A DNA stretch of 64,000 nt from Verrucomicrobiia bacterium (lineage in GTDB: Bacteria; Verrucomicrobiota; Verrucomicrobiia; Limisphaerales; UBA1319): assembly GCA_963664225.1 (NCBI GenBank), contig OY760937.1, positions 896,001 through 960,000 of the forward strand. The letters are read 5' to 3'. A program made the translations under genes and the position numbers. The stretch's first letter is position 1. The number at the start of each line of letters is the position of its first letter. The notes beneath the pieces were generated by a model. That model was not told where the DNA came from, searched no databases, and saw only the letters and a list, made by a program, of their open reading frames with translations. Positions 1 to 64,000 of this stretch are shown here, piece after piece.

Positions 1-831
1 GACGTTGTGCCAGTTGATGACGTCGTCGATCCATGGCGCCATGTTGTCCTGAATTTTTTGGGTCAATTCGAGAAGCCAGGCATCGCCGGTGCGATTATAA
101 AGCCAGTGAATGGATTCGATGTTGTCGCCCGCGCGTATTTTGGGCCAGTAACCGGCGCCGAAATATTCCGGGGGAAGCTGGTTTTGCCAGCGGAAATAGC
201 GCGTCATGAAGGGCAATACGCGGGCGTCATTGGAATACTCATAATAGGACTGGAGGACGTTGAGCATGACCATGTGGGGCCAGAGGTCTGGCTTGCCTTC
301 GAGGGATTTCAGGAGTTCGCGGGGGCCGAACCAACCATCCTCGCGCTGGCTGGAGAGGACCGCCTCGATCCAGACGCGGGCTTCGCGAATGATTTCGGGA
401 TCGTTGAGGACGTAACCGAGGTCGCCAAAGCCTTTGAGCCAGTAGGGGAGTTCCTCCCAGCCGCTGTGACCGGCGCCATCCTTGTTGGCCCAGGAATTGG
501 AGTCGAACTTGAGCCATGGAGAGATTTCCTTGAGGCGCCCCGTCATTCCTTTGGCTTCGATTTCGAGCATGTGGCGCAACCAGCCCTCTGGACGAATGGA
601 ACCGATGGGCAGTTTGACGAAGGGCGCCTGCAACAGCGGACTGCGATTGGTCACGTAAAGCGATTGGTTTCCGGTGGCCGCCGCAATGGGGACGACCTGG
701 ATTTGCGGGGTTTTTGTCGGGGCAGAGCCGTTCATGGGTTCTTTGGCCTCCTGTGCGGCGGCGAGGCAGGGTTGGGAAAGGGCGCATACGCCAGCGAGCA
801 CCGCCACGCCTGTGCAAATTCTTTGATTCAT
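1..831 (-). CDS. Secreted glycoside hydrolase GH127/GH146 (beta-L-arabinofuranosidase-like, DUF1680), N-terminal part; runs off the window
   Basis: Not in the ORF track; translated by hand from ATG at 831 on the minus strand: MNQRICTGVAVLAGVCALSQPCLA (signal peptide)...LPIGSIRPEGWLR...GWEELPYWLKG...SQREDGWFGP...DLWPHM...WHNV. These are family-typical motifs. Confidence 0.8.
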   Translation of the reverse strand, partial: MNQRICTGVAVLAGVCALSQPCLAAAQEAKEPMNGSAPTKTPQIQVVPIAAATGNQSLYVTNRSPLLQAPFVKLPIGSIRPEGWLRHMLEIEAKGMTGRLKEISPWLKFDSNSWANKDGAGHSGWEELPYWLKGFGDLGYVLNDPEIIREARVWIEAVLSSQREDGWFGPRELLKSLEGKPDLWPHMVMLNVLQSYYEYSNDARVLPFMTRYFRWQNQLPPEYFGAGYWPKIRAGDNIESIHWLYNRTGDAWLLELTQKIQDNMAPWIDDVINWHNV

Positions 832-929
832 GGATAGTCTGGGTCTTTGTGTGGGCATGATTGAATTAAACACTAGCTCTTTATGATCGTCCGCCAAGAA
901 AAAACGATGGAACAAAGGTGGAGGGCAGG

Positions 930-1017
930 ATGGATAATTGACAATGGATCAGCAGCTGATTAGCACAGATAAACAGATTTGGGAAGGACAGGATTAATAG
1001 GATTATTGGAGAAAAGA
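930..1017. repeat. Short-period degenerate tandem repeats (7-mer ATGGATA/ATTGACA/ATGGATC; 9-mer ACAGGATTA-type)
   Basis: ATGGATAATTGAC (930-942) and GACAGGATTAATAGGAT (987-1003) recur at 5399-5411 and 5353-5369. Confidence 0.6.
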
Positions 1018-1023
1018 TGAAAT

Positions 1024-1061
1024 TAACCCTATGGGCAAGACTGGGCTTGCCCATAGGGTTA
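1024..1061 (-). terminator. Intrinsic terminator of the LVIVD gene
   Basis: Perfect 16-bp inverted repeat TAACCCTATGGGCAAG / CTTGCCCATAGGGTTA with a 6-nt loop, about 25 nt after the stop. On the minus strand it is followed by T-rich ATTTCATCTTTT. Confidence 0.75.
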
Positions 1062-1084
1062 TGTGCTGAAAGCCGTATTCAGGA

Positions 1085-4000
1085 TCACGGTTTTTCGAGC
1101 CGGAAATACTCCTGCGGCAGGCCGTTGGTGGGTAGAAGGATGCGGCGCATGCCGTTGCTGGTGATGATTTCGGTTTGCACCGGCTGCCAGGATACCGGCG
1201 GGACGAGGTTTGTCGCGGATTTCAATTGGCAATCTCCCAACGCTTCCGGCCAGGCCAGCGTCCACTGTCCCTGAACCGCTTCCATGCCCAGGATCAAGGG
1301 ATGAGGCATTACCTGAAAAGTGCGCTCGACCGGAGCGGCGGCGGCAGTGACAGAGTTGCCTTCCTGGGTCGCCCGGACTGTGATGGTCCCGAGATTGGTC
1401 CAGGTGAACAGGTTGCTAATGACTGTGGCTGGCCCGCTGACCAGGGTGAAGGTCACCGGCAAGCCGCTAGTGGAGGTGGCCTGTAACGCGATTGATCCAT
1501 CGGTGCCATGCTGGTTGGTAACGGCGTCGAAGGTAATGGTTTGAGGGAACCAAATCTCGGAGGGAAAGATCATCAGGCCGTTGGTGCCGGAGGCGACATA
1601 GACATAATTGCCCGCCACAGTGACGTCCTGGGCCTGACCGCCGGTGTCATAACCACCCACGCGTTGCGGAGCGGTCGGGCTGCTGACGTCGATGATTTGC
1701 AAACCATTAGTGTCTTCCGCGATATAGGCATAATTGCCAGACACGGCAACACCCGAAACAATGCTGCTGGTGTTGTATGTGCCCACAAGCGTAAGACTGG
1801 CCGGATTGCGGATATCGACGATCTTGAGGCCGCCGTGGGCGTTCGCCAAATAGATATAGTTCCCATGCAGGGCAAAATTCGAAATCATAAGGCCCGCAGA
1901 ATATCCACCGGGAACTGATACAGGCATGAATGGATTGGTAATGTCCATTGCATATAGAGTGTTGGGCGACAAGCTGCATTCAAAGGCGTAATGCCCGGAC
2001 ACAGCGACGCGCCTGCCATTATACGTTGTTGGATTAACTTTGCTTGCGAGCTTCGGTGCGGCTGGATTTCGAATGTCGATTACGAGCAGCGGACCTGTTG
2101 GAGGTAAATAAAAGCCATACGCCACATAGGCATAATTTCCGACCACCGTAACATCATTGAGGGAGTTATTTGTGGAAGTATAGGTACCCACGACCTGAAG
2201 CGTGCTTGGATCGTGTGCATCGATGATCTTTAGAACGTCGCGTCCATCCACCAAATACAAATAGTTTCCAGCTACTGCAAGGCGCTGAGACTGGCCGGTT
2301 GTGGCAATTCCACCCACACGCACCGGCGCGGCGGGTTTGTGAATGTCCAGGACAACGAGACCCGCCTTTCCCGCGCCCACATAGGCATAATCTCCAGACA
2401 CCACCACCGATTGTGCGGAACCTAGTCCCACGTCCTTCCATGCACCCACCTGACCCAAACGGGCGGTGGTGTCGAACAACACTTGGTATAAAGTTTCGGG
2501 ATCATAGACGCCGTTGCCCGGTTGTTCCGCCCGAACGGTGACTGGCCCTGAATTGGTCAGCAACAACGAACCATTCTCGATTGTCGCCGGGCCGTTGACC
2601 ACTTCAATAAGCACGGGCAAACCGGCGCTGGAGTGGGCGGATATGGGCAGAGGTTGATTCAATATCGGTGCGCTGGGCAGGATATCGAATGCGAGCCTCT
2701 GCGTGAGCATGCGGACTTGAAAGCTGCGTTCGACCGGCGCGGCGGCGGCATAGATGTCGTTGCCAGCCTGAGTCGCCATGACTGTGATGGTTCCGGTGTT
2801 GGTCCAGGTGAGAATGTTGTTTGAAATGGTCGCTGGTCCGCTGACCAGGGTCAAGGTCACCGGCAAGCCGCTGGTGGCGGTCGCTTCCAAGACGACGGGG
2901 GCATTTGAGATGATCTGGTCGGCAATGGCGTTGAAGGTCAGGGTTTGGAAGGTTCGTATATCGGATTTAAGGATGTGCAAACCCTGGTTGGCCTCCGTCA
3001 TATACAAATAGCCATTTGTTCCAACAAGCCCCACAGCCACTCCACTTCCAAAACCGCCAAGGCTTACGGGCGTCATTGGGTTGCTGATGTCGATCACCTG
3101 CACCCCATTTGTGCCGTTCGCGATATAGGCGCGATTGCCGGAGACGGAAACGCCAGTGATGGAATTGGTGGTGACATAGCCGCCGGTGAATGCTGGGGCC
3201 ACGGGGTTGGCGATGTCGATGATTTGAAGGCCATTTGTGCCATCCGCCACATAAGCATAATGGTCTGCCACTGCGAGATCGTAAGCGGTGCCGGGAGTGC
3301 CCAATCCACCCACCACTTGAAGCGCGGTGCGATCGCTGACGTCGATGATTTGCAAACCGTTTGTGCCATCGGCCACATAAGCATAATGGCCTGCGACAGC
3401 GACATTGTAAGCGGTTCCGGGGGTATCCAATCCGCCCACACGGAGCGGGGTGGTGGGGTCGCTGATGTCGATGATCTGGAATCCAGAGTCACCGTCAGCC
3501 ACATACGCATCTGTGCCCGCCACGCAAACGCGTCTGGCATCGCCGGGGGTATCCAATCCGCCGATACGAATCGGAGCGGATGGAATACTGATATCAATGA
3601 TCTGCAATCCGGCGGAGCCATCGGCGACATAGGCATTACTACCGTTCACGGCAACATCCCGCGCGGTCCCACTGGTGTCATAACTGCCGACAAGCTTGGG
3701 CGCGTCCGGGTTGGTGATATCGACTGCCTGCAATCCGGCTGCACCTTCCGCCAAAAAGACCATGTTTGTTCCAATGGCCATGCCACCGGCTGATCTGACG
3801 GTCGCGTACCCACCCGCGTGTTGGGGTGATTTCGGATTGCTGATGTCCACCACTTCCAGACCGCCATTGTCCAATGCGATAAAAGAGTACCCCCCCGACA
3901 CCGCAGTCCCTTGAGCGTATCCAAGTGTCTTATAGCCGCCGGAAAGCGTAGGGGCAGTCGGATCGGTGATGTCAATAATTTTAAGCCCCAAGTCACTACA

Positions 4001-4876
4001 AGCAGCTAAGACGTAATTCCCGGCAACAGAAAACCGAGCCATGCTAAAGGTGGACTTGAAGCCACCCAGGCGCACCGGTGTGGCTGGATTGCTCATGTCG
4101 AAGATTTCGAGAGCTCCAGCTGAAGTGCCAATGAAAAGCTTATTATCGGCACCTTTGAGACTGGCAATACCTCCGGTAACAGGCGCACTCCCCAATCGTT
4201 GAGGCTCGGCAGGATTGCTGACATCCAAGACGTCAAAACCACCACTGGCATTAGCAATGCAAATATTCTGCCCAACCACGGCGAGACCCCAATTCCCGAT
4301 TGGTTTGTACCAGGATAAGAACTCGGGAGCTTCGGGAGTGCTAATGTCAATTACTGTTACGGCACCGTTATCGTTCATCAAATATGCATTATTTCCGATT
4401 ATACCGACATCCTCGGCTGATCCGCTCCCTTTATATCCGCCGATTAATTTGGGGGCGGAAGGATTGCTGACATCGACAATCTCAAAACAGTTTCCCCGCC
4501 CAGACAATGATAAGTAAACACGCTGACCAATCACAGTTATACCAGTCACATTAATCAAATCGGCTTTTGGCTGGTAGCTTCCCACGGCTGATGGCGTGAG
4601 TGGGTTGCTGATATCCACGACAATAAAGCCGCCGGTATGTGAAGTGACCAAATAGTCCTGGTAAATTATATATGCATAGTTGCCTGAAATGACCAAATCG
4701 CTGGTTACGGCGCTTTTATGCCCGGGCCAGACGCCATTTGAGACAAAGACATTGGTCAGTTCGGCCTGGACGGTGAGGCTGGCGCAGAGGGCCAGACAAA
4801 GACAGAGCGCGAGAGACCGGAAACCGTACAGAATTCGAGTGGGAAACAACTCAGTAATGATCGCCATGGTATTCAT
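1085..4876 (-). CDS. Secreted LVIVD-repeat (beta-propeller) surface protein with three QT(I/L)TF-type Ig-like domains and a C-terminal FRL-ending domain
   Basis: Signal peptide ending ASLTVQA; about 20 repeats of ~42 aa (YAYVADG.NGLQIIDISNP..P..VG...TPG.A..VAV); Ig-like units with ATSGLPVT.TLVSGPAT; ends ...SATNLVPPVSWQPV...QEYFRLEKP. Confidence 0.85.
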   Translation of the reverse strand: MNTMAIITELFPTRILYGFRSLALCLCLALCASLTVQAELTNVFVSNGVWPGHKSAVTSDLVISGNYAYIIYQDYLVTSHTGGFIVVDISNPLTPSAVGSYQPKADLINVTGITVIGQRVYLSLSGRGNCFEIVDVSNPSAPKLIGGYKGSGSAEDVGIIGNNAYLMNDNGAVTVIDISTPEAPEFLSWYKPIGNWGLAVVGQNICIANASGGFDVLDVSNPAEPQRLGSAPVTGGIASLKGADNKLFIGTSAGALEIFDMSNPATPVRLGGFKSTFSMARFSVAGNYVLAACSDLGLKIIDITDPTAPTLSGGYKTLGYAQGTAVSGGYSFIALDNGGLEVVDISNPKSPQHAGGYATVRSAGGMAIGTNMVFLAEGAAGLQAVDITNPDAPKLVGSYDTSGTARDVAVNGSNAYVADGSAGLQIIDISIPSAPIRIGGLDTPGDARRVCVAGTDAYVADGDSGFQIIDISDPTTPLRVGGLDTPGTAYNVAVAGHYAYVADGTNGLQIIDVSDRTALQVVGGLGTPGTAYDLAVADHYAYVADGTNGLQIIDIANPVAPAFTGGYVTTNSITGVSVSGNRAYIANGTNGVQVIDISNPMTPVSLGGFGSGVAVGLVGTNGYLYMTEANQGLHILKSDIRTFQTLTFNAIADQIISNAPVVLEATATSGLPVTLTLVSGPATISNNILTWTNTGTITVMATQAGNDIYAAAAPVERSFQVRMLTQRLAFDILPSAPILNQPLPISAHSSAGLPVLIEVVNGPATIENGSLLLTNSGPVTVRAEQPGNGVYDPETLYQVLFDTTARLGQVGAWKDVGLGSAQSVVVSGDYAYVGAGKAGLVVLDIHKPAAPVRVGGIATTGQSQRLAVAGNYLYLVDGRDVLKIIDAHDPSTLQVVGTYTSTNNSLNDVTVVGNYAYVAYGFYLPPTGPLLVIDIRNPAAPKLASKVNPTTYNGRRVAVSGHYAFECSLSPNTLYAMDITNPFMPVSVPGGYSAGLMISNFALHGNYIYLANAHGGLKIVDIRNPASLTLVGTYNTSSIVSGVAVSGNYAYIAEDTNGLQIIDVSSPTAPQRVGGYDTGGQAQDVTVAGNYVYVASGTNGLMIFPSEIWFPQTITFDAVTNQHGTDGSIALQATSTSGLPVTFTLVSGPATVISNLFTWTNLGTITVRATQEGNSVTAAAAPVERTFQVMPHPLILGMEAVQGQWTLAWPEALGDCQLKSATNLVPPVSWQPVQTEIITSNGMRRILLPTNGLPQEYFRLEKP

Positions 4877-5240
4877 AATTTGAATGCTTCGATTATTTTT
4901 AGCGACGATCGTTACAGCGACGAGTTCGTGTGGCTAATGGGATCGTTTATAAATCTCATCGCACAAGAATAGCAATAAAATAATAGGACCTTTGGTGGCC
5001 AGAGGATGAAAGAGTTCTGGCCTGGTGTTCCGATCCGCCAGCTCGGGGGGGGATTTCGCTTTCAGAAGCCTCACGCGAAGCCGCGAAGGAGGAAAGGAAA
5101 GTGTTTAGGGAATGGCCTCATCCTGGCGCTCTGATACGGCTTTTACAGGTTATCAAGCGTTGGCGAGGACCAGGCTCCTGGGGGGGACGATTCCGTTCAA
5201 ACTGAGGAGTTTTGTGGTGTGCCCCGCGTTTTTTTCAATC

Positions 5241-5342
5241 GTCGCTACGCGACTGATGGGGCTGACGGGAACAGAGATCGCGTTTGAATTCCCAACCGCG
5301 GGTTAAAAACTCACGGCTACCATCGTGCCGTCGCTCCGCGAC
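5241..5342. repeat. REP-like composite palindromic element
   Basis: Three hairpins: GTCGC-TAC-GCGAC (5241-5253), CCGCGGGTT-AAA-AACTCACGG (5296-5316) and GTCGC-TCC-GCGAC (5330-5342). The layout resembles REP clusters associated with tyrosine transposases (RAYT); that link is inference. Confidence 0.55.
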
Positions 5343-5352
5343 GAGGCCCTAA

Positions 5353-5411
5353 GACAGGATTAACAGGATGGACAGGATTGGAAAAAGGGCGGGAGGAAAT
5401 GGATAATTGAC
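5353..5411. repeat. 9-mer (ACAGGAT-NN) x3 plus 7-mer ATGGATA/ATTGAC repeats
   Basis: GACAGGATTAACAGGATGGACAGGATTGG, then ATGGATAATTGAC; the same motifs as at 930-1003. Confidence 0.6.
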
Positions 5412-5423
5412 CACAAGAAAGTG

Positions 5424-5598
5424 AAGAGCCAAGAGCCAAGAGCGAAGAGCCAAGAGCCAAGAGCCAAGAGCGAAGAGCCAAGAGCCAAGAGCCAAGAGCC
5501 AAGAGCCAAGAGCCAAGAGCCAAGAGCCAAGAGCCAAGAGCCAAGAGCCAAGAGCCAAGAGCCAAGAGCCAAGAGCCAAGAGCCAAGAGCCAAGGGCA
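5424..5598. repeat. Heptanucleotide tandem array (AAGAGCC)24 plus one degenerate unit
   Basis: 24 units span 5424-5591; units 3 and 7 are AAGAGCG; the final degenerate unit is AAGGGCA. Confidence 0.97.
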
Positions 5599-5646
5599 GA
5601 GGGCTTGGGCAATGGGGAGATCGCATGGAACAAGGGTCGGGGGGAG

Positions 5647-5703
5647 TTGACAACAAGACTGATGGGATTAGACTGGAAACCATAAAAACCGATGGGGTTT
5701 CCA
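5647..5703 (+). promoter_or_regulatory. Sigma70-type promoter and probable TetR operator for the efflux operon
   Basis: TTGACA (5647-5652)-N16-TAGACT (5669-5674). Inverted repeat TGGAAACC-N14-GGTTTCCA (5674-5703) covers the expected start site and touches the ATG. Confidence 0.65.
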
Positions 5704-6452
5704 TGGAGCTAAAAACGAAAATAAATGTTGACCGTTCCAAGGGCCGCAGTGCCGCGCGCAGGCCCCGGGTGATGGACGCCACGCCGAGTTTTGGTGTGAC
5801 GAGTGTGAGCGCGCCGGGCTTTGCGCCAGCGGTGCGGATGGAGCCGGTCGATCCTGTGCGGGCGCGCATATTAAAAGCGGCGGAGGATCAGTTTTTGACC
5901 AACGGATTCAGCACAGTCACCATGGAAGACATGGCGGTTGGCCTGGGCATGAGCAAAAAGACCATGTACCGGCATTTCCGCAGCAAGGAGCAGTTGGTCA
6001 AGATGATGCTTTTGAGCCGGCTCAACAGGATTCATCGACATCTGGAGGGGATTCACAGCGATCCGACGCTGGATGTGGTCACCCGCATGAAACAAATCCT
6101 GGAGTTTCTCACATTGCGACTTGGAGAGGTCAAACAGCCGTTTTTCCGCGATCTTCAGCGACATGCGCCGGAAATTCTTAAGCTGGTGGATAATTACCGC
6201 ATGCGGGCCATCCCGGCCATTTTCGGAAAGGTGTTCGAGGAAGGGCAGCGGATGGGGTTGATGCGTGAAGACATGCCAAAGGAACTGGTGATCGAGATGC
6301 TGCGGGTGTGCGTGCAAAACATCATCAATCCCGAGGTTCTGACCCGGCTGGACCTGCCCTTGCGAAAGGCTTTTGAGATGATATTGGACATGCTATTTAA
6401 CGGAATCATGACCGCCGATGGAAAAATTGCGTATGAAAAAATCCGGTCTTAA
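5703..6452 (+). CDS. TetR/AcrR family transcriptional regulator
   Basis: HTH: RARILKAAEDQFLTNGFSTVTMEDMAVGLGMSKKTMYRHFRSKEQL. Start placed at the ATG after the promoter; the true start could be 5772 or 5838. Confidence 0.9.
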   Translation: MELKTKINVDRSKGRSAARRPRVMDATPSFGVTSVSAPGFAPAVRMEPVDPVRARILKAAEDQFLTNGFSTVTMEDMAVGLGMSKKTMYRHFRSKEQLVKMMLLSRLNRIHRHLEGIHSDPTLDVVTRMKQILEFLTLRLGEVKQPFFRDLQRHAPEILKLVDNYRMRAIPAIFGKVFEEGQRMGLMREDMPKELVIEMLRVCVQNIINPEVLTRLDLPLRKAFEMILDMLFNGIMTADGKIAYEKIRS

Positions 6453-7419
6453 TTATTTGAATCAGTGGGGGGCAGTCTTGGTGCTGGCCGTGTTTGGGGT
6501 TTTGCTGAGCGGATGCTCGGACTCAAACAAAGCTCAATGGCAGGGATACATCGAGGGGGAATATGTGCTGGTGGCCTCGCCAATCGGGGGCGCGCTGGAG
6601 CACTTGAACGTGAAGCGGGGGGATCAGGTCAAGGCGGGGGAAGTCTTGTTTGGCCTGGAGCACGCAACGGAAGAGGCGGCACGCAACGAGGCGGCGGCCC
6701 GTTTGGGCCAAGCCAGGGCGCGTCTGGAAAACATCACCAAGGGCAAACGTCCGACTGAGATTGCGAGCATCGAGGCGCGACTGGCTCAGGCGCAGTCGAG
6801 TCTGGAACTATCCAAGGCGGAATTCAGCCGGTGGGAAAAGCTCAAGTCAGACGGGGTGGCTTCACAATCGGAGTTCGATCGCGTTCGCGCGTCTTATGAA
6901 CGGGATCAGAGGCTTGTGGCGGAGTGGAATTCCGAGCTGGCCACGGCGAAGCTGGGAGGTCGAACGGATGAGGTGCAGGCGGCGGAGGCTGAAGTGGCGT
7001 CCATGACGGCAGCGCTGGCGCGCACGGAGTGGAACCTGAGCCAGAAGAAGCAAAGCGCGCCGACCAATGGTTTGGTGTTCGACACGCTCTATCGGTCCGG
7101 GGAATGGGTTCCTGCGGGAATGCCGGTGGTTTCGATATTGCCTCCGGGCAACGTAAAGACGCGTTTCTTTGTGCAACAAACAAGGCTGGGGGCAATGAAG
7201 GTCGGCCAAAAACTCCTGATCAAAGCGGATGGCGCGCCCGGGAGTTATCCCGCGAAGGTTACATATATTGCGCCGCAGGCCGAATACACGCCGCCTGTCA
7301 TTTACAGCCGGGACAACCGGGCGAAATTGGTGTTCATGGTGGAGGCCGCGTTTGACGCGCCTGATCCGGCAATTCTGCATCCGGGGCAGCCGGTGGATGT
7401 GCAGTTGGCCACAGAATAA
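6433..7419 (+). CDS. HlyD-family periplasmic adaptor of ABC exporter (YbhG-like), lipoprotein
   Basis: Lipobox LLSGC; QGYIEGEYV, VKRGDQV, coiled-coil hairpin, AEYTPPVIYS, LHPGQPVDV. Confidence 0.9.
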   Translation: MKKSGLNYLNQWGAVLVLAVFGVLLSGCSDSNKAQWQGYIEGEYVLVASPIGGALEHLNVKRGDQVKAGEVLFGLEHATEEAARNEAAARLGQARARLENITKGKRPTEIASIEARLAQAQSSLELSKAEFSRWEKLKSDGVASQSEFDRVRASYERDQRLVAEWNSELATAKLGGRTDEVQAAEAEVASMTAALARTEWNLSQKKQSAPTNGLVFDTLYRSGEWVPAGMPVVSILPPGNVKTRFFVQQTRLGAMKVGQKLLIKADGAPGSYPAKVTYIAPQAEYTPPVIYSRDNRAKLVFMVEAAFDAPDPAILHPGQPVDVQLATE

Positions 7420-7423
7420 CGCG

Positions 7424-8347
7424 ATGAACGGGGAACTGGTCATTGACGTGGAAGGGATCACCAAGCGCTACGGCGGAAGGCCTGTGGTGAACCAGATTGG
7501 AATGAAGGTTCGGCGCGGAGAGATTTACGGTTTTCTTGGCCCCAACGGGAGCGGCAAGACCACATTTTTACGGATGCTTTGCGGGTTGCTCACGCCGGAT
7601 GAAGGAAAGGGAACATGCCTTGGCTTCGATATTCTTTCCGAGTCCGGGGAGATCAAGAAGCATGTGGGCTACATGACGCAGCGATTCAGCTATTATGAGG
7701 ATCTGAGCATTGAGGAGAACCTTGATTTTGTGGCGCGGATTTTCGGGGTGAAAGACCGGCGGCGGGCGGTGGATCACAGTCTGGAACAGCTTGGGCTGAC
7801 AGAACGGCGGCGGCAACTGGCCGGGGTGTTATCTGGCGGGTGGAAACAGCGTCTGGCATTGGCGGCGAGCCTGATTCACGATCCGCAGCTCCTGCTTTTG
7901 GACGAGCCCACGGCAGGGGTGGATCCCAAGGCGCGACGGGATTTTTGGGAGGAAATTCACCGGCTGGCGGCGCAGGGTTTGACGGTGTTGATCACGACCC
8001 ACTACATGGATGAGGCCGAGCGATGTCATCGGCTGGCGTATATCGCCTACGGCAACCTTCTGACGCGAGGCACGGTGCAGGAAGTGATCCAGGCGGCGGG
8101 TTTGACAACGTGGTCCGTCACTGGAGAAAGCCTTTATCAATTGGAGGAACAGTTGCGCAAGCTGCCTGGGGTGGAAGAAGTGGTGGCGTTCGGAAACACC
8201 TTGCACGTCAGCGGACGGGATGCCGGATTGCTGCAGACAAGCCTGGCGCCATTTCTGGCGGGGCCGCACAAATGGCAGCCGATTCAACCTGGTTTGGAGG
8301 ATGTGTTCATCAGCCTGATGGAAAACGCGAAGGACAACTTTTCATGA
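7424..8347 (+). CDS. ABC-2 exporter ATP-binding protein (YbhF-like)
   Basis: Walker A GPNGSGKT, signature LSGGWKQR, Walker B LLLLDEPT, H-loop TTHYMDEAE. Confidence 0.95.
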   Translation: MNGELVIDVEGITKRYGGRPVVNQIGMKVRRGEIYGFLGPNGSGKTTFLRMLCGLLTPDEGKGTCLGFDILSESGEIKKHVGYMTQRFSYYEDLSIEENLDFVARIFGVKDRRRAVDHSLEQLGLTERRRQLAGVLSGGWKQRLALAASLIHDPQLLLLDEPTAGVDPKARRDFWEEIHRLAAQGLTVLITTHYMDEAERCHRLAYIAYGNLLTRGTVQEVIQAAGLTTWSVTGESLYQLEEQLRKLPGVEEVVAFGNTLHVSGRDAGLLQTSLAPFLAGPHKWQPIQPGLEDVFISLMENAKDNFS

Positions 8348-9483
8348 AGGCGTACGAATTTTCCCTCCGCCGTTTCTGGGCCCTGGTGATCAAGGAATTC
8401 ATCCAGATGCGACGGGACCGGTTGACGTTTGGGATGATGATCGGCATCCCGGTGATGCAGTTGATCCTGTTTGGATTTGCCATCAATGCGGATCCGAAAC
8501 ATCTGCCGACGGCCATATTATGCGCGGATAATAGCGTGTTTTCGCGAACGCTGGTGCAGGCCCTGAAGAACAGCGATTATTTCGATGTTTTGACCGTGGC
8601 CACCAACGAGGTGCAGGCGCAGCGTTTGCTGGATCTGGGAGATGTGCAGTTTGTTTTCAACATTCCCGAGGATTTTGGCAGGAAATTGATGCGGGGGGAG
8701 AGGCCCAAGGTGCTGCTGGAGGCGGACGCCACGGATCCGGTGGCGACCGGGAACGCCTTTTCGGCGATTAATAACTTGATGACCACCGCGCTGGACCGTG
8801 ATTACAAGGGGCCGTTGGTGAAACTCAGAGCGACGCCGTCCGCGGTCGAACTGCGCATTCACCGCAAGTACAATCCCGATGCGATCACGCGCTATAACAT
8901 TGTGCCCGCGCTGATGGGAGTGGTGCTGACGATGACGATGGTGGTGATCACGGCACTGGCGGTCACGCGGGAAAGAGAGCGCGGAACGATGGAGAATCTG
9001 CTATCGACGCCCGCGCATCCGGCGGAGGTGATGATTGGCAAGATCGTTCCCTACATCGTGGTGGGATATATTCAGGTGTTGCTCATCATGTTTGTGGCGG
9101 GATTTTTGTTCCAGGTGCCCATATTGGGAAATCCAATTCTGTTGCTGGCGGTGGCGCTGGTGTTTATTGCGGCCAATTTGTCGGTCGGAATCACGTTTTC
9201 CACACTGGCGAAAAACCAATTGCAGGCGATGCAGATGTCGTTCTTTTTCTTTCTGCCATCGATCCTGCTATCGGGCTTCATGTTTCCGTTTCGCGGGATG
9301 CCCCAATGGGCGCAGGCGGTGGGGTCCGTATTGCCGCTGACCCATTTTATTCGGATCGTGCGGGGCATACTTTTGAAAAACAACGGAATCACGGAAACCT
9401 TGCCACATTTGTGGCCCATCGTGCTGTTCATGGTGGTGGTGCTTTCGATTGGATTGAAGCGCTATCAGCGAACGCTGGATTGA
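8344..9483 (+). CDS. ABC-2 exporter permease (YbhS/YbhR-like)
   Basis: KEFIQMRRD, RERERGTMENLL, LLSGFMFPFRGMP; multiple TM helices; ATGA overlap with the ATPase gene. Confidence 0.93.
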   Translation: MKAYEFSLRRFWALVIKEFIQMRRDRLTFGMMIGIPVMQLILFGFAINADPKHLPTAILCADNSVFSRTLVQALKNSDYFDVLTVATNEVQAQRLLDLGDVQFVFNIPEDFGRKLMRGERPKVLLEADATDPVATGNAFSAINNLMTTALDRDYKGPLVKLRATPSAVELRIHRKYNPDAITRYNIVPALMGVVLTMTMVVITALAVTRERERGTMENLLSTPAHPAEVMIGKIVPYIVVGYIQVLLIMFVAGFLFQVPILGNPILLLAVALVFIAANLSVGITFSTLAKNQLQAMQMSFFFFLPSILLSGFMFPFRGMPQWAQAVGSVLPLTHFIRIVRGILLKNNGITETLPHLWPIVLFMVVVLSIGLKRYQRTLD

Positions 9484-9958
9484 TGGGCCTGGCGCAGGGC
9501 AACATTCCCTTCCTTTTAGCGTCAAATTTCCCGCCCATTAGCGGTTACAATCCATCCCGCGCCAGCCCCATGCGTCAACCACGCTCCAAACCATCCAATC
9601 GTTCAAGAACCCGTCCAATATTCCTTTTGACAACACGCCCATCTCAAATCAACATTCTTTTCACGACCAAATTGCTATTGCGCATGAATGTCTCCAAGCC
9701 ATACGACAAGTCCTGCCAACGGACTTCAATCCACTCAGTGCCGACGCGCATCCGCCAAAGTCCCCTATCCATTGGCCATGAGCATGACGCAACCAACCGG
9801 CCCAGGTGTGTGCCCCGCCACCCCGGTTCCGGCTCACTCTATGAATACGATGCCCGTCGGCCGGAGATTGGCAAATCGGCCCCCCGGTTGGATAAGAGTA
9901 ATTGATTCTCACCATCTTACATCATTCCTAAAACTGCCGCGGCAATGGTGAACACCTC

Positions 9959-10303
9959 ATGGCACCAATAAAACACCTGCAAATTGACCCGGAAAAAATG
10001 ATATGCCCGGTATGCCACCAAATCTATGGTGCCAAGAAAAAAGTGAGCATCGAAGTCAGCAGCACGAATATCGTTGTTTCGATTCTATTGTCGTTGGCCA
10101 TACTTGTATTTGAGTCATATTACCGGCTGTCCCCTAAGGAACCGCTGTATTCCTGGTTGGCACGAGAGTCGGAGGATCCGTCAACAGACTGGACCGCTTT
10201 TATTGTGGCGGTCGCAATTCTTTCAATCGCAATCAGCTTTGTCGGAACAATCCTCAAATCTTTTCGGAAATGTGCGTATTGCCATGCTGCGCTTAACTCA
10301 TAG
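9959..10303 (+). CDS. Small membrane protein with CxxC-(2 TM)-CxxC (LITAF-like zinc ribbon)
   Basis: ICPVCH near the N-terminus, two hydrophobic helices, KCAYCH at the C-terminus; AT-rich relative to the flanks. Confidence 0.55.
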   Translation: MAPIKHLQIDPEKMICPVCHQIYGAKKKVSIEVSSTNIVVSILLSLAILVFESYYRLSPKEPLYSWLARESEDPSTDWTAFIVAVAILSIAISFVGTILKSFRKCAYCHAALNS

Positions 10304-10709
10304 TGCTAAAAAGTCTATAATAAAAAGATTGAGTCAAAATCGGTCAAACCATGGTATGGTTCGCTTTTGAATGCTTGAATAAATCGAACCATCCGGCCCC
10401 TTGCGCAAGCCATCCGCACGGCATCCATTTTTAACCAAACCCGCTCTGGCAGGTAGCCAGAACCCGGCCTTAATTCTCCGCCGAATGTGGTCCTCTGCGC
10501 GCCGCCCATCCTCCGGGCAACCCGGAACGGGCTGCGTTCCCAAAAATTCCAACGCTGTAGGCGTTGAATCAAATTCCATTCCCAATCCCGCTCATCCATG
10601 TTTGTTCTGCACGTTTTTCGCTTGCCGAGGAATTTTATCATGCGCCCGACTGGCGGATGTTGGCAATAATCGGCTTGCGACGGGGGGCGGGGTTGGTCAA
10701 AGTGGAGGC

Positions 10710-10997
10710 ATGGCAGATACAGGCATGGACGTTAAATACGTGGCTCACCTCGCGCGTTTGGAACTGACGCCCGGGGAGGAGCAGAAATTCGGCGCGCAGC
10801 TCGGGCAAATCCTGGGTTACATCGAGAAGCTTAATCAACTCGATGTGACGGGCATTGAGCCGACCGCTCACGCTGTTCCAATGGTCAATGTGACACGGGC
10901 GGATGAGGTGAAGACTTCGCTGCCCACGGAGCGTGCCTTGATGAACGCGCCGGCCCAGGCCAATGGGTTGTTTATTGTTCCAAAAATCGTCGAGTAA
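10710..10997 (+). CDS. gatC: Asp/Glu-tRNA amidotransferase subunit C
   Basis: DVKYVAHLARLEL...ILGYIEKLNQLDVTGIEPT...NAP...FIVPKIVE; directly upstream of gatA. Confidence 0.95.
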   Translation: MADTGMDVKYVAHLARLELTPGEEQKFGAQLGQILGYIEKLNQLDVTGIEPTAHAVPMVNVTRADEVKTSLPTERALMNAPAQANGLFIVPKIVE

Positions 10998-11029
10998 TCG
11001 CCCCCTGAACAGAAGCCAGGATCATTTTC

Positions 11030-12487
11030 ATGCTTAATCAACTGACCATCTCGGAAGTTCAAAACAAACTGGCGCGTCGGGAGGTTTCGGCGCGCGAAGT
11101 CACCCAGGCCTGCCTGGACCGCATTCAGAATGTCGATGGGCGCGTTCACGCTTTTTTGAGCGTGGATGCCGCCGATGCGCTGGTGCAGGCGGATCGCGCC
11201 GATGCCCAGCGGAAGGCGGGAGCGACGGACAAACCGTTGCTGGGAATCCCCATTGGAATCAAAGATGTGATCGCGGTGAAGGATCAGCCGTTGAACTGCG
11301 CGTCGAAGATTCTGGGGAAATATGTCTCGCCTTATGACGCCACGGTGATCGAAAAGCTCAAAGCTGCCGGGGCGATTGTTTTTGGCCGGCTCAACATGGA
11401 TGAATTTGCGATGGGCAGCTCGACGGAGAATTCGGCCTTTGTCACGACGCGCAATCCGTGGGATGTGACGCGGATTCCGGGAGGGTCCTCGGGTGGTTCG
11501 GCCGCCGCCGTGGCCTCGGACGAGTGCCTCTGCGCGCTGGGATCGGACACGGGAGGTTCCATCCGCCAACCCGCGGCGCTGTGCGGCGTGGTGGGGTTGA
11601 AACCGACTTATGGCCGGGTGTCGCGTTTCGGTCTGGTCGCATTCGCCTCTTCACTGGATCAAATCGGGCCGATGACCCGCAGCGTGTCGGATGCGGCGCG
11701 TGTTTTGAGCGCGATCAGCGGCAAGGATGAGCGCGATTCGACGAGCGTGTCCGAGCCGGTGCCGGATTACGCGGCGGGGCTGACGGGGAATATTCGCGGG
11801 CTCAAGCTGGGAGTGGCCAGGGAATTCATGCTGGGAGGACTGGACCCGGAGATCAACCAGGCGATGCAGAACGCGATCAAGAAATATCAGGAGCTTGGGG
11901 CTGAAGTGGTGGAAGTGTCGTTGCCGCATTCGGAATATGCGGTGGCCACGTATTATATTATTGCCACAGCGGAGGCCAGCGCGAATCTCGCCCGGTTCGA
12001 TGGCGTTCGTTACGGGGCGCGAGTCGATGGAAAAGACCCGATCGAGATGTATTCCAAGACGCGCGGGGCTGGATTTGGGCCGGAGGTCAAGCGGCGCATC
12101 ATTCTGGGGACCTACGTGCTGAGCAGCGGCTATTACGATGCGTTTTATCTGCGAGCGCAGAAGGTGCGCACGCTGATCCGGCAGGATTTTCTCAAGGCCT
12201 TCGAGAAGGTGGATGCGATCATATCGCCGACCACACCCACACCGGCGTTCAAGATCGGTGAGAAATCCGAGGATCCGCTGCAGATGTATTTGTCGGATAT
12301 TTTCACGATTTCCTGCAATCTGGCGGGGATTTGCGGATTGAGCATGCCGTGTGGATTTTCCAGCAATCCCAAGCTGCCGATCGGGCTGCAACTGCTTGGG
12401 AAACCTTTTGGTGAAGCCACCTTGTTGAACCTGGCACATGCTTATGAACAGGCGACCACCTGGCATATAGAGAAACCCGCTCTTTGA
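11030..12487 (+). CDS. gatA: Asp/Glu-tRNA amidotransferase subunit A
   Basis: Amidase signature [57 protein letters not shown]. Confidence 0.98.
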
Positions 12488-13212
12488 TGATTGTGAGCGG
12501 CCCTGACCAAACAATGATCGCAGCCGGGGAAACAGCGCATACTTTTCGGCGGCGATCAGGCCAAGAGTATTCCGGACAATATCTGGTTCAGACTCCTCAG
12601 GATTTTGAATCTGGAGGAAATCGACGATGGCCGTTGATCCTGTTTTTGCACGGGCTGGGCGAGCGCGGAACGTGCATCGAGATGGTCAAAAAGCATGGTC
12701 CGCCGAAAATCGCCGCAAGCAGGCCGGAGTTCCCGTTTATCGTGGTTTCGCCGCAATGTCCGGAGGGACAATGGTGGCGGACGGAATGGCTGGGAGCACT
12801 GGTGGACGAGGTTTGCGAGAAACTGCCGGTCGATGCGTCCCGGATTTACCTGACGGGCTTGAGCATGGGAGGATTCGGAACGTGGAATCTGGCCATGGCT
12901 TATCCTGAACGATTCGCCGCCATTGCGCCGATTTGCGGGGGAGGGGATCCTTACCCGCCGTATGGTTATGATGAGAGGCGGGGGCAGGCATTAAAGGCTC
13001 TGCCGATCCGTACTTTTCACGGGGCGATGGACACGGTTGTGAAAATGGAGGAAACGGAGCGGATGGTCCGGATTTTACGCCACTTCGGATGCAGCATTGA
13101 GTTTACAGTTTATCCCGAGGCCGGGCACGATTGCTGGACGCAGACGTATGAGGATCCCAAGCTTTACGAATGGTTTTTGAGCCAGCGGAAGGCTGGGGCG
13201 GCGCTGCGCTGA
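12487..13212 (+). CDS. Alpha/beta hydrolase (predicted peptidase/carboxylesterase)
   Basis: LILFLHGLGERG, nucleophile GLSMGG, FHGAMD, AGHDCW; TGATG overlap with gatA. Confidence 0.85.
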   Translation: MIVSGPDQTMIAAGETAHTFRRRSGQEYSGQYLVQTPQDFESGGNRRWPLILFLHGLGERGTCIEMVKKHGPPKIAASRPEFPFIVVSPQCPEGQWWRTEWLGALVDEVCEKLPVDASRIYLTGLSMGGFGTWNLAMAYPERFAAIAPICGGGDPYPPYGYDERRGQALKALPIRTFHGAMDTVVKMEETERMVRILRHFGCSIEFTVYPEAGHDCWTQTYEDPKLYEWFLSQRKAGAALR

Positions 13213-13218
13213 AGAGGG

Positions 13219-14307
13219 TTATCGAGTTGTCGGCGGATCGGACTTTTCCATTGATGAGAGATGAGTCTGGAGGTAACTGCGGACCTGGTCGCATTCTGCG
13301 CTGACTGAATCCACGCTGGCCAGGGCATCGGCGGTTGCGTGTGTCTGTATCAAGTTTTGTAGTTTTTCGAATGCCATTCCGATGGATTTCATGCCGCAAA
13401 ACTCGCTGACGCTGGCGCCCATTTTCACCCACCCGACGGCCTTCGATCTGGAACCTTCGGTCAGGGCCGCCTTGATTTCATCAATGCGCATGCGAGTTTG
13501 CTCCAGATAAAGCAAGGCCATCTCGTGCATATGCTGCGCGTCACCGTTTGCGCATGCCAGAAGCGCCTGCATGTCCACGGGGCCTGTCTTATCCAAAAAG
13601 AGGGCTCTTAATTCGTCGGGTATCCCAGGTGGGAGATGCGAAAGCGGGTCGGGAGGGACTTCCGATACCGGGCGACCAGTTTGAGTGGAAGAATCCGGGG
13701 TGTTGGAATCGGATGCCTGGCTCACACATGCGGCGCTTTGAACCGCTGTGGACGAGGGTCCCTGGACGGGCGGCATGCGTTCCAACCGCGGCGCGCGTTT
13801 TGCGGGTTTATCGGGTTGGGGGCCCATGGAGGAGAACCATTCCTGCAGGGCGACCGGGCAACCGAGCGAGGATATCCGATGGCGGAAGAGGAATGCGCCG
13901 GTGGATAGCATGCCCATGCAGAAAATAAAACGCAGCGCCTTGCTTGAACGGTTGTGGCTTTCCTGAATGGCCAATTTTTCCAATTCACTTTCCCTTTCGA
14001 TCGCGTTTTTGCGGGCGACGGCTTCGATGCGCAGGCCTTCAACCAGACGGCTTTTGTATTGCATGCGCATCTGGAGGCGTTGGCGGCCCATTTCCTCCTG
14101 TTGGCGGATGGAATCGCGCGCGCGCTGGTCTTGAATGGCTTTTTTCTGGGCTGGAGAGGCCTGTTCCATGCCGGGAATCACTGTATCCATCGCAGCAAAC
14201 AGACTCGCGAAGAAAACGGTGGCGAAAAGAAGCACGAGGCTGATTAGCGCCATCGATTTCCGGGTTCTGAGGGTTGTGTCCTGCATTGTAAACAAAGAAA
14301 GGGGCAT
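13219..14307 (-). CDS. Membrane protein with periplasmic coiled coil and C-terminal Hpt-like domain lacking the His
   Basis: Two hydrophobic segments; C-terminal VDMQALLACANGD...LYLEQT...IKAAL.EG...AVGWVKMGASVSEFCGM...FEKLQ matches the Hpt helix pattern. Confidence 0.65.
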   Translation of the reverse strand: MPLSLFTMQDTTLRTRKSMALISLVLLFATVFFASLFAAMDTVIPGMEQASPAQKKAIQDQRARDSIRQQEEMGRQRLQMRMQYKSRLVEGLRIEAVARKNAIERESELEKLAIQESHNRSSKALRFIFCMGMLSTGAFLFRHRISSLGCPVALQEWFSSMGPQPDKPAKRAPRLERMPPVQGPSSTAVQSAACVSQASDSNTPDSSTQTGRPVSEVPPDPLSHLPPGIPDELRALFLDKTGPVDMQALLACANGDAQHMHEMALLYLEQTRMRIDEIKAALTEGSRSKAVGWVKMGASVSEFCGMKSIGMAFEKLQNLIQTHATADALASVDSVSAECDQVRSYLQTHLSSMEKSDPPTTR

Positions 14308-14319
14308 TGTTTTTTGGTG

Positions 14320-16020
14320 TCAGGTGCCAAACCCTTCATGGGGCGTCAATTCCTCGATGTGGCGCACCAGGACACGATTGGCGATGGGCAGTCCGAGGTC
14401 GATATAGCGGTTGGGATCGTCGCTGTAGCGGCTGTGAACACGGGGATCATAAGTGAATCGGAGGGAAGAGTTAAAGACGATGGCCTCGTTGCGGCAGATC
14501 ACGCTGCCGAAGAATTGGGAGTTGGCACCCGCCAGACGCATTGCGATGGCATGATTGCAATAATACACGCCATGAACGGTGTTCATGTTGTTGCTTGAGA
14601 TGTCGTCAAAACTCAGGCGCGAGCCATCGCCATTGGTTGGATAATAGGCGATGGCCGCAGCGCGCGCATCTGAGAATTGAATGTCGCTGGCGTAGTTGTA
14701 GGCGCCATCGATGGCGCCATTGCCATCGGCGTCATACCAGGCGCTGTCGGGAGTCCCATTGTTATCGGTGTCCAGATAGGGGGTGTTGTCATCAGGCGTA
14801 TGGGCAATGCCGTCTTTTCCAAGTTGCGATTCGTCGCCCACATTTTTTAAACCATAGGAGGCATTGTCATAGCAATAGCCCTTCCAATCCGCTGAATTGG
14901 GATTGCCACCGAAAATGGATTCGCGCACGGCAAATGCGACAAGGTCCTTCTGGTTGTTGACGGCAGATTTAACCCACGCATCGCGGTTGGTGGCGGACAT
15001 GCCTGTGGGAGGAGTGCTGAAATCCGGGCCGTTTTTGTATATCACGTCCCCAGCGATATAGAGATTCCTGCCCACATACAGGGTGCCCACACCTGTGACG
15101 ACGCCCTTGATAATGACATCACCCGGGATGAGCACCGGGCCGACGACATTGATGGGCGCGTTCGAGGTTCCCACGAGGTAAAGTCCGGATTTGGTGTTGT
15201 TGTGCCAGGCATCGACAACCAAATTCGTTCCGACATAAAGTTTGCCCTGTGCGTTTAGCGCCTTGGTTTTGTAATAACTCATGTCCAGGAGATTGGGCAT
15301 GGGAAGACGAGGCGCACCGCTGTGCACAAAGAGGGTTGGATCGGTTCCGGCAATTCCGTGAAAAGGAGGGTTTCCAGCCAGGGGGTCAATTGGATTGCCG
15401 TTGGATTGGATTTCCCCGTTGGCCACGAGACTGCCATTGACGGTGGGATAATCGCGGAAATCGAAATCCCAATTGGCCCGGTTGTCGCCATTTCCAGTGA
15501 TGGTATTGCCCCACCACCAGCCCCAATTGTTTAAGAAGTATTCGTAATCGAAGACCTGGCTGGGCGGATTCTTCTGAATGGTCATTTGAAGAGTGCGCAC
15601 CTTGACCCCCACTTTGGAGGAAGCGGTGACCAGGTAGTAATTGGCAATGCCGTTGGGATGGTTGTTAATGGTCAGCCAAGCGCTTTGGAACATGGAGTCC
15701 GGGCTGCCGGTGAGGCTTGCTAAATAGGGGAGGTCGATGGATCCGCCCAAGGTGGAGTATTCTCCCAGGAATGGGGCGTTCGTGCCGCCCTGGTCGGCGT
15801 CCGCAATTTTTTGCGCGGCCCAGTTGAGGACGTTTTCCGAGTGATAATAGGCCTCGGTCCATTGGGAACGCTGGTAGGCTGAACGCAGGCGGAAGGTGCT
15901 GACCTGGAGCAAGGAAGCGGCTGAGATGGCCAGGATTGCACCCAAGACAATGGTAATGGCCAGCGCGGAACCGCAGGTCTGTCTGGGAGCGCCGGGGTAT
16001 TTAATGAAAATGCCTTTCAT
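14320..16020 (-). CDS. PilX/GspK-like large minor pilin
   Basis: N-terminal GSALAITIVLGAILAI (PilX-type, no Glu5), then AYYHSE and VTASSKVG.KVRTL; DxDxNG loops; ends with RFTYDPR. Confidence 0.7.
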   Translation of the reverse strand: MKGIFIKYPGAPRQTCGSALAITIVLGAILAISAASLLQVSTFRLRSAYQRSQWTEAYYHSENVLNWAAQKIADADQGGTNAPFLGEYSTLGGSIDLPYLASLTGSPDSMFQSAWLTINNHPNGIANYYLVTASSKVGVKVRTLQMTIQKNPPSQVFDYEYFLNNWGWWWGNTITGNGDNRANWDFDFRDYPTVNGSLVANGEIQSNGNPIDPLAGNPPFHGIAGTDPTLFVHSGAPRLPMPNLLDMSYYKTKALNAQGKLYVGTNLVVDAWHNNTKSGLYLVGTSNAPINVVGPVLIPGDVIIKGVVTGVGTLYVGRNLYIAGDVIYKNGPDFSTPPTGMSATNRDAWVKSAVNNQKDLVAFAVRESIFGGNPNSADWKGYCYDNASYGLKNVGDESQLGKDGIAHTPDDNTPYLDTDNNGTPDSAWYDADGNGAIDGAYNYASDIQFSDARAAAIAYYPTNGDGSRLSFDDISSNNMNTVHGVYYCNHAIAMRLAGANSQFFGSVICRNEAIVFNSSLRFTYDPRVHSRYSDDPNRYIDLGLPIANRVLVRHIEELTPHEGFGT

Positions 16021-16026
16021 GACATG

Positions 16027-16629
16027 TCAGGGATTTCGCATTTTGACCGTGAAAGTCCGGAGAATGGTGTTCGTTTTGAATCCATTACCGAGCCGGCGTC
16101 CCGAGGAGCCGCAATCGTCCATTTCCAACCAGATATTTAAAGTCGAGCTGTCGGGCACGCCTCCAGATTTCAGACTTGGATAAAAAAAGAGTTTGCGCAC
16201 GGCGACCACGGCGTTTGTTTTGAAGTAGTAGGTGATGTCCCCGGGAACGGCGCGGTCAGGGTCGTAAAGGACGTTTTTTTGAGTGGAATTAAAGGCAATT
16301 TCTTCGCGGGGGTAATCAGGGGCCTGGCCTTTGGCGACAATGATTTTTCGATAAACATCGGCTCCGTTCTCGGCGGTCTTATCTCCGAAAATGACGCTCT
16401 CGTTTTCGCTCATGTCCCGGATGGCGCGTGTGAGTTGGTCCTGCAGATTTCCGGCGGCCTGTTGGAGGGTGGCGTCGGCAAGGGTTTTGCGTTGTTCCTT
16501 GACGACTTCGAGCATCAGCATCATAAGCCCGCCGATGGCGCCGACACCAATGGCGCTCGCAATGAGAACTTCCACCAGGGTCATTCCCGCGCGGAGGTTT
16601 TCTCTGAGATTGGAGCGTGGGAGGAGCAT
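16027..16629 (-). CDS. Prepilin-type N-terminal cleavage/methylation protein (PilW/GspJ-like)
   Basis: RAG|MTLVEVLIASAIG type III signal; ends TVKMRNP. Start could be as far up as 16713. Confidence 0.8.
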   Translation of the reverse strand: MLLPRSNLRENLRAGMTLVEVLIASAIGVGAIGGLMMLMLEVVKEQRKTLADATLQQAAGNLQDQLTRAIRDMSENESVIFGDKTAENGADVYRKIIVAKGQAPDYPREEIAFNSTQKNVLYDPDRAVPGDITYYFKTNAVVAVRKLFFYPSLKSGGVPDSSTLNIWLEMDDCGSSGRRLGNGFKTNTILRTFTVKMRNP

Positions 16630-16640
16630 GGCATCAAGGA

Positions 16641-17174
16641 TCAAAGGTCTTTTACGCGGACCATGTCCATGCGGAGGGTTTGTTTGTTGCCGAGATTCAT
16701 GGGGGCATTCCACTGGAGCAAGAGCTGGATATGTTTGTCATGGGGGATGCCGACGACCGCCCTGGTTTCCAGTAAAACGGACATTTGGGGATTGCGCGGA
16801 CTTAACCAGACCAGGTCGGGATGGAAGGATTGAAAGTCGATGCTGTCAATGGCGAACCAGTTGGTGCTTATGGGAATGGTAATCCTTGTGCCTCCCGAGG
16901 CGCCATCGTAGAGGGCGTTAATGGGGGCGCCGCCATTGATTTCGGCAAAGGGCAAGCCTTTTGCCAATTCGAGGTAGTGCGCGGCAAAGTCGAGCATGAT
17001 GCCTCGTTCATGGTCTTTAACGGTTTGTATCCTGCTGAAGCTTAGAATTGAGAAATTTGCCAGGACGAAGAGGCTTAGTATGACGACCGCGATCATGACT
17101 TCCGGCAAGGAAAAACCGTCGTTTTCGGAAAATTCCAATAACTCCCCTGATGAATTCTGCGGCTCCAAAATCAT
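16641..17174 (-). CDS. Prepilin-type N-terminal cleavage/methylation protein (PilV/GspI-like)
   Basis: DG|FSLPEVMIAVVIL type III signal. Confidence 0.8.
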   Translation of the reverse strand: MILEPQNSSGELLEFSENDGFSLPEVMIAVVILSLFVLANFSILSFSRIQTVKDHERGIMLDFAAHYLELAKGLPFAEINGGAPINALYDGASGGTRITIPISTNWFAIDSIDFQSFHPDLVWLSPRNPQMSVLLETRAVVGIPHDKHIQLLLQWNAPMNLGNKQTLRMDMVRVKDL

Positions 17175-17593
17175 AATGCAAACCGTTGCTCCTTAGAAAC
17201 AAGCGTTAAAACGTTGTTTTAATAAACAATGCGATTCCGTCTGATCCGAACTGCGTTGTCAATGCAGTGTTTCCCTCCAGAATATTACAATCCTTAACAC
17301 AGTATCGACAAAAAATGAATAAAGGTAAAGGAAAAAAGTAATAATCTGAGGGGTAAAAGACAAAATTCGGGAAGACGGCAAAGTCCAGAACTGGGTAAAT
17401 ACATGGAAGATGCCCGGTGGGGCGCCGGGCCTGCAGTTTGGTGGGCCCACACGCGAGGTTCGGTGACCGGCCAATAACCGTTGTTTAAACATTGCTCAAG
17501 GCAAGAAGGAGCAACAGCCTGTTTGTGCTTCCAAAGGCGGATGAGTTCGCGATGTGGGAGGCTATCGGGATATGGATGACAAAAACGGGTGCG

Positions 17594-18772
17594 TCAGGGT
17601 TTCACGCCTGTGGCGCTTCCCTGGTAGAGGATGATCAGGACGTCGATGATGAAGAGCAGGACAATGGTGATTTCGAGTATCAGCATCCAGCGATTGTTCT
17701 CGTCGTGGTGCAGGAGTTGGTAAAGGTCATCGAGGGTGTTGAGCTTTTCATCGATGGTGCGATGCCAGTCGGCCAGATGGAACCGGGATGCGAGATTCTG
17801 GTAAATGCGGGCCATGTGCCAGTCTCCAAAGAATTTGGTGATGTTGGAAAGTTCATCGCTCAAGCGGGTCATATCGATGCGGATTTCGCGCAAGTCACCC
17901 AGGACGTTTCTGCGTTGATGCCATGCCGCCTCGCGCAGGTCGCGGTAGGCGCGATCCAAGGCATCGTCCAGGAGGCGGTCGTAAGCCTCGAGTTCGGCGA
18001 GTTGGAGGTTGGCCAGTTCCATGAGGTAAAGCGTTTCCTCGAAATTCTTCTTATCGTCCACGATGAGCGCGGCATCCCAGTCCACGACGACGACGTCCTG
18101 TTCGTAATAGGAGAGGTGGCGCATGGTCGATTCGTCGGATTCCTGACGGGACAGACTTTCAGGATTGCTCTCCTGTGTCAGGAGTGCGGCGATTTTTCTG
18201 CGGTTATTGTGCAACCAGGATTCGGCCGGGATGGTTTCACCGACTCCGTTGGACATGGGGGATTCGAGACAAAAAACGGTGTAGGCCTCCTCTTCGACGA
18301 GTTGAGGGACGGGGCGGATAAAATAGGAGGCCAGTTCTGTGCGGATGGTTTCGGCGAGTTGCCTGACTTCCGTGTTGAGAGGGCCGCTGGAAAATTGCAG
18401 GTCGTGATAACCCACGAGGTCCTCGATTGCGGAGACGGTGAAAGGCACATGGACGCTGATGCTGATGGCGCCTACGGGGAGGAGCTTGATGATGAATTGG
18501 ACACTGACGGGGCCCTGGGGGCCGACACGCTGCACGGGTTGCAGACGCACCATCTGCGGTTTGTAGAAGAAGAGTTGGCGGGGGCTGCGTTTGCTTGCGT
18601 CCACGGAGAATTGCGCGACGGGCTGTCCCAGGAGTTCCCGCAAAGGCGTGCGCGGCATTTCATAGGCGACGTCGAAGGCAAAGAGATAGACCACCTGGCC
18701 GGAATATCCGCGAACGGAGGGGCTGGAACTAATGGAGAGGGTCGTTTTGGTGGGATTATGATTTTCCAGCAT
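17594..18772 (-). CDS. Conserved protein, RMD1/DUF155-like, with C-terminal TM helix
   Basis: YLFAFDVAYE, ELANLQLAELEAYD, KFFGDWHMARIY, then LILEITIVLLFIIDV at the end. An extended -10 (TGT-TACATT) lies 6 nt before the ATG at 18772. Confidence 0.65.
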   Translation of the reverse strand: MLENHNPTKTTLSISSSPSVRGYSGQVVYLFAFDVAYEMPRTPLRELLGQPVAQFSVDASKRSPRQLFFYKPQMVRLQPVQRVGPQGPVSVQFIIKLLPVGAISISVHVPFTVSAIEDLVGYHDLQFSSGPLNTEVRQLAETIRTELASYFIRPVPQLVEEEAYTVFCLESPMSNGVGETIPAESWLHNNRRKIAALLTQESNPESLSRQESDESTMRHLSYYEQDVVVVDWDAALIVDDKKNFEETLYLMELANLQLAELEAYDRLLDDALDRAYRDLREAAWHQRRNVLGDLREIRIDMTRLSDELSNITKFFGDWHMARIYQNLASRFHLADWHRTIDEKLNTLDDLYQLLHHDENNRWMLILEITIVLLFIIDVLIILYQGSATGVKP

Positions 18773-18897
18773 AATATGAATGTAACATACACTTCCAAGG
18801 TTATTGGGTCCACGGGAGTTTGTGAAAACGAAGGAGTGGATGGGTGACGCGATATTTAAGTTTAAAAGTGTCAAAATTAGGATAGTTTGAAGACAGA

Positions 18898-19467
18898 ATG
18901 AAAGAATGGATAACGGATTATGTGCGTGGACAACAGGCGGCGCTGGAAGCGATTCCGGCGCAAGCTGTGGGGCAATTGATCGAACGCTTCAAGCAGGCGT
19001 TCAAGGAAGACCGGCAGATTTTTGTTTTTGGAAACGGGGGCAGCGCGTCGAATTGCTCTCATTTTGCAACGGACCTGGGCAAAGGCGCTTCTGACAAATT
19101 GGGGCGGCCATTTCGGGTGATTTCACTCAACGATAACGTCAGTTGGATGACGGCCCTGGGCAACGATTATGCCTATGAGGATATTTTTGTGCGGCAGTTG
19201 GCCAATTACGCGCGTCCGGGTGACCTGGTCATGGCGCTGAGTGTGAGCGGGAACTCGCCCAACGTGGTGAAGGCTTTGGATTGGGCGAACAAAAAGGGAT
19301 TGCACACGATCGCGCTGGTGGGGGCGAAACGCGGAAAGATGGCGGAGATCGCCAAGGATGTGGTGGTGGTGGATTCGCAGCACTACGGCAGGGTGGAAGA
19401 TGCCCAGATGACGATCTGTCACTTGATCTGTTACGCATTCATGGAGAATCCCCAGTGGGCGAATTGA
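18898..19467 (+). CDS. gmhA: SIS-domain phosphoheptose isomerase (GmhA-like)
   Basis: FGNGGSAS, NDYAYEDIFVRQL, SVSGNSPNV. The terminal motif is VEDAQ rather than QExH, so the substrate is uncertain. Confidence 0.75.
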   Translation: MKEWITDYVRGQQAALEAIPAQAVGQLIERFKQAFKEDRQIFVFGNGGSASNCSHFATDLGKGASDKLGRPFRVISLNDNVSWMTALGNDYAYEDIFVRQLANYARPGDLVMALSVSGNSPNVVKALDWANKKGLHTIALVGAKRGKMAEIAKDVVVVDSQHYGRVEDAQMTICHLICYAFMENPQWAN

Positions 19468-19514
19468 TCGCGCGGGGCGGAGCGGTCCCTGTGACCCTGG
19501 GGTAAGGTTGAGGC

Positions 19515-21026
19515 ATGCCTATCACGGATCCAATACGGAAGAAGCTTTCGGATTTGCCTCACAAGCCGGGCATCTATTTGATGAAGGACCGCTTTGGCAC
19601 TGTGATCTATGTGGGCAAAGCGCGCGATTTGCGGCGGCGGGTCAGCCAGTATTTTCATCCGTCGAGGCGGCAGGGATGGGACATCAAATTCAACGCCCTG
19701 GTGGATTCGATCTACGACCTGGATATTCACCAGGTCCGCAGCGAGCCTGAAGCCCTGCTTTTGGAGAGCAAGCTCATCAAGGAGTTTCACCCGCGTTACA
19801 ATGTCAGTTTAAGGGACGACAAGCGGTTTCTGCTCATCAAGATCAACCTGAACGATCCGATCCCGCGCTTCACTTTAACGCGGCTACAGCAGGAGGATGG
19901 GGCGCGGTATTTCGGGCCGTTTGTGCATTCGGCCGCAGCCCGGCGCACGCTGGAACTGGCGCGCAAACAATTCCTGGTTCGCGGCTGCCGGGTGCTGACG
20001 CCCGGACCGGCGGATTACAAGCATTGCATGTACGCCAACCTGAAGTTTTGCACGGCGCCGTGCATTGGCAATGTGACGCGCGAACAGTATCTGGCGCAGG
20101 TCACCGCCGCCTGTGATTTCATGGGAGGGCAATGTGAGACGCTGGTGGCCCAGCTTGAGGAGGATATGCGCAAGGCGTCCGCGAAGCTCGATTTCGAAGA
20201 GGCCGCCGAATTGAGGGACACGCTGGAGGATTTGAAGCGCACGACTGAAAAATCCGCGAAATTCTCGCGCCTGCCTTACACCCTCCCGCTGGCGGTCGAT
20301 CCACAACGCGATTTATCCGAGTTGGCGGCGGTGCTGGGATTATCGGGACCGCCCAAACGGATTGAAGGTTTCGATATATCGAACATCAGCGGGACTTTTG
20401 TGGTGGCCTCGCTGGTGGCCTTCAAGGACGGAAGACCGGATCGTTCGAATTACCGGCGTTTCAAGATGAAGTCGGTCGATGGCCAGAACGATTTTGCGTC
20501 GATGGCCGAAACGATTCGCCGACGCTACACCCGGGTGTTGCGGGAGGCCCGAGAGGAGGAGGCCGCCGGGACATCAAACGCGCGCGGGTTGCCGGATTTG
20601 ATTTTGATCGACGGTGGAAGGCCGCAGTTGGTGGCGGCGGCGGCGGAGTTGGAACGGTTGGGCTTGAGTCGGATTCCCATGATCGGGCTGGCGAAGGAGT
20701 TTGAGGAAATCCATCGTCTGGATCGGGCGGAACCGCTTCGGCTGAAGACCGATTCCGAAGCGTTGAAATTGCTTCAGCGCATTCGGGATGAGTCCCACCG
20801 GTTTGCGAATAATTTTAATGCTCAGTTGCGCTTGAAGAAAATATCCGAAAGCATTCTGGACGAATTTCCCGGCATCGGGGAGCAGCGCAAAGCGGCTCTG
20901 CTGCGAAAATTTGGCTCCGTGCAGCGGTTGCGCCTGGCCACCGAGGAGCAGATCGGCGCGGTGGCTGGTTTCGGCGGAAAAACAGCGGCAGAGCTCAAGG
21001 CATTCCTGGTGGCACGCACCGCTTGA
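19515..21026 (+). CDS. uvrC: Excinuclease ABC subunit C
   Basis: GIY-YIG (PGIYLM...IYVGKA), Cys cluster, UVR coil, RIEGFDISN, PDLILIDGG, RDESHRFA, HhH motifs. Confidence 0.97.
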   Translation: MPITDPIRKKLSDLPHKPGIYLMKDRFGTVIYVGKARDLRRRVSQYFHPSRRQGWDIKFNALVDSIYDLDIHQVRSEPEALLLESKLIKEFHPRYNVSLRDDKRFLLIKINLNDPIPRFTLTRLQQEDGARYFGPFVHSAAARRTLELARKQFLVRGCRVLTPGPADYKHCMYANLKFCTAPCIGNVTREQYLAQVTAACDFMGGQCETLVAQLEEDMRKASAKLDFEEAAELRDTLEDLKRTTEKSAKFSRLPYTLPLAVDPQRDLSELAAVLGLSGPPKRIEGFDISNISGTFVVASLVAFKDGRPDRSNYRRFKMKSVDGQNDFASMAETIRRRYTRVLREAREEEAAGTSNARGLPDLILIDGGRPQLVAAAAELERLGLSRIPMIGLAKEFEEIHRLDRAEPLRLKTDSEALKLLQRIRDESHRFANNFNAQLRLKKISESILDEFPGIGEQRKAALLRKFGSVQRLRLATEEQIGAVAGFGGKTAAELKAFLVARTA

Positions 21027-21040
21027 GCAGTTGTGCCGTT

Positions 21041-23542
21041 TCAGTGCCGCCTGAGGATCAGGCGGTGATCGACGCGGCGGGTCTGGTGGAACTCCAGCGG
21101 GGGCAGATCGGTCAGGGTGGGGGATTCCGTCTCGTGGAGGGTTTCCCTGGCCAGCACTTGAAAGGCGCGCCACCGCGGCCATTCCATGTCGGGCGCATGC
21201 ACGATCTGGCGCAGAAGACTCCGCCACTCAATAATGATGCGGTCAATGTCGCCCACACCCGCCATGGGAGTGGTCCAGGCATGTTTGGATGCGGGATTGC
21301 GGGAGACCGCCGCGACGACCTGTTCCGCGCCCGCACCGTATTTGGGCGGAATACCATTTTCCAGATAACCGGGCGCGGAATGTGACTTGTAAACCTGCTG
21401 GCAGGTGATGGCCAGGCGCCCGCTCCATCGGCTTTGGTCGTCGCCGCAGAATCGGAAACTGGCGTCCAGATTCGCAATGTCGTAAAGCAGTTCGCTCAAA
21501 GGATAGGATTCGTCTTCGAGCGCGGCGGCAATGGCCAGGCCGTCGCCCTGCGAAAAAAAGGCCAGGACGCGACCGCGACGCGTGGGCACGCCCGAGGCAT
21601 CGATGAGGCCCAAGCGACGCCACAAAAGGGCGGTTCCAGTGGCGGTGGAGAGTTCCAGACAGGTGGGACGCAACGCGCAAGTGGCGCAGTCCCCGGGCAT
21701 GACTTCGCGTTCGAATGGGTGCCATAGAGCAACGCCAAAGGCATCGACGGGCACGCGCAAAGGCATTTCTTCGAGACTGATGTCAGCGTAGATTTTATCG
21801 GGATCCAAAACAAACTGATCCACGAGGAGCTTTTGTTGAGAAAACGTGCTTTGGATTGCGGGCGCGATTTTTTGGGACCAAAGAGCCATCGGATGCTGGC
21901 GTCCATGCCAATGAATCAAGCGCTGAATCCATTTAACGAGAACCAAGTGGTCGCCGTTTATGCGGTCGGCAATGGTGATGCGGCGGCCCAGGATTTTCAC
22001 GCCATCCTGTTCGCGAAGGATTTTGATAGGACCTGCGCCGACTTTTTCGATGGCGGCCTGAAGGGAAAGGGCGGGCCGCAAAACAACCCCCGAGGCTTCG
22101 GTGGGCATGGGTTCCGCCATCACGCGAATATCCTTGAGGGGGACTTCCATGATTTTGGGATACGGCTGCCATTGGGCCTGGCTGTTGAGTATCTGAAGGA
22201 TTTTCCTGCGCGTGTGCCGGGCCCGTTCGGCGTCCGTGCGCAGGCCGCAGGGAACCTCCGGATTCTTCATGGACTCCTCAACACCCAAGGTGATGGGTTT
22301 GACCGTGAACAGGCGCTTTTGAACGCGAACGGCCTCCGTGAGGGGATCCAGGTTGTTTTGATGCGCAGCGTCCATCAGGTTGAGCAGTGTGTTCCAGTCC
22401 ACCTGATTTGTGCGGGTGACATGAATGGGATGGCTGTCGCGGATGCGGATTTGGTTGGCCGTCACGAGGGCGTAGCCGATTTCATCGATGCCACGACGCC
22501 CTGCGCGGCCGAACATTTGCAGGATTTCGTCGGCGCGCAAAGGGTGCTCCAATTCATCGCGCCGGTAGGATTCACCCGCGAGGGCGACGCTGCGGAGGGA
22601 GAAGTTGATTCCAGCGGCGAGTCCCATGGTGGCCACGACCACGCGGAGCTGGCCGGCCTTGGCCAGAGGTTCCACCACGCCCGCCCGCGCGCCGTAACTC
22701 AGACCGCTGTGGTGATAGGCGATGCGGCATTTCAGAAGACGCGTGAGGTGGTCGCCCGCGAGAGCTTTTTGCTCCGGACTTAGCGAGAGCGGATTGGGTG
22801 TGGGCAGGTAACGGGCCAGTTCGGCAGCCAGAGCCTCGGTGGCCTGACGGCGGGGTGCGAAGATGAGGATGGGTCCCAGATCCTCGGCGAGGGCCTTGGC
22901 AATTGCGCGGGGCCAGTAGCCGCGAATGTCACTTGGAACATGGAAACTGAGTTGATCGACATCGACTTCCTCCAAGGGCACGGGGCGAATCTCGTGTTTG
23001 ATGAGGGTGGCGTTTCGACCCAGTCGATGCAGCCATTGAACCAGATCCTGGGGATTGGCCACGCTACCGCTCATGAGGAGCAGTTGGGTCTGCGGCGGGG
23101 CCAGTGCCAGAGCGAGTTCGTAATTGAGACCGCGATCGGGGTCGCCGATCATCTGGTATTCATCAATGACGAGCAGCACGGGTCCCTCACCGCGTATCAG
23201 GCGGTTTTTCTGAGTCTCCAGCGTGGCGACCAACACGGGGGCATCGAGGTTTTCCGCCAGATCGCCCGTGGCAATGCCGGCATTCCAACCGCGCGCGCGC
23301 CACTCGGCCAGTTTGTCATTGGCCAGGGCGCGAGTGGGCACGGTGTAGATGGCCTGGCCGCGATTTTTGCCCTGATGCGACCATAGCTCGAATATCAATG
23401 TCTTTCCCGCGCCTGTGGGGGCCTGGACCACCACATCCTGACCTGAACGCAACGCGGCAACGGCCTGCTGCTGCCAGAGGTCAGGGATGACGACCTGGTT
23501 AAAGGTTGGCGCATTCGCGAGTTGTTCAGCCATTGAAAGCAC
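21041..23542 (-). CDS. Ski2/HelY-like superfamily II DEAD/DEAH helicase
   Basis: APTGAGKT, PTRALANDK, IDEYQ, AYHHSGL, ATMGLAAGINF, QMFGRAGRRG; C-terminal CATC...C cluster. Confidence 0.88.
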   Translation of the reverse strand: MLSMAEQLANAPTFNQVVIPDLWQQQAVAALRSGQDVVVQAPTGAGKTLIFELWSHQGKNRGQAIYTVPTRALANDKLAEWRARGWNAGIATGDLAENLDAPVLVATLETQKNRLIRGEGPVLLVIDEYQMIGDPDRGLNYELALALAPPQTQLLLMSGSVANPQDLVQWLHRLGRNATLIKHEIRPVPLEEVDVDQLSFHVPSDIRGYWPRAIAKALAEDLGPILIFAPRRQATEALAAELARYLPTPNPLSLSPEQKALAGDHLTRLLKCRIAYHHSGLSYGARAGVVEPLAKAGQLRVVVATMGLAAGINFSLRSVALAGESYRRDELEHPLRADEILQMFGRAGRRGIDEIGYALVTANQIRIRDSHPIHVTRTNQVDWNTLLNLMDAAHQNNLDPLTEAVRVQKRLFTVKPITLGVEESMKNPEVPCGLRTDAERARHTRRKILQILNSQAQWQPYPKIMEVPLKDIRVMAEPMPTEASGVVLRPALSLQAAIEKVGAGPIKILREQDGVKILGRRITIADRINGDHLVLVKWIQRLIHWHGRQHPMALWSQKIAPAIQSTFSQQKLLVDQFVLDPDKIYADISLEEMPLRVPVDAFGVALWHPFEREVMPGDCATCALRPTCLELSTATGTALLWRRLGLIDASGVPTRRGRVLAFFSQGDGLAIAAALEDESYPLSELLYDIANLDASFRFCGDDQSRWSGRLAITCQQVYKSHSAPGYLENGIPPKYGAGAEQVVAAVSRNPASKHAWTTPMAGVGDIDRIIIEWRSLLRQIVHAPDMEWPRWRAFQVLARETLHETESPTLTDLPPLEFHQTRRVDHRLILRRH

Positions 23543-23748
23543 GGCACAAAGATAGATGATTTTGTAAAAACGCCAATCGTGAATCGCTTAGAAAACACAG
23601 AAAAATGGTTTTAAGAGATTGTTACAGGACAATCTGTGAAAGCGACAATCCACCTTTTAAATCCGCGATGCGCCATGAGCGATTGGATTTGGAATTGGAA
23701 TTGAATCCAATGGAGTCACAGGTCCCGCCGTCTCAAGGCGGGGGCACG

Positions 23749-24324
23749 TTACTTTGCTTTCATTTTTGCGATGGCCTCCTGCATTTCACTTAAGTGAACC
23801 GATGCCGAGTTGGTATCCGTGATGTGCGCGATTTTACCATCTTTGGCGATGAGGAAACTGACACGCCGCGCCATGGTTGCTTCGGGAGCTTTTCGCGCGC
23901 CGTAAAGATCCGCCAGTTTGCCATCGGTGTCCACCAGCAGCGGGAAATTCAATTCGTTCGAAGCCCGGAACTTTTTATGGCTTTCCGCGGAATCAAAACT
24001 GACTCCCAGCACCTGAACGTCATCGGCACTCAACTGGCTCATGCGATCCCGAAGCCCACAGGCCTCGGCGGTGCATCCGGGTGTGCCGTCCTTGGGATAG
24101 AAATAGAGCAGGACGGTCTTTTTGCCGGACAGGTCGGCAAGCTTCCAATGCGTGCCATCCTGATCGACGGCCTCGAAGGGTGGGGCGATTTGACCGACCT
24201 TTGGCTTTTCCGGGGTGCCAGCAGCGGCGGTGTCCGCATGAAGAGAGTTCAGCCAAAACACAGTTGCCAGCAGACCGACTGCTGCGGCCCTGGCGACGTT
24301 CCATGGAATATATCGAGCCATCAT
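23749..24324 (-). CDS. bcp: BCP/PrxQ peroxiredoxin with N-terminal signal peptide
   Basis: LYFYPKDGTPGCTAEACGLRD, GVSFD, RVSFLI; N-terminal hydrophobic segment ending SLHA. Confidence 0.85.
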   Translation of the reverse strand: MMARYIPWNVARAAAVGLLATVFWLNSLHADTAAAGTPEKPKVGQIAPPFEAVDQDGTHWKLADLSGKKTVLLYFYPKDGTPGCTAEACGLRDRMSQLSADDVQVLGVSFDSAESHKKFRASNELNFPLLVDTDGKLADLYGARKAPEATMARRVSFLIAKDGKIAHITDTNSASVHLSEMQEAIAKMKAK

Positions 24325-24500
24325 GGCCCAATTTCGCTCAAGTCGCACAGGATGCAACCGGCGGCGAGCCCCAGTTTGATTTTAATGAATTAGAGTTTTG
24401 TTGCGCTTAACGAAGCCCCGAAAGCATGGGTAATTATCGAATGAATTGCTTTTTAAAATGCTGCGTTGACAATTGTAACGATTAAGGAAACTCTGCGTAA

Positions 24501-27500
24501 ATGAGGCATGATTCAGGTTGTATTTTCGGGCTGTTTGCCGCTATTTCAATACTTAGTTGTTGCACGGTTCTGGCGCAACCTTCGAGCACCCCTGAGTTGA
24601 ATTTTCCAGTTGCTGACTCGACGGTTCTTACAGCGGTTGAAACCAACGGGATTCTTTACGTCGGCGGCTACTTTACTCAAATTGGGCCATCGACCGGAGC
24701 TTTTGCGGCCGTGTCTCCAACGTCCGGGGTTCCAGCGCGGCCATTTCCGTATTTTAGCGGCACCGTGTCGTGCAGCATACCTGACGGCAAAGGCGGGGTT
24801 TATGTGGGGGGCAGCTTTGTGACTATTGGAACCGTTGTGACGACAAACCTGGCGCACCTGGGTGCAGACCTGACCTTGGATCCGAGCTTTGCATTCGCCA
24901 TCGATGCCGGAGTGACCGCCTTGGCCGTTTATAACGACCAACTCCTGGTTGGCGGCAGTTTCAATGCGATCAACGGCCAGAGTCGATCCAATCTGGCCCA
25001 GGTCAATCTTGTCTCAAAACAGGCAGAGGCGTTTGGCCTGCCGATCGATGGTCCGGTGCAAGCGCTGGTGGTCAGCGGGGACCGGTTGTACTTGGGGGGT
25101 GTCTTTACTCACATTAATGATGTGACTCGCAATTACCTGGCATGCGTGGATCTTGCCCGTGGTGAACTAACCGCCTGGGATCCCGCGCCGGACTCGAATT
25201 TCAATCTGGGTGTCAATACACTGGTGGCCACGGACGGGCGCATCTATGTGGCTGGCGACTTTAATCGACTGGCCAGTACCGCGCGCGCTCAGGTGGCCGC
25301 GTTCGATGCGACAACAGGACAGTTGTTGGACTGGGACGCGCACGTCTATGTGCCGTACACCGCACAGACGGTTCAAGCGCTGGCCGTGTCGAGCAATGCC
25401 GTTTATATAGGGGGCAATTTTGCCAGTCTGGGAGGACAATCCCGCAGTCACCTCGGAGCTGTGGATACAATCACTGGCAGCGTATTGCCCTGGCAACCGG
25501 GCATCCCTTACAACGCGGTGCGGGCGTTGGCCGTGTCCGGCAATACCGTATATGTCGGCGGTGATTTTCCGGGAATTGGAATCGATGGTCCCCAATATCT
25601 GGCCGCAGTGAACGGGAGTTCCGGCGCGGTTTTACCATGGACGCCCGCGCCGGGTGGGACAGTGCTGAGCATCCTTCCCTTGAATAATCAGGTATTTGTT
25701 GGGGGGGCCTTTGGATCCATTGGCGGGATCAACCGCCAAGTGGTGGCGGCCATCGATTTGTCCACGGAAACGCCAACCAGTTGGGATGCTCATATGATGG
25801 CTAACGGCGCCACCGGAAGTTTTGTGAGTTCACTGGTTTTGAGCGGTGAGTCGCTCATTCTTAGCGGCTGGTTTTATGGCATTGGCGGTGAACTGCGCGA
25901 TTCGTATGGAGCTGTTCGTTTGGATGACGCGAGTGTTTTGCCAATTGACGGAAGCGTTCTTCCGCAGCCCGGCTATCCGCCAAGGTTATCGGGCCTTCTT
26001 TTCGCAGGGAACAATTTGATTATTGCAGCCACTTACGCCAATCCGGTGCCGGTTGTGTTCGATGCGGTTACCGGCCTGCAAGTGGACTGGGATTTCGGTG
26101 TGGATGGAGGCATCAGTTCATTTGCCGCCACAAGCAACACGCTCTATATCGGAGGAAGTTTTGCAATTGCTGGAGGACAACCACGCGCGAACCTGGCCGC
26201 GTTCGATATTGCCACCCGCCAATTGCTGCCATGGCATCCCATTGTGAATGGTTCAGTCGCAACGATATTGGCCCGGGATCAGACGATCATCGCCTATGGA
26301 AACTTCCTGACCGCCAACGGCCAGTCCCGAACGAATCTGGCCGTGTTTGACGCCGTCTCTGGCGATCTGGCCCTTGGGCCGACAGGCTTGGTTTTGGATG
26401 GCGAGATTCGCGATATAAACGCCACTCAAAATGCGTTGTATCTGGCTGGAAATTTTAACCATGTCAATCAAGAGACGAGGAGTTGCTTTGCGGCCGTTGA
26501 CCTTCTCACCGGACAGGTTCGGCCCTGGAACCCCGGGGTTCCCACCGTGTCGGTTAATTATGAGGCCAGAGGATGGAAGACCCTGATTGCAGCCGACAAG
26601 CTCATTATCGCTGGAAGTTTTTCCGCGATTGGCGGTAATCCGAGGACAGGGCTGGCCGCCTTTGCTTTGACCAACCTGCCACCAAAAGTCCAGATACTCA
26701 TTCCCACGAACAATACGGTTTTGCATGCCCCGGCACAAATTCCGCTCGAAATTCAAGCCAGCTCTCCTTCCAACGCGATTGCGCGCGTGGAGGTTTATTG
26801 CAGAACCAACCTCATCGCAAGCACCACGAATGGATCGTTTGCGACCAACTGGGTCGTGCCCAGGCATGTGGGCGACTACCTGGTGACCGCCGTAGGCTAT
26901 GACCGATACGGCGAGTCCGCGTTTTCGCCTGCCGCACGGATTACCGTTAATTTACCAACCGATTATATTCCTCCGACGGTCAGCATCACATTTCCCCAGA
27001 GCAACGCTGTCTATGCTCCATTCAGCACGATCCCTGTGCAGACTGAAGTGAATGCGCCGAAAAGTTCCGTTGAGAAATTGCAGGTTTTATTGGGGACAAA
27101 TGTGTTGGCCACATTCACCAATGCTCCCTACACATTTTCACTGACCAACATGTCACCCGGAACGTATTCCGTCACAGCGCTGGTGGAGGACGAATTTGGA
27201 ATAACTGCAACGAACGGACCGGTGGCGTTCAGAATCAACAGCCCGCCTCACGTCTTCCTGGTAAATGCCCTCTATGGAATCGTTATGGGTTCGCACACTA
27301 ACTTGCAGCTTACAGCTCCGGCCACCGATGCGGATGGTTTTATCAGCAATGTGACCATTTACAATGACGGTGACGTTATCGCTTCCTTCACAAATGCCCC
27401 GTTCACTTTTAATTGGACCAATCCTCCGGCCGGGTATTACGCCTTTACAGCGGTTGCGACGGACGATTTCGGGTCGAAGGCCACGAGTTCTGTAATGAAG

Positions 27501-28406
27501 GTCACGGTTTACCCGGGACCGAAATATCTTCAGGTGTTGGATAATAAGGACACCAATGTGACATTCGCAGGTTCCTGGAATACTGGCCCGGATGGTTACC
27601 TCGGGAGTTATCGATTTGCTTACGGTTCAACTGAAGCGGCCACAGCCACGGCCACATGTCGCCCGCACATCCCCGCAAGCGGGCCTTACGACGTTTACAT
27701 TTATTACATGAGAAGAATCATTGCATCCACCAGTTCTCAATGGCAAATCTCTTACAATGGAGGGGTCACAAACATTATCGTTGACCAAGCTTACCGGGGA
27801 GGAGCCGGCAAATGGTCTCTGCTTGCATCAGGTATAAACTTTATGGAAGGGACCAACGGATTTATTGCCTTATCCAACCTGGGGGACACCAATCAGATTG
27901 TGATTATAGACGCCGTTCGCGTGGTCTCCTCAACGGTGCCATTTGTGGTCAGTCAACCACTCAGCCAGTCGGTTAAAATTGGGAAATCGGCCACTTTGTC
28001 TGTAAGCGCCACGGGAAGCCCGCCGCTTTCCTATCAATGGAAATTCAATGGGACCGATATTACGAATGCCACGAGCACCAACCTGGTGGTTGCCAATGTC
28101 CAGCCTGACAAAGCGGGGGCTTATTCTGTCGTGGTCAGCAATTTTCTGTCTTCGGCGATTAGTACCAGTGCCATATTAACCCTGGCCGCACCGTCGGCTC
28201 CGAGACTATCAGCGATCTGGACCCCCAGCGAGGGCGTGATTCAATTATTGCTGAACAGCGATCCTGGGGTAGCGTTCACCATTGAAACTTCCACCAATAT
28301 GGTGGAGTGGACGACCTTTATGCAGATTCCAAGTGGGACTGGAACGAATGCGTTCAGCGACACCGTTACAAGCGATGTTCGGCGCTTCTATCGCGCCAGG
28401 TGGTAA
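24501..28406 (+). CDS. Large secreted surface protein: repeated YVGG.F beta-propellers, three Big_7-like Ig domains, golvesin/Xly-CBD-like domain, I-set Ig, C-terminal FYR domain
   Basis: Signal peptide ending TVLA; repeats V.ALAVSG..VYVGG.F..I.G..R..LA.VD...G.V..W.P; PP.V.I..P...TNAPY Ig units; GPYDVYIYY...IIDAVR; QPLSQSV...YQWKFNG; ends IETSTNMVEW...RRFYRARW. Confidence 0.8.
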   Translation: MRHDSGCIFGLFAAISILSCCTVLAQPSSTPELNFPVADSTVLTAVETNGILYVGGYFTQIGPSTGAFAAVSPTSGVPARPFPYFSGTVSCSIPDGKGGVYVGGSFVTIGTVVTTNLAHLGADLTLDPSFAFAIDAGVTALAVYNDQLLVGGSFNAINGQSRSNLAQVNLVSKQAEAFGLPIDGPVQALVVSGDRLYLGGVFTHINDVTRNYLACVDLARGELTAWDPAPDSNFNLGVNTLVATDGRIYVAGDFNRLASTARAQVAAFDATTGQLLDWDAHVYVPYTAQTVQALAVSSNAVYIGGNFASLGGQSRSHLGAVDTITGSVLPWQPGIPYNAVRALAVSGNTVYVGGDFPGIGIDGPQYLAAVNGSSGAVLPWTPAPGGTVLSILPLNNQVFVGGAFGSIGGINRQVVAAIDLSTETPTSWDAHMMANGATGSFVSSLVLSGESLILSGWFYGIGGELRDSYGAVRLDDASVLPIDGSVLPQPGYPPRLSGLLFAGNNLIIAATYANPVPVVFDAVTGLQVDWDFGVDGGISSFAATSNTLYIGGSFAIAGGQPRANLAAFDIATRQLLPWHPIVNGSVATILARDQTIIAYGNFLTANGQSRTNLAVFDAVSGDLALGPTGLVLDGEIRDINATQNALYLAGNFNHVNQETRSCFAAVDLLTGQVRPWNPGVPTVSVNYEARGWKTLIAADKLIIAGSFSAIGGNPRTGLAAFALTNLPPKVQILIPTNNTVLHAPAQIPLEIQASSPSNAIARVEVYCRTNLIASTTNGSFATNWVVPRHVGDYLVTAVGYDRYGESAFSPAARITVNLPTDYIPPTVSITFPQSNAVYAPFSTIPVQTEVNAPKSSVEKLQVLLGTNVLATFTNAPYTFSLTNMSPGTYSVTALVEDEFGITATNGPVAFRINSPPHVFLVNALYGIVMGSHTNLQLTAPATDADGFISNVTIYNDGDVIASFTNAPFTFNWTNPPAGYYAFTAVATDDFGSKATSSVMKVTVYPGPKYLQVLDNKDTNVTFAGSWNTGPDGYLGSYRFAYGSTEAATATATCRPHIPASGPYDVYIYYMRRIIASTSSQWQISYNGGVTNIIVDQAYRGGAGKWSLLASGINFMEGTNGFIALSNLGDTNQIVIIDAVRVVSSTVPFVVSQPLSQSVKIGKSATLSVSATGSPPLSYQWKFNGTDITNATSTNLVVANVQPDKAGAYSVVVSNFLSSAISTSAILTLAAPSAPRLSAIWTPSEGVIQLLLNSDPGVAFTIETSTNMVEWTTFMQIPSGTGTNAFSDTVTSDVRRFYRARW

Positions 28407-28499
28407 AATCCTTGAATGGCTGGAGTAAGCTTTCGATGCCCATTCCTGAATAATTCTCCTGCCGTTGACGGATTGGGAGACTCTGTTAGCCTTTTTGAC

Positions 28500-28937
28500 G
28501 TGAACACAGGCAAGAAAGAACCCGTAGTGCGTTTCAGCATCTCCCTCCCGGGAGCGCTGGCCAAACAACTGGATCAGATGGCCCATCAGAAGGGTTACGA
28601 CAACCGTTCGCTCGCAGTGGCGGACATGATTCGGGCGACTTTGGTGGAGCACCGGCAAAATTCAGGTGATGAGGAAATCGCGGGGACCGTGACGCTTGTC
28701 TATGATCACCACAAACAGCATGTTCAGGCCGCGCTCACGGATATTCAGCATGACCACCACGAAGTCATCGTATCCACGCTGCATGTGCATCTGGACCATT
28801 TCAATTGCCTGGAGGTGCTGGTGGTTCGAGGCAAGGCGGGTGTGATCAAAAAAATCGCCGACGAACTGATCGCCGCAAAAGGGGTAAAGCACGGAAAATT
28901 AACTGTGACCACCACTGGCAGGGATTTAACTGCATAA
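28500..28937 (+). CDS. nikR: Nickel-responsive regulator NikR
   Basis: RHH domain RFSISL...GYDNRS; YDHH, HVHLDHFNCLEV Ni ligands; KGVKHGKL. GTG start follows TTGACG-N16-TAGCCT-N7. Confidence 0.95.
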   Translation: MNTGKKEPVVRFSISLPGALAKQLDQMAHQKGYDNRSLAVADMIRATLVEHRQNSGDEEIAGTVTLVYDHHKQHVQAALTDIQHDHHEVIVSTLHVHLDHFNCLEVLVVRGKAGVIKKIADELIAAKGVKHGKLTVTTTGRDLTA

Positions 28938-28978
28938 TACAGGATTCCTGCCTTGGCGCAGAGTCCGTTGCGCGTGTG

Positions 28979-30379
28979 TTATTGAAGCTTGATGTGCCCG
29001 ACCTCGTATAATTCGTTTTTCTCGGGGACGTCGATGGCCAGCCGAAGCGGACTGTGGTTTCCCTTGGCATCCACGAGAGACACGGCCAGCGTGTATTCGC
29101 CTGGTTTCAGGTCCTTGGGCACAGGCAGGATTCCATTAACGTCGCGCTCGCCAGGCAACCATTCGTGCGCATCCGCAATGGACGCGGAGGTGAATGCGAC
29201 ATTGCCGTTGCCATCCAGAAGTGAACAGCGCAGTTCGAATGGTCGATAGAGTTTGCCCACGCCCACATTGGCCCATTTCATTTTTAATTTCAGGTTCGCG
29301 CCAAGTGGGGCCGTTTTCTCGCACTCGAGTTCGCGCAGGACGAACCGATAACCGGAAAGTCGGGCGAGCTTCTCCAGTGCCGGCATGGCTTCCGGCGGCA
29401 CGCGGCCCACTTTGTCGTTGATGAGGGTGACGTGGTTGTTGAGCATGAAATTCACGGCGGCATCGAAGGACCAGTTTTTTAATTTGAGATAGTTGTAATC
29501 GCCAAACCATTCGAAGACGACCGGCGTGTGCTTCCAAGTCTCTCCCATGTTCGGAACCCCGGCATATTTTTTCGAGCCAATCCAATTTTCCTCGTGCCAG
29601 GGCGACCCCACGCCATCGCGGCGAAACCCCGTGCCATGTTCCAAAGCGTAAGCCAGAACCTCGGCATCGTCAGACATGAAGACCAGCGGTGTGCGGGGAA
29701 AGGCGTGCAGATACATGTCCACGATTTGCTTGCGCACTTCTAGCGAGGACGGGTGGGTGGTGTGCCATTCGCCCCAGACGCCGTAGGAACCGATATCGAG
29801 AAATTCGATGTCGGGACGACCATCGTAACGCCTGCCTAGGGCTTCAATGAACGCCTTGTGTTTGGCCAGATAAATGGGATCGGAATAGACCGGTTCGATG
29901 CGCGGGATGCGCCGACCGCCGCTGGTGGGGTCATCGCCGCCGACCAGAAACTCGATGCCTTTGCAGCCAGCGTCGAAGAGCCATTTGGGCGAGGCGTAGT
30001 ATCCACCGCTGTGGGCGTTGCAGGTCATGATCCGGATCGATACCGCCGCGCCTAGGGATTTCCAGGCCTCCAGGACGTCATCGATCATTTTCCAATTGTA
30101 TTGCCCTTCGACCGGTTCGGCATCGGCCCAATCAAAACGGATATAAACGACCGAGCATGGGAAACGAGGTTCGTTTCGCGGGCTGCGCTGCTGGCTCATC
30201 CAACCCTGACCGGGATTCGCAAAAAGGGTGTCCACCTCGCGGAATTGCAGGTGCTGCAAGTTGTCCTCCGCAGCGGTGGCGAGAAAGGAAAGATGCAGAA
30301 GAAATGCCAGACCGAGAGCTTTTGTCCAGGAGAGGTATTGCAAGAGCAGCGGATTCCGGTTCAAGGATGTTGAGTGCAT
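28979..30379 (-). CDS. Secreted DUF4832/DUF4874-type GH-A-clan glycoside hydrolase
   Basis: Signal peptide; NPGQGW, YIRFDWADAEPVEGQYNW, GSYGVWGEWH, PVVFEW, GYRFVL, WANVGVG. Confidence 0.7.
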   Translation of the reverse strand: MHSTSLNRNPLLLQYLSWTKALGLAFLLHLSFLATAAEDNLQHLQFREVDTLFANPGQGWMSQQRSPRNEPRFPCSVVYIRFDWADAEPVEGQYNWKMIDDVLEAWKSLGAAVSIRIMTCNAHSGGYYASPKWLFDAGCKGIEFLVGGDDPTSGGRRIPRIEPVYSDPIYLAKHKAFIEALGRRYDGRPDIEFLDIGSYGVWGEWHTTHPSSLEVRKQIVDMYLHAFPRTPLVFMSDDAEVLAYALEHGTGFRRDGVGSPWHEENWIGSKKYAGVPNMGETWKHTPVVFEWFGDYNYLKLKNWSFDAAVNFMLNNHVTLINDKVGRVPPEAMPALEKLARLSGYRFVLRELECEKTAPLGANLKLKMKWANVGVGKLYRPFELRCSLLDGNGNVAFTSASIADAHEWLPGERDVNGILPVPKDLKPGEYTLAVSLVDAKGNHSPLRLAIDVPEKNELYEVGHIKLQ

Positions 30380-30468
30380 TTGATTTAACGCATCCTAAGC
30401 AAACAGAGGTCTGCTGACAATGGCCAGTATGGCATCCCTGTTGCAAATTGGACGTTCCTGTTTTTCGT

Positions 30469-33400
30469 TTACCATCGGAAGAAACGATACGGATCATCCC
30501 ACTCTTCCGGTTGATCGACATAGAAGCCACTGATCCAGCGCTTTTCAGATTTGGAGGTGTCCAACGGCTGGTGGAAACGTTCGAGCAGCGGTGTGGAGCC
30601 AGCCGCACCCATGTTGGCGAGCAAACGTGAAACCAGGAAGGAGGCCCGACGGTGCGTGCGGTTGAGATTCGACTGTTTCGGCGAATCGAATTGCCAGGGA
30701 ACAAGCTGACAGTACACCACATTTGCATTGTCCGCGTTTGCCAGAACGCCATTCCCCACGATCCGAGCCCCTGAAGTGATCAGAGGCATTTCGCGAGGAT
30801 CGCGATTATGCACATCCGCAGGGCCGATACCCTCAAACGGCGAATTCATCACAGGCGGATCGAAATAAGTCGAAATATGTTCCGCTTTCTTCATGGTAAC
30901 CGGACCCGAAAAAAGCGCGCGGGTTTCGTTCTGTTCGAGTCCCAACGCGAGCAGGTTCCCGCCGGCTTTGAGCCAGTCAGAAATGAACTGCGTGCGGTCC
31001 GACAGGTTTTTTGCGCCACCAGGTCCCACAACAAGTACCTGATCGGGAGAGAGCGGCTTATCGTCCAAAGACGTGACGGCCACACCGGTTGATTCCAGAT
31101 GGCTCTTACCATTGGAATCCCCCGCGTAAACGACGCTCCGGCGGGGAGCGGGCATCCAGGTCGAGACGTAACGAAGAAGATTGCGAACCAAAGTCTCAGC
31201 CGCCGGATCGCTTTCCGTGCGGCCCGTTACATCCATCTGGCAGAACAACACCATGCCCCGACCTTCGCGATATTCCAAGAGCGGGCTGTATTGGAGGCTG
31301 AAGCCGCCGTCGAGAATCGGCAGGAAATCGCCGCACGCGGGTTTTTCAATGAGCACGGAAGCCACATTGCCGAGATTGCCGCAGCGCCAAATGCGGGTCA
31401 CTGGCATGCCGCACCAGTTCACCGTTGGCGCACCATTGAATTTGGGATTGGCCTCCACTTTTACGCGGGGCGCAAGAATGGTGGCTGCACCGCGCCAGTC
31501 GCACAGATTCCCGGCGGTAATACCTGCCAGAATGGGATGATCCGCAATCCTCGGGAAGACTTGCCTCAACCCATACTCTTCAACACGAAATCCAAATCGC
31601 TGTTCCAACACTTCAGAGGTCTGCTCGAAAACGACGACCTTCAAACCGTCGCGCACGCGGGTTATGTTTGGAGCGGGTCCGCCGACCGTCAGCGCGGCTT
31701 TGCCCACGATAAGGATGTCGTATGCCGACAGGTCAGCGCCCGCGTCCACGGTTTCGCACGGAATCCCAAGCTTCTTCAACAAAGCGCGCGTTTCACCGGT
31801 TTCACCCTTCGGATCGAATACGGCGATTTTTCCCATCGCCGGAACCGCCGGAAGCGCGGGCAGGACATCGTAAGCGAATGTGTCACGCTGGATATCGCCT
31901 TTGCCGAATTGGACCCACGCCGAAAGCTCATACCGACCCGGGGCCATCGTGGCCGGAATGGGCAGGATTATCGGAATGCGTTCCTGCTGACCGGCGGCAA
32001 CAGTGACACGTTGGAGGCCCTGGACGGCGGTGTGCCCGACTTCGCAAGTCACGCTTTCGCGGGAATTGTTGATGATGATGATTTGTTTCTCGACTCCTTC
32101 ACCGGGAATGAAGTTGTGGTCCTTGCTGGTGAACCGTGTCGGCTTTCCACCAATATAGGCCAGGAGAGGACGGTTGTTGCGAATCAACGCCTGAGCGGCT
32201 GGCGTGGCGATCCAGTCCGATCGTTCAAAGGCAAGGTCCATGCGTTCATAACGCTGATCGATGTAATCGGGACTGAAGCCAGGGCGTTGCAGGTTCTCCC
32301 AATCCACTTTCAACTCACGACGGCGCTTGTCCACACCCTCGCGCAGTTTCCAGAAGTGGCCGTGTTCCCATGGCGAATTTGCGGACACGCCCCAGGTCCG
32401 AAACGCCCGCCAGTTGTCGGTGAGATATTTTTCGAAGACCGGATAGCGCTTCTCCAGGCGCGTTGAGCCGACCTCGACCGGATAATCCCAGCGATGCCAT
32501 GTCTTGCCGTCACGGAACTGTCTGGCTTCCCAGCGCAGGTTCGCTTTTTCCGGCTCACTGATCTGAAAGGCCTTGTCGCCAAAAAACTGCGCGTTCCATT
32601 CCGCCAGACAAAACTCCCACGGCACAGCGGCGCTGCCGAATTCGCGCTTCCCGTTGTACCACCCACGATACATCGTCCAGTCCCATGTGAATGGCGCGCC
32701 ATATTCACAGGTGAAGACGGGCTTCACGCCTTCGGTCGCCCAATGCTCGAACCAGTCCGAGAGTTCCTGGACCGGCGCAAAGTTCGGATAGAAATTGATG
32801 ACATGCATGGGACCGAGATTGCCCGACGCATGGTGATAGACGATTCGGCTGGGGTCCAGATGGCTCACGATGGCCTCCGCGCGTCGGGCCTGTTTGACAT
32901 TTCTTGCGGCCCAATTGTCACGGACGTCATGGATTCCGTCGATGAGGTCTGGATTCATGTCGTCGCTGTAACCGGTGGCATTGTGGCTCATGCTGTACAT
33001 CACAATCGAGGGATGGTTCTGCGCTGCGCGCACGTAGAATTCGGCATGGCGTGCGTAACCGTTGGTGCGATCGGCGTCGGCGTTCGGCCAATCGTAATGG
33101 CTGAAGTGCGGTTGCGAAAAGGAAACCAGCATTCCCACGTCGTCCGCAGCTTTGAGAATTTCCGTGAAGCCCAGGTGCGAACCTGGTTCACAGCCGTAAT
33201 TGTGCGTATAGACAAAATTGATTCCAAAGCTCTGGAGCCGCTGGAGACTCTCCCGTGCGGCTTCGTAAGTCGCGAGGTCGGCGCTGATTTGCGCATTGTC
33301 CAATGGGACGGCCGAAAGAAACAGGCGCGTGCCGTTGAGATAAAAATCACGACCCTCGATCCAGAACTCGCGAAAGCCAAAACGCTCAGGAAGGCCCGTA

Positions 33401-34425
33401 TCCAGCACCCCGCCATCGGCGGCAAGCAACGATAGTTCGAGACCGAAAGTGTTCTGAGGCGTGTGGGTGTCCCAGAGTCGGTCCGGCAGCCATTTTTCAG
33501 TGAAGGAAATCCGGCCCTCCTTGAGATCGCTTGTTCGAAATGTGGGGCTCGTAAACTCTTTTACCTTGGCGCCGTCCCGCGTAATCTGAGCGTGAAGTGT
33601 GTAGGAGATGTCCGGTTCAAGGCCGTTGAGGCCTGCGTCAAACGTGATTTCCTTTTTGCGCACCGAAGTCACCGTGCTTACATCACCGATGCGTGGCCCT
33701 TGTGGTGTGCTGACCAGATAGACGTCCCCGCAGAGTCCCCGACGCTCCACGGAGCCTTTCACTTCACGGGCGGAGGCACTGTCCCTATAGGCCATCATGA
33801 CCCCCTTGAGCGGCAGGGACACGACGAGCATGCTGAGAGTCTGGGTGGCCCTTGGACGACAGGAAGCGGTGATTTCGAGATCGCCTCCCGGGAAATGAAT
33901 TTCTCCCGCTTGTTTGCCGTCCACAAAGACGGCGGCATAGGAGTTAAGATATTCGGCTCGAACAGCGATGCGGCGTCCGGCCCAATTGTTTGGAATTGTT
34001 AATTGGCGTTGATACCACGCAGCGGAAAGTTTACTGAAATCCTGGCCCGCCCATTTCGGATGCGCAAAGATCGTCTGGCAATCCTTCTCCATGTAATCGG
34101 TAATGCCGGGCCAGCATCCGGGAACCTTGAACCAACCCCAATTTTCCGCAGGCACCTCGTCAGACTTTCCTTCTGCCGGCTGCCACTGCCAAAGGCCGTT
34201 CAGACAAATTCGCTCGCGGGTGGATGTGGTCTCACGAAACGCCTTACTGGTGTCCCAAACGGCTTTCACCCCATCCGGCAGGGCTGCGGCAATTTCGTCG
34301 GCTCCTTCGCCTGCTGGCGGGAGAACGAACAGGCAGGTGAACACAACAAGCGCGGAAGCGACGCTGGCTTTCAGTTGGACCGCATGGTCGCGCAACGCGG
34401 ACAATTCAAGGCAACGCATTTTCAT
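30469..34425 (-). CDS. Large secreted GH2-like glycoside hydrolase
   Basis: ICLNGLWQW, FGFREFWIEGRDFYLNG, NHPSIVMYS, TCEYG; ends DDPYRFFRW. Start chosen at MKMRC (signal peptide follows). Confidence 0.75.
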   Translation of the reverse strand: MKMRCLELSALRDHAVQLKASVASALVVFTCLFVLPPAGEGADEIAAALPDGVKAVWDTSKAFRETTSTRERICLNGLWQWQPAEGKSDEVPAENWGWFKVPGCWPGITDYMEKDCQTIFAHPKWAGQDFSKLSAAWYQRQLTIPNNWAGRRIAVRAEYLNSYAAVFVDGKQAGEIHFPGGDLEITASCRPRATQTLSMLVVSLPLKGVMMAYRDSASAREVKGSVERRGLCGDVYLVSTPQGPRIGDVSTVTSVRKKEITFDAGLNGLEPDISYTLHAQITRDGAKVKEFTSPTFRTSDLKEGRISFTEKWLPDRLWDTHTPQNTFGLELSLLAADGGVLDTGLPERFGFREFWIEGRDFYLNGTRLFLSAVPLDNAQISADLATYEAARESLQRLQSFGINFVYTHNYGCEPGSHLGFTEILKAADDVGMLVSFSQPHFSHYDWPNADADRTNGYARHAEFYVRAAQNHPSIVMYSMSHNATGYSDDMNPDLIDGIHDVRDNWAARNVKQARRAEAIVSHLDPSRIVYHHASGNLGPMHVINFYPNFAPVQELSDWFEHWATEGVKPVFTCEYGAPFTWDWTMYRGWYNGKREFGSAAVPWEFCLAEWNAQFFGDKAFQISEPEKANLRWEARQFRDGKTWHRWDYPVEVGSTRLEKRYPVFEKYLTDNWRAFRTWGVSANSPWEHGHFWKLREGVDKRRRELKVDWENLQRPGFSPDYIDQRYERMDLAFERSDWIATPAAQALIRNNRPLLAYIGGKPTRFTSKDHNFIPGEGVEKQIIIINNSRESVTCEVGHTAVQGLQRVTVAAGQQERIPIILPIPATMAPGRYELSAWVQFGKGDIQRDTFAYDVLPALPAVPAMGKIAVFDPKGETGETRALLKKLGIPCETVDAGADLSAYDILIVGKAALTVGGPAPNITRVRDGLKVVVFEQTSEVLEQRFGFRVEEYGLRQVFPRIADHPILAGITAGNLCDWRGAATILAPRVKVEANPKFNGAPTVNWCGMPVTRIWRCGNLGNVASVLIEKPACGDFLPILDGGFSLQYSPLLEYREGRGMVLFCQMDVTGRTESDPAAETLVRNLLRYVSTWMPAPRRSVVYAGDSNGKSHLESTGVAVTSLDDKPLSPDQVLVVGPGGAKNLSDRTQFISDWLKAGGNLLALGLEQNETRALFSGPVTMKKAEHISTYFDPPVMNSPFEGIGPADVHNRDPREMPLITSGARIVGNGVLANADNANVVYCQLVPWQFDSPKQSNLNRTHRRASFLVSRLLANMGAAGSTPLLERFHQPLDTSKSEKRWISGFYVDQPEEWDDPYRFFRW

Positions 34426-34693
34426 GGTTCGGGTGGAGTTGTTGGTCCAACAGTATATCAAACGCCTGACGGCGACAGTAAAATAATGGAGGCAGCAACG
34501 AGCGCAATGAACCCACACAACCTAATCTCACAATGGCTTTGTGAATCCCAATCACCGATGGGTCTTGCAGCCCTGTGAATTTAGTCCGGCATCCTATCCG
34601 GTTGAAGTTTGACTTGTCATGGAAGACTTGTGTAAAAAGCAGCCTGATTCACCGAATGTTCTCAGGCTTGTGGCGGCCCATGGTTGTAAGTTT

Positions 34694-35431
34694 ATGAGTA
34701 ATAACATCGTTTTTATTGGCAGACACTCAGTAGCGAAAACCGGCGGAATATTCAGGCTTCTGCCTGGCATCGCACTCCTCGCAACTATTGCGTCCTCTTT
34801 TGGCACCCTGCCGCAGGAATACCAAGGGAGGCCTTTTGAGGACGCCTATCACAAGACCGGCATTGCATCCATCCCAGGCATTGTGCAATGCGCGTTATTT
34901 GATCTCGGTGGCGAGGGTGTGGGGTATCACGATGCCGATGCCATCAATCATGGCAGTGGGGAATTGAACCAGGAGAAGGGGCATCAAAGAGCCCATGCCT
35001 GCGCCTATATTTGGAACTTCCGCCGCGACGAAGGAGTGGATCTTTCCTATGTGAAAGACTGGGCGGACCTGAATCACACCAACATGGTCAGTCCGCAGAT
35101 CAACCAGTTTTACATAGGCTGGACCACGAACGCCGAGTGGTGCAATTACACCGTGAATGTCACGAGCCCTGGCACCTACCGAATCAAGGCCCTCTATTCG
35201 TATCAGGCCAACACGGTCACTTTCGATCTGAACGGCAAACCCGCCGCCACCTGCAAGCTGCCGGTGGCCACCACGAGCTGGCATTACTGGAATTTTGCCG
35301 ATATCGGAGCGATTACGTTTCCTGAGACCGGCAGGCAGTTGCTGACCTTCCATTACGGCTGGGGTAACAACTTCGCGTATTTTGAATTCGAGAAAGTCGA
35401 GTCAGCCGCCAGAGAATCCGTCCCACAATAG
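34694..35431 (+). CDS. Secreted stand-alone carbohydrate-binding protein (CBM6-like)
   Basis: IPGIVQCALFDLGGEGVGYHD, IGWT...EWCNYTVNV..PGTY, GRQLLTF. Confidence 0.7.
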   Translation: MSNNIVFIGRHSVAKTGGIFRLLPGIALLATIASSFGTLPQEYQGRPFEDAYHKTGIASIPGIVQCALFDLGGEGVGYHDADAINHGSGELNQEKGHQRAHACAYIWNFRRDEGVDLSYVKDWADLNHTNMVSPQINQFYIGWTTNAEWCNYTVNVTSPGTYRIKALYSYQANTVTFDLNGKPAATCKLPVATTSWHYWNFADIGAITFPETGRQLLTFHYGWGNNFAYFEFEKVESAARESVPQ

Positions 35432-35671
35432 GCAGGCACCGGCGCGCTTGACGACATGAACCGCGTGGATCAGCGTGCGGCATCAGACCACGCCGCGCGG
35501 CGTGTATGAAAAACACCTGCCGCTGCTCAAGGAATTGATGGCCCAACCTGGCGCGATGCGGCGGGATACCCTGGACGGAAAGCTCGTCGGTGATTTTATA
35601 AAACCATAAGTTCGTGCTCGTCGGTAGCCGTGGTTCATATTATGCTATGCGGTAACTAAACCCTGATACCT

Positions 35672-38047
35672 ATGCATTCAATTCGTAATATGGTTTGCAA
35701 AACAGCGGTCACCTTGAGCCTGTTGCTTGGGATTGCTGGGATGAGCTGCGCGGCTTCGTCTGACACCACGGTGTGGTTCGATTCGCCCGGGACCAAATTT
35801 TCCGAATCCTGCCCGCTTGGAAATGGGCGGCTGGGGGCGATGATGTTTGGCGGTGTGAGCGAAGAGCGCATAGTGCTCAACGAAAGCTCGGTGTGGTCAG
35901 GTTCCCGTCAGGATGCGGATCGCGAAGGCGCGGCCAAGGTATTGCCCGAGATTCGCCGCCTGCTTTTGGAGGGGAAGAATGTTGAGGCGGAGGAGTTGGT
36001 AAGCCGGAATTTCACCTGCAAAGGGCCAGGTTCGGGTAATGGCGGAGGAGCCAAGGTGGCTTTTGGGTGCTATCAGGTGCTCGGAAATCTGCATCTGCTT
36101 TTTCAACAGGTTACCAATGCGCCCGTCAGTGATTACCAGCGTGAACTCGAGCTGGCCGACGCGGTGGCAAAGATGCGGTTTGTGCAGGGCGGCGTGACGT
36201 TTACCCGCGAGGCGTTTGTCAGCGCGCCCGATGAAGCCATGGTGTTTCGTTTCGCTTCGGACAAGGCGGGCAAGATCAGCCTCGATGCGCGGCTCGACCG
36301 GCCTGAGTGTTTCAAGACGAGCGCAGATGGCACCGCCGGTTTGCTCATGACAGGGCAGCTTGAAAATGGGGTGGACGGCAAAGGGGTGAAATATGTCGCG
36401 CGATTGAAAGTCTTGAATGTGGGCGGGGAGGTGTCCCTCCAGGGTGAAACGCTGCGCGTGCGCAATGCCGATTCGGTGTTGCTGTTCGTCACCGCCGCCA
36501 CGGATTACCGCGGGTTCGGTGGTCGCAATTTGACCGATCCTCTGGCTGCATCCGCCAGCGACATGGAGGCAGCCACCGCAAAGTCGTTCCAATCTCTTCG
36601 GGACGCGCATGTGGCCGATTATCAGCGGTATTATAATCGTGTCGCCCTCCAGCTTGGACCTGTGGATTCCGCCGTTTCAAACAAGCCGACGCCAGCACGC
36701 CTGAAGGCTCTGAAGAATGGCGCGGCCGATCCATCGCTCGCGGTGCTCTATTTCAATTTTGGCCGTTACCTCTTGATTTCGTCCTCCCGCCCCGGAGGAC
36801 TGCCTGCGAATTTGCAGGGTATCTGGGCGGAGGAAATCAACACGCCCTGGAATGCGGACTGGCATTTGGATGTAAATGTGCAGATGAACTATTGGCCGGC
36901 GGAGGTTTGCAACCTCTCGGACCTGACCGGACCGATGTTTGCCTTGATCGAATCGCTGCAAGCTCCCGGCGAACGCACCGCCAAGGCTTATTACGGCGCG
37001 CGCGGGTGGGTGGCGCATGTCATCACCAATCCCTGGGGTTTCACATCGCCGGGGGAGGGGGCGTCGTGGGGCGCGACCACCAGCGGGTCCGCGTGGCTTT
37101 GCCAGCATCTTTGGGATCACTGGCTTTTCACGCACGATAAGGCTTTTCTTAAAACGGCTTATCCGGTGATGCGCGGATCGGCACGATTTTACGCCGACCT
37201 GCTCATTGAGGAGCCGAAACATCAATGGCTGGTGACGGTCCCGGCCAATTCGCCTGAGAATAATTTCCGGCTTCCTGACGGAAAAACCGCAAGCATCTGC
37301 ATGGGGCCCGCGGTGGACATGCAATTGCTTCGCTACCTCTTTGGCGCGTGCATCGAGGCCTCGAGCGTTCTGGGCATCGATGAGGATTTCCGCAAGGAAC
37401 TCATTGAAAAACGCGCGCGACTGGCGCCCACACAGATCGGCTCCGACGGTCGCATCATGGAATGGCTCCAGGAATATCCGGAGCCGGAACCAACGCACCG
37501 GCATATCTCGCACCTCTGGGCGGTTTACCCGGGGGATGAGATTACGCCCAGCGGCACGCCCGCGTTCTCTCAAGCCGCCCGGAAATCGCTGGAAGCGCGC
37601 GGGGATCGCAGCACAGGCTGGGCGACGGCTTACCGCATGGCGGTTTGGGCGCGACTTGGCGATGGCGATCGCACGGAGAAACTTCTATCGACACTACTGG
37701 CAAACTGCACGCTGCCCAATCTTTTCGATACCCATCCGCCGTTCCAGATCGATGGCAATTTTGGCGCAACGGCTGCGATGGCCGAAATGCTGGTGCAATC
37801 GCACAGCGGGGTTATTGAGTTGCTGCCCGCGCTGCCGGCAACCTGGCCGGACGGCAAAGTGACCGGACTTCGCGCACGGGGCGGGTTCGAGGTGGACGTG
37901 GCGTGGAAAGGCGGGAAACTCGAATCAGCGGTTATCCGCAGCCTGGAGGGGCTTCCCTGCAAAATGCGCGCGGGCGGTAAGGCGGCTGAATTTGACACCA
38001 GCAAAGGAAAGACCTATCGCCTGAACGATGGGCTTATATTGCAATAG
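35672..38047 (+). CDS. GH95 alpha-L-fucosidase
   Basis: [59 protein letters not shown]. Confidence 0.95.
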
Positions 38048-38085
38048 CCGAGGCGCACGAACCGTCGGCATGGGATTCGTATCGT

Positions 38086-38880
38086 TCAGGCTTCCGGGGA
38101 GTGGCCTGCGCCGTTGAGTTTGTGCGTGATTTTACGGACAACCGAACGGGGCGCCAGGCGGACTGAGAACACGGCCATTTTGTTGCGAAGTCCAGCCACC
38201 GCCACGCAACGGCCCCGGCGAAAAGCGTCATGGCCGATGCGAGCGACCTCTTCCGCCGACATGGCGCCCAACTTGAAAAGGTTCGAGTTTTGCATGTTGG
38301 CCGCCGCCGTGAAATTCGTATGCGTGGGGCCGGGACATAAGGCTGTGACCGTCAGGCCCGTTTCCCGCAATTCCTCGGCTATGGCTTCGCTGAAAGACAA
38401 CACATAGGCTTTTGTCGCGTAATAAATCGCCATCAGTGGGCCGGGTTGAAAGGCGGCCGTGGAGGAAACGTTGAGCACACCGCCGCACCGGCGCTCGATC
38501 ATGCCGGGAAGGAAGAGGTGGGTCAGATGCGTTAAAGCGGTAATATTCACCTGCAACATGGAAAGCTGACGCTCGAGCGGCAACTGCGCGAAAGGGCCCT
38601 GGGCCCCAAAACCCGCATTATTGACCAGAACGTCCACTTTGAGGCCCGCCTCCTGCATTTGGGCGAAAATACGGTTTGGGGTCTCCGGCAGGGCCAGGTC
38701 AGCGGTGAACACTTGAGCTTCGATTTTATGGTTTAGTCTCAACTCCTCCGCCAGGGATTCCAGCGCGCTGTCGTTTCGGGCCACGAGTATGAGTCGGCTG
38801 CCATCCGCCGCAAAACAATTTGCAAGTTCAAGCCCGATTCCTGAAGACGCACCGGTGATCAATACCGTTTCGGCAACCAT
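38086..38880 (-). CDS. Classical SDR oxidoreductase
   Basis: TGASSGIG, NNAGFG, YYATK; TTGACA-N17-CATTTT-N7-ATG supports the 38880 start. Confidence 0.92.
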   Translation of the reverse strand: MVAETVLITGASSGIGLELANCFAADGSRLILVARNDSALESLAEELRLNHKIEAQVFTADLALPETPNRIFAQMQEAGLKVDVLVNNAGFGAQGPFAQLPLERQLSMLQVNITALTHLTHLFLPGMIERRCGGVLNVSSTAAFQPGPLMAIYYATKAYVLSFSEAIAEELRETGLTVTALCPGPTHTNFTAAANMQNSNLFKLGAMSAEEVARIGHDAFRRGRCVAVAGLRNKMAVFSVRLAPRSVVRKITHKLNGAGHSPEA

Positions 38881-39045
38881 GAACATTAAAATGGTGGATG
38901 CACCGCGGACTGTCAAACCGGCGGGAATTCGGGAGAGTCAGAGTTTGCTTAACGGGCGATTTGGGCGTGGTGAGGAAGATCAGAGGATCGAGTACCGAAT
39001 GGACCCGTAAAAACCCTCAATGGAAATTCCCGAAAAGGCCGTTAT

Positions 39046-41256
39046 TTATCTTAGCTTCGTTGAAAATGATCGCGGTCCGACGTTTGACATGTTCCATGAC
39101 TCGAAGCCAATTCGCGCTGCCGGGGAGCCCGACTTCAGATTGAAGTTCCCATGCGCCGGATCCACAAATAGCGGGTCTTCGATTATGCTATTCCGATCCT
39201 GACCTGCGTTTTGCCACTGGTCGAAACTCATTTGGGCGAAGAGGACCGGTTTGCCGGATGCGTTCCAGTAAAGATTGCGATCAAACACGCAAACGTTGGT
39301 TCCGCAATTGCCGCCATCATAGTCCCCAACCGCTTTCCCCTCCGTGAAAAAGAGGAGGTTGCGATGGAAGGAAAGCTCGAAGCCGCCCATGCCGCCGCGA
39401 TCCATTTGAGCGGCCCGATTCAAGGCAAAGATGTTGTTTTCCACTGTAATATCGTGGTTGTGGTGGGCGAACAAGGCGCCGTCCTGGCAGCGGTAAACGA
39501 GGTTGTTCTGGATCAGGATGTCGTGGCTGCCCTCATCTGGATAGATCCCCCAACCACCATACTCACGCCGCGTAATATCATGCACCACGTTGTGGGCGAT
39601 GCGACTGCCGGGAGCGCTACAGGTGTAAATTCCGGCCAGATCGCTAAGCATCCCCTGACCGATGTCATGCACATGGTTGTATTCGATGATATTGCCCATG
39701 GCCTCGGATGGCCCAAAATCCTGGACCGATCCCACGGAGATTCCCGAGTAGAACAAGTCGTAAATGTGATTGTGAATAACCTTGTTGCCGGCATTGTCGC
39801 CAACGAATACGCCCGCCGCTTCCGGGGTAAATCTTCCGCAGTGGGCAATTTCGTTGTCAGCCACCGTGACCCGCTGGCTGTGCGGGCCTTTTGGCATCGC
39901 GGCTTTGCGCCTGATTCCGCGCTCGGTCAGTTGGCCAGATCCATCCGTTTCCCATGAGAAAAAGTGACCAATCCTGATTCCGCCTGCGCCGATGTCCCTG
40001 ATTTGGTTGCGAGCGATCGCAATGTCCGAGCAGCCCACGCTCACCTCGGCGCCGCTGTTACCGATGTGTTCAATGCCGCCATCTGTGACCGCGCATCGTT
40101 CGGCGTATTCAAAAAGCAGCGCGCCGGGCACTTCCACGGCGGACTGTAGCGATGAGGCATAGTCGGCTGGCGGCTGCCATTCGGTGTGCGCAAAAACACA
40201 ACCCTCAAAGTGGAGGTCATGGACCGGGGCGTCGGCACGGCCGATTACACGCAGAACTTGCTGGAGGCACGGTGCGATGATCACGGCCGATTGCATTTCC
40301 TCACCGGCAGGCGGGAGATAGTATAAAACACCGTTTGGACGGTCCAGATACCATTGGCCGGGTGTGTCCAACGCCTCCATGACGTTCTCAACCCAGTAGG
40401 GCCCCGGTGCGCTTCCCGAAAGGAGGGCAAAGAGACTTGGACGGTCAAAGGTGACTGTGCGAGTTTGGGCGTTAATGCTCTCGACGGGCAAACGATTGTC
40501 CTGCCACTTCGTGATTCCCACAATCTCCACGTCTCGTAAATTGCGCCAGGTGGGCACAATATCGCCCGGCGCATAAATGAACTCCTTTGTCGGATTGCGA
40601 AGAAAATCCCCCGTATAGCCGGGCAGCGATTCGATGTGATAATCCCCTTGCCTGGGCAGCCTGGTTCTCGGACGGCGGGCACCGTTGACAAAGAGTTGGC
40701 GGAATCGCCATTGGCCTTGCTTCACCTTTGAAAGGTCCACCACCCAGGCCTTGCGACCATTGATTTCACCCCAACGACCGCCTCCCAAACGACGGCCACC
40801 ACTCAGGATGACCTTTTCTCCAGTGGCCGCCGCATAAACCACCGGCGCTTTTTCCGTTCCCGAATCTTCGGGGCCGAACTCCAGCGGCGACTCAAGATGG
40901 TATGTTCCTCCGCGAAGCAGGACATTCACGCGTCGCGGTTCCTTTTGAGTCTTGAGCAACGCCCGAACGGCCTCGCGCGCGCGCGCCACCGTCGCAAATG
41001 GTCCATCATTCCCGCCCGGTTCGGCCATTTTCCCCGACCACAGATCCTTGCCTCGCGGAGATACGAAGAAATCTGCGGTTCCCGGATTTTTGGAAGGCGC
41101 CGACGCTACTTCCTCCAGCCAGGTTTGAGAATGCGCCGTTACAAGCAATAGGCTCAGCGTCAAAGCGGTAACCACCGCCCTGATCCCAGTCAGCATGTCA
41201 ACCGTCCTGTTTCGCATGGCAAGTTTCAGTTGTTTTCGTTTTCGACGCGTGTTCAT
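39046..41256 (-). CDS. Right-handed parallel beta-helix glycosidase, GH141-like
   Basis: FFVSPRG.D..SG, GPFATV.RAR.AVR, LRGGTY, EDSG, QLFVNG, LDTPGQWYLD, GIYPDEGS; PbH repeats; signal peptide. Confidence 0.75.
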   Translation of the reverse strand: MNTRRKRKQLKLAMRNRTVDMLTGIRAVVTALTLSLLLVTAHSQTWLEEVASAPSKNPGTADFFVSPRGKDLWSGKMAEPGGNDGPFATVARAREAVRALLKTQKEPRRVNVLLRGGTYHLESPLEFGPEDSGTEKAPVVYAAATGEKVILSGGRRLGGGRWGEINGRKAWVVDLSKVKQGQWRFRQLFVNGARRPRTRLPRQGDYHIESLPGYTGDFLRNPTKEFIYAPGDIVPTWRNLRDVEIVGITKWQDNRLPVESINAQTRTVTFDRPSLFALLSGSAPGPYWVENVMEALDTPGQWYLDRPNGVLYYLPPAGEEMQSAVIIAPCLQQVLRVIGRADAPVHDLHFEGCVFAHTEWQPPADYASSLQSAVEVPGALLFEYAERCAVTDGGIEHIGNSGAEVSVGCSDIAIARNQIRDIGAGGIRIGHFFSWETDGSGQLTERGIRRKAAMPKGPHSQRVTVADNEIAHCGRFTPEAAGVFVGDNAGNKVIHNHIYDLFYSGISVGSVQDFGPSEAMGNIIEYNHVHDIGQGMLSDLAGIYTCSAPGSRIAHNVVHDITRREYGGWGIYPDEGSHDILIQNNLVYRCQDGALFAHHNHDITVENNIFALNRAAQMDRGGMGGFELSFHRNLLFFTEGKAVGDYDGGNCGTNVCVFDRNLYWNASGKPVLFAQMSFDQWQNAGQDRNSIIEDPLFVDPAHGNFNLKSGSPAARIGFESWNMSNVGPRSFSTKLR

Positions 41257-41522
41257 TCAAGGCGCCAACACAAATGGATCAAAAGGGAGAATGATCAGCC
41301 GGGCGGCCCCTGGCAAGACTTGACGACGCGCCCTGCGAATTCGGGCATGTTGGAAGTTGGTTGACGAGAGAAATGCGGATGCTAAGGATAAACAAAACAC
41401 ACGACATCCGAAGACCATGGTTTATCCTCAGATCGAAATACTATATGCATGGGGAAACTCGATCCTGGTCGCTGAAACTGATCAATCTTATTTCAAATCC
41501 GCGCTGCCGGACAAAAACGAAC

Positions 41523-42758
41523 ATGAAAAACATCCACAATTTAAAGGCCGCAATGGCAACAATGGCCGCTTGCGTGGTCTGCTGCGGTGGGCCGAGTCTT
41601 TCTGCCGGGGATTGGCCTCAGTGGCGCGGTCCGAGTCGTGATGGCAAAGTCAGCGGCTTTACCGCCCCAGAGAAATGGCCGACGAACCTGGTGCAAAAAT
41701 GGAGCACACCGGTCGGCAAGGGCGATTCCTCGCCCGTCCTTGTGGGCGAGAAGCTCTATACTTTCGGACGAAAGGACACGGACGAATTGGTTCAGTGCCT
41801 GGACTCCTCCACCGGCAAGACACTCTGGGAGGCGAAATATCCGGGTGACTACGTCGTAACAGGTCCCCCGGCCCGACACCCCGGTCCGAGGAGCACGCCG
41901 GTGGTCGCCGAAGGCAAGATCTGCACGTTGGGTGTCGGAGGTATTCTCTCCTGCTTCGATGCCACCAAGGGAACGCTCCTCTGGCGCAAACAAACCACCA
42001 ACGATTATCTCGGCATTCCATACAAGTCCGATTCCTCGATGTCTCCGATTGTCGAGGACGGGCTGTGCCTGGTTCACGTCGGCAAAAACACGAACGCAGC
42101 GGTCATCGCCTTCGATCTGGGCCGCGGCGAGGTCAAATGGAAATGGGATAGCGACGGCCCGGGCAATTCCTCGCCGGTGATCATGACCATGGGCGGGAAA
42201 AAACAAGTGGTCACCCTGACTTCAAAAAATCTCGTTGGCCTCTCGCTGGCCGATGGCAAATCACTGTGGCAGGTGCCGTTTGAAGCGACCCAGGGGAACA
42301 ACACGACACCCGTCATTGATGGTTCGACCGTGATCTACACCGGCCAGGGCAAGGGATTGTTTGCCGTGAAGATTGAAGCGCAGGGCGAAAACTACACCGC
42401 AACGCCTTTGTGGGCGAACATGAAACTGGGCGCACGGTTCACGACCCCAATCCTTAAAGATGGTGCGGTTTTCGGCTATAACAACAGTTTCTTTTGCGCC
42501 AGTGCCAAAACCGGTGAGACCCTCTGGACCGATGGCACGAAAAGCGGCCAAAATGCGGCGTTGCTCGACGCCGGATCGCAGCTTTTAGCCATTACGCAAA
42601 ATGGAGATTTTGTTGCCTTCAAACCGAGCCAGACGGAATATGCCGAGTTGGCGCGCATCAAGGTTGCGAGCACGGAACTCTGGGCGCATCCCGTTGTTGC
42701 GGGGAACAGAATATTCATCAGGGATGGTGAGACGGTGAGCTTGTGGAATATTGAGTAG
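41523..42758 (+). CDS. Secreted PQQ-like (BamB-type) beta-propeller protein
   Basis: Signal peptide then GDWPQWRGP; SSPV, TGKTLW, STPVV, WAHPVVAG. Confidence 0.85.
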   Translation: MKNIHNLKAAMATMAACVVCCGGPSLSAGDWPQWRGPSRDGKVSGFTAPEKWPTNLVQKWSTPVGKGDSSPVLVGEKLYTFGRKDTDELVQCLDSSTGKTLWEAKYPGDYVVTGPPARHPGPRSTPVVAEGKICTLGVGGILSCFDATKGTLLWRKQTTNDYLGIPYKSDSSMSPIVEDGLCLVHVGKNTNAAVIAFDLGRGEVKWKWDSDGPGNSSPVIMTMGGKKQVVTLTSKNLVGLSLADGKSLWQVPFEATQGNNTTPVIDGSTVIYTGQGKGLFAVKIEAQGENYTATPLWANMKLGARFTTPILKDGAVFGYNNSFFCASAKTGETLWTDGTKSGQNAALLDAGSQLLAITQNGDFVAFKPSQTEYAELARIKVASTELWAHPVVAGNRIFIRDGETVSLWNIE

Positions 42759-42786
42759 AACTACTTCGATCCACATTAACAAAACG

Positions 42787-43908
42787 ATGCGCATTATCAC
42801 CATGCAAAACTCCATCACGGCCGCATTCCATATCAGAACGCTTAATCATGTGGCATTAGCCGCATTGGGCCTCGCGCTCCTCGTCCCGGGCTGCCGAACC
42901 AATGCCCCGGAAATGTCGAAGTCCACCCCAGCCCTCAAAGCGCTGCCGCAATTCACGGCAGCCAATGTTCCCGTTGTCGGGCCCGAGGAAATCCCGATTG
43001 ATCCGCCCAATTGGATCGTATCCACGAATGAAACGCCCGCTGATTTTCCGGGCAATGGGCTTGCCCAGCACCCGATGCTTTACATCGGGGAAGGCTGCAA
43101 CAAAATGTTTCTGATCAATGACGGCAAAATCATTTGGACCTATTCGACAGGAAAAGGCTGGGAATATGACGATATCTGGATGATGTCCAACGGGAACATT
43201 CTCTTCTCCCGCATGGCGTGGGCCGCGGAGGTGACGCCACAAAAGAAGATTGTCTGGCGCATGGATGCCCCCAAGGGAACCGAAATTCATTCTGTCCAGC
43301 CCATCGGTCTGGACAAGGTGCTGGTCATGCAAAACGGCACGCCTGCCAAACTCATGGTCATCAACAAGAAGACCGGGGTCGTGGAAGTGGAGCATGCCCT
43401 TCCTTCCACCCTTACCGGGGAAGGGGTTCATGGCCAGTTCCGCCGTGCCCGCATAACGGCCCAGGGAACCTATCTCCTGCCGCTACTCCAGATGGGCAAG
43501 GTCATCGAGTATGACAAAGACTTTAATGAAATCTGGTCCTACAAAATTCCCAAACCCTGGGCCGCAATCCGGTTGAAAAATGGAAACACGCTCATCAGTG
43601 ATGAAAGTGACGAGCTCGCCCGCGAGGTGAATCCCAAAGGCGAGACAGTCTGGGAGTTCAACCTCAAGACGGACCTGCCGCCCGAGATCGGGTTTTCCGG
43701 CAGCCAAAGCTGCGTGCGCCTGGCCAACGGCAACACCCTCTTTTGCTCGAGAGCCGATGGAGGCAAGAGACCGCAGTTGGTTGAAGTCACGCCGGACAAA
43801 AAAGTTGTCTGGGTTCTTAAAGATTGGAAAAATCTTGGCCCGGCGACGGCCGTCCAGATCCTCGACGATCCGGGTGTTCCCGAAAACCCCGGCGAATTGC
43901 AGCGTTGA
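42787..43908 (+). CDS. Lipoprotein with beta-propeller repeats, function unknown
   Basis: Lipobox LVPGC; repeated RL.NGNTL, EV.P...VW units. Confidence 0.7.
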   Translation: MRIITMQNSITAAFHIRTLNHVALAALGLALLVPGCRTNAPEMSKSTPALKALPQFTAANVPVVGPEEIPIDPPNWIVSTNETPADFPGNGLAQHPMLYIGEGCNKMFLINDGKIIWTYSTGKGWEYDDIWMMSNGNILFSRMAWAAEVTPQKKIVWRMDAPKGTEIHSVQPIGLDKVLVMQNGTPAKLMVINKKTGVVEVEHALPSTLTGEGVHGQFRRARITAQGTYLLPLLQMGKVIEYDKDFNEIWSYKIPKPWAAIRLKNGNTLISDESDELAREVNPKGETVWEFNLKTDLPPEIGFSGSQSCVRLANGNTLFCSRADGGKRPQLVEVTPDKKVVWVLKDWKNLGPATAVQILDDPGVPENPGELQR

Positions 43909-44176
43909 GGCGTTGTTCCGCTCAGGTAATGAGTTTGGGATTCTCGCAAATGGAAGGGATGCCTGTGATGAATTCCGAATGGGGCCCGAATTTGCCGGCG
44001 GGTTTGACGGTTTTGAGCTGGCATCGCCCAATGAGCGTGGGTAGATTTGCACCCGTGCCCCCACTGCCATCCCGAATGCATTGGAAGATGGATTGCAAAC
44101 CGCCTCCGCTGGGCGGCGGGGAGGTTGATTTCCAAGGCCATTTCGACCACTCTCAGGCGCCAATAAACACAAAACC

Positions 44177-46018
44177 ATGAAGCTGCACGCCATCGACCTT
44201 GCCATCATCGTGACCTACTTCGCGGCGGTCATTCTCATCGGCCTGTGGGTTTCACGGCGAGGGTCCAAAGACCTGGATGCCTATTTTCTCGGAGGAAAAT
44301 CACTACGGTGGTACTTGCTCGGAGTCTCGGACGCTTCCGGCATGTTCGACATCAGCGGGACCATGTGGATGGTTTACATTCTTTTTGCGTATGGCGCCAA
44401 GAGCATCTGGCTGCCGTTCCTGTGGCCGGTGTTCAACCAGGTGTTCCTGATGATGTTTCTGAGCGCGTGGCTGCGTCGATCCAACGCAATGACGGGCGCG
44501 GAATGGATTCAAACCCGCTTCGGCCGCGGCACCGGAGCGAACCTCGCCCATCTGAGCGTGGTGTTCTTTGCGCTGGTGAACGTGATCGGCATGCTGGCCT
44601 ATGCGTTCAAGGGAATTGGCAAGTTCGCGGTGGTCATGCTGCCCTGGCATTTCACCAGCCAGACCACCGGGGTGGTGACCGATGAAAATATTTACGCCAT
44701 CATCATTCTGGGTCTCACATCGCTCTACGCAATCAAAGGGGGAATGGTCAGCGTCGTCATCACGGAGATCATGCAATTCTGCATTTTGACTGTGACATCC
44801 ATCACCATCGGGATCATCGCGATCTGGAAGGTTTCCCCGGAGATGATTCAAAAGGTTGTTCCGGCAGGCTGGGATAATCCGTTCTTCGGCTGGAAACTGG
44901 GCATCGATTGGACCGGCATCTTCGACAAGGTCAATGACACGCTCAAGGCCGACGGAAACGAATTCTTCATGATCATCTTTGGAATGATGTTCTTCAAAGG
45001 CGTGCTGGCGAGTCTGGCCGGGCCTGCGCCGAATTACGACATGCAGCGCATTCTGGCCACCCGCAACCCGCGCGAGGCGTCGCTCATGAATGGCATGGTC
45101 AACACGGTGCTCTATTTCCCGCGCTACATGATGATCACCGGCATCACCGTGCTGGCCCTGGCATTCTGCATGACGGACCTGCGCTCGATGGACAAGCCTG
45201 ATTTCGAAAAGATCCTGCCCATCGTGCTGACGCAATATGTGCCGGCGGGCGTGGTGGGCTTCCTGCTGGCGGGCTTGCTCGCGGCGTTCATGTCGAATTT
45301 CGCCGCCACCATCAATTCCGCTCCGGCCTACATCGTGAACGACATTTATAAGCGGTTCATCAATCCACAAGTCGCCCCCAAGACGCAAGTCACCATGAGC
45401 CGCTTTGCATGCCTGGGAGTGTTATTCGTCGGAATTCTCTTCGGTCTGTTGGCCACTCGAATTACGGACATCATGATGTGGATCGTGGGCGCGCTTTACG
45501 GTGGTTACGTCATGGCCAACGTGCTGAAGTGGTATTGGTGGCGGTTCAATGGTTATGGCTATTTCTGGGGCATGGTGTCCGGCATTGTCAGCGCGATGTT
45601 CATGCCAGACGTGGCAAAAATGGTGCTCGGCCACCCCGTCAGCAACTCGCTCTATTTGTTCCCGGCGATCTTCATCATCTCTGTCATAGGCTGCTTCCTC
45701 GGCACGTTTTTGGGCCAGGCCGAAGACGAGGCCACTTTGAAGAATTTCTACAAAACGGTGAATCCATGGGGTTTCTGGGGGCCCATTCGGAAAAAAGTCA
45801 TGCAGGAAGATCCGACCTTCATTCCGAATCCCAGTTTCAAGCGCGACACTGTGAATGTGCTCGTCGGCATCGTCTGGCAACTCTGCCTCACCGCGCTGCC
45901 GATATACATCGTGCTGCAGCACTGGTCCTGGGCTGGCGCCATCGCCGCCACGCTCCTCGTGACCACGATATTCATCAAGTTTAACTGGTATGACAAATTG
46001 GAGAAGGCCCGTGACTGA
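44177..46018 (+). CDS. Sodium:solute symporter (probable manno-oligosaccharide uptake)
   Basis: YFLGGKSLRW, QRILA, multiple TM helices; heads the mannan module. Confidence 0.9.
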   Translation: MKLHAIDLAIIVTYFAAVILIGLWVSRRGSKDLDAYFLGGKSLRWYLLGVSDASGMFDISGTMWMVYILFAYGAKSIWLPFLWPVFNQVFLMMFLSAWLRRSNAMTGAEWIQTRFGRGTGANLAHLSVVFFALVNVIGMLAYAFKGIGKFAVVMLPWHFTSQTTGVVTDENIYAIIILGLTSLYAIKGGMVSVVITEIMQFCILTVTSITIGIIAIWKVSPEMIQKVVPAGWDNPFFGWKLGIDWTGIFDKVNDTLKADGNEFFMIIFGMMFFKGVLASLAGPAPNYDMQRILATRNPREASLMNGMVNTVLYFPRYMMITGITVLALAFCMTDLRSMDKPDFEKILPIVLTQYVPAGVVGFLLAGLLAAFMSNFAATINSAPAYIVNDIYKRFINPQVAPKTQVTMSRFACLGVLFVGILFGLLATRITDIMMWIVGALYGGYVMANVLKWYWWRFNGYGYFWGMVSGIVSAMFMPDVAKMVLGHPVSNSLYLFPAIFIISVIGCFLGTFLGQAEDEATLKNFYKTVNPWGFWGPIRKKVMQEDPTFIPNPSFKRDTVNVLVGIVWQLCLTALPIYIVLQHWSWAGAIAATLLVTTIFIKFNWYDKLEKARD

Positions 46019-46037
46019 TTCCATCTGGAGAAATCCC

Positions 46038-47891
46038 ATGAAAAGAATCCTATTGTCCATCGCCGCGTTTACACTTGTGACGACCCTTCACGCCGCATCC
46101 CAATTCCACGACTTTGTTCGCGTGGAGGGCGACCAATTGGTCGAGGGAGGCAAGCCGTTTCGTTTCATATCATGGAACATTCCCAACCTGCATTTGATTG
46201 AGGACAATGTGCCGTTCGAGTTGGACGGCCCCGGCTCAAAGACCAACGCCGTGCTGGGGTGGCGGTGGCCCGATCGTTTTGAAATCAACGATGCGCTGTC
46301 TGCTGTGCGGCAAATGAATGGACAGGTGGTGCGCACCTATGTGCTTTCGGTTCAAAGGACGCAAGATTCTCCGAACATACCGCGCCACGTTTTTGCGCCC
46401 GGCAAATTCAACGAGGAAGGGTTCCGCGCGCTCGACCAGGTGCTGCAGATTGCCAATGAACAGGGCGTGCGGTTGATCATTCCCTTTGTGGATAACTGGC
46501 ATTGGTGGGGAGGTCGCGCCCAATACGCCGGTTTTCACGGAAAGACCAAGGACGATTTCTGGACCGATCCCGAAGTCATTGCCGATTTCAAGCAAACCAT
46601 CCGTTTTGCCATCACGCGCACCAATACGCTCACCGGCGTGCGCTACGCCGATGACAAGGCCATCCTCTGCTGGGAAACCGGCAATGAAGTGGACAGCCCG
46701 GCCTTATGGACGCGCGAAATCGCCGCCTATATCAAGTCGCTCGATAAAAACCATCTGGTCATGGACGGCTTTAATTCAACCGAGTTGCGCGAAGAATCCC
46801 TGACCATGCCGGAGGTGGATATTGTCACCACGCACCATTATCCGGGAGGCAACAAACCCTTCGCCCAGCTTATCCGGGAGAACGCTGCGCGCGCGAAAGG
46901 ACACAAGCCTTATGTTGTTGGCGAGTTCGGATTTGTGGGGACGAAGCAAATGGCCGAGGCGATTCAAGCGGTGCGTGAAACCCAGACCGCGGGCGCGCTG
47001 GCGTGGAGTCTCCGTGTGCGAAATTGCGACGGGGGCTTTTACTGGCATAGCGAGCCGGCTGGCGGCAACAAATACAAGGCCTTCCACTGGCCCGGTTCCC
47101 CCATGGGAAACGACTACGACGAAACCGCCTTCATGACCCTCATGCGGCAGGAGGCGTTTGCCATCCGCGGTTTGCCGGTGCCGGAAGTCCCCGTGCCTGA
47201 ATCGCCAACGCTTTTGCCGATCACCGATGCGAGCGCGATCTCCTGGCAAGGTTCAGTGGGTGCGTCGAGTTACATCGTCGAACGCGCGTACAAAAAGAGC
47301 GGTCCCTGGACAACCGTTGGCGACAACGTGGATGAGAGCTTTGTGCAATACCGGCCCTTGTTCAACGATGAGACGGCCCGCAAGGGCCGATGGTTCTATC
47401 GGGTAAGCGCGAAGAATGGCGCCGGAGTGTCCGCGCCTTCGAACGTGGTGGGGCCAGTGCGAGTGTCCCGGACCACTTTGGTGGACGAGTTGGCGGATTT
47501 TTCGAAGGTAAACGCCCGATCCGGCGAATTGGAAATCCAGTCCAGGGATTGCCGTTCGGCCATGGAAGACGCGCACCGGGCCAGCGGATCTGTGGGCAGC
47601 GCGCTGGTGTATCGCGTGGGTTCCCGAATCACCAAAGGACGAGTCTTTGTGTATTTCCCGAAGGATATTGCAGACCTGAAATTCAGTTTTTCGAGCAATG
47701 GTTCGACGTTTCGCACCGCGACGGTGAAGCGAACGGATTTTCCATTTGCCGTGGGCGATTACGGTTATTGGAGGCGCGCGGTTTATGAACTTCCATCGGC
47801 CGATGCGAACGATCGTTTTGTGAAAATTGAATTTACCGGCCCGGCCCAAATCGGGCGTGTGGAGATTCAGAACGAGGGGGAGGCAAAATGA
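46038..47891 (+). CDS. Secreted GH5 beta-mannanase with FN3-like and C-terminal beta-sandwich domains
   Basis: VRTYVLS, IIPFVDNW, acid/base WETGNE, HHY, nucleophile VGEFG, ALAWS. Confidence 0.85.
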   Translation: MKRILLSIAAFTLVTTLHAASQFHDFVRVEGDQLVEGGKPFRFISWNIPNLHLIEDNVPFELDGPGSKTNAVLGWRWPDRFEINDALSAVRQMNGQVVRTYVLSVQRTQDSPNIPRHVFAPGKFNEEGFRALDQVLQIANEQGVRLIIPFVDNWHWWGGRAQYAGFHGKTKDDFWTDPEVIADFKQTIRFAITRTNTLTGVRYADDKAILCWETGNEVDSPALWTREIAAYIKSLDKNHLVMDGFNSTELREESLTMPEVDIVTTHHYPGGNKPFAQLIRENAARAKGHKPYVVGEFGFVGTKQMAEAIQAVRETQTAGALAWSLRVRNCDGGFYWHSEPAGGNKYKAFHWPGSPMGNDYDETAFMTLMRQEAFAIRGLPVPEVPVPESPTLLPITDASAISWQGSVGASSYIVERAYKKSGPWTTVGDNVDESFVQYRPLFNDETARKGRWFYRVSAKNGAGVSAPSNVVGPVRVSRTTLVDELADFSKVNARSGELEIQSRDCRSAMEDAHRASGSVGSALVYRVGSRITKGRVFVYFPKDIADLKFSFSSNGSTFRTATVKRTDFPFAVGDYGYWRRAVYELPSADANDRFVKIEFTGPAQIGRVEIQNEGEAK

Positions 47892-49111
47892 AGCTTACTC
47901 TGAGTCCCGGTCAGACCGCCGATGCGCGCGACCTGGCGCAGCGCGTCCGCACGCAACTCTTTGGCCACATCCTGCCGTTCTGGTGCGGGCCTGCGGTGGA
48001 CCATGAACAGGGTGGCTGGATGGGTTGGCTGACCAACGATCTCAAGCCCGACCGCACGCAACCCAAGGGACTGATCGTGAACAGTCGCATTCTCTGGGCT
48101 TTCTCAGCGGTTCACCAGGTGAAGCCGGACCCGCTGTTTCGACAGATGGCCGAACGCGCTTTTAATTATGCGATGAACCGCTTTTGGGACACGCACCATG
48201 GCGGTGCTTTTTGGCGGCTGGACGATGCGGGCCGGATGTTGGACGACTCCAAAAAAATTTACGGTCAGGCGTTTTACATCTACGCGCTGGTGGAGTATTA
48301 CCGCGCATTTGGGTCCGCGCCAGCCGTGGCCCGCGCGATGGAGATGTTCGAATTGATCGAAAGCCACGCTCACGACGGTAAACATGGCGGCTACACTGAG
48401 GTTTGCGCCCGAGACTGGTCGGACGCCGGACCGGATGCGCGTCTGAGCGAGAAGGACCTGAACGAGAAGAAATCGATGAACAATCATCTTCACGTTCTGG
48501 AGGCCTATACCAACCTGTTTCGGGTCTCGGCGCTGCCAGAAGTGGAAGAACGTTTGCGCGAACTTTTGCAACTGTTTCTGGAGCGTATTCTGGATTCGCG
48601 GACGGGTCATATGAACCATTTCTTCGATGTAGAATGGCATGTGCGTTCAGACAGCTATACGTTCGGGCACGACATTGAGGCCAGTTGGCTTTTGTGGGAG
48701 GCCGCAGAAGCGCTGGGCGATCCCGCATTGTATGCGAAAACCCGCAAAACGGCCCTGCAAATGGCGGCCGTTGTTCGCGACGAAGGCCTTGGCGAAGACG
48801 GCGGTCTCTACTACGAAGGCAGGGGCGGCCAGACCATTGACCGCGGACGGGAGTGCTGGCCGCAGGCCGAAGCGGTCATTGGTTTCCTCAATGCCATGGA
48901 ACTAAGTGGCGATCCCAAGTATCTTGAGGATGCGCGGCGCGTCTGGCACTACGTGGAGCAAAACCTGGTGGACCATGTTCACGGTGAATGGTTCTGGCGC
49001 ATCGCTCCAGACGGCCGCCCGGATCCGAAATTGCCCAAGGTCAGCGAATGGAAAGGCCCATATCACGCCACACGCGCGTGTCTGGAAACCATGCGGCGTT
49101 TGGGTATATAA
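47888..49111 (+). CDS. Cellobiose/mannobiose 2-epimerase (AGE family)
   Basis: ILPFW, KGLIVNSRILWAFS, KIYGQAF, KSMNNHLHVLEAY, FGHDIEASWL, WPQAEA, WKGPYH. Confidence 0.92.
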   Translation: MKLTLSPGQTADARDLAQRVRTQLFGHILPFWCGPAVDHEQGGWMGWLTNDLKPDRTQPKGLIVNSRILWAFSAVHQVKPDPLFRQMAERAFNYAMNRFWDTHHGGAFWRLDDAGRMLDDSKKIYGQAFYIYALVEYYRAFGSAPAVARAMEMFELIESHAHDGKHGGYTEVCARDWSDAGPDARLSEKDLNEKKSMNNHLHVLEAYTNLFRVSALPEVEERLRELLQLFLERILDSRTGHMNHFFDVEWHVRSDSYTFGHDIEASWLLWEAAEALGDPALYAKTRKTALQMAAVVRDEGLGEDGGLYYEGRGGQTIDRGRECWPQAEAVIGFLNAMELSGDPKYLEDARRVWHYVEQNLVDHVHGEWFWRIAPDGRPDPKLPKVSEWKGPYHATRACLETMRRLGI

Positions 49112-49136
49112 TAGTCATTTGAATTATTCTTAAGTC

Positions 49137-50315
49137 ATGAAGCAAAAAACGTTCACAAAAAATCTCGAGCGCCTGCAACAGCAGCATCAGAAACTCATCC
49201 GGCAGCCGAATCGCGAGCGGAAATACGGCAACGGCATCTTTGACCGTTTCGAGAATCCTGTGCTCACGGCCGATCACACTCCTCTGACCTGGCGATATGA
49301 TCTCGATTTCAAAACAAATCCTTTCCTGATGACGCGGTTGGGCATCAATGCCGTGTTCAATGTCGGCGCGATGGAATGGAACGGCGGCATTGTTCTGGCG
49401 GCGCGCGTCGAGGGCTGGGATCGCAAATCATTTTTCGCCATCGCCGAGAGCCGCAACGGCGTGGAAGGATTCCATTTCTGGGATTACCCGGTGCGCATGC
49501 CGGAGTTTGACGACAAGGAAACCAATCTGTACGACATGCGACTGGTGCGTCACGAGGACGGCTGGATTTACGGGCTATTCTGCGCCGAGCGCCATGACGA
49601 TTCCAAACCAAACGATCTCTCCGCCGCCGTCGCGCGATGCGGCGTTGCGCGGACGAAGGACTTGATCAAATGGGACCGTCTGGCCGACTTGAAAACGAGC
49701 GCTCTACATCAGCGTAATTGCGTGCTGCATCCGGAATTTGTGAACGGCAAATACGCGTTCTATACGCGGCCCATGGCGGACTTCGCGGCGGCCGGTTCAG
49801 GCGACGGCATTGGCTGGGGCTTGTGTGACGATATCACCAGGGCGGTCATCAAGAAGGAAAGCATCATTGACCCGCGCTTTTATCACACCATCAAAGAGGG
49901 CAAGAACGGCCTCGGCCCCGCGCCCATCAAGACCGCAAAGGGCTGGCTCCATCTGGCCCACGGCGTGCGCACCACAGCGGTCGGAATGCGCTATGTGCTC
50001 TATCTGTTCCTCTGCGACCTGGAGGATCCATCGAAACTCATTAAAGCGCCCGGCGGTTATTTCATGGCGCCGGAGAATGACGAGAGGGTGGGGGATGTTT
50101 CGAACGTGCTTTTTTCGAACGGTTGGGTGGCGCGCAAGAATGGCGACGTGTTCATCTATTACGGTTCCTCCGACACGCGCACGCATGTGGCAAAGACCAC
50201 TGTGGATAAACTGCTGGATTACGTGCAGAACACGCCGGAAGACGGCATGCGTTCCAAGATTTGCGTGGACCAGCGGTGTCGGCTCATCGAGAAAAACCTG
50301 AAGTTGAAGGTTTGA
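49137..50315 (+). CDS. GH130 4-O-beta-D-mannosyl-D-glucose phosphorylase
   Basis: GIFDRFENPVLT, WRYDL...TNP, ARVEGWDRKSFF, YDMRL, QRN, YTRP, TIKE.KNG.GP, HGVR, RVGDVSNVLF. Confidence 0.93.
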   Translation: MKQKTFTKNLERLQQQHQKLIRQPNRERKYGNGIFDRFENPVLTADHTPLTWRYDLDFKTNPFLMTRLGINAVFNVGAMEWNGGIVLAARVEGWDRKSFFAIAESRNGVEGFHFWDYPVRMPEFDDKETNLYDMRLVRHEDGWIYGLFCAERHDDSKPNDLSAAVARCGVARTKDLIKWDRLADLKTSALHQRNCVLHPEFVNGKYAFYTRPMADFAAAGSGDGIGWGLCDDITRAVIKKESIIDPRFYHTIKEGKNGLGPAPIKTAKGWLHLAHGVRTTAVGMRYVLYLFLCDLEDPSKLIKAPGGYFMAPENDERVGDVSNVLFSNGWVARKNGDVFIYYGSSDTRTHVAKTTVDKLLDYVQNTPEDGMRSKICVDQRCRLIEKNLKLKV

Positions 50316-50557
50316 TCCGGCTATCGATGTGAACCGCCGGGCCTCTTACGCCCTGCGGTGTCGATCGTTTTTCAGCCGCGCAGACAATCCGATGGGTCGT
50401 CGCACCAAAATTGTTTTGCAGATTGATTGCCCGTTAGAAACGAGCTATTAATACAACAGAGTTTATCCGATGGGATAAAAATTCCAAAACGGCACGTGAA
50501 CGCCCCACTATCCGGGATGCGATCCGCCGCAAGACAACTCGAAAGGGGAGAAGCGAT

Positions 50558-51262
50558 ATGTCATTACAGAAGAAATTGACGGCAGAGTTCATCGGCACTT
50601 TGTGGCTTGTTTTGGGCGGCTGCGGAAGTGCCGTGCTGGCGGCTGGTTTTCCAAAAGTTGGCATCGGCCTGCTGGGCGTGGCCCTGGCCTTCGGTTTGAC
50701 GGTGCTGACCATGGCGTATGCCATCGGCCATATTTCTGGATGTCATCTAAACCCCGCTGTTTCCATCGGCTTGTGCGTCGGCAAGCGATTTCCGGCTTCT
50801 GAAGTACTGCCTTACATCGTCGCCCAGGTTCTGGGCGGAATTGCTGGCGCGGGCATATTGTATGTCATTGCCAGTGGTGGAGGCGGCTTCATCCTGAGCA
50901 GTGGTTTTGCCGCCAATGGATACGGGGAACATTCACCCGGATTTTACTCGATGGGGTCCGCGTTGGTGGCGGAAGTGGTGCTGACCTTCATGTTTCTCAT
51001 GATCATTCTGGGTTCCACCGACAAACGCGCGCCGCAGGGTTTCGCTCCAATAGCCATTGGTTTGGGATTAACTCTGATCCATCTGATTGGCATTCCAGTG
51101 ACGAATCTATCGGTCAATCCGGCTCGCAGCACTGGACCGGCGGTATTCGTGGGGGGATGGGCGCTGGCACAACTTTGGGCCTTCTGGATCGCTCCAATCG
51201 TGGGAGCAATTTTGGCCGGCGTGGTTTATCATTCGGCCTTCGAAGAAACGGAAAAATCCTAA
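50558..51262 (+). CDS. aqpZ: Aquaporin Z
   Basis: [39 protein letters not shown]. Confidence 0.97.
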
Positions 51263-51369
51263 AAGTGCTTTCGGCACTAGTCGGACTTGACTCCAGTGCA
51301 CGGCGCAAAGCCTGCGCAATAGAGACGGCGACGTCGGCTTGGGTTCGAAATGCCGTGGTTGGGCGGCGC

Positions 51370-52155
51370 CTATTTCACGGTCTTGGCGCGGCCCAGCCAC
51401 ATCAGGCCATCGGCAATCAGTTTGTTCTGTGTCGCATCCGACATGACTTCGGGCCCGTGTCCCATGTTCATATAGAGCATCCGGTAACGCGTGTTCGTCC
51501 ACACCACAGGCAGGTCGCCCTCTCTCAGGATATCCTTTTTGCCGAGCGGATAATTGGAGGGATCGAGCGTCAGCAGGACTTTGATGTCCTTGTTCAATCG
51601 CGGGCTGGGTTTCCAAAAATACCATTCGTTGGTGGGGGAGATGAATGAGCCAGGCAGGTTGCGGGTCACGGGATGCGTGGGGTCATCGACGGTGAGTTTG
51701 GCTGGCAATGCGGGCCAGTTGTTGCTGTAAAAGACCGAGTCCCCAAAAAACTCCACGAACCACGGCCATTGTGTGTCCTTGTCGTTGTAACCGGCCACAT
51801 GGAAACCGAGCCAGCCTCCGCCGCCAACCATGTAATCCTGAAACGCCTTTCGTTGCGCCGAGGTGTGAGGGAAGTCGTTGATCCAGATCACGACCCGGTA
51901 TTTTACGACATTGGTTGCGTTAAGAGCGTTCCAATTCGTTGTTGCATCCAGCGTGAAGTGTTCTTTTGCGGCAAGCTCGTTGAGGAAGACCAAAGCGGCC
52001 TTGGCAAACCTGGCGTGATCAGGTTCAACGGTGGTTGAATAGAAGGCGAGCGCGCCAAACTCAGTTGGATGGTCCTGCGCGCGTAGGTCCATCGCCATCG
52101 TAAATGCCACGACCAGCCCTGGGAGAATGCGGTAAAAGTGAGTGAGGATGGCCAT
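51370..52155 (-). CDS. Secreted ThuA-like (class I GATase-like fold) protein
   Basis: GGGWLGFH, HPVTRNLP, NEWY, PVVWTN, YMNMGHG. Confidence 0.85.
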   Translation of the reverse strand: MAILTHFYRILPGLVVAFTMAMDLRAQDHPTEFGALAFYSTTVEPDHARFAKAALVFLNELAAKEHFTLDATTNWNALNATNVVKYRVVIWINDFPHTSAQRKAFQDYMVGGGGWLGFHVAGYNDKDTQWPWFVEFFGDSVFYSNNWPALPAKLTVDDPTHPVTRNLPGSFISPTNEWYFWKPSPRLNKDIKVLLTLDPSNYPLGKKDILREGDLPVVWTNTRYRMLYMNMGHGPEVMSDATQNKLIADGLMWLGRAKTVK

Positions 52156-52159
52156 AAAA

Positions 52160-54103
52160 TTACCGGCCTCCGGCCCAATTGATCGCGTTGCGAAAGATGG
52201 TGGTGAACGACTTGTTCTCGAACAGGTCGGGGCCGTGGCCCATGAAGATATACAGGTTCCGGGCGGTCATGTGGTCATTCGTCCAGATCACCGGATGGTC
52301 CCCCATTTTGATATCGGACGATGGAGAGTACGAGGATTCGTCCACGCTGGCCAGCACGTGGACGTTCGGGCGCGGACTTTTGTCGTAGGTGTACCATTCC
52401 TCCCTGGGGATGACGAACGATTCGGGAACGTCCTTCATGCAGGGATGATTCCTGGCCTCCACGCGGACGGTCCCGGCGGCGAACTTCGGGATGTAGTTTT
52501 TGAATTTGATCCCACCCATGAAATCCGAAAACCAGGGCCACATGGGATAGCCGTCGAATTCACCCAGCAGCGTGGCGTGATGAAAGCCGATCCATCCGCC
52601 TTTGCCTTTTTCAATGTAGGACTTGAAGGCGGCCATTGCATCGGGTTTCCAGGTGTATGGAGGAAAATTGAGCTGGATGATGAGTTGGTAGTTCTCGAGC
52701 AACACCGAATTGATGGTGTCTGTGTTGGTGATGTAATCGACTTCAAATCCATCCGCCTGGCCACGTTCCTTGAGCCAGATTTTGGCGGCTTCGACGAAAG
52801 GCCCGTGCTGGCCTCCGGTTTCCGTAAGGATCAAGGCTTTGAGTTTTTGGGATCCAGCCAGGGGCTTCGAGTCAGGAGCTAACAGAGACTGAACAACGTT
52901 GGTGTTAACCCGGCAGTTCCCGGCCTTGAGATTCTCGACCAACTCGAACAATCCCTTGCTGGCAACCTCTTTCGAAGGCCGTTCGCCGGTTTTGTTCCAG
53001 AAATCGACGACTTTTTTGAAATCATCCGGTCGCGTGGCGGTCATGATACTGGTGCCCGAGCTGACTTTTTTGTAGGGCCACCAAGCCCAGCCAATGTGAT
53101 TCTTTTCAACGAGTCTGACGCACTCGCTGAACCATTGGGTGGTATTTTCACCGCTTTCCCCGAGCCAGAGGGGCATGTGGAACTTCTCGCGGAGATCGAG
53201 GAAGTGCGCGATGGCTGCCTGCGTATTCGGATTCCAGTATTTGTGGAAGCTCATCACCATGTTATCGTCCCATGGCCCGGGAAAACCGTTGTAATTATTT
53301 CCCCAGGCGTTGCCCTCAACGATGATGATGTGGTTGGTATCCACACTTCGAATGGCCTTTGTGATGGCCTGGTAGATTTCCCAAATGGGTTGGTTGGTGG
53401 CATCCTGTCTGCCGTTCTTGTCCTTGCCTTCAAAGGTCCAGTTGGGTTCGTTCAGCAAATCATAACCGCCAATCCATGGCTCGTTGGCATATCGCTCGGC
53501 CAGCTTATGCCATAGGGCAACGGTCTTCTGCTGGTTTTCGGCGCTTTCCCACAGGGAAGGTTTTGCCGGATCGTAATCAGAAATGTTGCCATCCTTGCCT
53601 TGACCCCCGGGAGAGGCATGCAGGTCCAGAATCAAATACATTTTGTTCGCCTTGCACCAGGCCAGGAGATTGTCGGTGAGAGTGAAACCATTGGTCAGCC
53701 AGGTGTTCTGTCCTTTAACCGGTTCGTTCTCCATGGGGAGGGTGAAGAGATTGTAGTGCATCGGCAGGCGGATGCTGTTGAAACCGGATTTCGCCAGAAG
53801 ATCGACATCCGGACGGGCCATGTGGTTTTGGAGCCAGAGCTGATAGAACCGGTCGCATTCCTCCCGGCCCACCAGATCGGTGATTCGTGCCTTGATGAGG
53901 TGCTGCATTCCTTCGTTTCTGATGCCGAGCATGTAGCCCTCCTGGAGCATCCAGCCGCCAAGCCCCATGCCACGCAGGATGACCTCCTTGCCCTGACCGT
54001 CCACAACTCGCGAATCTATGGCCCTGAGAAATCCGGCATCCTGGGCCTGGGACGTCGCCAGCAGGGATGCAAACAAAAAAAGCGAGACGGCGAATGAATT
54101 CAT
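52160..54103 (-). CDS. Secreted GH5 (cellulase-type) fused to a C-terminal ThuA domain
   Basis: LRGMGLGGWM.QEGYM, GFNSIRLP, ILDLHA.PGGQ, YDLLNEP, SFHKY, LWLGESGEN, WAWW; then GWIGFHHA...EEWY...MGHG. Confidence 0.88.
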   Translation of the reverse strand: MNSFAVSLFLFASLLATSQAQDAGFLRAIDSRVVDGQGKEVILRGMGLGGWMLQEGYMLGIRNEGMQHLIKARITDLVGREECDRFYQLWLQNHMARPDVDLLAKSGFNSIRLPMHYNLFTLPMENEPVKGQNTWLTNGFTLTDNLLAWCKANKMYLILDLHASPGGQGKDGNISDYDPAKPSLWESAENQQKTVALWHKLAERYANEPWIGGYDLLNEPNWTFEGKDKNGRQDATNQPIWEIYQAITKAIRSVDTNHIIIVEGNAWGNNYNGFPGPWDDNMVMSFHKYWNPNTQAAIAHFLDLREKFHMPLWLGESGENTTQWFSECVRLVEKNHIGWAWWPYKKVSSGTSIMTATRPDDFKKVVDFWNKTGERPSKEVASKGLFELVENLKAGNCRVNTNVVQSLLAPDSKPLAGSQKLKALILTETGGQHGPFVEAAKIWLKERGQADGFEVDYITNTDTINSVLLENYQLIIQLNFPPYTWKPDAMAAFKSYIEKGKGGWIGFHHATLLGEFDGYPMWPWFSDFMGGIKFKNYIPKFAAGTVRVEARNHPCMKDVPESFVIPREEWYTYDKSPRPNVHVLASVDESSYSPSSDIKMGDHPVIWTNDHMTARNLYIFMGHGPDLFENKSFTTIFRNAINWAGGR

Positions 54104-54318
54104 AAAGACACGTTTACTTGATTGCGCTTCCAGCATTCAAGCTTGAAAAGTCTCGTGCTCATAGCTGGTTTCGGTCGATTCGTTGCCGCTTCGGCACTTT
54201 GTGACGTGAGATCGTTCATGCTAAATATCCTCGTCATCGAAAAACGCAGGTGTCCGAACGCCCATGAAAATGCCGATTCACATTGAGTCAAATTGGGGCG
54301 GGCTTCGCCGCTGGTTAA

Positions 54319-54482
54319 ACCCGAAATCCGAAATAGGAACGGCCCATCTGACGCAACCATTTGGCCATCCATGGTTTGAAACCGGCTGTGGATTATTGAT
54401 TTAATACACCCTCGCCGATTGCAAATCATGGCTGCCTCAAAGCATTGCATCATCTTGACCCTTCTTATTTCGGATTTCGGGT
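54319..54482. mobile_element. 164-bp fold-back MITE-like element with 17-bp perfect TIRs and TAA direct repeats
   Basis: ACCCGAAATCCGAAATA (54319-54335) / TATTTCGGATTTCGGGT (54466-54482). The arms stay complementary up to the centre (about 60 of 81 positions by hand alignment). TAA lies at 54316-54318 and, once the intron is removed, immediately after (56458-56460). Confidence 0.7.
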
Positions 54483-56457
54483 GTGCGCCAGTGAAATTGG
54501 TAGCCTCGTGGGTGAAAGTCCCGCCGGTCGAATTAGACGGTTCACGACCGAAATGCAGCGTCCGGGACGAGGCCGTGAGGCCGAACCACAAGCGGGACGC
54601 TGAAAGAACTGTCGGGTCGTAACGAAAGTAAACCTCATCAAATGAGCTCCGAAACCGAAATAACCGGTAAGCCGAGCCGCTACCCGAACGGCGAAGGCAG
54701 AAACGCGGCGTCATCAAATCGTCAAATGGGCGCTGTTGATTCCGGCGGAGTCAGCGAGGGCGACACGACAGGAAGGGAAACCAAGGTAAGCTGGGAGATC
54801 TCTGGAGGCGGGGCGATAAAGCCTCAACCGCCGGTGCAAGGAGGAACACCCTCCGAGGCCGCACGGGCAGCCAGAGAAGTCGGAGTCTTCCATAGTAGCG
54901 AAGAAGCTGGGGCGACCAAAACCCCGGCGGAGCCAAGGGAAGGCACTTGGATCGAAGCGAATCAAAACAGCGAGGGACAGGGAGATGGCCTTGAGGGAGT
55001 GGAAACACTTTTTCAACGGATAACAACCCCGATAAAAGTTCAAAAGCTGCAGCGAGCGCTATATTGCAAAGCCAAGGCTGAGCCGAAGTATCGGTTTTAC
55101 AGCCTCTACGGAGAACTGCTGCGGAAGGACGTGCTGGAAACGGCAATGGCCTCCGTGGCGCACAACAATGGCGCGGCTGGGATCGACGGGCAGACATGCG
55201 ACGTCTATCTTGCCAGCGACGAAGCCTGGGACCAATGGCGGAACCAACTGCTGGAGGAGTTACGCACGAAGAAGTATCGGCCAAGCCCGGTGAAGCGTGT
55301 GTATATACCAAAAGGAGACGGGAAGCTGCGACCCCTGGGCATCCCGACAGTGAAAGACCGGGTGGTGCAGACAGCGGTGGTGATTGTATTGCTGCCGATT
55401 CTGGAAGCCGATAGTCATCCGAACAGTTACGCCTATCATCCCAAACGCAATGCCCACCAAGCAATGGAGGCGATCAAGAAGGCTACGCTGACAGGACGCG
55501 TCGAAGTTATAGACGCGGACTTAAGCGGGTATTTTGACAGCATTCCCCACAGGCGTTTGTTGCGCATAGTGGCCAAGCGGGTCAGCGATGGAACAATTCT
55601 CAAGCTGATCGCAGGATGGCTGCGCGCGCCCGTGAATGAACCGCAAAGCGACACAGGGAAAGGCGGGACAAAGGGGGGGCAAGGTCAGAATCGACGGGGG
55701 ACTCCGCAAGGCGGGGTTGTATCGCCGATTTTAGCCAATGCATACCTCAACCAGTTGGATTGGGAAGTCAACGAACGCTGCGAACTCAAACCCGTGATGG
55801 TGAGATACGCGGATGATTTCGTGATACTCGGACAGCCGGGGCAGGGACGGGAACTGATGGAACGACTGGAACGATGGCTGAAGCAACGCGAGTTAGTGCT
55901 CAACGAGAAGAAGACCCGCTTGGTGGACCTCCGCCAGGATGGCATCAAATTCTTGGGATTCGCGCTAACAATGCGACAGGGGAAGGGGAAATGGAAATAT
56001 CCGCATGTGGAACCCCATCCCAAGAGCCAGAAGAAGTTTCGAGACGGGATTCGGGAGAAACTCAACCGAAGCACGCTATGGCGTGATATCGGAGAGGTGA
56101 TTCCCGAGCTCAACAAGAAACTCAAAGGTTGGAAGGGTTACTTTCACTACGGGAACAGCACCAAGGTGATGGGCCAGATGAACGAATACGTCAGCAGCAA
56201 GTTACAACGATGGTTGTGGCGCAAACACGGATGTAGTCGGGCGCAATGGTCCACATACCCCAAGGAGGATCTCTATGAGCGTTATGGTTTATACCAAATG
56301 CCGGAATATGCGGCATGGAAACGATGACGTCGAAGCGATGCAACGTATGATCCCCGGAGAGCCGGATGCGGGAAAACCGCCTGTCCGGTTCGATGAGGGG
56401 CGAAATGCGACGGTCATTGGCCACGGCCATTCAATCCGTCCATTTCGCCTACTCTAC
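54483..56457 (+). mobile_element. Group II intron (IIB-type, bacterial class F-like), apparently complete
   Basis: 5' GTGCG; domain V GAGCCGGATGCGGGAAAACCGCCTGTCCGGTTC (AGC triad, from 56359); domain VI GGGCGAAATG...CATTTCGCCT-A-CTC with bulged A56451; 3' end CTAC. EBS1 ACCCGAA (54682-54688) pairs with exon TTCGGGT. Confidence 0.93.
54999..56327 (+). CDS. ltrA: Group II intron reverse transcriptase/maturase, no endonuclease domain
   Basis: RT0 KVQKLQRALYCKAK, GAAGIDG, RPLGIPTVKDRVVQ, DADLSGYFDSIPH, GTPQGGVVSPILAN, RYADDF, FLGF, X domain LNKKLKGWKGYF. The frame is open from 54642, but the real start is probably near GTG 54999. Confidence 0.95.
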   Translation: METLFQRITTPIKVQKLQRALYCKAKAEPKYRFYSLYGELLRKDVLETAMASVAHNNGAAGIDGQTCDVYLASDEAWDQWRNQLLEELRTKKYRPSPVKRVYIPKGDGKLRPLGIPTVKDRVVQTAVVIVLLPILEADSHPNSYAYHPKRNAHQAMEAIKKATLTGRVEVIDADLSGYFDSIPHRRLLRIVAKRVSDGTILKLIAGWLRAPVNEPQSDTGKGGTKGGQGQNRRGTPQGGVVSPILANAYLNQLDWEVNERCELKPVMVRYADDFVILGQPGQGRELMERLERWLKQRELVLNEKKTRLVDLRQDGIKFLGFALTMRQGKGKWKYPHVEPHPKSQKKFRDGIREKLNRSTLWRDIGEVIPELNKKLKGWKGYFHYGNSTKVMGQMNEYVSSKLQRWLWRKHGCSRAQWSTYPKEDLYERYGLYQMPEYAAWKR

Positions 56458-56537
56458 TAAATTGTGCTACTTATTGGCCAGATGGTTAAGGATTCAGCGG
56501 TCGCACTCTCTTATGATCTGCGCATTCAATTCGATTT

Positions 56538-58292
56538 ATGAAAACGACCGCCAGACTGACCGTTCTTGCCGCCGCGTTTGCGACGCTTTTGGCCTACGCC
56601 GCACCGCCAGGACTTGAAACAGCGGAACCTTCGCCGCTCTCGACTTTCTTCATCAATCCGACGCGGGTCGTGTGGCAAAGCGATGCTGGCGCGAAAAACG
56701 CCGGTTCCCTGTTAAAACCGCACGCCGGTCAGGCTGTGCTCAAGGAGCCGCAGCCCCCCTGTGTATTGAACGCCAGTTCCAATTCGTCCGCCGGTGTGTT
56801 GCTGGATTTCGGCAGGGAGCTACATGGTTATGTCGAATTGATCACGCCCATGATGTCTGAACAGGGCAAGCTGCGCCACGTGCGGATTCGTTTCGGTGAA
56901 TCCGTGAGCGAGGCCATGTCGGAGATCGGTGGCAAACAGAACGCCCAGAACGACCACGCCATACGGGATCAAGTGGTAACGCTGCCCTGGTTGGGCAAAA
57001 AGATGGTCGGCCCCAGTGGATTCCGGTTTGTGCGGATTGATAATCTGGACCCGCAACTCTCCGTGGAGCTCAGCCAGGTCCGTGCCGTGCTCCAGATTCG
57101 CGACATCCCACAGGTGGGTTCTTTCAAATGCGACGACGAACGGTTGAACCACATCTGGCAGGTTGGCGCCTACACAGCCCATCTCAACATGCAGGAATAT
57201 CTCTGGGACGGCATCAAGCGCGACCGGCTGGTGTGGATTGGGGACATGTATCCCGAAGTCAACACCATCGACGCCGTATTCGGTTTCAACGAAGTGGTGC
57301 CCCGCTCGCTCGATTTGACCCGGGAAGTCACCCCGGTGACCGAATGGATGAACGGCATTTCCAGCTATTCCATGTGGTGGGTGCTCATCCATGAGGATTT
57401 GTGGATGCACAACGGCAACCGCAAATATTTGGAGGAGCAAAAACCGTATCTCACCGCATTGCTCAAACGACTTGCGGCACTGATCGGACCGGACGGGAAA
57501 GAGCACATCGACGGCATGCGCTTTCTCGACTGGCCCAGTTCGCCCAACCAACAGGGTGTGACTGCCGGTTTGCAGGGATTGCTCGTGATGACACTGGAGA
57601 GCGGCGCGCGAATGATGACCACGCTTGGCGATGCAGTGACCGCAAAAGTCTGCACCGAAGCGGCTGATCGCGGACGCAAGGTCGTTCCCGATGTGAACAA
57701 GTCCAAGTCCGGCGCTGCGTTGCTTTCACTGGCCGGAATGATGGATGCGAAGCAAACCTCCGACACCGTGCTCAAAGTGGGCGGGGCAAAGGATATTTCC
57801 ACCTTTTACGGATTCTATGTCCTTCAGGCATTGGCAAAATCCGGCGACACCGATACCGCGCTGGATTTCGTTCGCACCTATTGGGGCGCGATGATCGATT
57901 TTGGCGCCACGACCTTTTGGGAGGATTTCAACCTGGAGTGGACCAACAACGCAGGGCGCATTGACGAGTTGGTGCCTGCGGGCAAGAAGGATATTCACGG
58001 CGATTACGGAGCCTATTGTTACATCGGATTTAGACACAGCCTGTGCCACGGTTGGGCGAGTGGTCCCACCGCGTGGCTGAGCCAGACGGTGCTTGGAGTG
58101 AAGCCGCTCGAACCGGGCTGCAAACGGGTGCGCATCGCGCCGCAATTGGGCAATTTGAAATGGGTTGAGGGAACGTATCCGACACCCCTTGGTCCGATTC
58201 ACGTCCGCCATGAACGGAAATCGGACGGCACCATCGCCTCGAAAATCGAAGCCCCAGCCGGTATTCAGGTCGATTCCGCAACCAATCTATAA
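56538..58292 (+). CDS. GH78 alpha-L-rhamnosidase (short form)
   Basis: Signal peptide; LLDFGRE, GFRFV, WDGIKRDRLVWIGD, GATTFWE, SLCHGWASGP, PTPLGPI. Confidence 0.92.
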   Translation: MKTTARLTVLAAAFATLLAYAAPPGLETAEPSPLSTFFINPTRVVWQSDAGAKNAGSLLKPHAGQAVLKEPQPPCVLNASSNSSAGVLLDFGRELHGYVELITPMMSEQGKLRHVRIRFGESVSEAMSEIGGKQNAQNDHAIRDQVVTLPWLGKKMVGPSGFRFVRIDNLDPQLSVELSQVRAVLQIRDIPQVGSFKCDDERLNHIWQVGAYTAHLNMQEYLWDGIKRDRLVWIGDMYPEVNTIDAVFGFNEVVPRSLDLTREVTPVTEWMNGISSYSMWWVLIHEDLWMHNGNRKYLEEQKPYLTALLKRLAALIGPDGKEHIDGMRFLDWPSSPNQQGVTAGLQGLLVMTLESGARMMTTLGDAVTAKVCTEAADRGRKVVPDVNKSKSGAALLSLAGMMDAKQTSDTVLKVGGAKDISTFYGFYVLQALAKSGDTDTALDFVRTYWGAMIDFGATTFWEDFNLEWTNNAGRIDELVPAGKKDIHGDYGAYCYIGFRHSLCHGWASGPTAWLSQTVLGVKPLEPGCKRVRIAPQLGNLKWVEGTYPTPLGPIHVRHERKSDGTIASKIEAPAGIQVDSATNL

Positions 58293-58308
58293 TTAGAATC
58301 ATCCAGAC

Positions 58309-61300
58309 ATGAAACGTATTCTTCTCTTCATCAGCTTTGGATTGCTTGCCTTCGCGACTTGTGCCGCCGATCCGTTGGTTGAGGGTTTCACCAACCCGCC
58401 CGCGCAGACCAAACCGTGGTGTTATTGGTATTGGATCAGCGACAATATTTCGAAGGAGGGAATCACCAGGGACCTCGAAGCGATGTCACGTTTCGGCATC
58501 GGCGAGGCGCTGGTCGGCAACATCTTCCTCGACGATGTGCCCGCCGGGAAAATCAAGGTGTTCACGCCCGAGTGGTGGGGTTTGATCGAGCACGCCATGC
58601 GGGAGGGCGGGCGCACCGGAGTCAATATCGGCCTGTTTAATTGTCCCGGATGGAGCCAGTCCGGCGGGCCCTGGATCAAGCCGGAACAAACCATGCGTTA
58701 TCTCACCTCGTCTGAAACGCGAGTCAGCGGTCCCATGAAGTTCTCGCAAAAGCTGCCTTCGCCAAACACGCAGTTCCAGGATGTGGCACTGCTCGCTTTT
58801 CCCGCGCCTCAGGGCGACACAGACACGCTCGCCGTCAAAAAACCGCGTGTGACCTGCGTGCCGTCAATCGCCGATGCGGGCAGGATCGTGGATGGCAAAG
58901 CGTCCACGTCCGTCGAGTTTCCGGATGGGGCAGGGCGGGGGAAGAATCCTTTGAGCGTCGAGTTTGAAGTGAACGACGCATTCACCGCGCGATCTGTCGA
59001 GATTATCCCCGCTGAAGAGGCCTTCAGCGCGGATTGCGAATTGCAGGCCACGGGCGCGGACGATGTTTATAAGACTATTCGCAAGTTCAAGTGCGATCGT
59101 TCGAACATGGTCACCGGCGTCGGTTTCATGCCACGCGGTCCTGTGGCGATTTCCTTTCCTGCAACCACGGCAAAAAAGTTCCGACTGGTCTTCGCAAACG
59201 TGAACGGGGCGGGCAAACCACGACTGGCGGAGATCGATCTTTCCGGCGCGTCGCGGCTGGAATTGTTTGTTGAGAAACAGCTCGGCAAGATGCACCCCAC
59301 GCCGCTGCCGATGTGGGATACCTATCTTTGGCCAACCCAGTCAGAGCCGGACGCGGCGGGGATGGTCGTGCCGCAAAAAGCGGTTCGCGACCTGACAAAG
59401 AATCTTTCATCGGATGGGATGCTGGTCTGGGACGTTCCACCAGGAGAATGGATCATCCTGCGCACCGGCATGACCCCGACAGGAATGAAGAACTCTCCCG
59501 CCTCGCCCGAGGGCCAGGGTTTCGAAGTGGACAAAATGAACCGGTCGCTCGCGAAATATCATTTTGATTCCTTCATCGGCGAGGTGCTCAAACGAGTTCC
59601 CGCTTCCGGGCGCAAATCCTTCACAAGAGTCGTTGCGGACAGCTACGAGATGGGATCGCAGAATTGGACCGACGGGTTTGACGCCCAATTTCAAAAGCGC
59701 TACGGCTATGATCCCAAACCCTGGCTGCCTGTGCTCACAGGACGTTTGGTGGGCAGCGCGGACCAGAGCGAGCGGTTCCTGTGGGACCTGCGCCGCATAG
59801 TGGCGGATCGTGTGGCCACGGACTATGTGGGTGGTTTGCGCGATGCCTCCAAATCCCACGGGCTGGGCCTGTGGCTGGAGAATTACGGTCATTGGGGTTT
59901 TCCCGGCGAATTCCTGAAATACGGTGGAGCTTCCGACCGGATCGGTGGCGAGTATTGGGTGACGGGTGATTTGGGGTCCATCGAATGCCGCGCCGCTTCG
60001 TCCTGCGCAAACACCTACGGCAAGCCATTTGTATCTGCCGAATCGTTCACTGGCGGACCTCCCTTCCAGAGTTCTCCCTCATCCCTGAAAGCGCGCGGGG
60101 ATTGGGCCTTCTGCGAGGGCATCAATCATTTCGTGCTGCATGTCTATATCGAGCAGCCGTGGGAGGACAAGGTGCCAGGAGTGAATGCCGGCTTCGGCAC
60201 GGAGTTCAACCGCCACAACACCTGGTTTGAGCAGGGCAAAACCTGGGTGGATTACCTGCGCCGTTCCTGCTGGCTCTTGCAGCAGGGCACGCGCGTGGCG
60301 GACGTCGCCTACTTTATCGGCGAGGATGCCCCAAAAATGACGGGCGTTCGCAAACCGCAACTGCCGCAGGGCCGGGACTTCGATTATATCAACAGCGAAG
60401 TGATTGAAAAGTCTCTCGCCGTGAAGAATGGGGTTCTGACTTTGCCGCATGGCACAACGTATCGCGTGCTGGTGCTGCCCGAGTTGGATACAATGCGCCC
60501 GGAAGTCCTTCTCAAGATTCGCGCACTCGTGAAAGCGGGCGCCACAATCATGGGCACGCCACCGTCCCGTTCTCCAAGCATGGAGAATTTTCCCAAGTGC
60601 GATCAGGAAGTCGTCAGGATGGCCAGGGATGTCTGGGGAACTGAAAATACGAAGCAGCCGGGCGAACGCAAATTTGGAAAAGGACGCGTTGTCTGGGGCA
60701 AGTCCCTGGAAGAGGTGCTCGCCTCGCTCAAATCGCCTGCGGATTTCGAGAGTTCCACAAAGCTGCGTTTCACCCACAGACGCACTGGAGACACCGACAT
60801 CTATTTTGTGGCGAATCCGAAGGCGGACACCCTCGTTACCACAGCGGCTTTCCGTGCGGGCGATCGTGCCCCGGAACTGTGGTCGCCGGATTCTGGAAAG
60901 ATTGAGAGTCCCGCGGTTTACGATTTGGCGGACGGGATTGTGCGCGTGCCGTTGTCGTTCGGACCCAATGGCTCGGTGTTTGTGATCTTCCGAAAGAAGG
61001 CCGCACCCGATGTGGAACGCATTGTGTCTGTCGCACGAAATGGCCAGGAGGTATTGGGCACCCGGTCGGTTCGCCCTGCATCTGTGACGGTTGGGGACAG
61101 CCCGAATAACTTTTCGTTCGCCGCGTGGATCAGGCCGGGCGATGACACGACACTGGTTACTGAGACCAACCGTGGCGTGGTTGGAATGGCTGAGAAACGA
61201 AATGACGCGCTGGCTGCCGCGCATGGAGAGGTCTTCGGCGGCGATAACCATGCGGGCTGCGGTTTGGCCGTTGGGCGAAATGGTGTTTGCGTCTTTGAAC

Positions 61301-62214
61301 ATGGAGCGAATTATTTTGCCCCGACGCTGGTTCATGCCGCATCCCTTCCCGATTGGACCCATGTGGCCGTGGTTTACAAGGATGGCCAGCCCCATTTGTA
61401 TCTGAACGGTGTTCTGGCACGAAAAGGTTTGAAGAGTGAGTACATCGTCCACAACGGGGCAGGGGCGGGCGGTCTCGCGCAGTTCCGCGGCCAACTCGGC
61501 GGTTTTGAACCATTCGCCCGCGTGTTGAGCGACACCGAGGTGGCCGGACTGGTTCGAAACATGCCGCGCCTGGCTGAGGCTGCAGGGGGAGTGCCGATTC
61601 AACTCACAAAACGCGACAACCACCTGGAAGCCCTGGCGATGATGCCAGGCGCTTATGAAGTGACGTTCGCCAATGGCAAACGCCAGTCGTTAAGCATGAG
61701 CCAGACACCAGCCACTCATGCGCTGACGGGTTCATGGGAGGTTCGTTTTACGCCGGGTTGGGGTGCGCCGGAACAAACCACTTTCGAGCAACTCATCGAT
61801 TGGACGCAGCATTCCGATGCTGGCATAAAATATTTCTCCGGCAAGGCGACCTACCGGAAAACCTTCGATGTCCCGTCCTCACAAAATACGGGTCAAGGTC
61901 CGCGGATCTTTCTAGATCTGGGCGAAGTGCGCGATCTCGCAACGGTGCGATTGAATGGCAGGGAAATCGCCACCCTCTGGCTCGCGCCATGGAGAATGGA
62001 TGTCACCAGTGCGGTGAAGCAGGGACCAAACGTGCTGGAGGTGGATGTGGTCAATGTCTGGAACAACCGGCTGGTGGGAGATATGGCCTTGCCGGTGGAG
62101 CAGCGCCGCACCTTTCTGCTATCGCCCACAGTCGGCAAGAACGCCCCGCTCATGTCCGCTGGTTTGATCGGTCCGGTTGTCTTGCAGAGGGCGGTCGAAT
62201 GCGACCTTGAATAG
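58309..62214 (+). CDS. GH106 alpha-L-rhamnosidase with inserted LamG-like domain
   Basis: F.NPP...KPWCYWYW...NISKEGITRDLEAM, GWSQSGGPWI, DSYEMGSQNWT, SAESFT, GINHFVLH, FIGEDAP, YFSGKATY, WNNRLVGD, SAGLIGPV. Confidence 0.92.
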   Translation: MKRILLFISFGLLAFATCAADPLVEGFTNPPAQTKPWCYWYWISDNISKEGITRDLEAMSRFGIGEALVGNIFLDDVPAGKIKVFTPEWWGLIEHAMREGGRTGVNIGLFNCPGWSQSGGPWIKPEQTMRYLTSSETRVSGPMKFSQKLPSPNTQFQDVALLAFPAPQGDTDTLAVKKPRVTCVPSIADAGRIVDGKASTSVEFPDGAGRGKNPLSVEFEVNDAFTARSVEIIPAEEAFSADCELQATGADDVYKTIRKFKCDRSNMVTGVGFMPRGPVAISFPATTAKKFRLVFANVNGAGKPRLAEIDLSGASRLELFVEKQLGKMHPTPLPMWDTYLWPTQSEPDAAGMVVPQKAVRDLTKNLSSDGMLVWDVPPGEWIILRTGMTPTGMKNSPASPEGQGFEVDKMNRSLAKYHFDSFIGEVLKRVPASGRKSFTRVVADSYEMGSQNWTDGFDAQFQKRYGYDPKPWLPVLTGRLVGSADQSERFLWDLRRIVADRVATDYVGGLRDASKSHGLGLWLENYGHWGFPGEFLKYGGASDRIGGEYWVTGDLGSIECRAASSCANTYGKPFVSAESFTGGPPFQSSPSSLKARGDWAFCEGINHFVLHVYIEQPWEDKVPGVNAGFGTEFNRHNTWFEQGKTWVDYLRRSCWLLQQGTRVADVAYFIGEDAPKMTGVRKPQLPQGRDFDYINSEVIEKSLAVKNGVLTLPHGTTYRVLVLPELDTMRPEVLLKIRALVKAGATIMGTPPSRSPSMENFPKCDQEVVRMARDVWGTENTKQPGERKFGKGRVVWGKSLEEVLASLKSPADFESSTKLRFTHRRTGDTDIYFVANPKADTLVTTAAFRAGDRAPELWSPDSGKIESPAVYDLADGIVRVPLSFGPNGSVFVIFRKKAAPDVERIVSVARNGQEVLGTRSVRPASVTVGDSPNNFSFAAWIRPGDDTTLVTETNRGVVGMAEKRNDALAAAHGEVFGGDNHAGCGLAVGRNGVCVFEHGANYFAPTLVHAASLPDWTHVAVVYKDGQPHLYLNGVLARKGLKSEYIVHNGAGAGGLAQFRGQLGGFEPFARVLSDTEVAGLVRNMPRLAEAAGGVPIQLTKRDNHLEALAMMPGAYEVTFANGKRQSLSMSQTPATHALTGSWEVRFTPGWGAPEQTTFEQLIDWTQHSDAGIKYFSGKATYRKTFDVPSSQNTGQGPRIFLDLGEVRDLATVRLNGREIATLWLAPWRMDVTSAVKQGPNVLEVDVVNVWNNRLVGDMALPVEQRRTFLLSPTVGKNAPLMSAGLIGPVVLQRAVECDLE

Positions 62215-62293
62215 TTGTTTTGGTATTTTGGTGTGTTGATTCACGCATCCTGGAAAAGGGCATGATCAGCCATGAGCAGCATTGATTGCTGCT

Positions 62294-62704
62294 TCAGGGC
62301 TCGTGCGGATGCGACCGGCAAGAGGCGGCATGGCGTACATCTCCGGGGAAAAGCGTATTTCCAACGGAAGCCAGGATTGTCTCTGGAGCGCAGGGTTTTT
62401 CAAAGAAATCCGCAGCACCCAACTGCCGGGCGGTTTCGCGCAGGTCGTTATCCTTCCGTCCTGTTATGAAGATAATGGGGATGTCGCCCAGGCCCAGTTC
62501 GCGCAACCGCTGGGCCAGGGAAAATCCGATCCCCACAGGCATCCAGACCTCGCAAACGATCAAATCCGGACTCTGGTCCAGGATGACTTGCAGTCCGGTG
62601 AGGCCGTCGGAAGCGATCAGGACATCGTAGCCATTTGCCATGAGGCAATCCGCCAGATCCATGGCCGTGCGCCTGTCACTTTCCAATATGAGTATTTTTT
62701 TCAC
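62294..62704 (-). CDS. Single-domain response regulator receiver, atypical (Asp to Glu)
   Basis: KKILILESD...GYDV..ASDG..GL...SPDLIVCEVWMP..GF...IPIIFITG...GAADFFEKP. Start uncertain (GTG 62704 or ATG 62764). Confidence 0.85.
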   Translation of the reverse strand: MKKILILESDRRTAMDLADCLMANGYDVLIASDGLTGLQVILDQSPDLIVCEVWMPVGIGFSLAQRLRELGLGDIPIIFITGRKDNDLRETARQLGAADFFEKPCAPETILASVGNTLFPGDVRHAASCRSHPHEP

Positions 62705-63287
62705 TCTCAGGGAATAAACCGTCACCGGGATAGTATTTCTGGGAACAAACAGGGCAAATCCCATGCGTGAAATGCAGGTCGGCGCGCTCCTGCAAATAAG
62801 TTTCCAGATGAGTCCAGTAACCTTTGTCGTCCCGGATGTTTTTGCAGTGTGCGCATATCGGGACCAATTCGTGAAACTTCTTCAGTTCCGCCCATTGAGC
62901 CTTGTATAAAGTCTCCTGGCCTTCAACGCGTTCGGTGACATCCATGCCACTGCCGATGTAGCCGGCGAACTCTCCGGCCTGATTGTTGAAGGGAACGACC
63001 CTGTAAATTATCCAGCGGTAAACTCCATCATGGCGGCGTATGCGATATTCCATCTGGCACGGTTCACGCCGGGCAAAGGCGAGGTGGTAGATGGCCAGAC
63101 AGCGCTTCAAGTCATCGGCATGCATGCTTTCCGCCCAGGCATCGACGTGTTCCAGTCCGGCGGTTGGACCCACAAAATCGAGCCAGCGGCGATTGAGATA
63201 ATCGCACTTTCCCGTGGCATCCGAGCGCCAGATCATTAATGGCGACTCTTCGACCATACGGCGATACTCTTCCATTGAAGGGCGCAT
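62676..63287 (-). CDS. PAS-domain protein with C-terminal Cys/His-rich (ICxxCK...HGICxxC) domain
   Basis: YRRMVEESPLMIW...YLNRRWLDFVG...MHADD...EYRIRRHDGVYRW...GYIGSGMDVTER; tail PICAHCKNIRDDKGYW...FTHGICPVC. Confidence 0.85.
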   Translation of the reverse strand: MRPSMEEYRRMVEESPLMIWRSDATGKCDYLNRRWLDFVGPTAGLEHVDAWAESMHADDLKRCLAIYHLAFARREPCQMEYRIRRHDGVYRWIIYRVVPFNNQAGEFAGYIGSGMDVTERVEGQETLYKAQWAELKKFHELVPICAHCKNIRDDKGYWTHLETYLQERADLHFTHGICPVCSQKYYPGDGLFPESEKNTHIGK

Positions 63288-63302
63288 GGCGGAATTGTTC
63301 AA

Positions 63303-64000
63303 TCAGACTCCAGCCAGCTCAGGCGGGGTGTCTGGCATAGACCTTGTGGCTACCGGTTGAGCCACGTCCGTATCCAATCCTGCAATCACTGAGGCTTTCC
63401 CGGTCGATTTTAAAGGGATCCCTTTTGGAGAGTAAGGGAGGTATTCCGGCACCAATTGATGGATCCGTTCTCTGACTTCCGCCACGGACAGGGAATACAA
63501 ATCATCCCCCAATCGTTCGAACTCCGCCTGGATAAGATCGAGCGATTCCGGTTTGTGAATGAAGCTCATGATCCGGGGATGGCGGGTCGGGCGGAAATTC
63601 TCACCCTTGCAGTGGAGTTCCTCGAAGAGTTTTTCACCCGGCCTGAGCCCCACGAATTTGATCTCGATATCCACGCCCGGTTTCAATCCGGAGAGTTGAA
63701 TCATCTGCCGGGCCAGGTCGGCGATTTTGACCGGTTTGCCCATATCGAGGACATAAATTTCACCACCCTGACCTTGGGAGCAACTTTGGAGCACCAGGCC
63801 AACGGCTTCGGGGATGGTCATGAAGTAACGAACCATTTCCGGGTCGGTGACGGTTACGGGCCCACCCTCCGCAATTTGTTTGGTGAAGGTCGGGACCACG
63901 CTGCCTGAGGATCCCAGAACATTGCCGAATCGAACGCAGATGAACTTGGTGGCTCCGGAATTCCTGGCGAACAGGGCCTGGAGATAGATTTCCGCCAGGC
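63303..64000 (-). CDS. CapD/PglF-like nucleoside-diphosphate sugar epimerase/dehydratase, C-terminal part (start outside the window)
   Basis: VRFGNVLGSSGSVVP.F..QI..GGPVTVTDPEM.RYFMTIPEAV.LVLQ, LDMGKPVKI, GLRPGEKLFEEL. Confidence 0.93.
   Translation of the reverse strand, partial: LAEIYLQALFARNSGATKFICVRFGNVLGSSGSVVPTFTKQIAEGGPVTVTDPEMVRYFMTIPEAVGLVLQSCSQGQGGEIYVLDMGKPVKIADLARQMIQLSGLKPGVDIEIKFVGLRPGEKLFEELHCKGENFRPTRHPRIMSFIHKPESLDLIQAEFERLGDDLYSLSVAEVRERIHQLVPEYLPYSPKGIPLKSTGKASVIAGLDTDVAQPVATRSMPDTPPELAGV

Follow-up and report, generated by a model that had tools for sequence, protein, structure and literature searches.

A group II intron that lacks an endonuclease domain is inserted one base beyond the tip of a short palindromic element in the window (the whole 64,000-nucleotide stretch of DNA analysed here), where it reads outward and leaves the element intact. 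It is one of 19 copies in the genome, all 100% identical over 1975 bp. We consider it very probable that this intron retrohomes by RNA-DNA pairing into the junction that is made when an insertion sequence (IS) of the IS1380 family, or its MITE, inserts. The original prediction, that the intron is adapted to home into the terminal inverted repeat (TIR) of a palindromic MITE, is supported in most of its interpretation, and the strategy itself has already been published for RmInt2 and ISRm17.

Results

A complete group II intron encoding an endonuclease-less protein

Rfam recognised domain I as RF02005 (54515-54760, + strand, 54.9 bits compared to a cut-off of 49) and domains V/VI as RF00029 (56357-56457, + strand, 49.3 bits compared to a cut-off of 40), on both sides of a reverse transcriptase/maturase open reading frame (ORF) located in domain IV (Table 1). 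The ends of the intron, GTGCG at 54483 and CTCTAC ending at 56457, are those originally proposed. The intron protein contains a YADD motif and matches TIGR04416 (357 bits, cut-off 300), while Pfam analysis revealed RVT_1 (1.8e-34), GIIM (1e-13) and no further domain. No endonuclease domain was found by Pfam after the maturase domain, the protein stopping 25 residues past GIIM, in agreement with its prior description as an En-minus intron. Without its ORF, the ribozyme measures 646 nt (1975 - 1329), and its domain V tip reads GCGG-GAAAA-CCGC in the RF00029 alignment.

The intron and the MITE also occur in the assembled contigs of other runs (four runs), in one of which the intron unitig covers exactly -13 to +1. 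No joint skipping the intron was found among the assembled contigs of the four runs. A promoter scan returned 2 promoter-like sites compared to 1.5 expected, with 0 in the MITE, and is uninformative on intron transcription.

Table 1. Features of the intron and its host element in the window.
Feature	Position	Strand	Basis
Left duplication copy, TTAAA, 5 bp	54315..54319		Identical 5-bp flanks after removing the intron
Palindromic MITE, 162 bp, CCCGAAATCC...GGATTTCGGG	54320..54481		19 intact genome copies
IBS2, TTATTTCGG, positions -18 to -10	54465..54473	+	9-bp complement of 54655-54663
IBS1, TTCGGGT, positions -7 to -1	54476..54482	+	7-bp complement of EBS1; identical in 19/19 copies
Complete group II intron, 1975 bp	54483..56457	+	Rfam RF02005 and RF00029
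Domain I stem, 5' strand GCUCCG; partner CGGAGU at ~54742-54747	54646..54651	+	6 pairs, alignment and RNAalifold
EBS2, CCGAAAUAA (DNA CCGAAATAA), in unpaired internal loop 54652-54663	54655..54663	+	Rfam alignment, RNAalifold
EBS1, ACCCGAA, loop of GCCG/CGGC hairpin	54682..54688	+	Rfam alignment, RNAalifold, covariation
Intron-encoded reverse transcriptase/maturase, 442 aa, predicted GTG start at 54999	54999..56327	+	Pfam, TIGR04416
Domains V and VI, 5-nt domain V loop GAAAA, long domain VI	56357..56457	+	RF00029 alignment
Right duplication copy, bases 2-5, TAAA, start of 3' exon	56458..56461		Flank comparison
Predicted ligated-exon junction (at the slash), ...TTTCGGGT/TAAATT, also given as ...GGATTTCGGGT/TAAATTG			

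The host element is a MITE of an IS1380-family insertion sequence

The element beside the intron had been described as 164 bp long with a TAA direct repeat. Comparison of the flanks corrects this to 162 bp within a 5-bp duplication, TTAAA, the right copy of which is split between a T at 54482 and the TAAA that follows the intron. The intron does adjoin the right end of the element, as predicted, except that this single duplication base lies between the TIR and the intron. Genome-wide, identical 5-bp flanks were found in 19 of 23 end pairs, giving a duplication of the type TTWAA; one copy has the flank TTTAT, which shows the base adjoining CCC to be part of the duplication and not of the element. 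The element is multicopy, as anticipated, with 19 intact copies that are 93-100% identical and three interrupted ones.

The genome also carries five identical copies of a 1532-bp IS, each with 5-bp TTWAA duplications. Its DDE transposase, of IS1380 type by profile (NF033539, 227 bits compared to a cut-off of 180; PF13701), terminal inverted repeats and short duplication place it in the IS1380 family, the members of which generate 4-5-bp duplications and have CC ends. The 12-nt tip CCCGAA[A/C]TCCGA is common to the IS and the 162-bp element, as is the TTWAA duplication. Being short, non-coding and multicopy, with the same tip and duplication, the 162-bp element is a MITE of this IS, by the transposase of which it is presumably mobilised. 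The MITE was found in 0 of the 40 relatives searched, mostly draft genomes in which repeats often remain unassembled; 11 of the 40 contain matches to the intron, all partial or distant, and exact-pattern searches of metagenome contigs returned 0 matches to the exon-intron junction or the intron 5' end.

All intron copies lie beside the same tip

Tabulation of the 5' exons revealed that all 19 end in the same tip; the 13-nt core TCGGA[T/G]TTCGGGT directly upstream of all 19 identical copies is not the product of chance. The 3' exon begins with TAAA in 10 copies and with TTAA in 9. Six kinds of 5' exon were distinguished, corresponding to the MITE right end (8 copies), the MITE left end (5), IS end B (3), IS end A (1) and solitary tips (2). 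The proposed landing pad, a multicopy non-coding element, thus accounts for the 13/19 copies at MITE ends, either end being used, and not for the 4/19 at IS ends and the 2/19 at solitary tips. The target is not specific to the MITE: it consists of the 12-nt tip common to the IS and the MITE and the first bases of TTWAA. The two copies at solitary tips, which have only a 13-16-nt tip upstream with no element behind it, count against the retrohoming reading; a search for partner repeats behind these tips yielded only candidates with 3 mismatches, which were unconvincing. The tip bound by the transposase would itself be conserved, which confounds the conservation seen in the 5' exon core.

No intron was found at 32 of the 51 element ends, and no element has an intron at both ends. 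The left TIR of the element in the window, read on the bottom strand, is such an empty, equivalent target (site 950318), as foreseen. Because the intron interrupts the duplication (T/TAAA or T/TTAA), it must have arrived after the element. The MITE copies are up to 7% apart and the intron copies do not differ at all, so that the MITE population was already old when the intron invaded it. The identity of all 19 copies suggests a recent burst, by which the usable sites would have been nearly filled.

The same arrangement bears on two other explanations. The intron could be a passenger that owes its spread to transposition of the MITE or IS, or to homologous recombination or gene conversion among MITE copies, instead of retrohoming of its own: the intron, the IS and the MITE each occur in several copies and next to one another, and a MITE::IS composite present at two loci with different flanks shows that nested units do move together. 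However, the position of the intron outside the terminal repeats, within the split 5-bp duplication, largely refutes this origin. Furthermore, MITE and IS ends share only ~13 nt upstream and 4 nt downstream, which is insufficient for homologous recombination; the two MITE::IS composites have the intron at opposite IS ends, yet on the + strand both times; and neither the EBS/IBS complementarity nor the strand pattern described below would be explained. We therefore regard a passenger intron as very unlikely. The causality could also be reversed, with the IS/MITE transposase targeting DNA directly upstream of resident introns, as an IS family that inserts at a defined short site, TTWAA, might do. 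This we find extremely unlikely: the intron 5' end, GTGCG, is not part of TTWAA, the majority of element ends are vacant, and the right duplication copy is interrupted by the intron instead of lying upstream of it, which contradicts such targeting.

EBS1 and EBS2 match the element end

Retrohoming would be guided by two pairings. EBS1 had been placed in the loop of a GCCG/CGGC hairpin and paired with IBS1 over 7 bp; the Rfam alignment and an independent RNAalifold fold agree on this placement, and IBS1 ends on the base (54482) with which the right duplication copy begins. The proposed 9-bp pairing of EBS2 with IBS2 also stands, as folding of domain I left both ACCCGAA and CCGAAAUAA in unpaired loops. 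A second EBS2 candidate, UCCGAAA (54648-54654), was ruled out because its first four bases are engaged in the stem GCUCCG/CGGAGU, in which relatives exhibit one compensatory change, U-A versus C-G. Of IBS2, only TCGG (-13 to -10) is common to all 19 5' exons, and the EBS2 loop is hypervariable among relatives. EBS3 was not located in the intron.

The EBS1 loop covaries with the 5' exon in five other introns. EBS1/IBS1 reads ACCUGAA/UUCAGGU, UCCUGAA/UUCAGGA and CCACGGAU/AUCCGUGG in the relatives L019, L021 and L022, respectively, GCCGUAA/UUACGGC in an ORF-less relative and UCAGAGA/UCUCUGG in a second intron family of the same genome. Among four relatives examined for the EBS2-IBS2 pairing, it is convincing in L021, where AAUGGC pairs with GUCGUU in the same register, and weak in the other three, L019, L022 and G034. 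Homologues inserted away from the TIR had been expected to speak against the prediction. Homologous introns of other genomes do occupy unrelated sites, but their EBS1 loops are altered to match these sites, thereby supporting RNA-guided targeting rather than refuting it.

The pairings also help to judge whether the intron recognises the shape of the MITE and not its sequence, as class C (IIC) introns do at terminator or attC stem-loops. The MITE folds into one long hairpin (z = -5.8), at the foot of which 13 of the 19 copies are found. In contrast, the other six adjoin IS ends or solitary tips that have no partner arm nearby. An EBS1 of the full 7 nt and an EBS2 loop are present, whereas IIC introns are described in PMC3753933 as being without part of EBS1 and all of EBS2, and relatives at non-palindromic sites show the EBS1/5' exon covariation. 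Recognition of the hairpin is thus extremely unlikely, and we retain RNA-DNA pairing as the preferred reading.

Intron copies are co-oriented with the predicted replication forks

Both ends of each element are target sites, as predicted; however, with one exception the introns occupy the end that is oriented with the predicted forks, and never both. Intron copies lie on the + strand at 0.045-0.95 Mb (5 copies), on the - strand at 1.66-2.19 Mb (6 copies) and again on the + strand at 2.99-5.61 Mb (8 copies), the probability of two runs or fewer of orientation on a circle being 6.6e-4. The switch points fit dnaA (2.990-2.991 Mb) and a skew switch at 1.3-1.44 Mb. Across 1.7-3.7 Mb, both GC skew and 8-mer skew were flat, so that the origin could not be placed by skew, and the two rRNA operons, both on the + strand at 3.99 Mb, were of little help in placing it. 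Long ORFs are on the - strand for 572 of 1018 in 1.2-3.0 Mb and on the + strand for 1045 of 1959 in 3.6-5.78 plus 0-1.2 Mb. With the origin and terminus predicted in this way, the replichores would be very unequal (~4.2 versus 1.6 Mb), and introns fill 18 of 26 co-oriented sites compared to 1 of 25 anti-oriented sites (Fisher P = 1.1e-6). The element end co-oriented with fork movement, relative to this predicted origin and terminus, is the one used by all but one copy; one copy (5' end 2986270, + strand) misses the expected side of dnaA by 4 kb.

Discussion

In the retrohoming mechanism that we favour, EBS1 would pair with the six terminal bases of the element and the first T of the TTWAA duplication, and EBS2 with at least TCGG farther inside the terminal repeat, the second T of the duplication becoming the first base of the 3' exon. 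Each new transposition would create two new sites on opposite strands, and the transposon would stay intact. Insertion presumably proceeds by reverse splicing, with cDNA synthesis probably primed at replication forks because the intron has no endonuclease, and the intron may be active at present.

A broader interpretation is put forward tentatively, as one that may well prove wrong. The intron could be a non-destructive transposon parasite whose site, the last 12 element bases and the first two T of TTWAA, is remade by every transposition, since an intact, outward-flanked IS or MITE could go on jumping and supplying sites. PMC9330008 attributes to IS1380 members strong outward promoters and the mobilisation of adjacent DNA by one-ended transposition. 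An IS1380-type IS could thus drive transcription of the intron and, on occasion, bring it to new replicons, forming a three-tier mobile system. If so, the orientation of the 19 copies would record fork direction, with an origin near dnaA and the unequal replichores given above.

This genome offers an unusually complete natural experiment: of 51 equivalent sites distributed over the two strands of a single chromosome, 19 are filled by identical copies. The genome alone shows an endonuclease-less intron choosing by strand relative to replication, the direction of the forks being predicted, and does so in a lineage distinct from that of the rhizobial class D introns, for which the rule was established.

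By its features, the intron resembles the IIE/IIF introns as defined by Nagy et al. 2013 (PMC3753933). Its 646-nt ribozyme falls within 450-700 nt, its domain V loop, GAAAA, has 5 nt, domain VI is long, both EBS1 and EBS2 lie in domain I, and there is no endonuclease domain. The intron protein is 39.5% identical to that of a Nitrobacter hamburgensis plasmid intron, probably of the type assigned to class F/g3 in PMC3552965; that intron and the Bradyrhizobium relatives belong to RF02003, as opposed to RF02005 here. A tblastn search against plasmids returned only generic ltrA names. Like class C introns, the intron is intergenic, sits at the foot of a palindrome and has no endonuclease. Unlike them, it recognises sequence through a 7-nt EBS1 and an EBS2, with hairpin-less sites in 6/19 copies, and class C was rejected for these reasons.

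Class D (IIB3) was rejected as well. The class D C-terminal motif, LX3AX3PXLF[V/A]HW according to PMC4615759, is absent from the protein, which ends in ...LYERYGLYQMPEYAAWKR where an RmInt1-type protein on pSymA has LRKLARENPGLFVHW. The RmInt1-type intron belongs to RF01999 (113.7 bits), as opposed to RF02005, and protein identity is 32%. As described in PMC4615759 and PMC5894124, RmInt1 of S. meliloti (class D, IIB3) is an endonuclease-less intron that retrohomes with lagging-strand bias into the multicopy ISRm2011-2; its IBS1 at -1 to -7 and its IBS2 upstream are placed as here, and its IBS3 is at +1. Its target, however, is a single site per IS and not the terminal repeats.

The closest parallel is RmInt2 of Sinorhizobium meliloti GR4, for which the inverted repeats of ISRm17 serve as homing sites (Martinez-Rodriguez et al. 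2014, PMC4615759; PMC5894124). According to these sources, RmInt2 is also endonuclease-less, all its copies are identical and in IS terminal repeats, and the two repeats provide two sites on opposite strands. It tolerates as few as four EBS2/IBS2 pairs, and its retrohoming is biased to the lagging-strand template, compared to co-orientation with the predicted forks here. The principle that an intron doubles its number of sites by homing into IS terminal repeats is therefore already published, and the present case extends a known rule; narrow literature searches brought up no published intron placed at the outer junction of an IS1380-type element. We recovered four RmInt2 copies on pRmeGR4c, the protein being 73% identical to RmInt1. 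These copies have only ~16-17 nt in common upstream, preceded by unique DNA, and IS sequence of two kinds downstream. RmInt2 belongs to class D, whereas the intron described here lacks the C-terminal motif of that class and matches a different domain I family in Rfam, and the host is ISRm17 in one case and IS1380-family elements, mostly MITEs, in the other. RmInt2 lies inside the repeat, reads inward and splits it, while the present intron reads outward from one base past the tip and, as predicted for the TIR, leaves the element undamaged, a gentler relationship that spares the transposon.

The intron lies just outside the MITE, inside its target duplication

The ORF of the intron contains RVT_1 (1.8e-34) and GIIM (1e-13) as its only Pfam domains, no endonuclease domain being found in this search, and its product scores 357 bits against the NCBI group II RT/maturase model (cut-off 300). 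Translation probably starts at GTG 54999, giving 442 aa, since the alignments of relatives begin at residue 2-4. The element upstream of the intron folds into a single long hairpin (z = -5.8, equalled by no shuffle).

To place the junction, element ends were paired by script after removal of the introns. Identical 5-bp flanks, TTAAA or TTTAA, were found in 19 of the 23 end pairs; two of the other four are artefactual (a MITE end paired with the end of a nested insertion sequence), one has a 4-bp match and one has none. The copy at C1:174178 (C1 is the single contig of the genome) is flanked by TTTAT on either side, so the base adjoining CCC is part of the duplication rather than of the terminal repeat. 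The original prediction, which had given 164 bp and a TAA repeat, was thus off by one base: the element measures 162 bp and its duplication 5 bp. The observation was otherwise confirmed. The intron sits between bases 1 and 2 of the right-hand duplication copy and reads outward, outside the element, which strengthens the claim that it leaves the terminal repeat intact. Because the duplication is split by the intron, the intron arrived after the element; insertion of the transposon beside an already resident intron is contradicted by the same split.

MITE and intron separate two divergent genes, a GH5 cellulase-ThuA fusion-like gene and an alpha-L-rhamnosidase-like gene. The latter begins 81 nt past the intron 3' end and therefore carries a 2-kb insertion in its upstream region.

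Coordinates of the intron, its surroundings and the replication-related features (window positions, window = C1:896001-960000, unless marked C1)
Feature	Position	Strand	Details
GH5 cellulase-ThuA fusion-like gene	52160-54136	-	
Target duplication TTAAA	left 54315-54319; right 54482 + 56458-56461		5 bp
MITE	54320-54481		162 bp; flank comparison
Group II intron	54483-56457	+	1975 bp; GTGCG start, CTCTAC end
Intron domain I	54515-54760	+	Rfam RF02005, 54.9 bits
Intron domains V/VI	56357-56457	+	Rfam RF00029, 49.3 bits
alpha-L-rhamnosidase-like gene	56538-58292	+	
dnaA	C1:2,990,062-2,991,426		
Filled sites	C1, 0.045-0.95 Mb	+	5
Filled sites	C1, 1.66-2.19 Mb	-	6
Filled sites	C1, 2.99-5.61 Mb	+	8

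Nineteen identical introns share a transposon tip

BLAST of the genome, one contig of 5.78 Mb, returned 19 full-length intron copies, each 100% identical across 1975 bp. Every copy is directly preceded by TCGGA[T/G]TTCGGGT (T in 15, G in 4) and followed by TAAA (10/19) or TTAA (9/19). Beyond this core the 5' exons are of six kinds: the MITE right end (8 copies), the MITE left end read on the opposite strand (5), end B (3) or end A (1) of a 1532-bp insertion sequence (IS), and solitary tips (2). The MITE is multicopy, as had been supposed, with 19 intact copies 93-100% identical to that of the window, 13 of which carry the intron. The IS is present in five identical copies, and its transposase belongs to the IS1380 family (NF033539, 227 bits, cut-off 180; PF13701). 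MITE and IS have only the tip CCCGAA[A/C]TCCGA in common. The proposed homing into a terminal repeat is therefore supported, the target being not the MITE as such but the tip common to an IS1380-family IS and its MITE.

Transport of the intron by the transposon, or its spread through recombination, is argued against by the split duplications, by the short stretch of homology that the sites share (~13 nt upstream, 4 nt downstream) and by the occurrence of the intron at four types of end.

At the solitary tips, C1:2065436 (-) and C1:3974269 (+), only the final 13-16 nt of the terminal repeat are present upstream; one copy follows, at a distance of 9 nt, the stop codon of a gene with a 4Fe-4S ferredoxin domain, and the other is fused to an incomplete member of a different, unrelated family of repeats. 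As a random 14-nt match is expected only ~0.04 times per genome, these tips are probably remnants. In three further MITEs another element has inserted: the IS in two of them, and in the third an IS1634-family element (NF033559, 328.6 bits; mid-MITE at C1:264554-266581, locus L004 3783-5417), this third MITE having no matching duplication at its left flank. At C1:828002-831677 and C1:2984650-2988332 a copy of the IS sits within the central TTTAA of a MITE; since the outer flanks of these loci differ, MITE and IS appear to have moved together as a composite. No match to the MITE was found among 40 relatives searched, and exact probes gave none in a metagenome collection. Homologues of the intron in relatives occupy unrelated sites with matching EBS1.

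The EBS1 loop covaries with the 5' exon

Folding of domain I bore out the predicted partner sites. EBS1, ACCCGAA (54682-54688), occupies the loop of the hairpin GCCG-CUACCCGAA-CGGC in the Rfam alignment, which also shows a stem between GCUCCG (54646-54651) and CGGAGU and has AAACCGAAAUAA (54652-54663) unpaired. RNAalifold independently predicted the same helices from seven related sequences, 9 of 26 pairs being maintained by two-sided changes; the GCUCCG stem has U-A here and C-G in the six others. The EBS1 loop changes together with the 5' exon end: ACCUGAA with UUCAGGU at locus L019, UCCUGAA with UUCAGGA at L021, CCACGGAU with AUCCGUGG at L022, GCCGUAA with UUACGGC in an ORF-less relative from another genome, and UCAGAGA with UCUCUGG in a second intron family of this genome. 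The ORF-less derivative (~700 bp, minus strand, ~1306-2002 of locus L008, G034:C102) lies at an unrelated site in a genome of the same order and is 71% identical to the intron's first 508 nt.

The first EBS2 candidate, CCGAAAUAA, stands, lying within the unpaired segment; the alternative, UCCGAAA, was rejected as mostly within a stem. With the right end of the MITE, EBS2 forms 9 bp, of which only four, CCGA/UCGG, recur in every one of the 19 targets. Four EBS2/IBS2 pairs are enough for RmInt2, according to PMC4615759 and PMC5894124. The EBS2 loop is hypervariable across relatives: the L021 intron keeps the register seen here, with AAUGGC paired to GUCGUU, and pairing is weak at L019 and L022 and also in the ORF-less relative. 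Recognition of a hairpin, as by class C introns, is argued against by the full EBS1 and EBS2 loops and by the missing partner arm at 6 of 19 sites.

Filled sites follow the inferred direction of replication

Sites matching TCGGANTTCGGGT number 51, 19 filled and 32 empty, and in no case do both ends of one element carry an intron. The strands of the filled sites form blocks along the chromosome; two or fewer runs among 19 labels on a circle have a probability of 6.6e-4. The switch points fit three independent markers: dnaA, the turn of cumulative GC skew and 8-mer skew at 1.3-1.44 Mb, and the strand bias of long ORFs (572/1018 on the - strand at 1.2-3.0 Mb; 1045/1959 on the + strand at 3.6-5.78 plus 0-1.2 Mb). 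With origin and terminus inferred at dnaA and 1.44 Mb, the intron occupies 18 of the 26 sites that point in the direction of fork movement and 1 of the 25 others (Fisher P = 1.1e-6), the latter lying 4 kb from dnaA, where direction is not assignable. Both MITE::IS composites later gained an intron at the IS end facing the + strand; these are opposite ends of the IS. Two target sites per element are indeed present, as predicted, but the orientations support a single usable one, which would be fixed by replication direction. The same bias was demonstrated experimentally for RmInt1, RmInt2 and Sr.md.I1, as stated in PMC4615759.

Both skews are strong from 3.7 to 1.3 Mb (via the contig start) and flat over 1.7-3.7 Mb. 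Together with dnaA at 2.99 Mb, the intron orientation and the ORF bias, this suggests very unequal replichores (~4.2 vs 1.6 Mb) or a large recent rearrangement.

Relationship to known introns

The nearest full-length relatives, four loci at 76-78% identity in assemblies whose taxonomic labels name four different phyla or classes, occupy unrelated sites and have matching EBS1 loops. The next, at ~40-42%, are a Bradyrhizobium/Nitrobacter type (in RF02003) and the second family of this genome. The latter comprises four copies 99-100% alike (C1:1676538, 5161417 (+), 5606092, 2331452 (-); L005 1533-3501), shares the domain I family RF02005 (70.4 bits), encodes a protein 42% identical to that of the window intron and has inserted outside repeats, at sites with the pattern ...UGAG-N6-8-YUGG. 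The 5' splice site of this family looks non-canonical, its apparent 5' end reading AAAGCGCC (or GAAAGCGCC) in place of GUGCG.

The window intron is not of class D: the motif LX3AX3PXLF[V/A]HW is missing (C-terminus ...LYERYGLYQMPEYAAWKR), whereas an RmInt1-type protein on pSymA has LRKLARENPGLFVHW there. RmInt1 moreover falls in RF01999, unlike the intron here, and the two proteins are 32% identical. The 646-nt ribozyme part, 5-nt domain V loop and long domain VI agree with the IIE/IIF description in PMC3753933.

The homing strategy itself is already published for RmInt2 and ISRm17 of Sinorhizobium meliloti, the closest known system; PMC4615759 and PMC5894124 place 7/7 RmInt2 copies of strain GR4 in ISRm17 inverted repeats. 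On pRmeGR4c we found four RmInt2 copies, which share only ~16-17 nt upstream, with unique DNA before that, and run downstream into either of two kinds of IS sequence. It follows that RmInt2 faces inward and interrupts the repeat; the intron described here, a further and well-documented case of the strategy, reads outward and spares the repeat.
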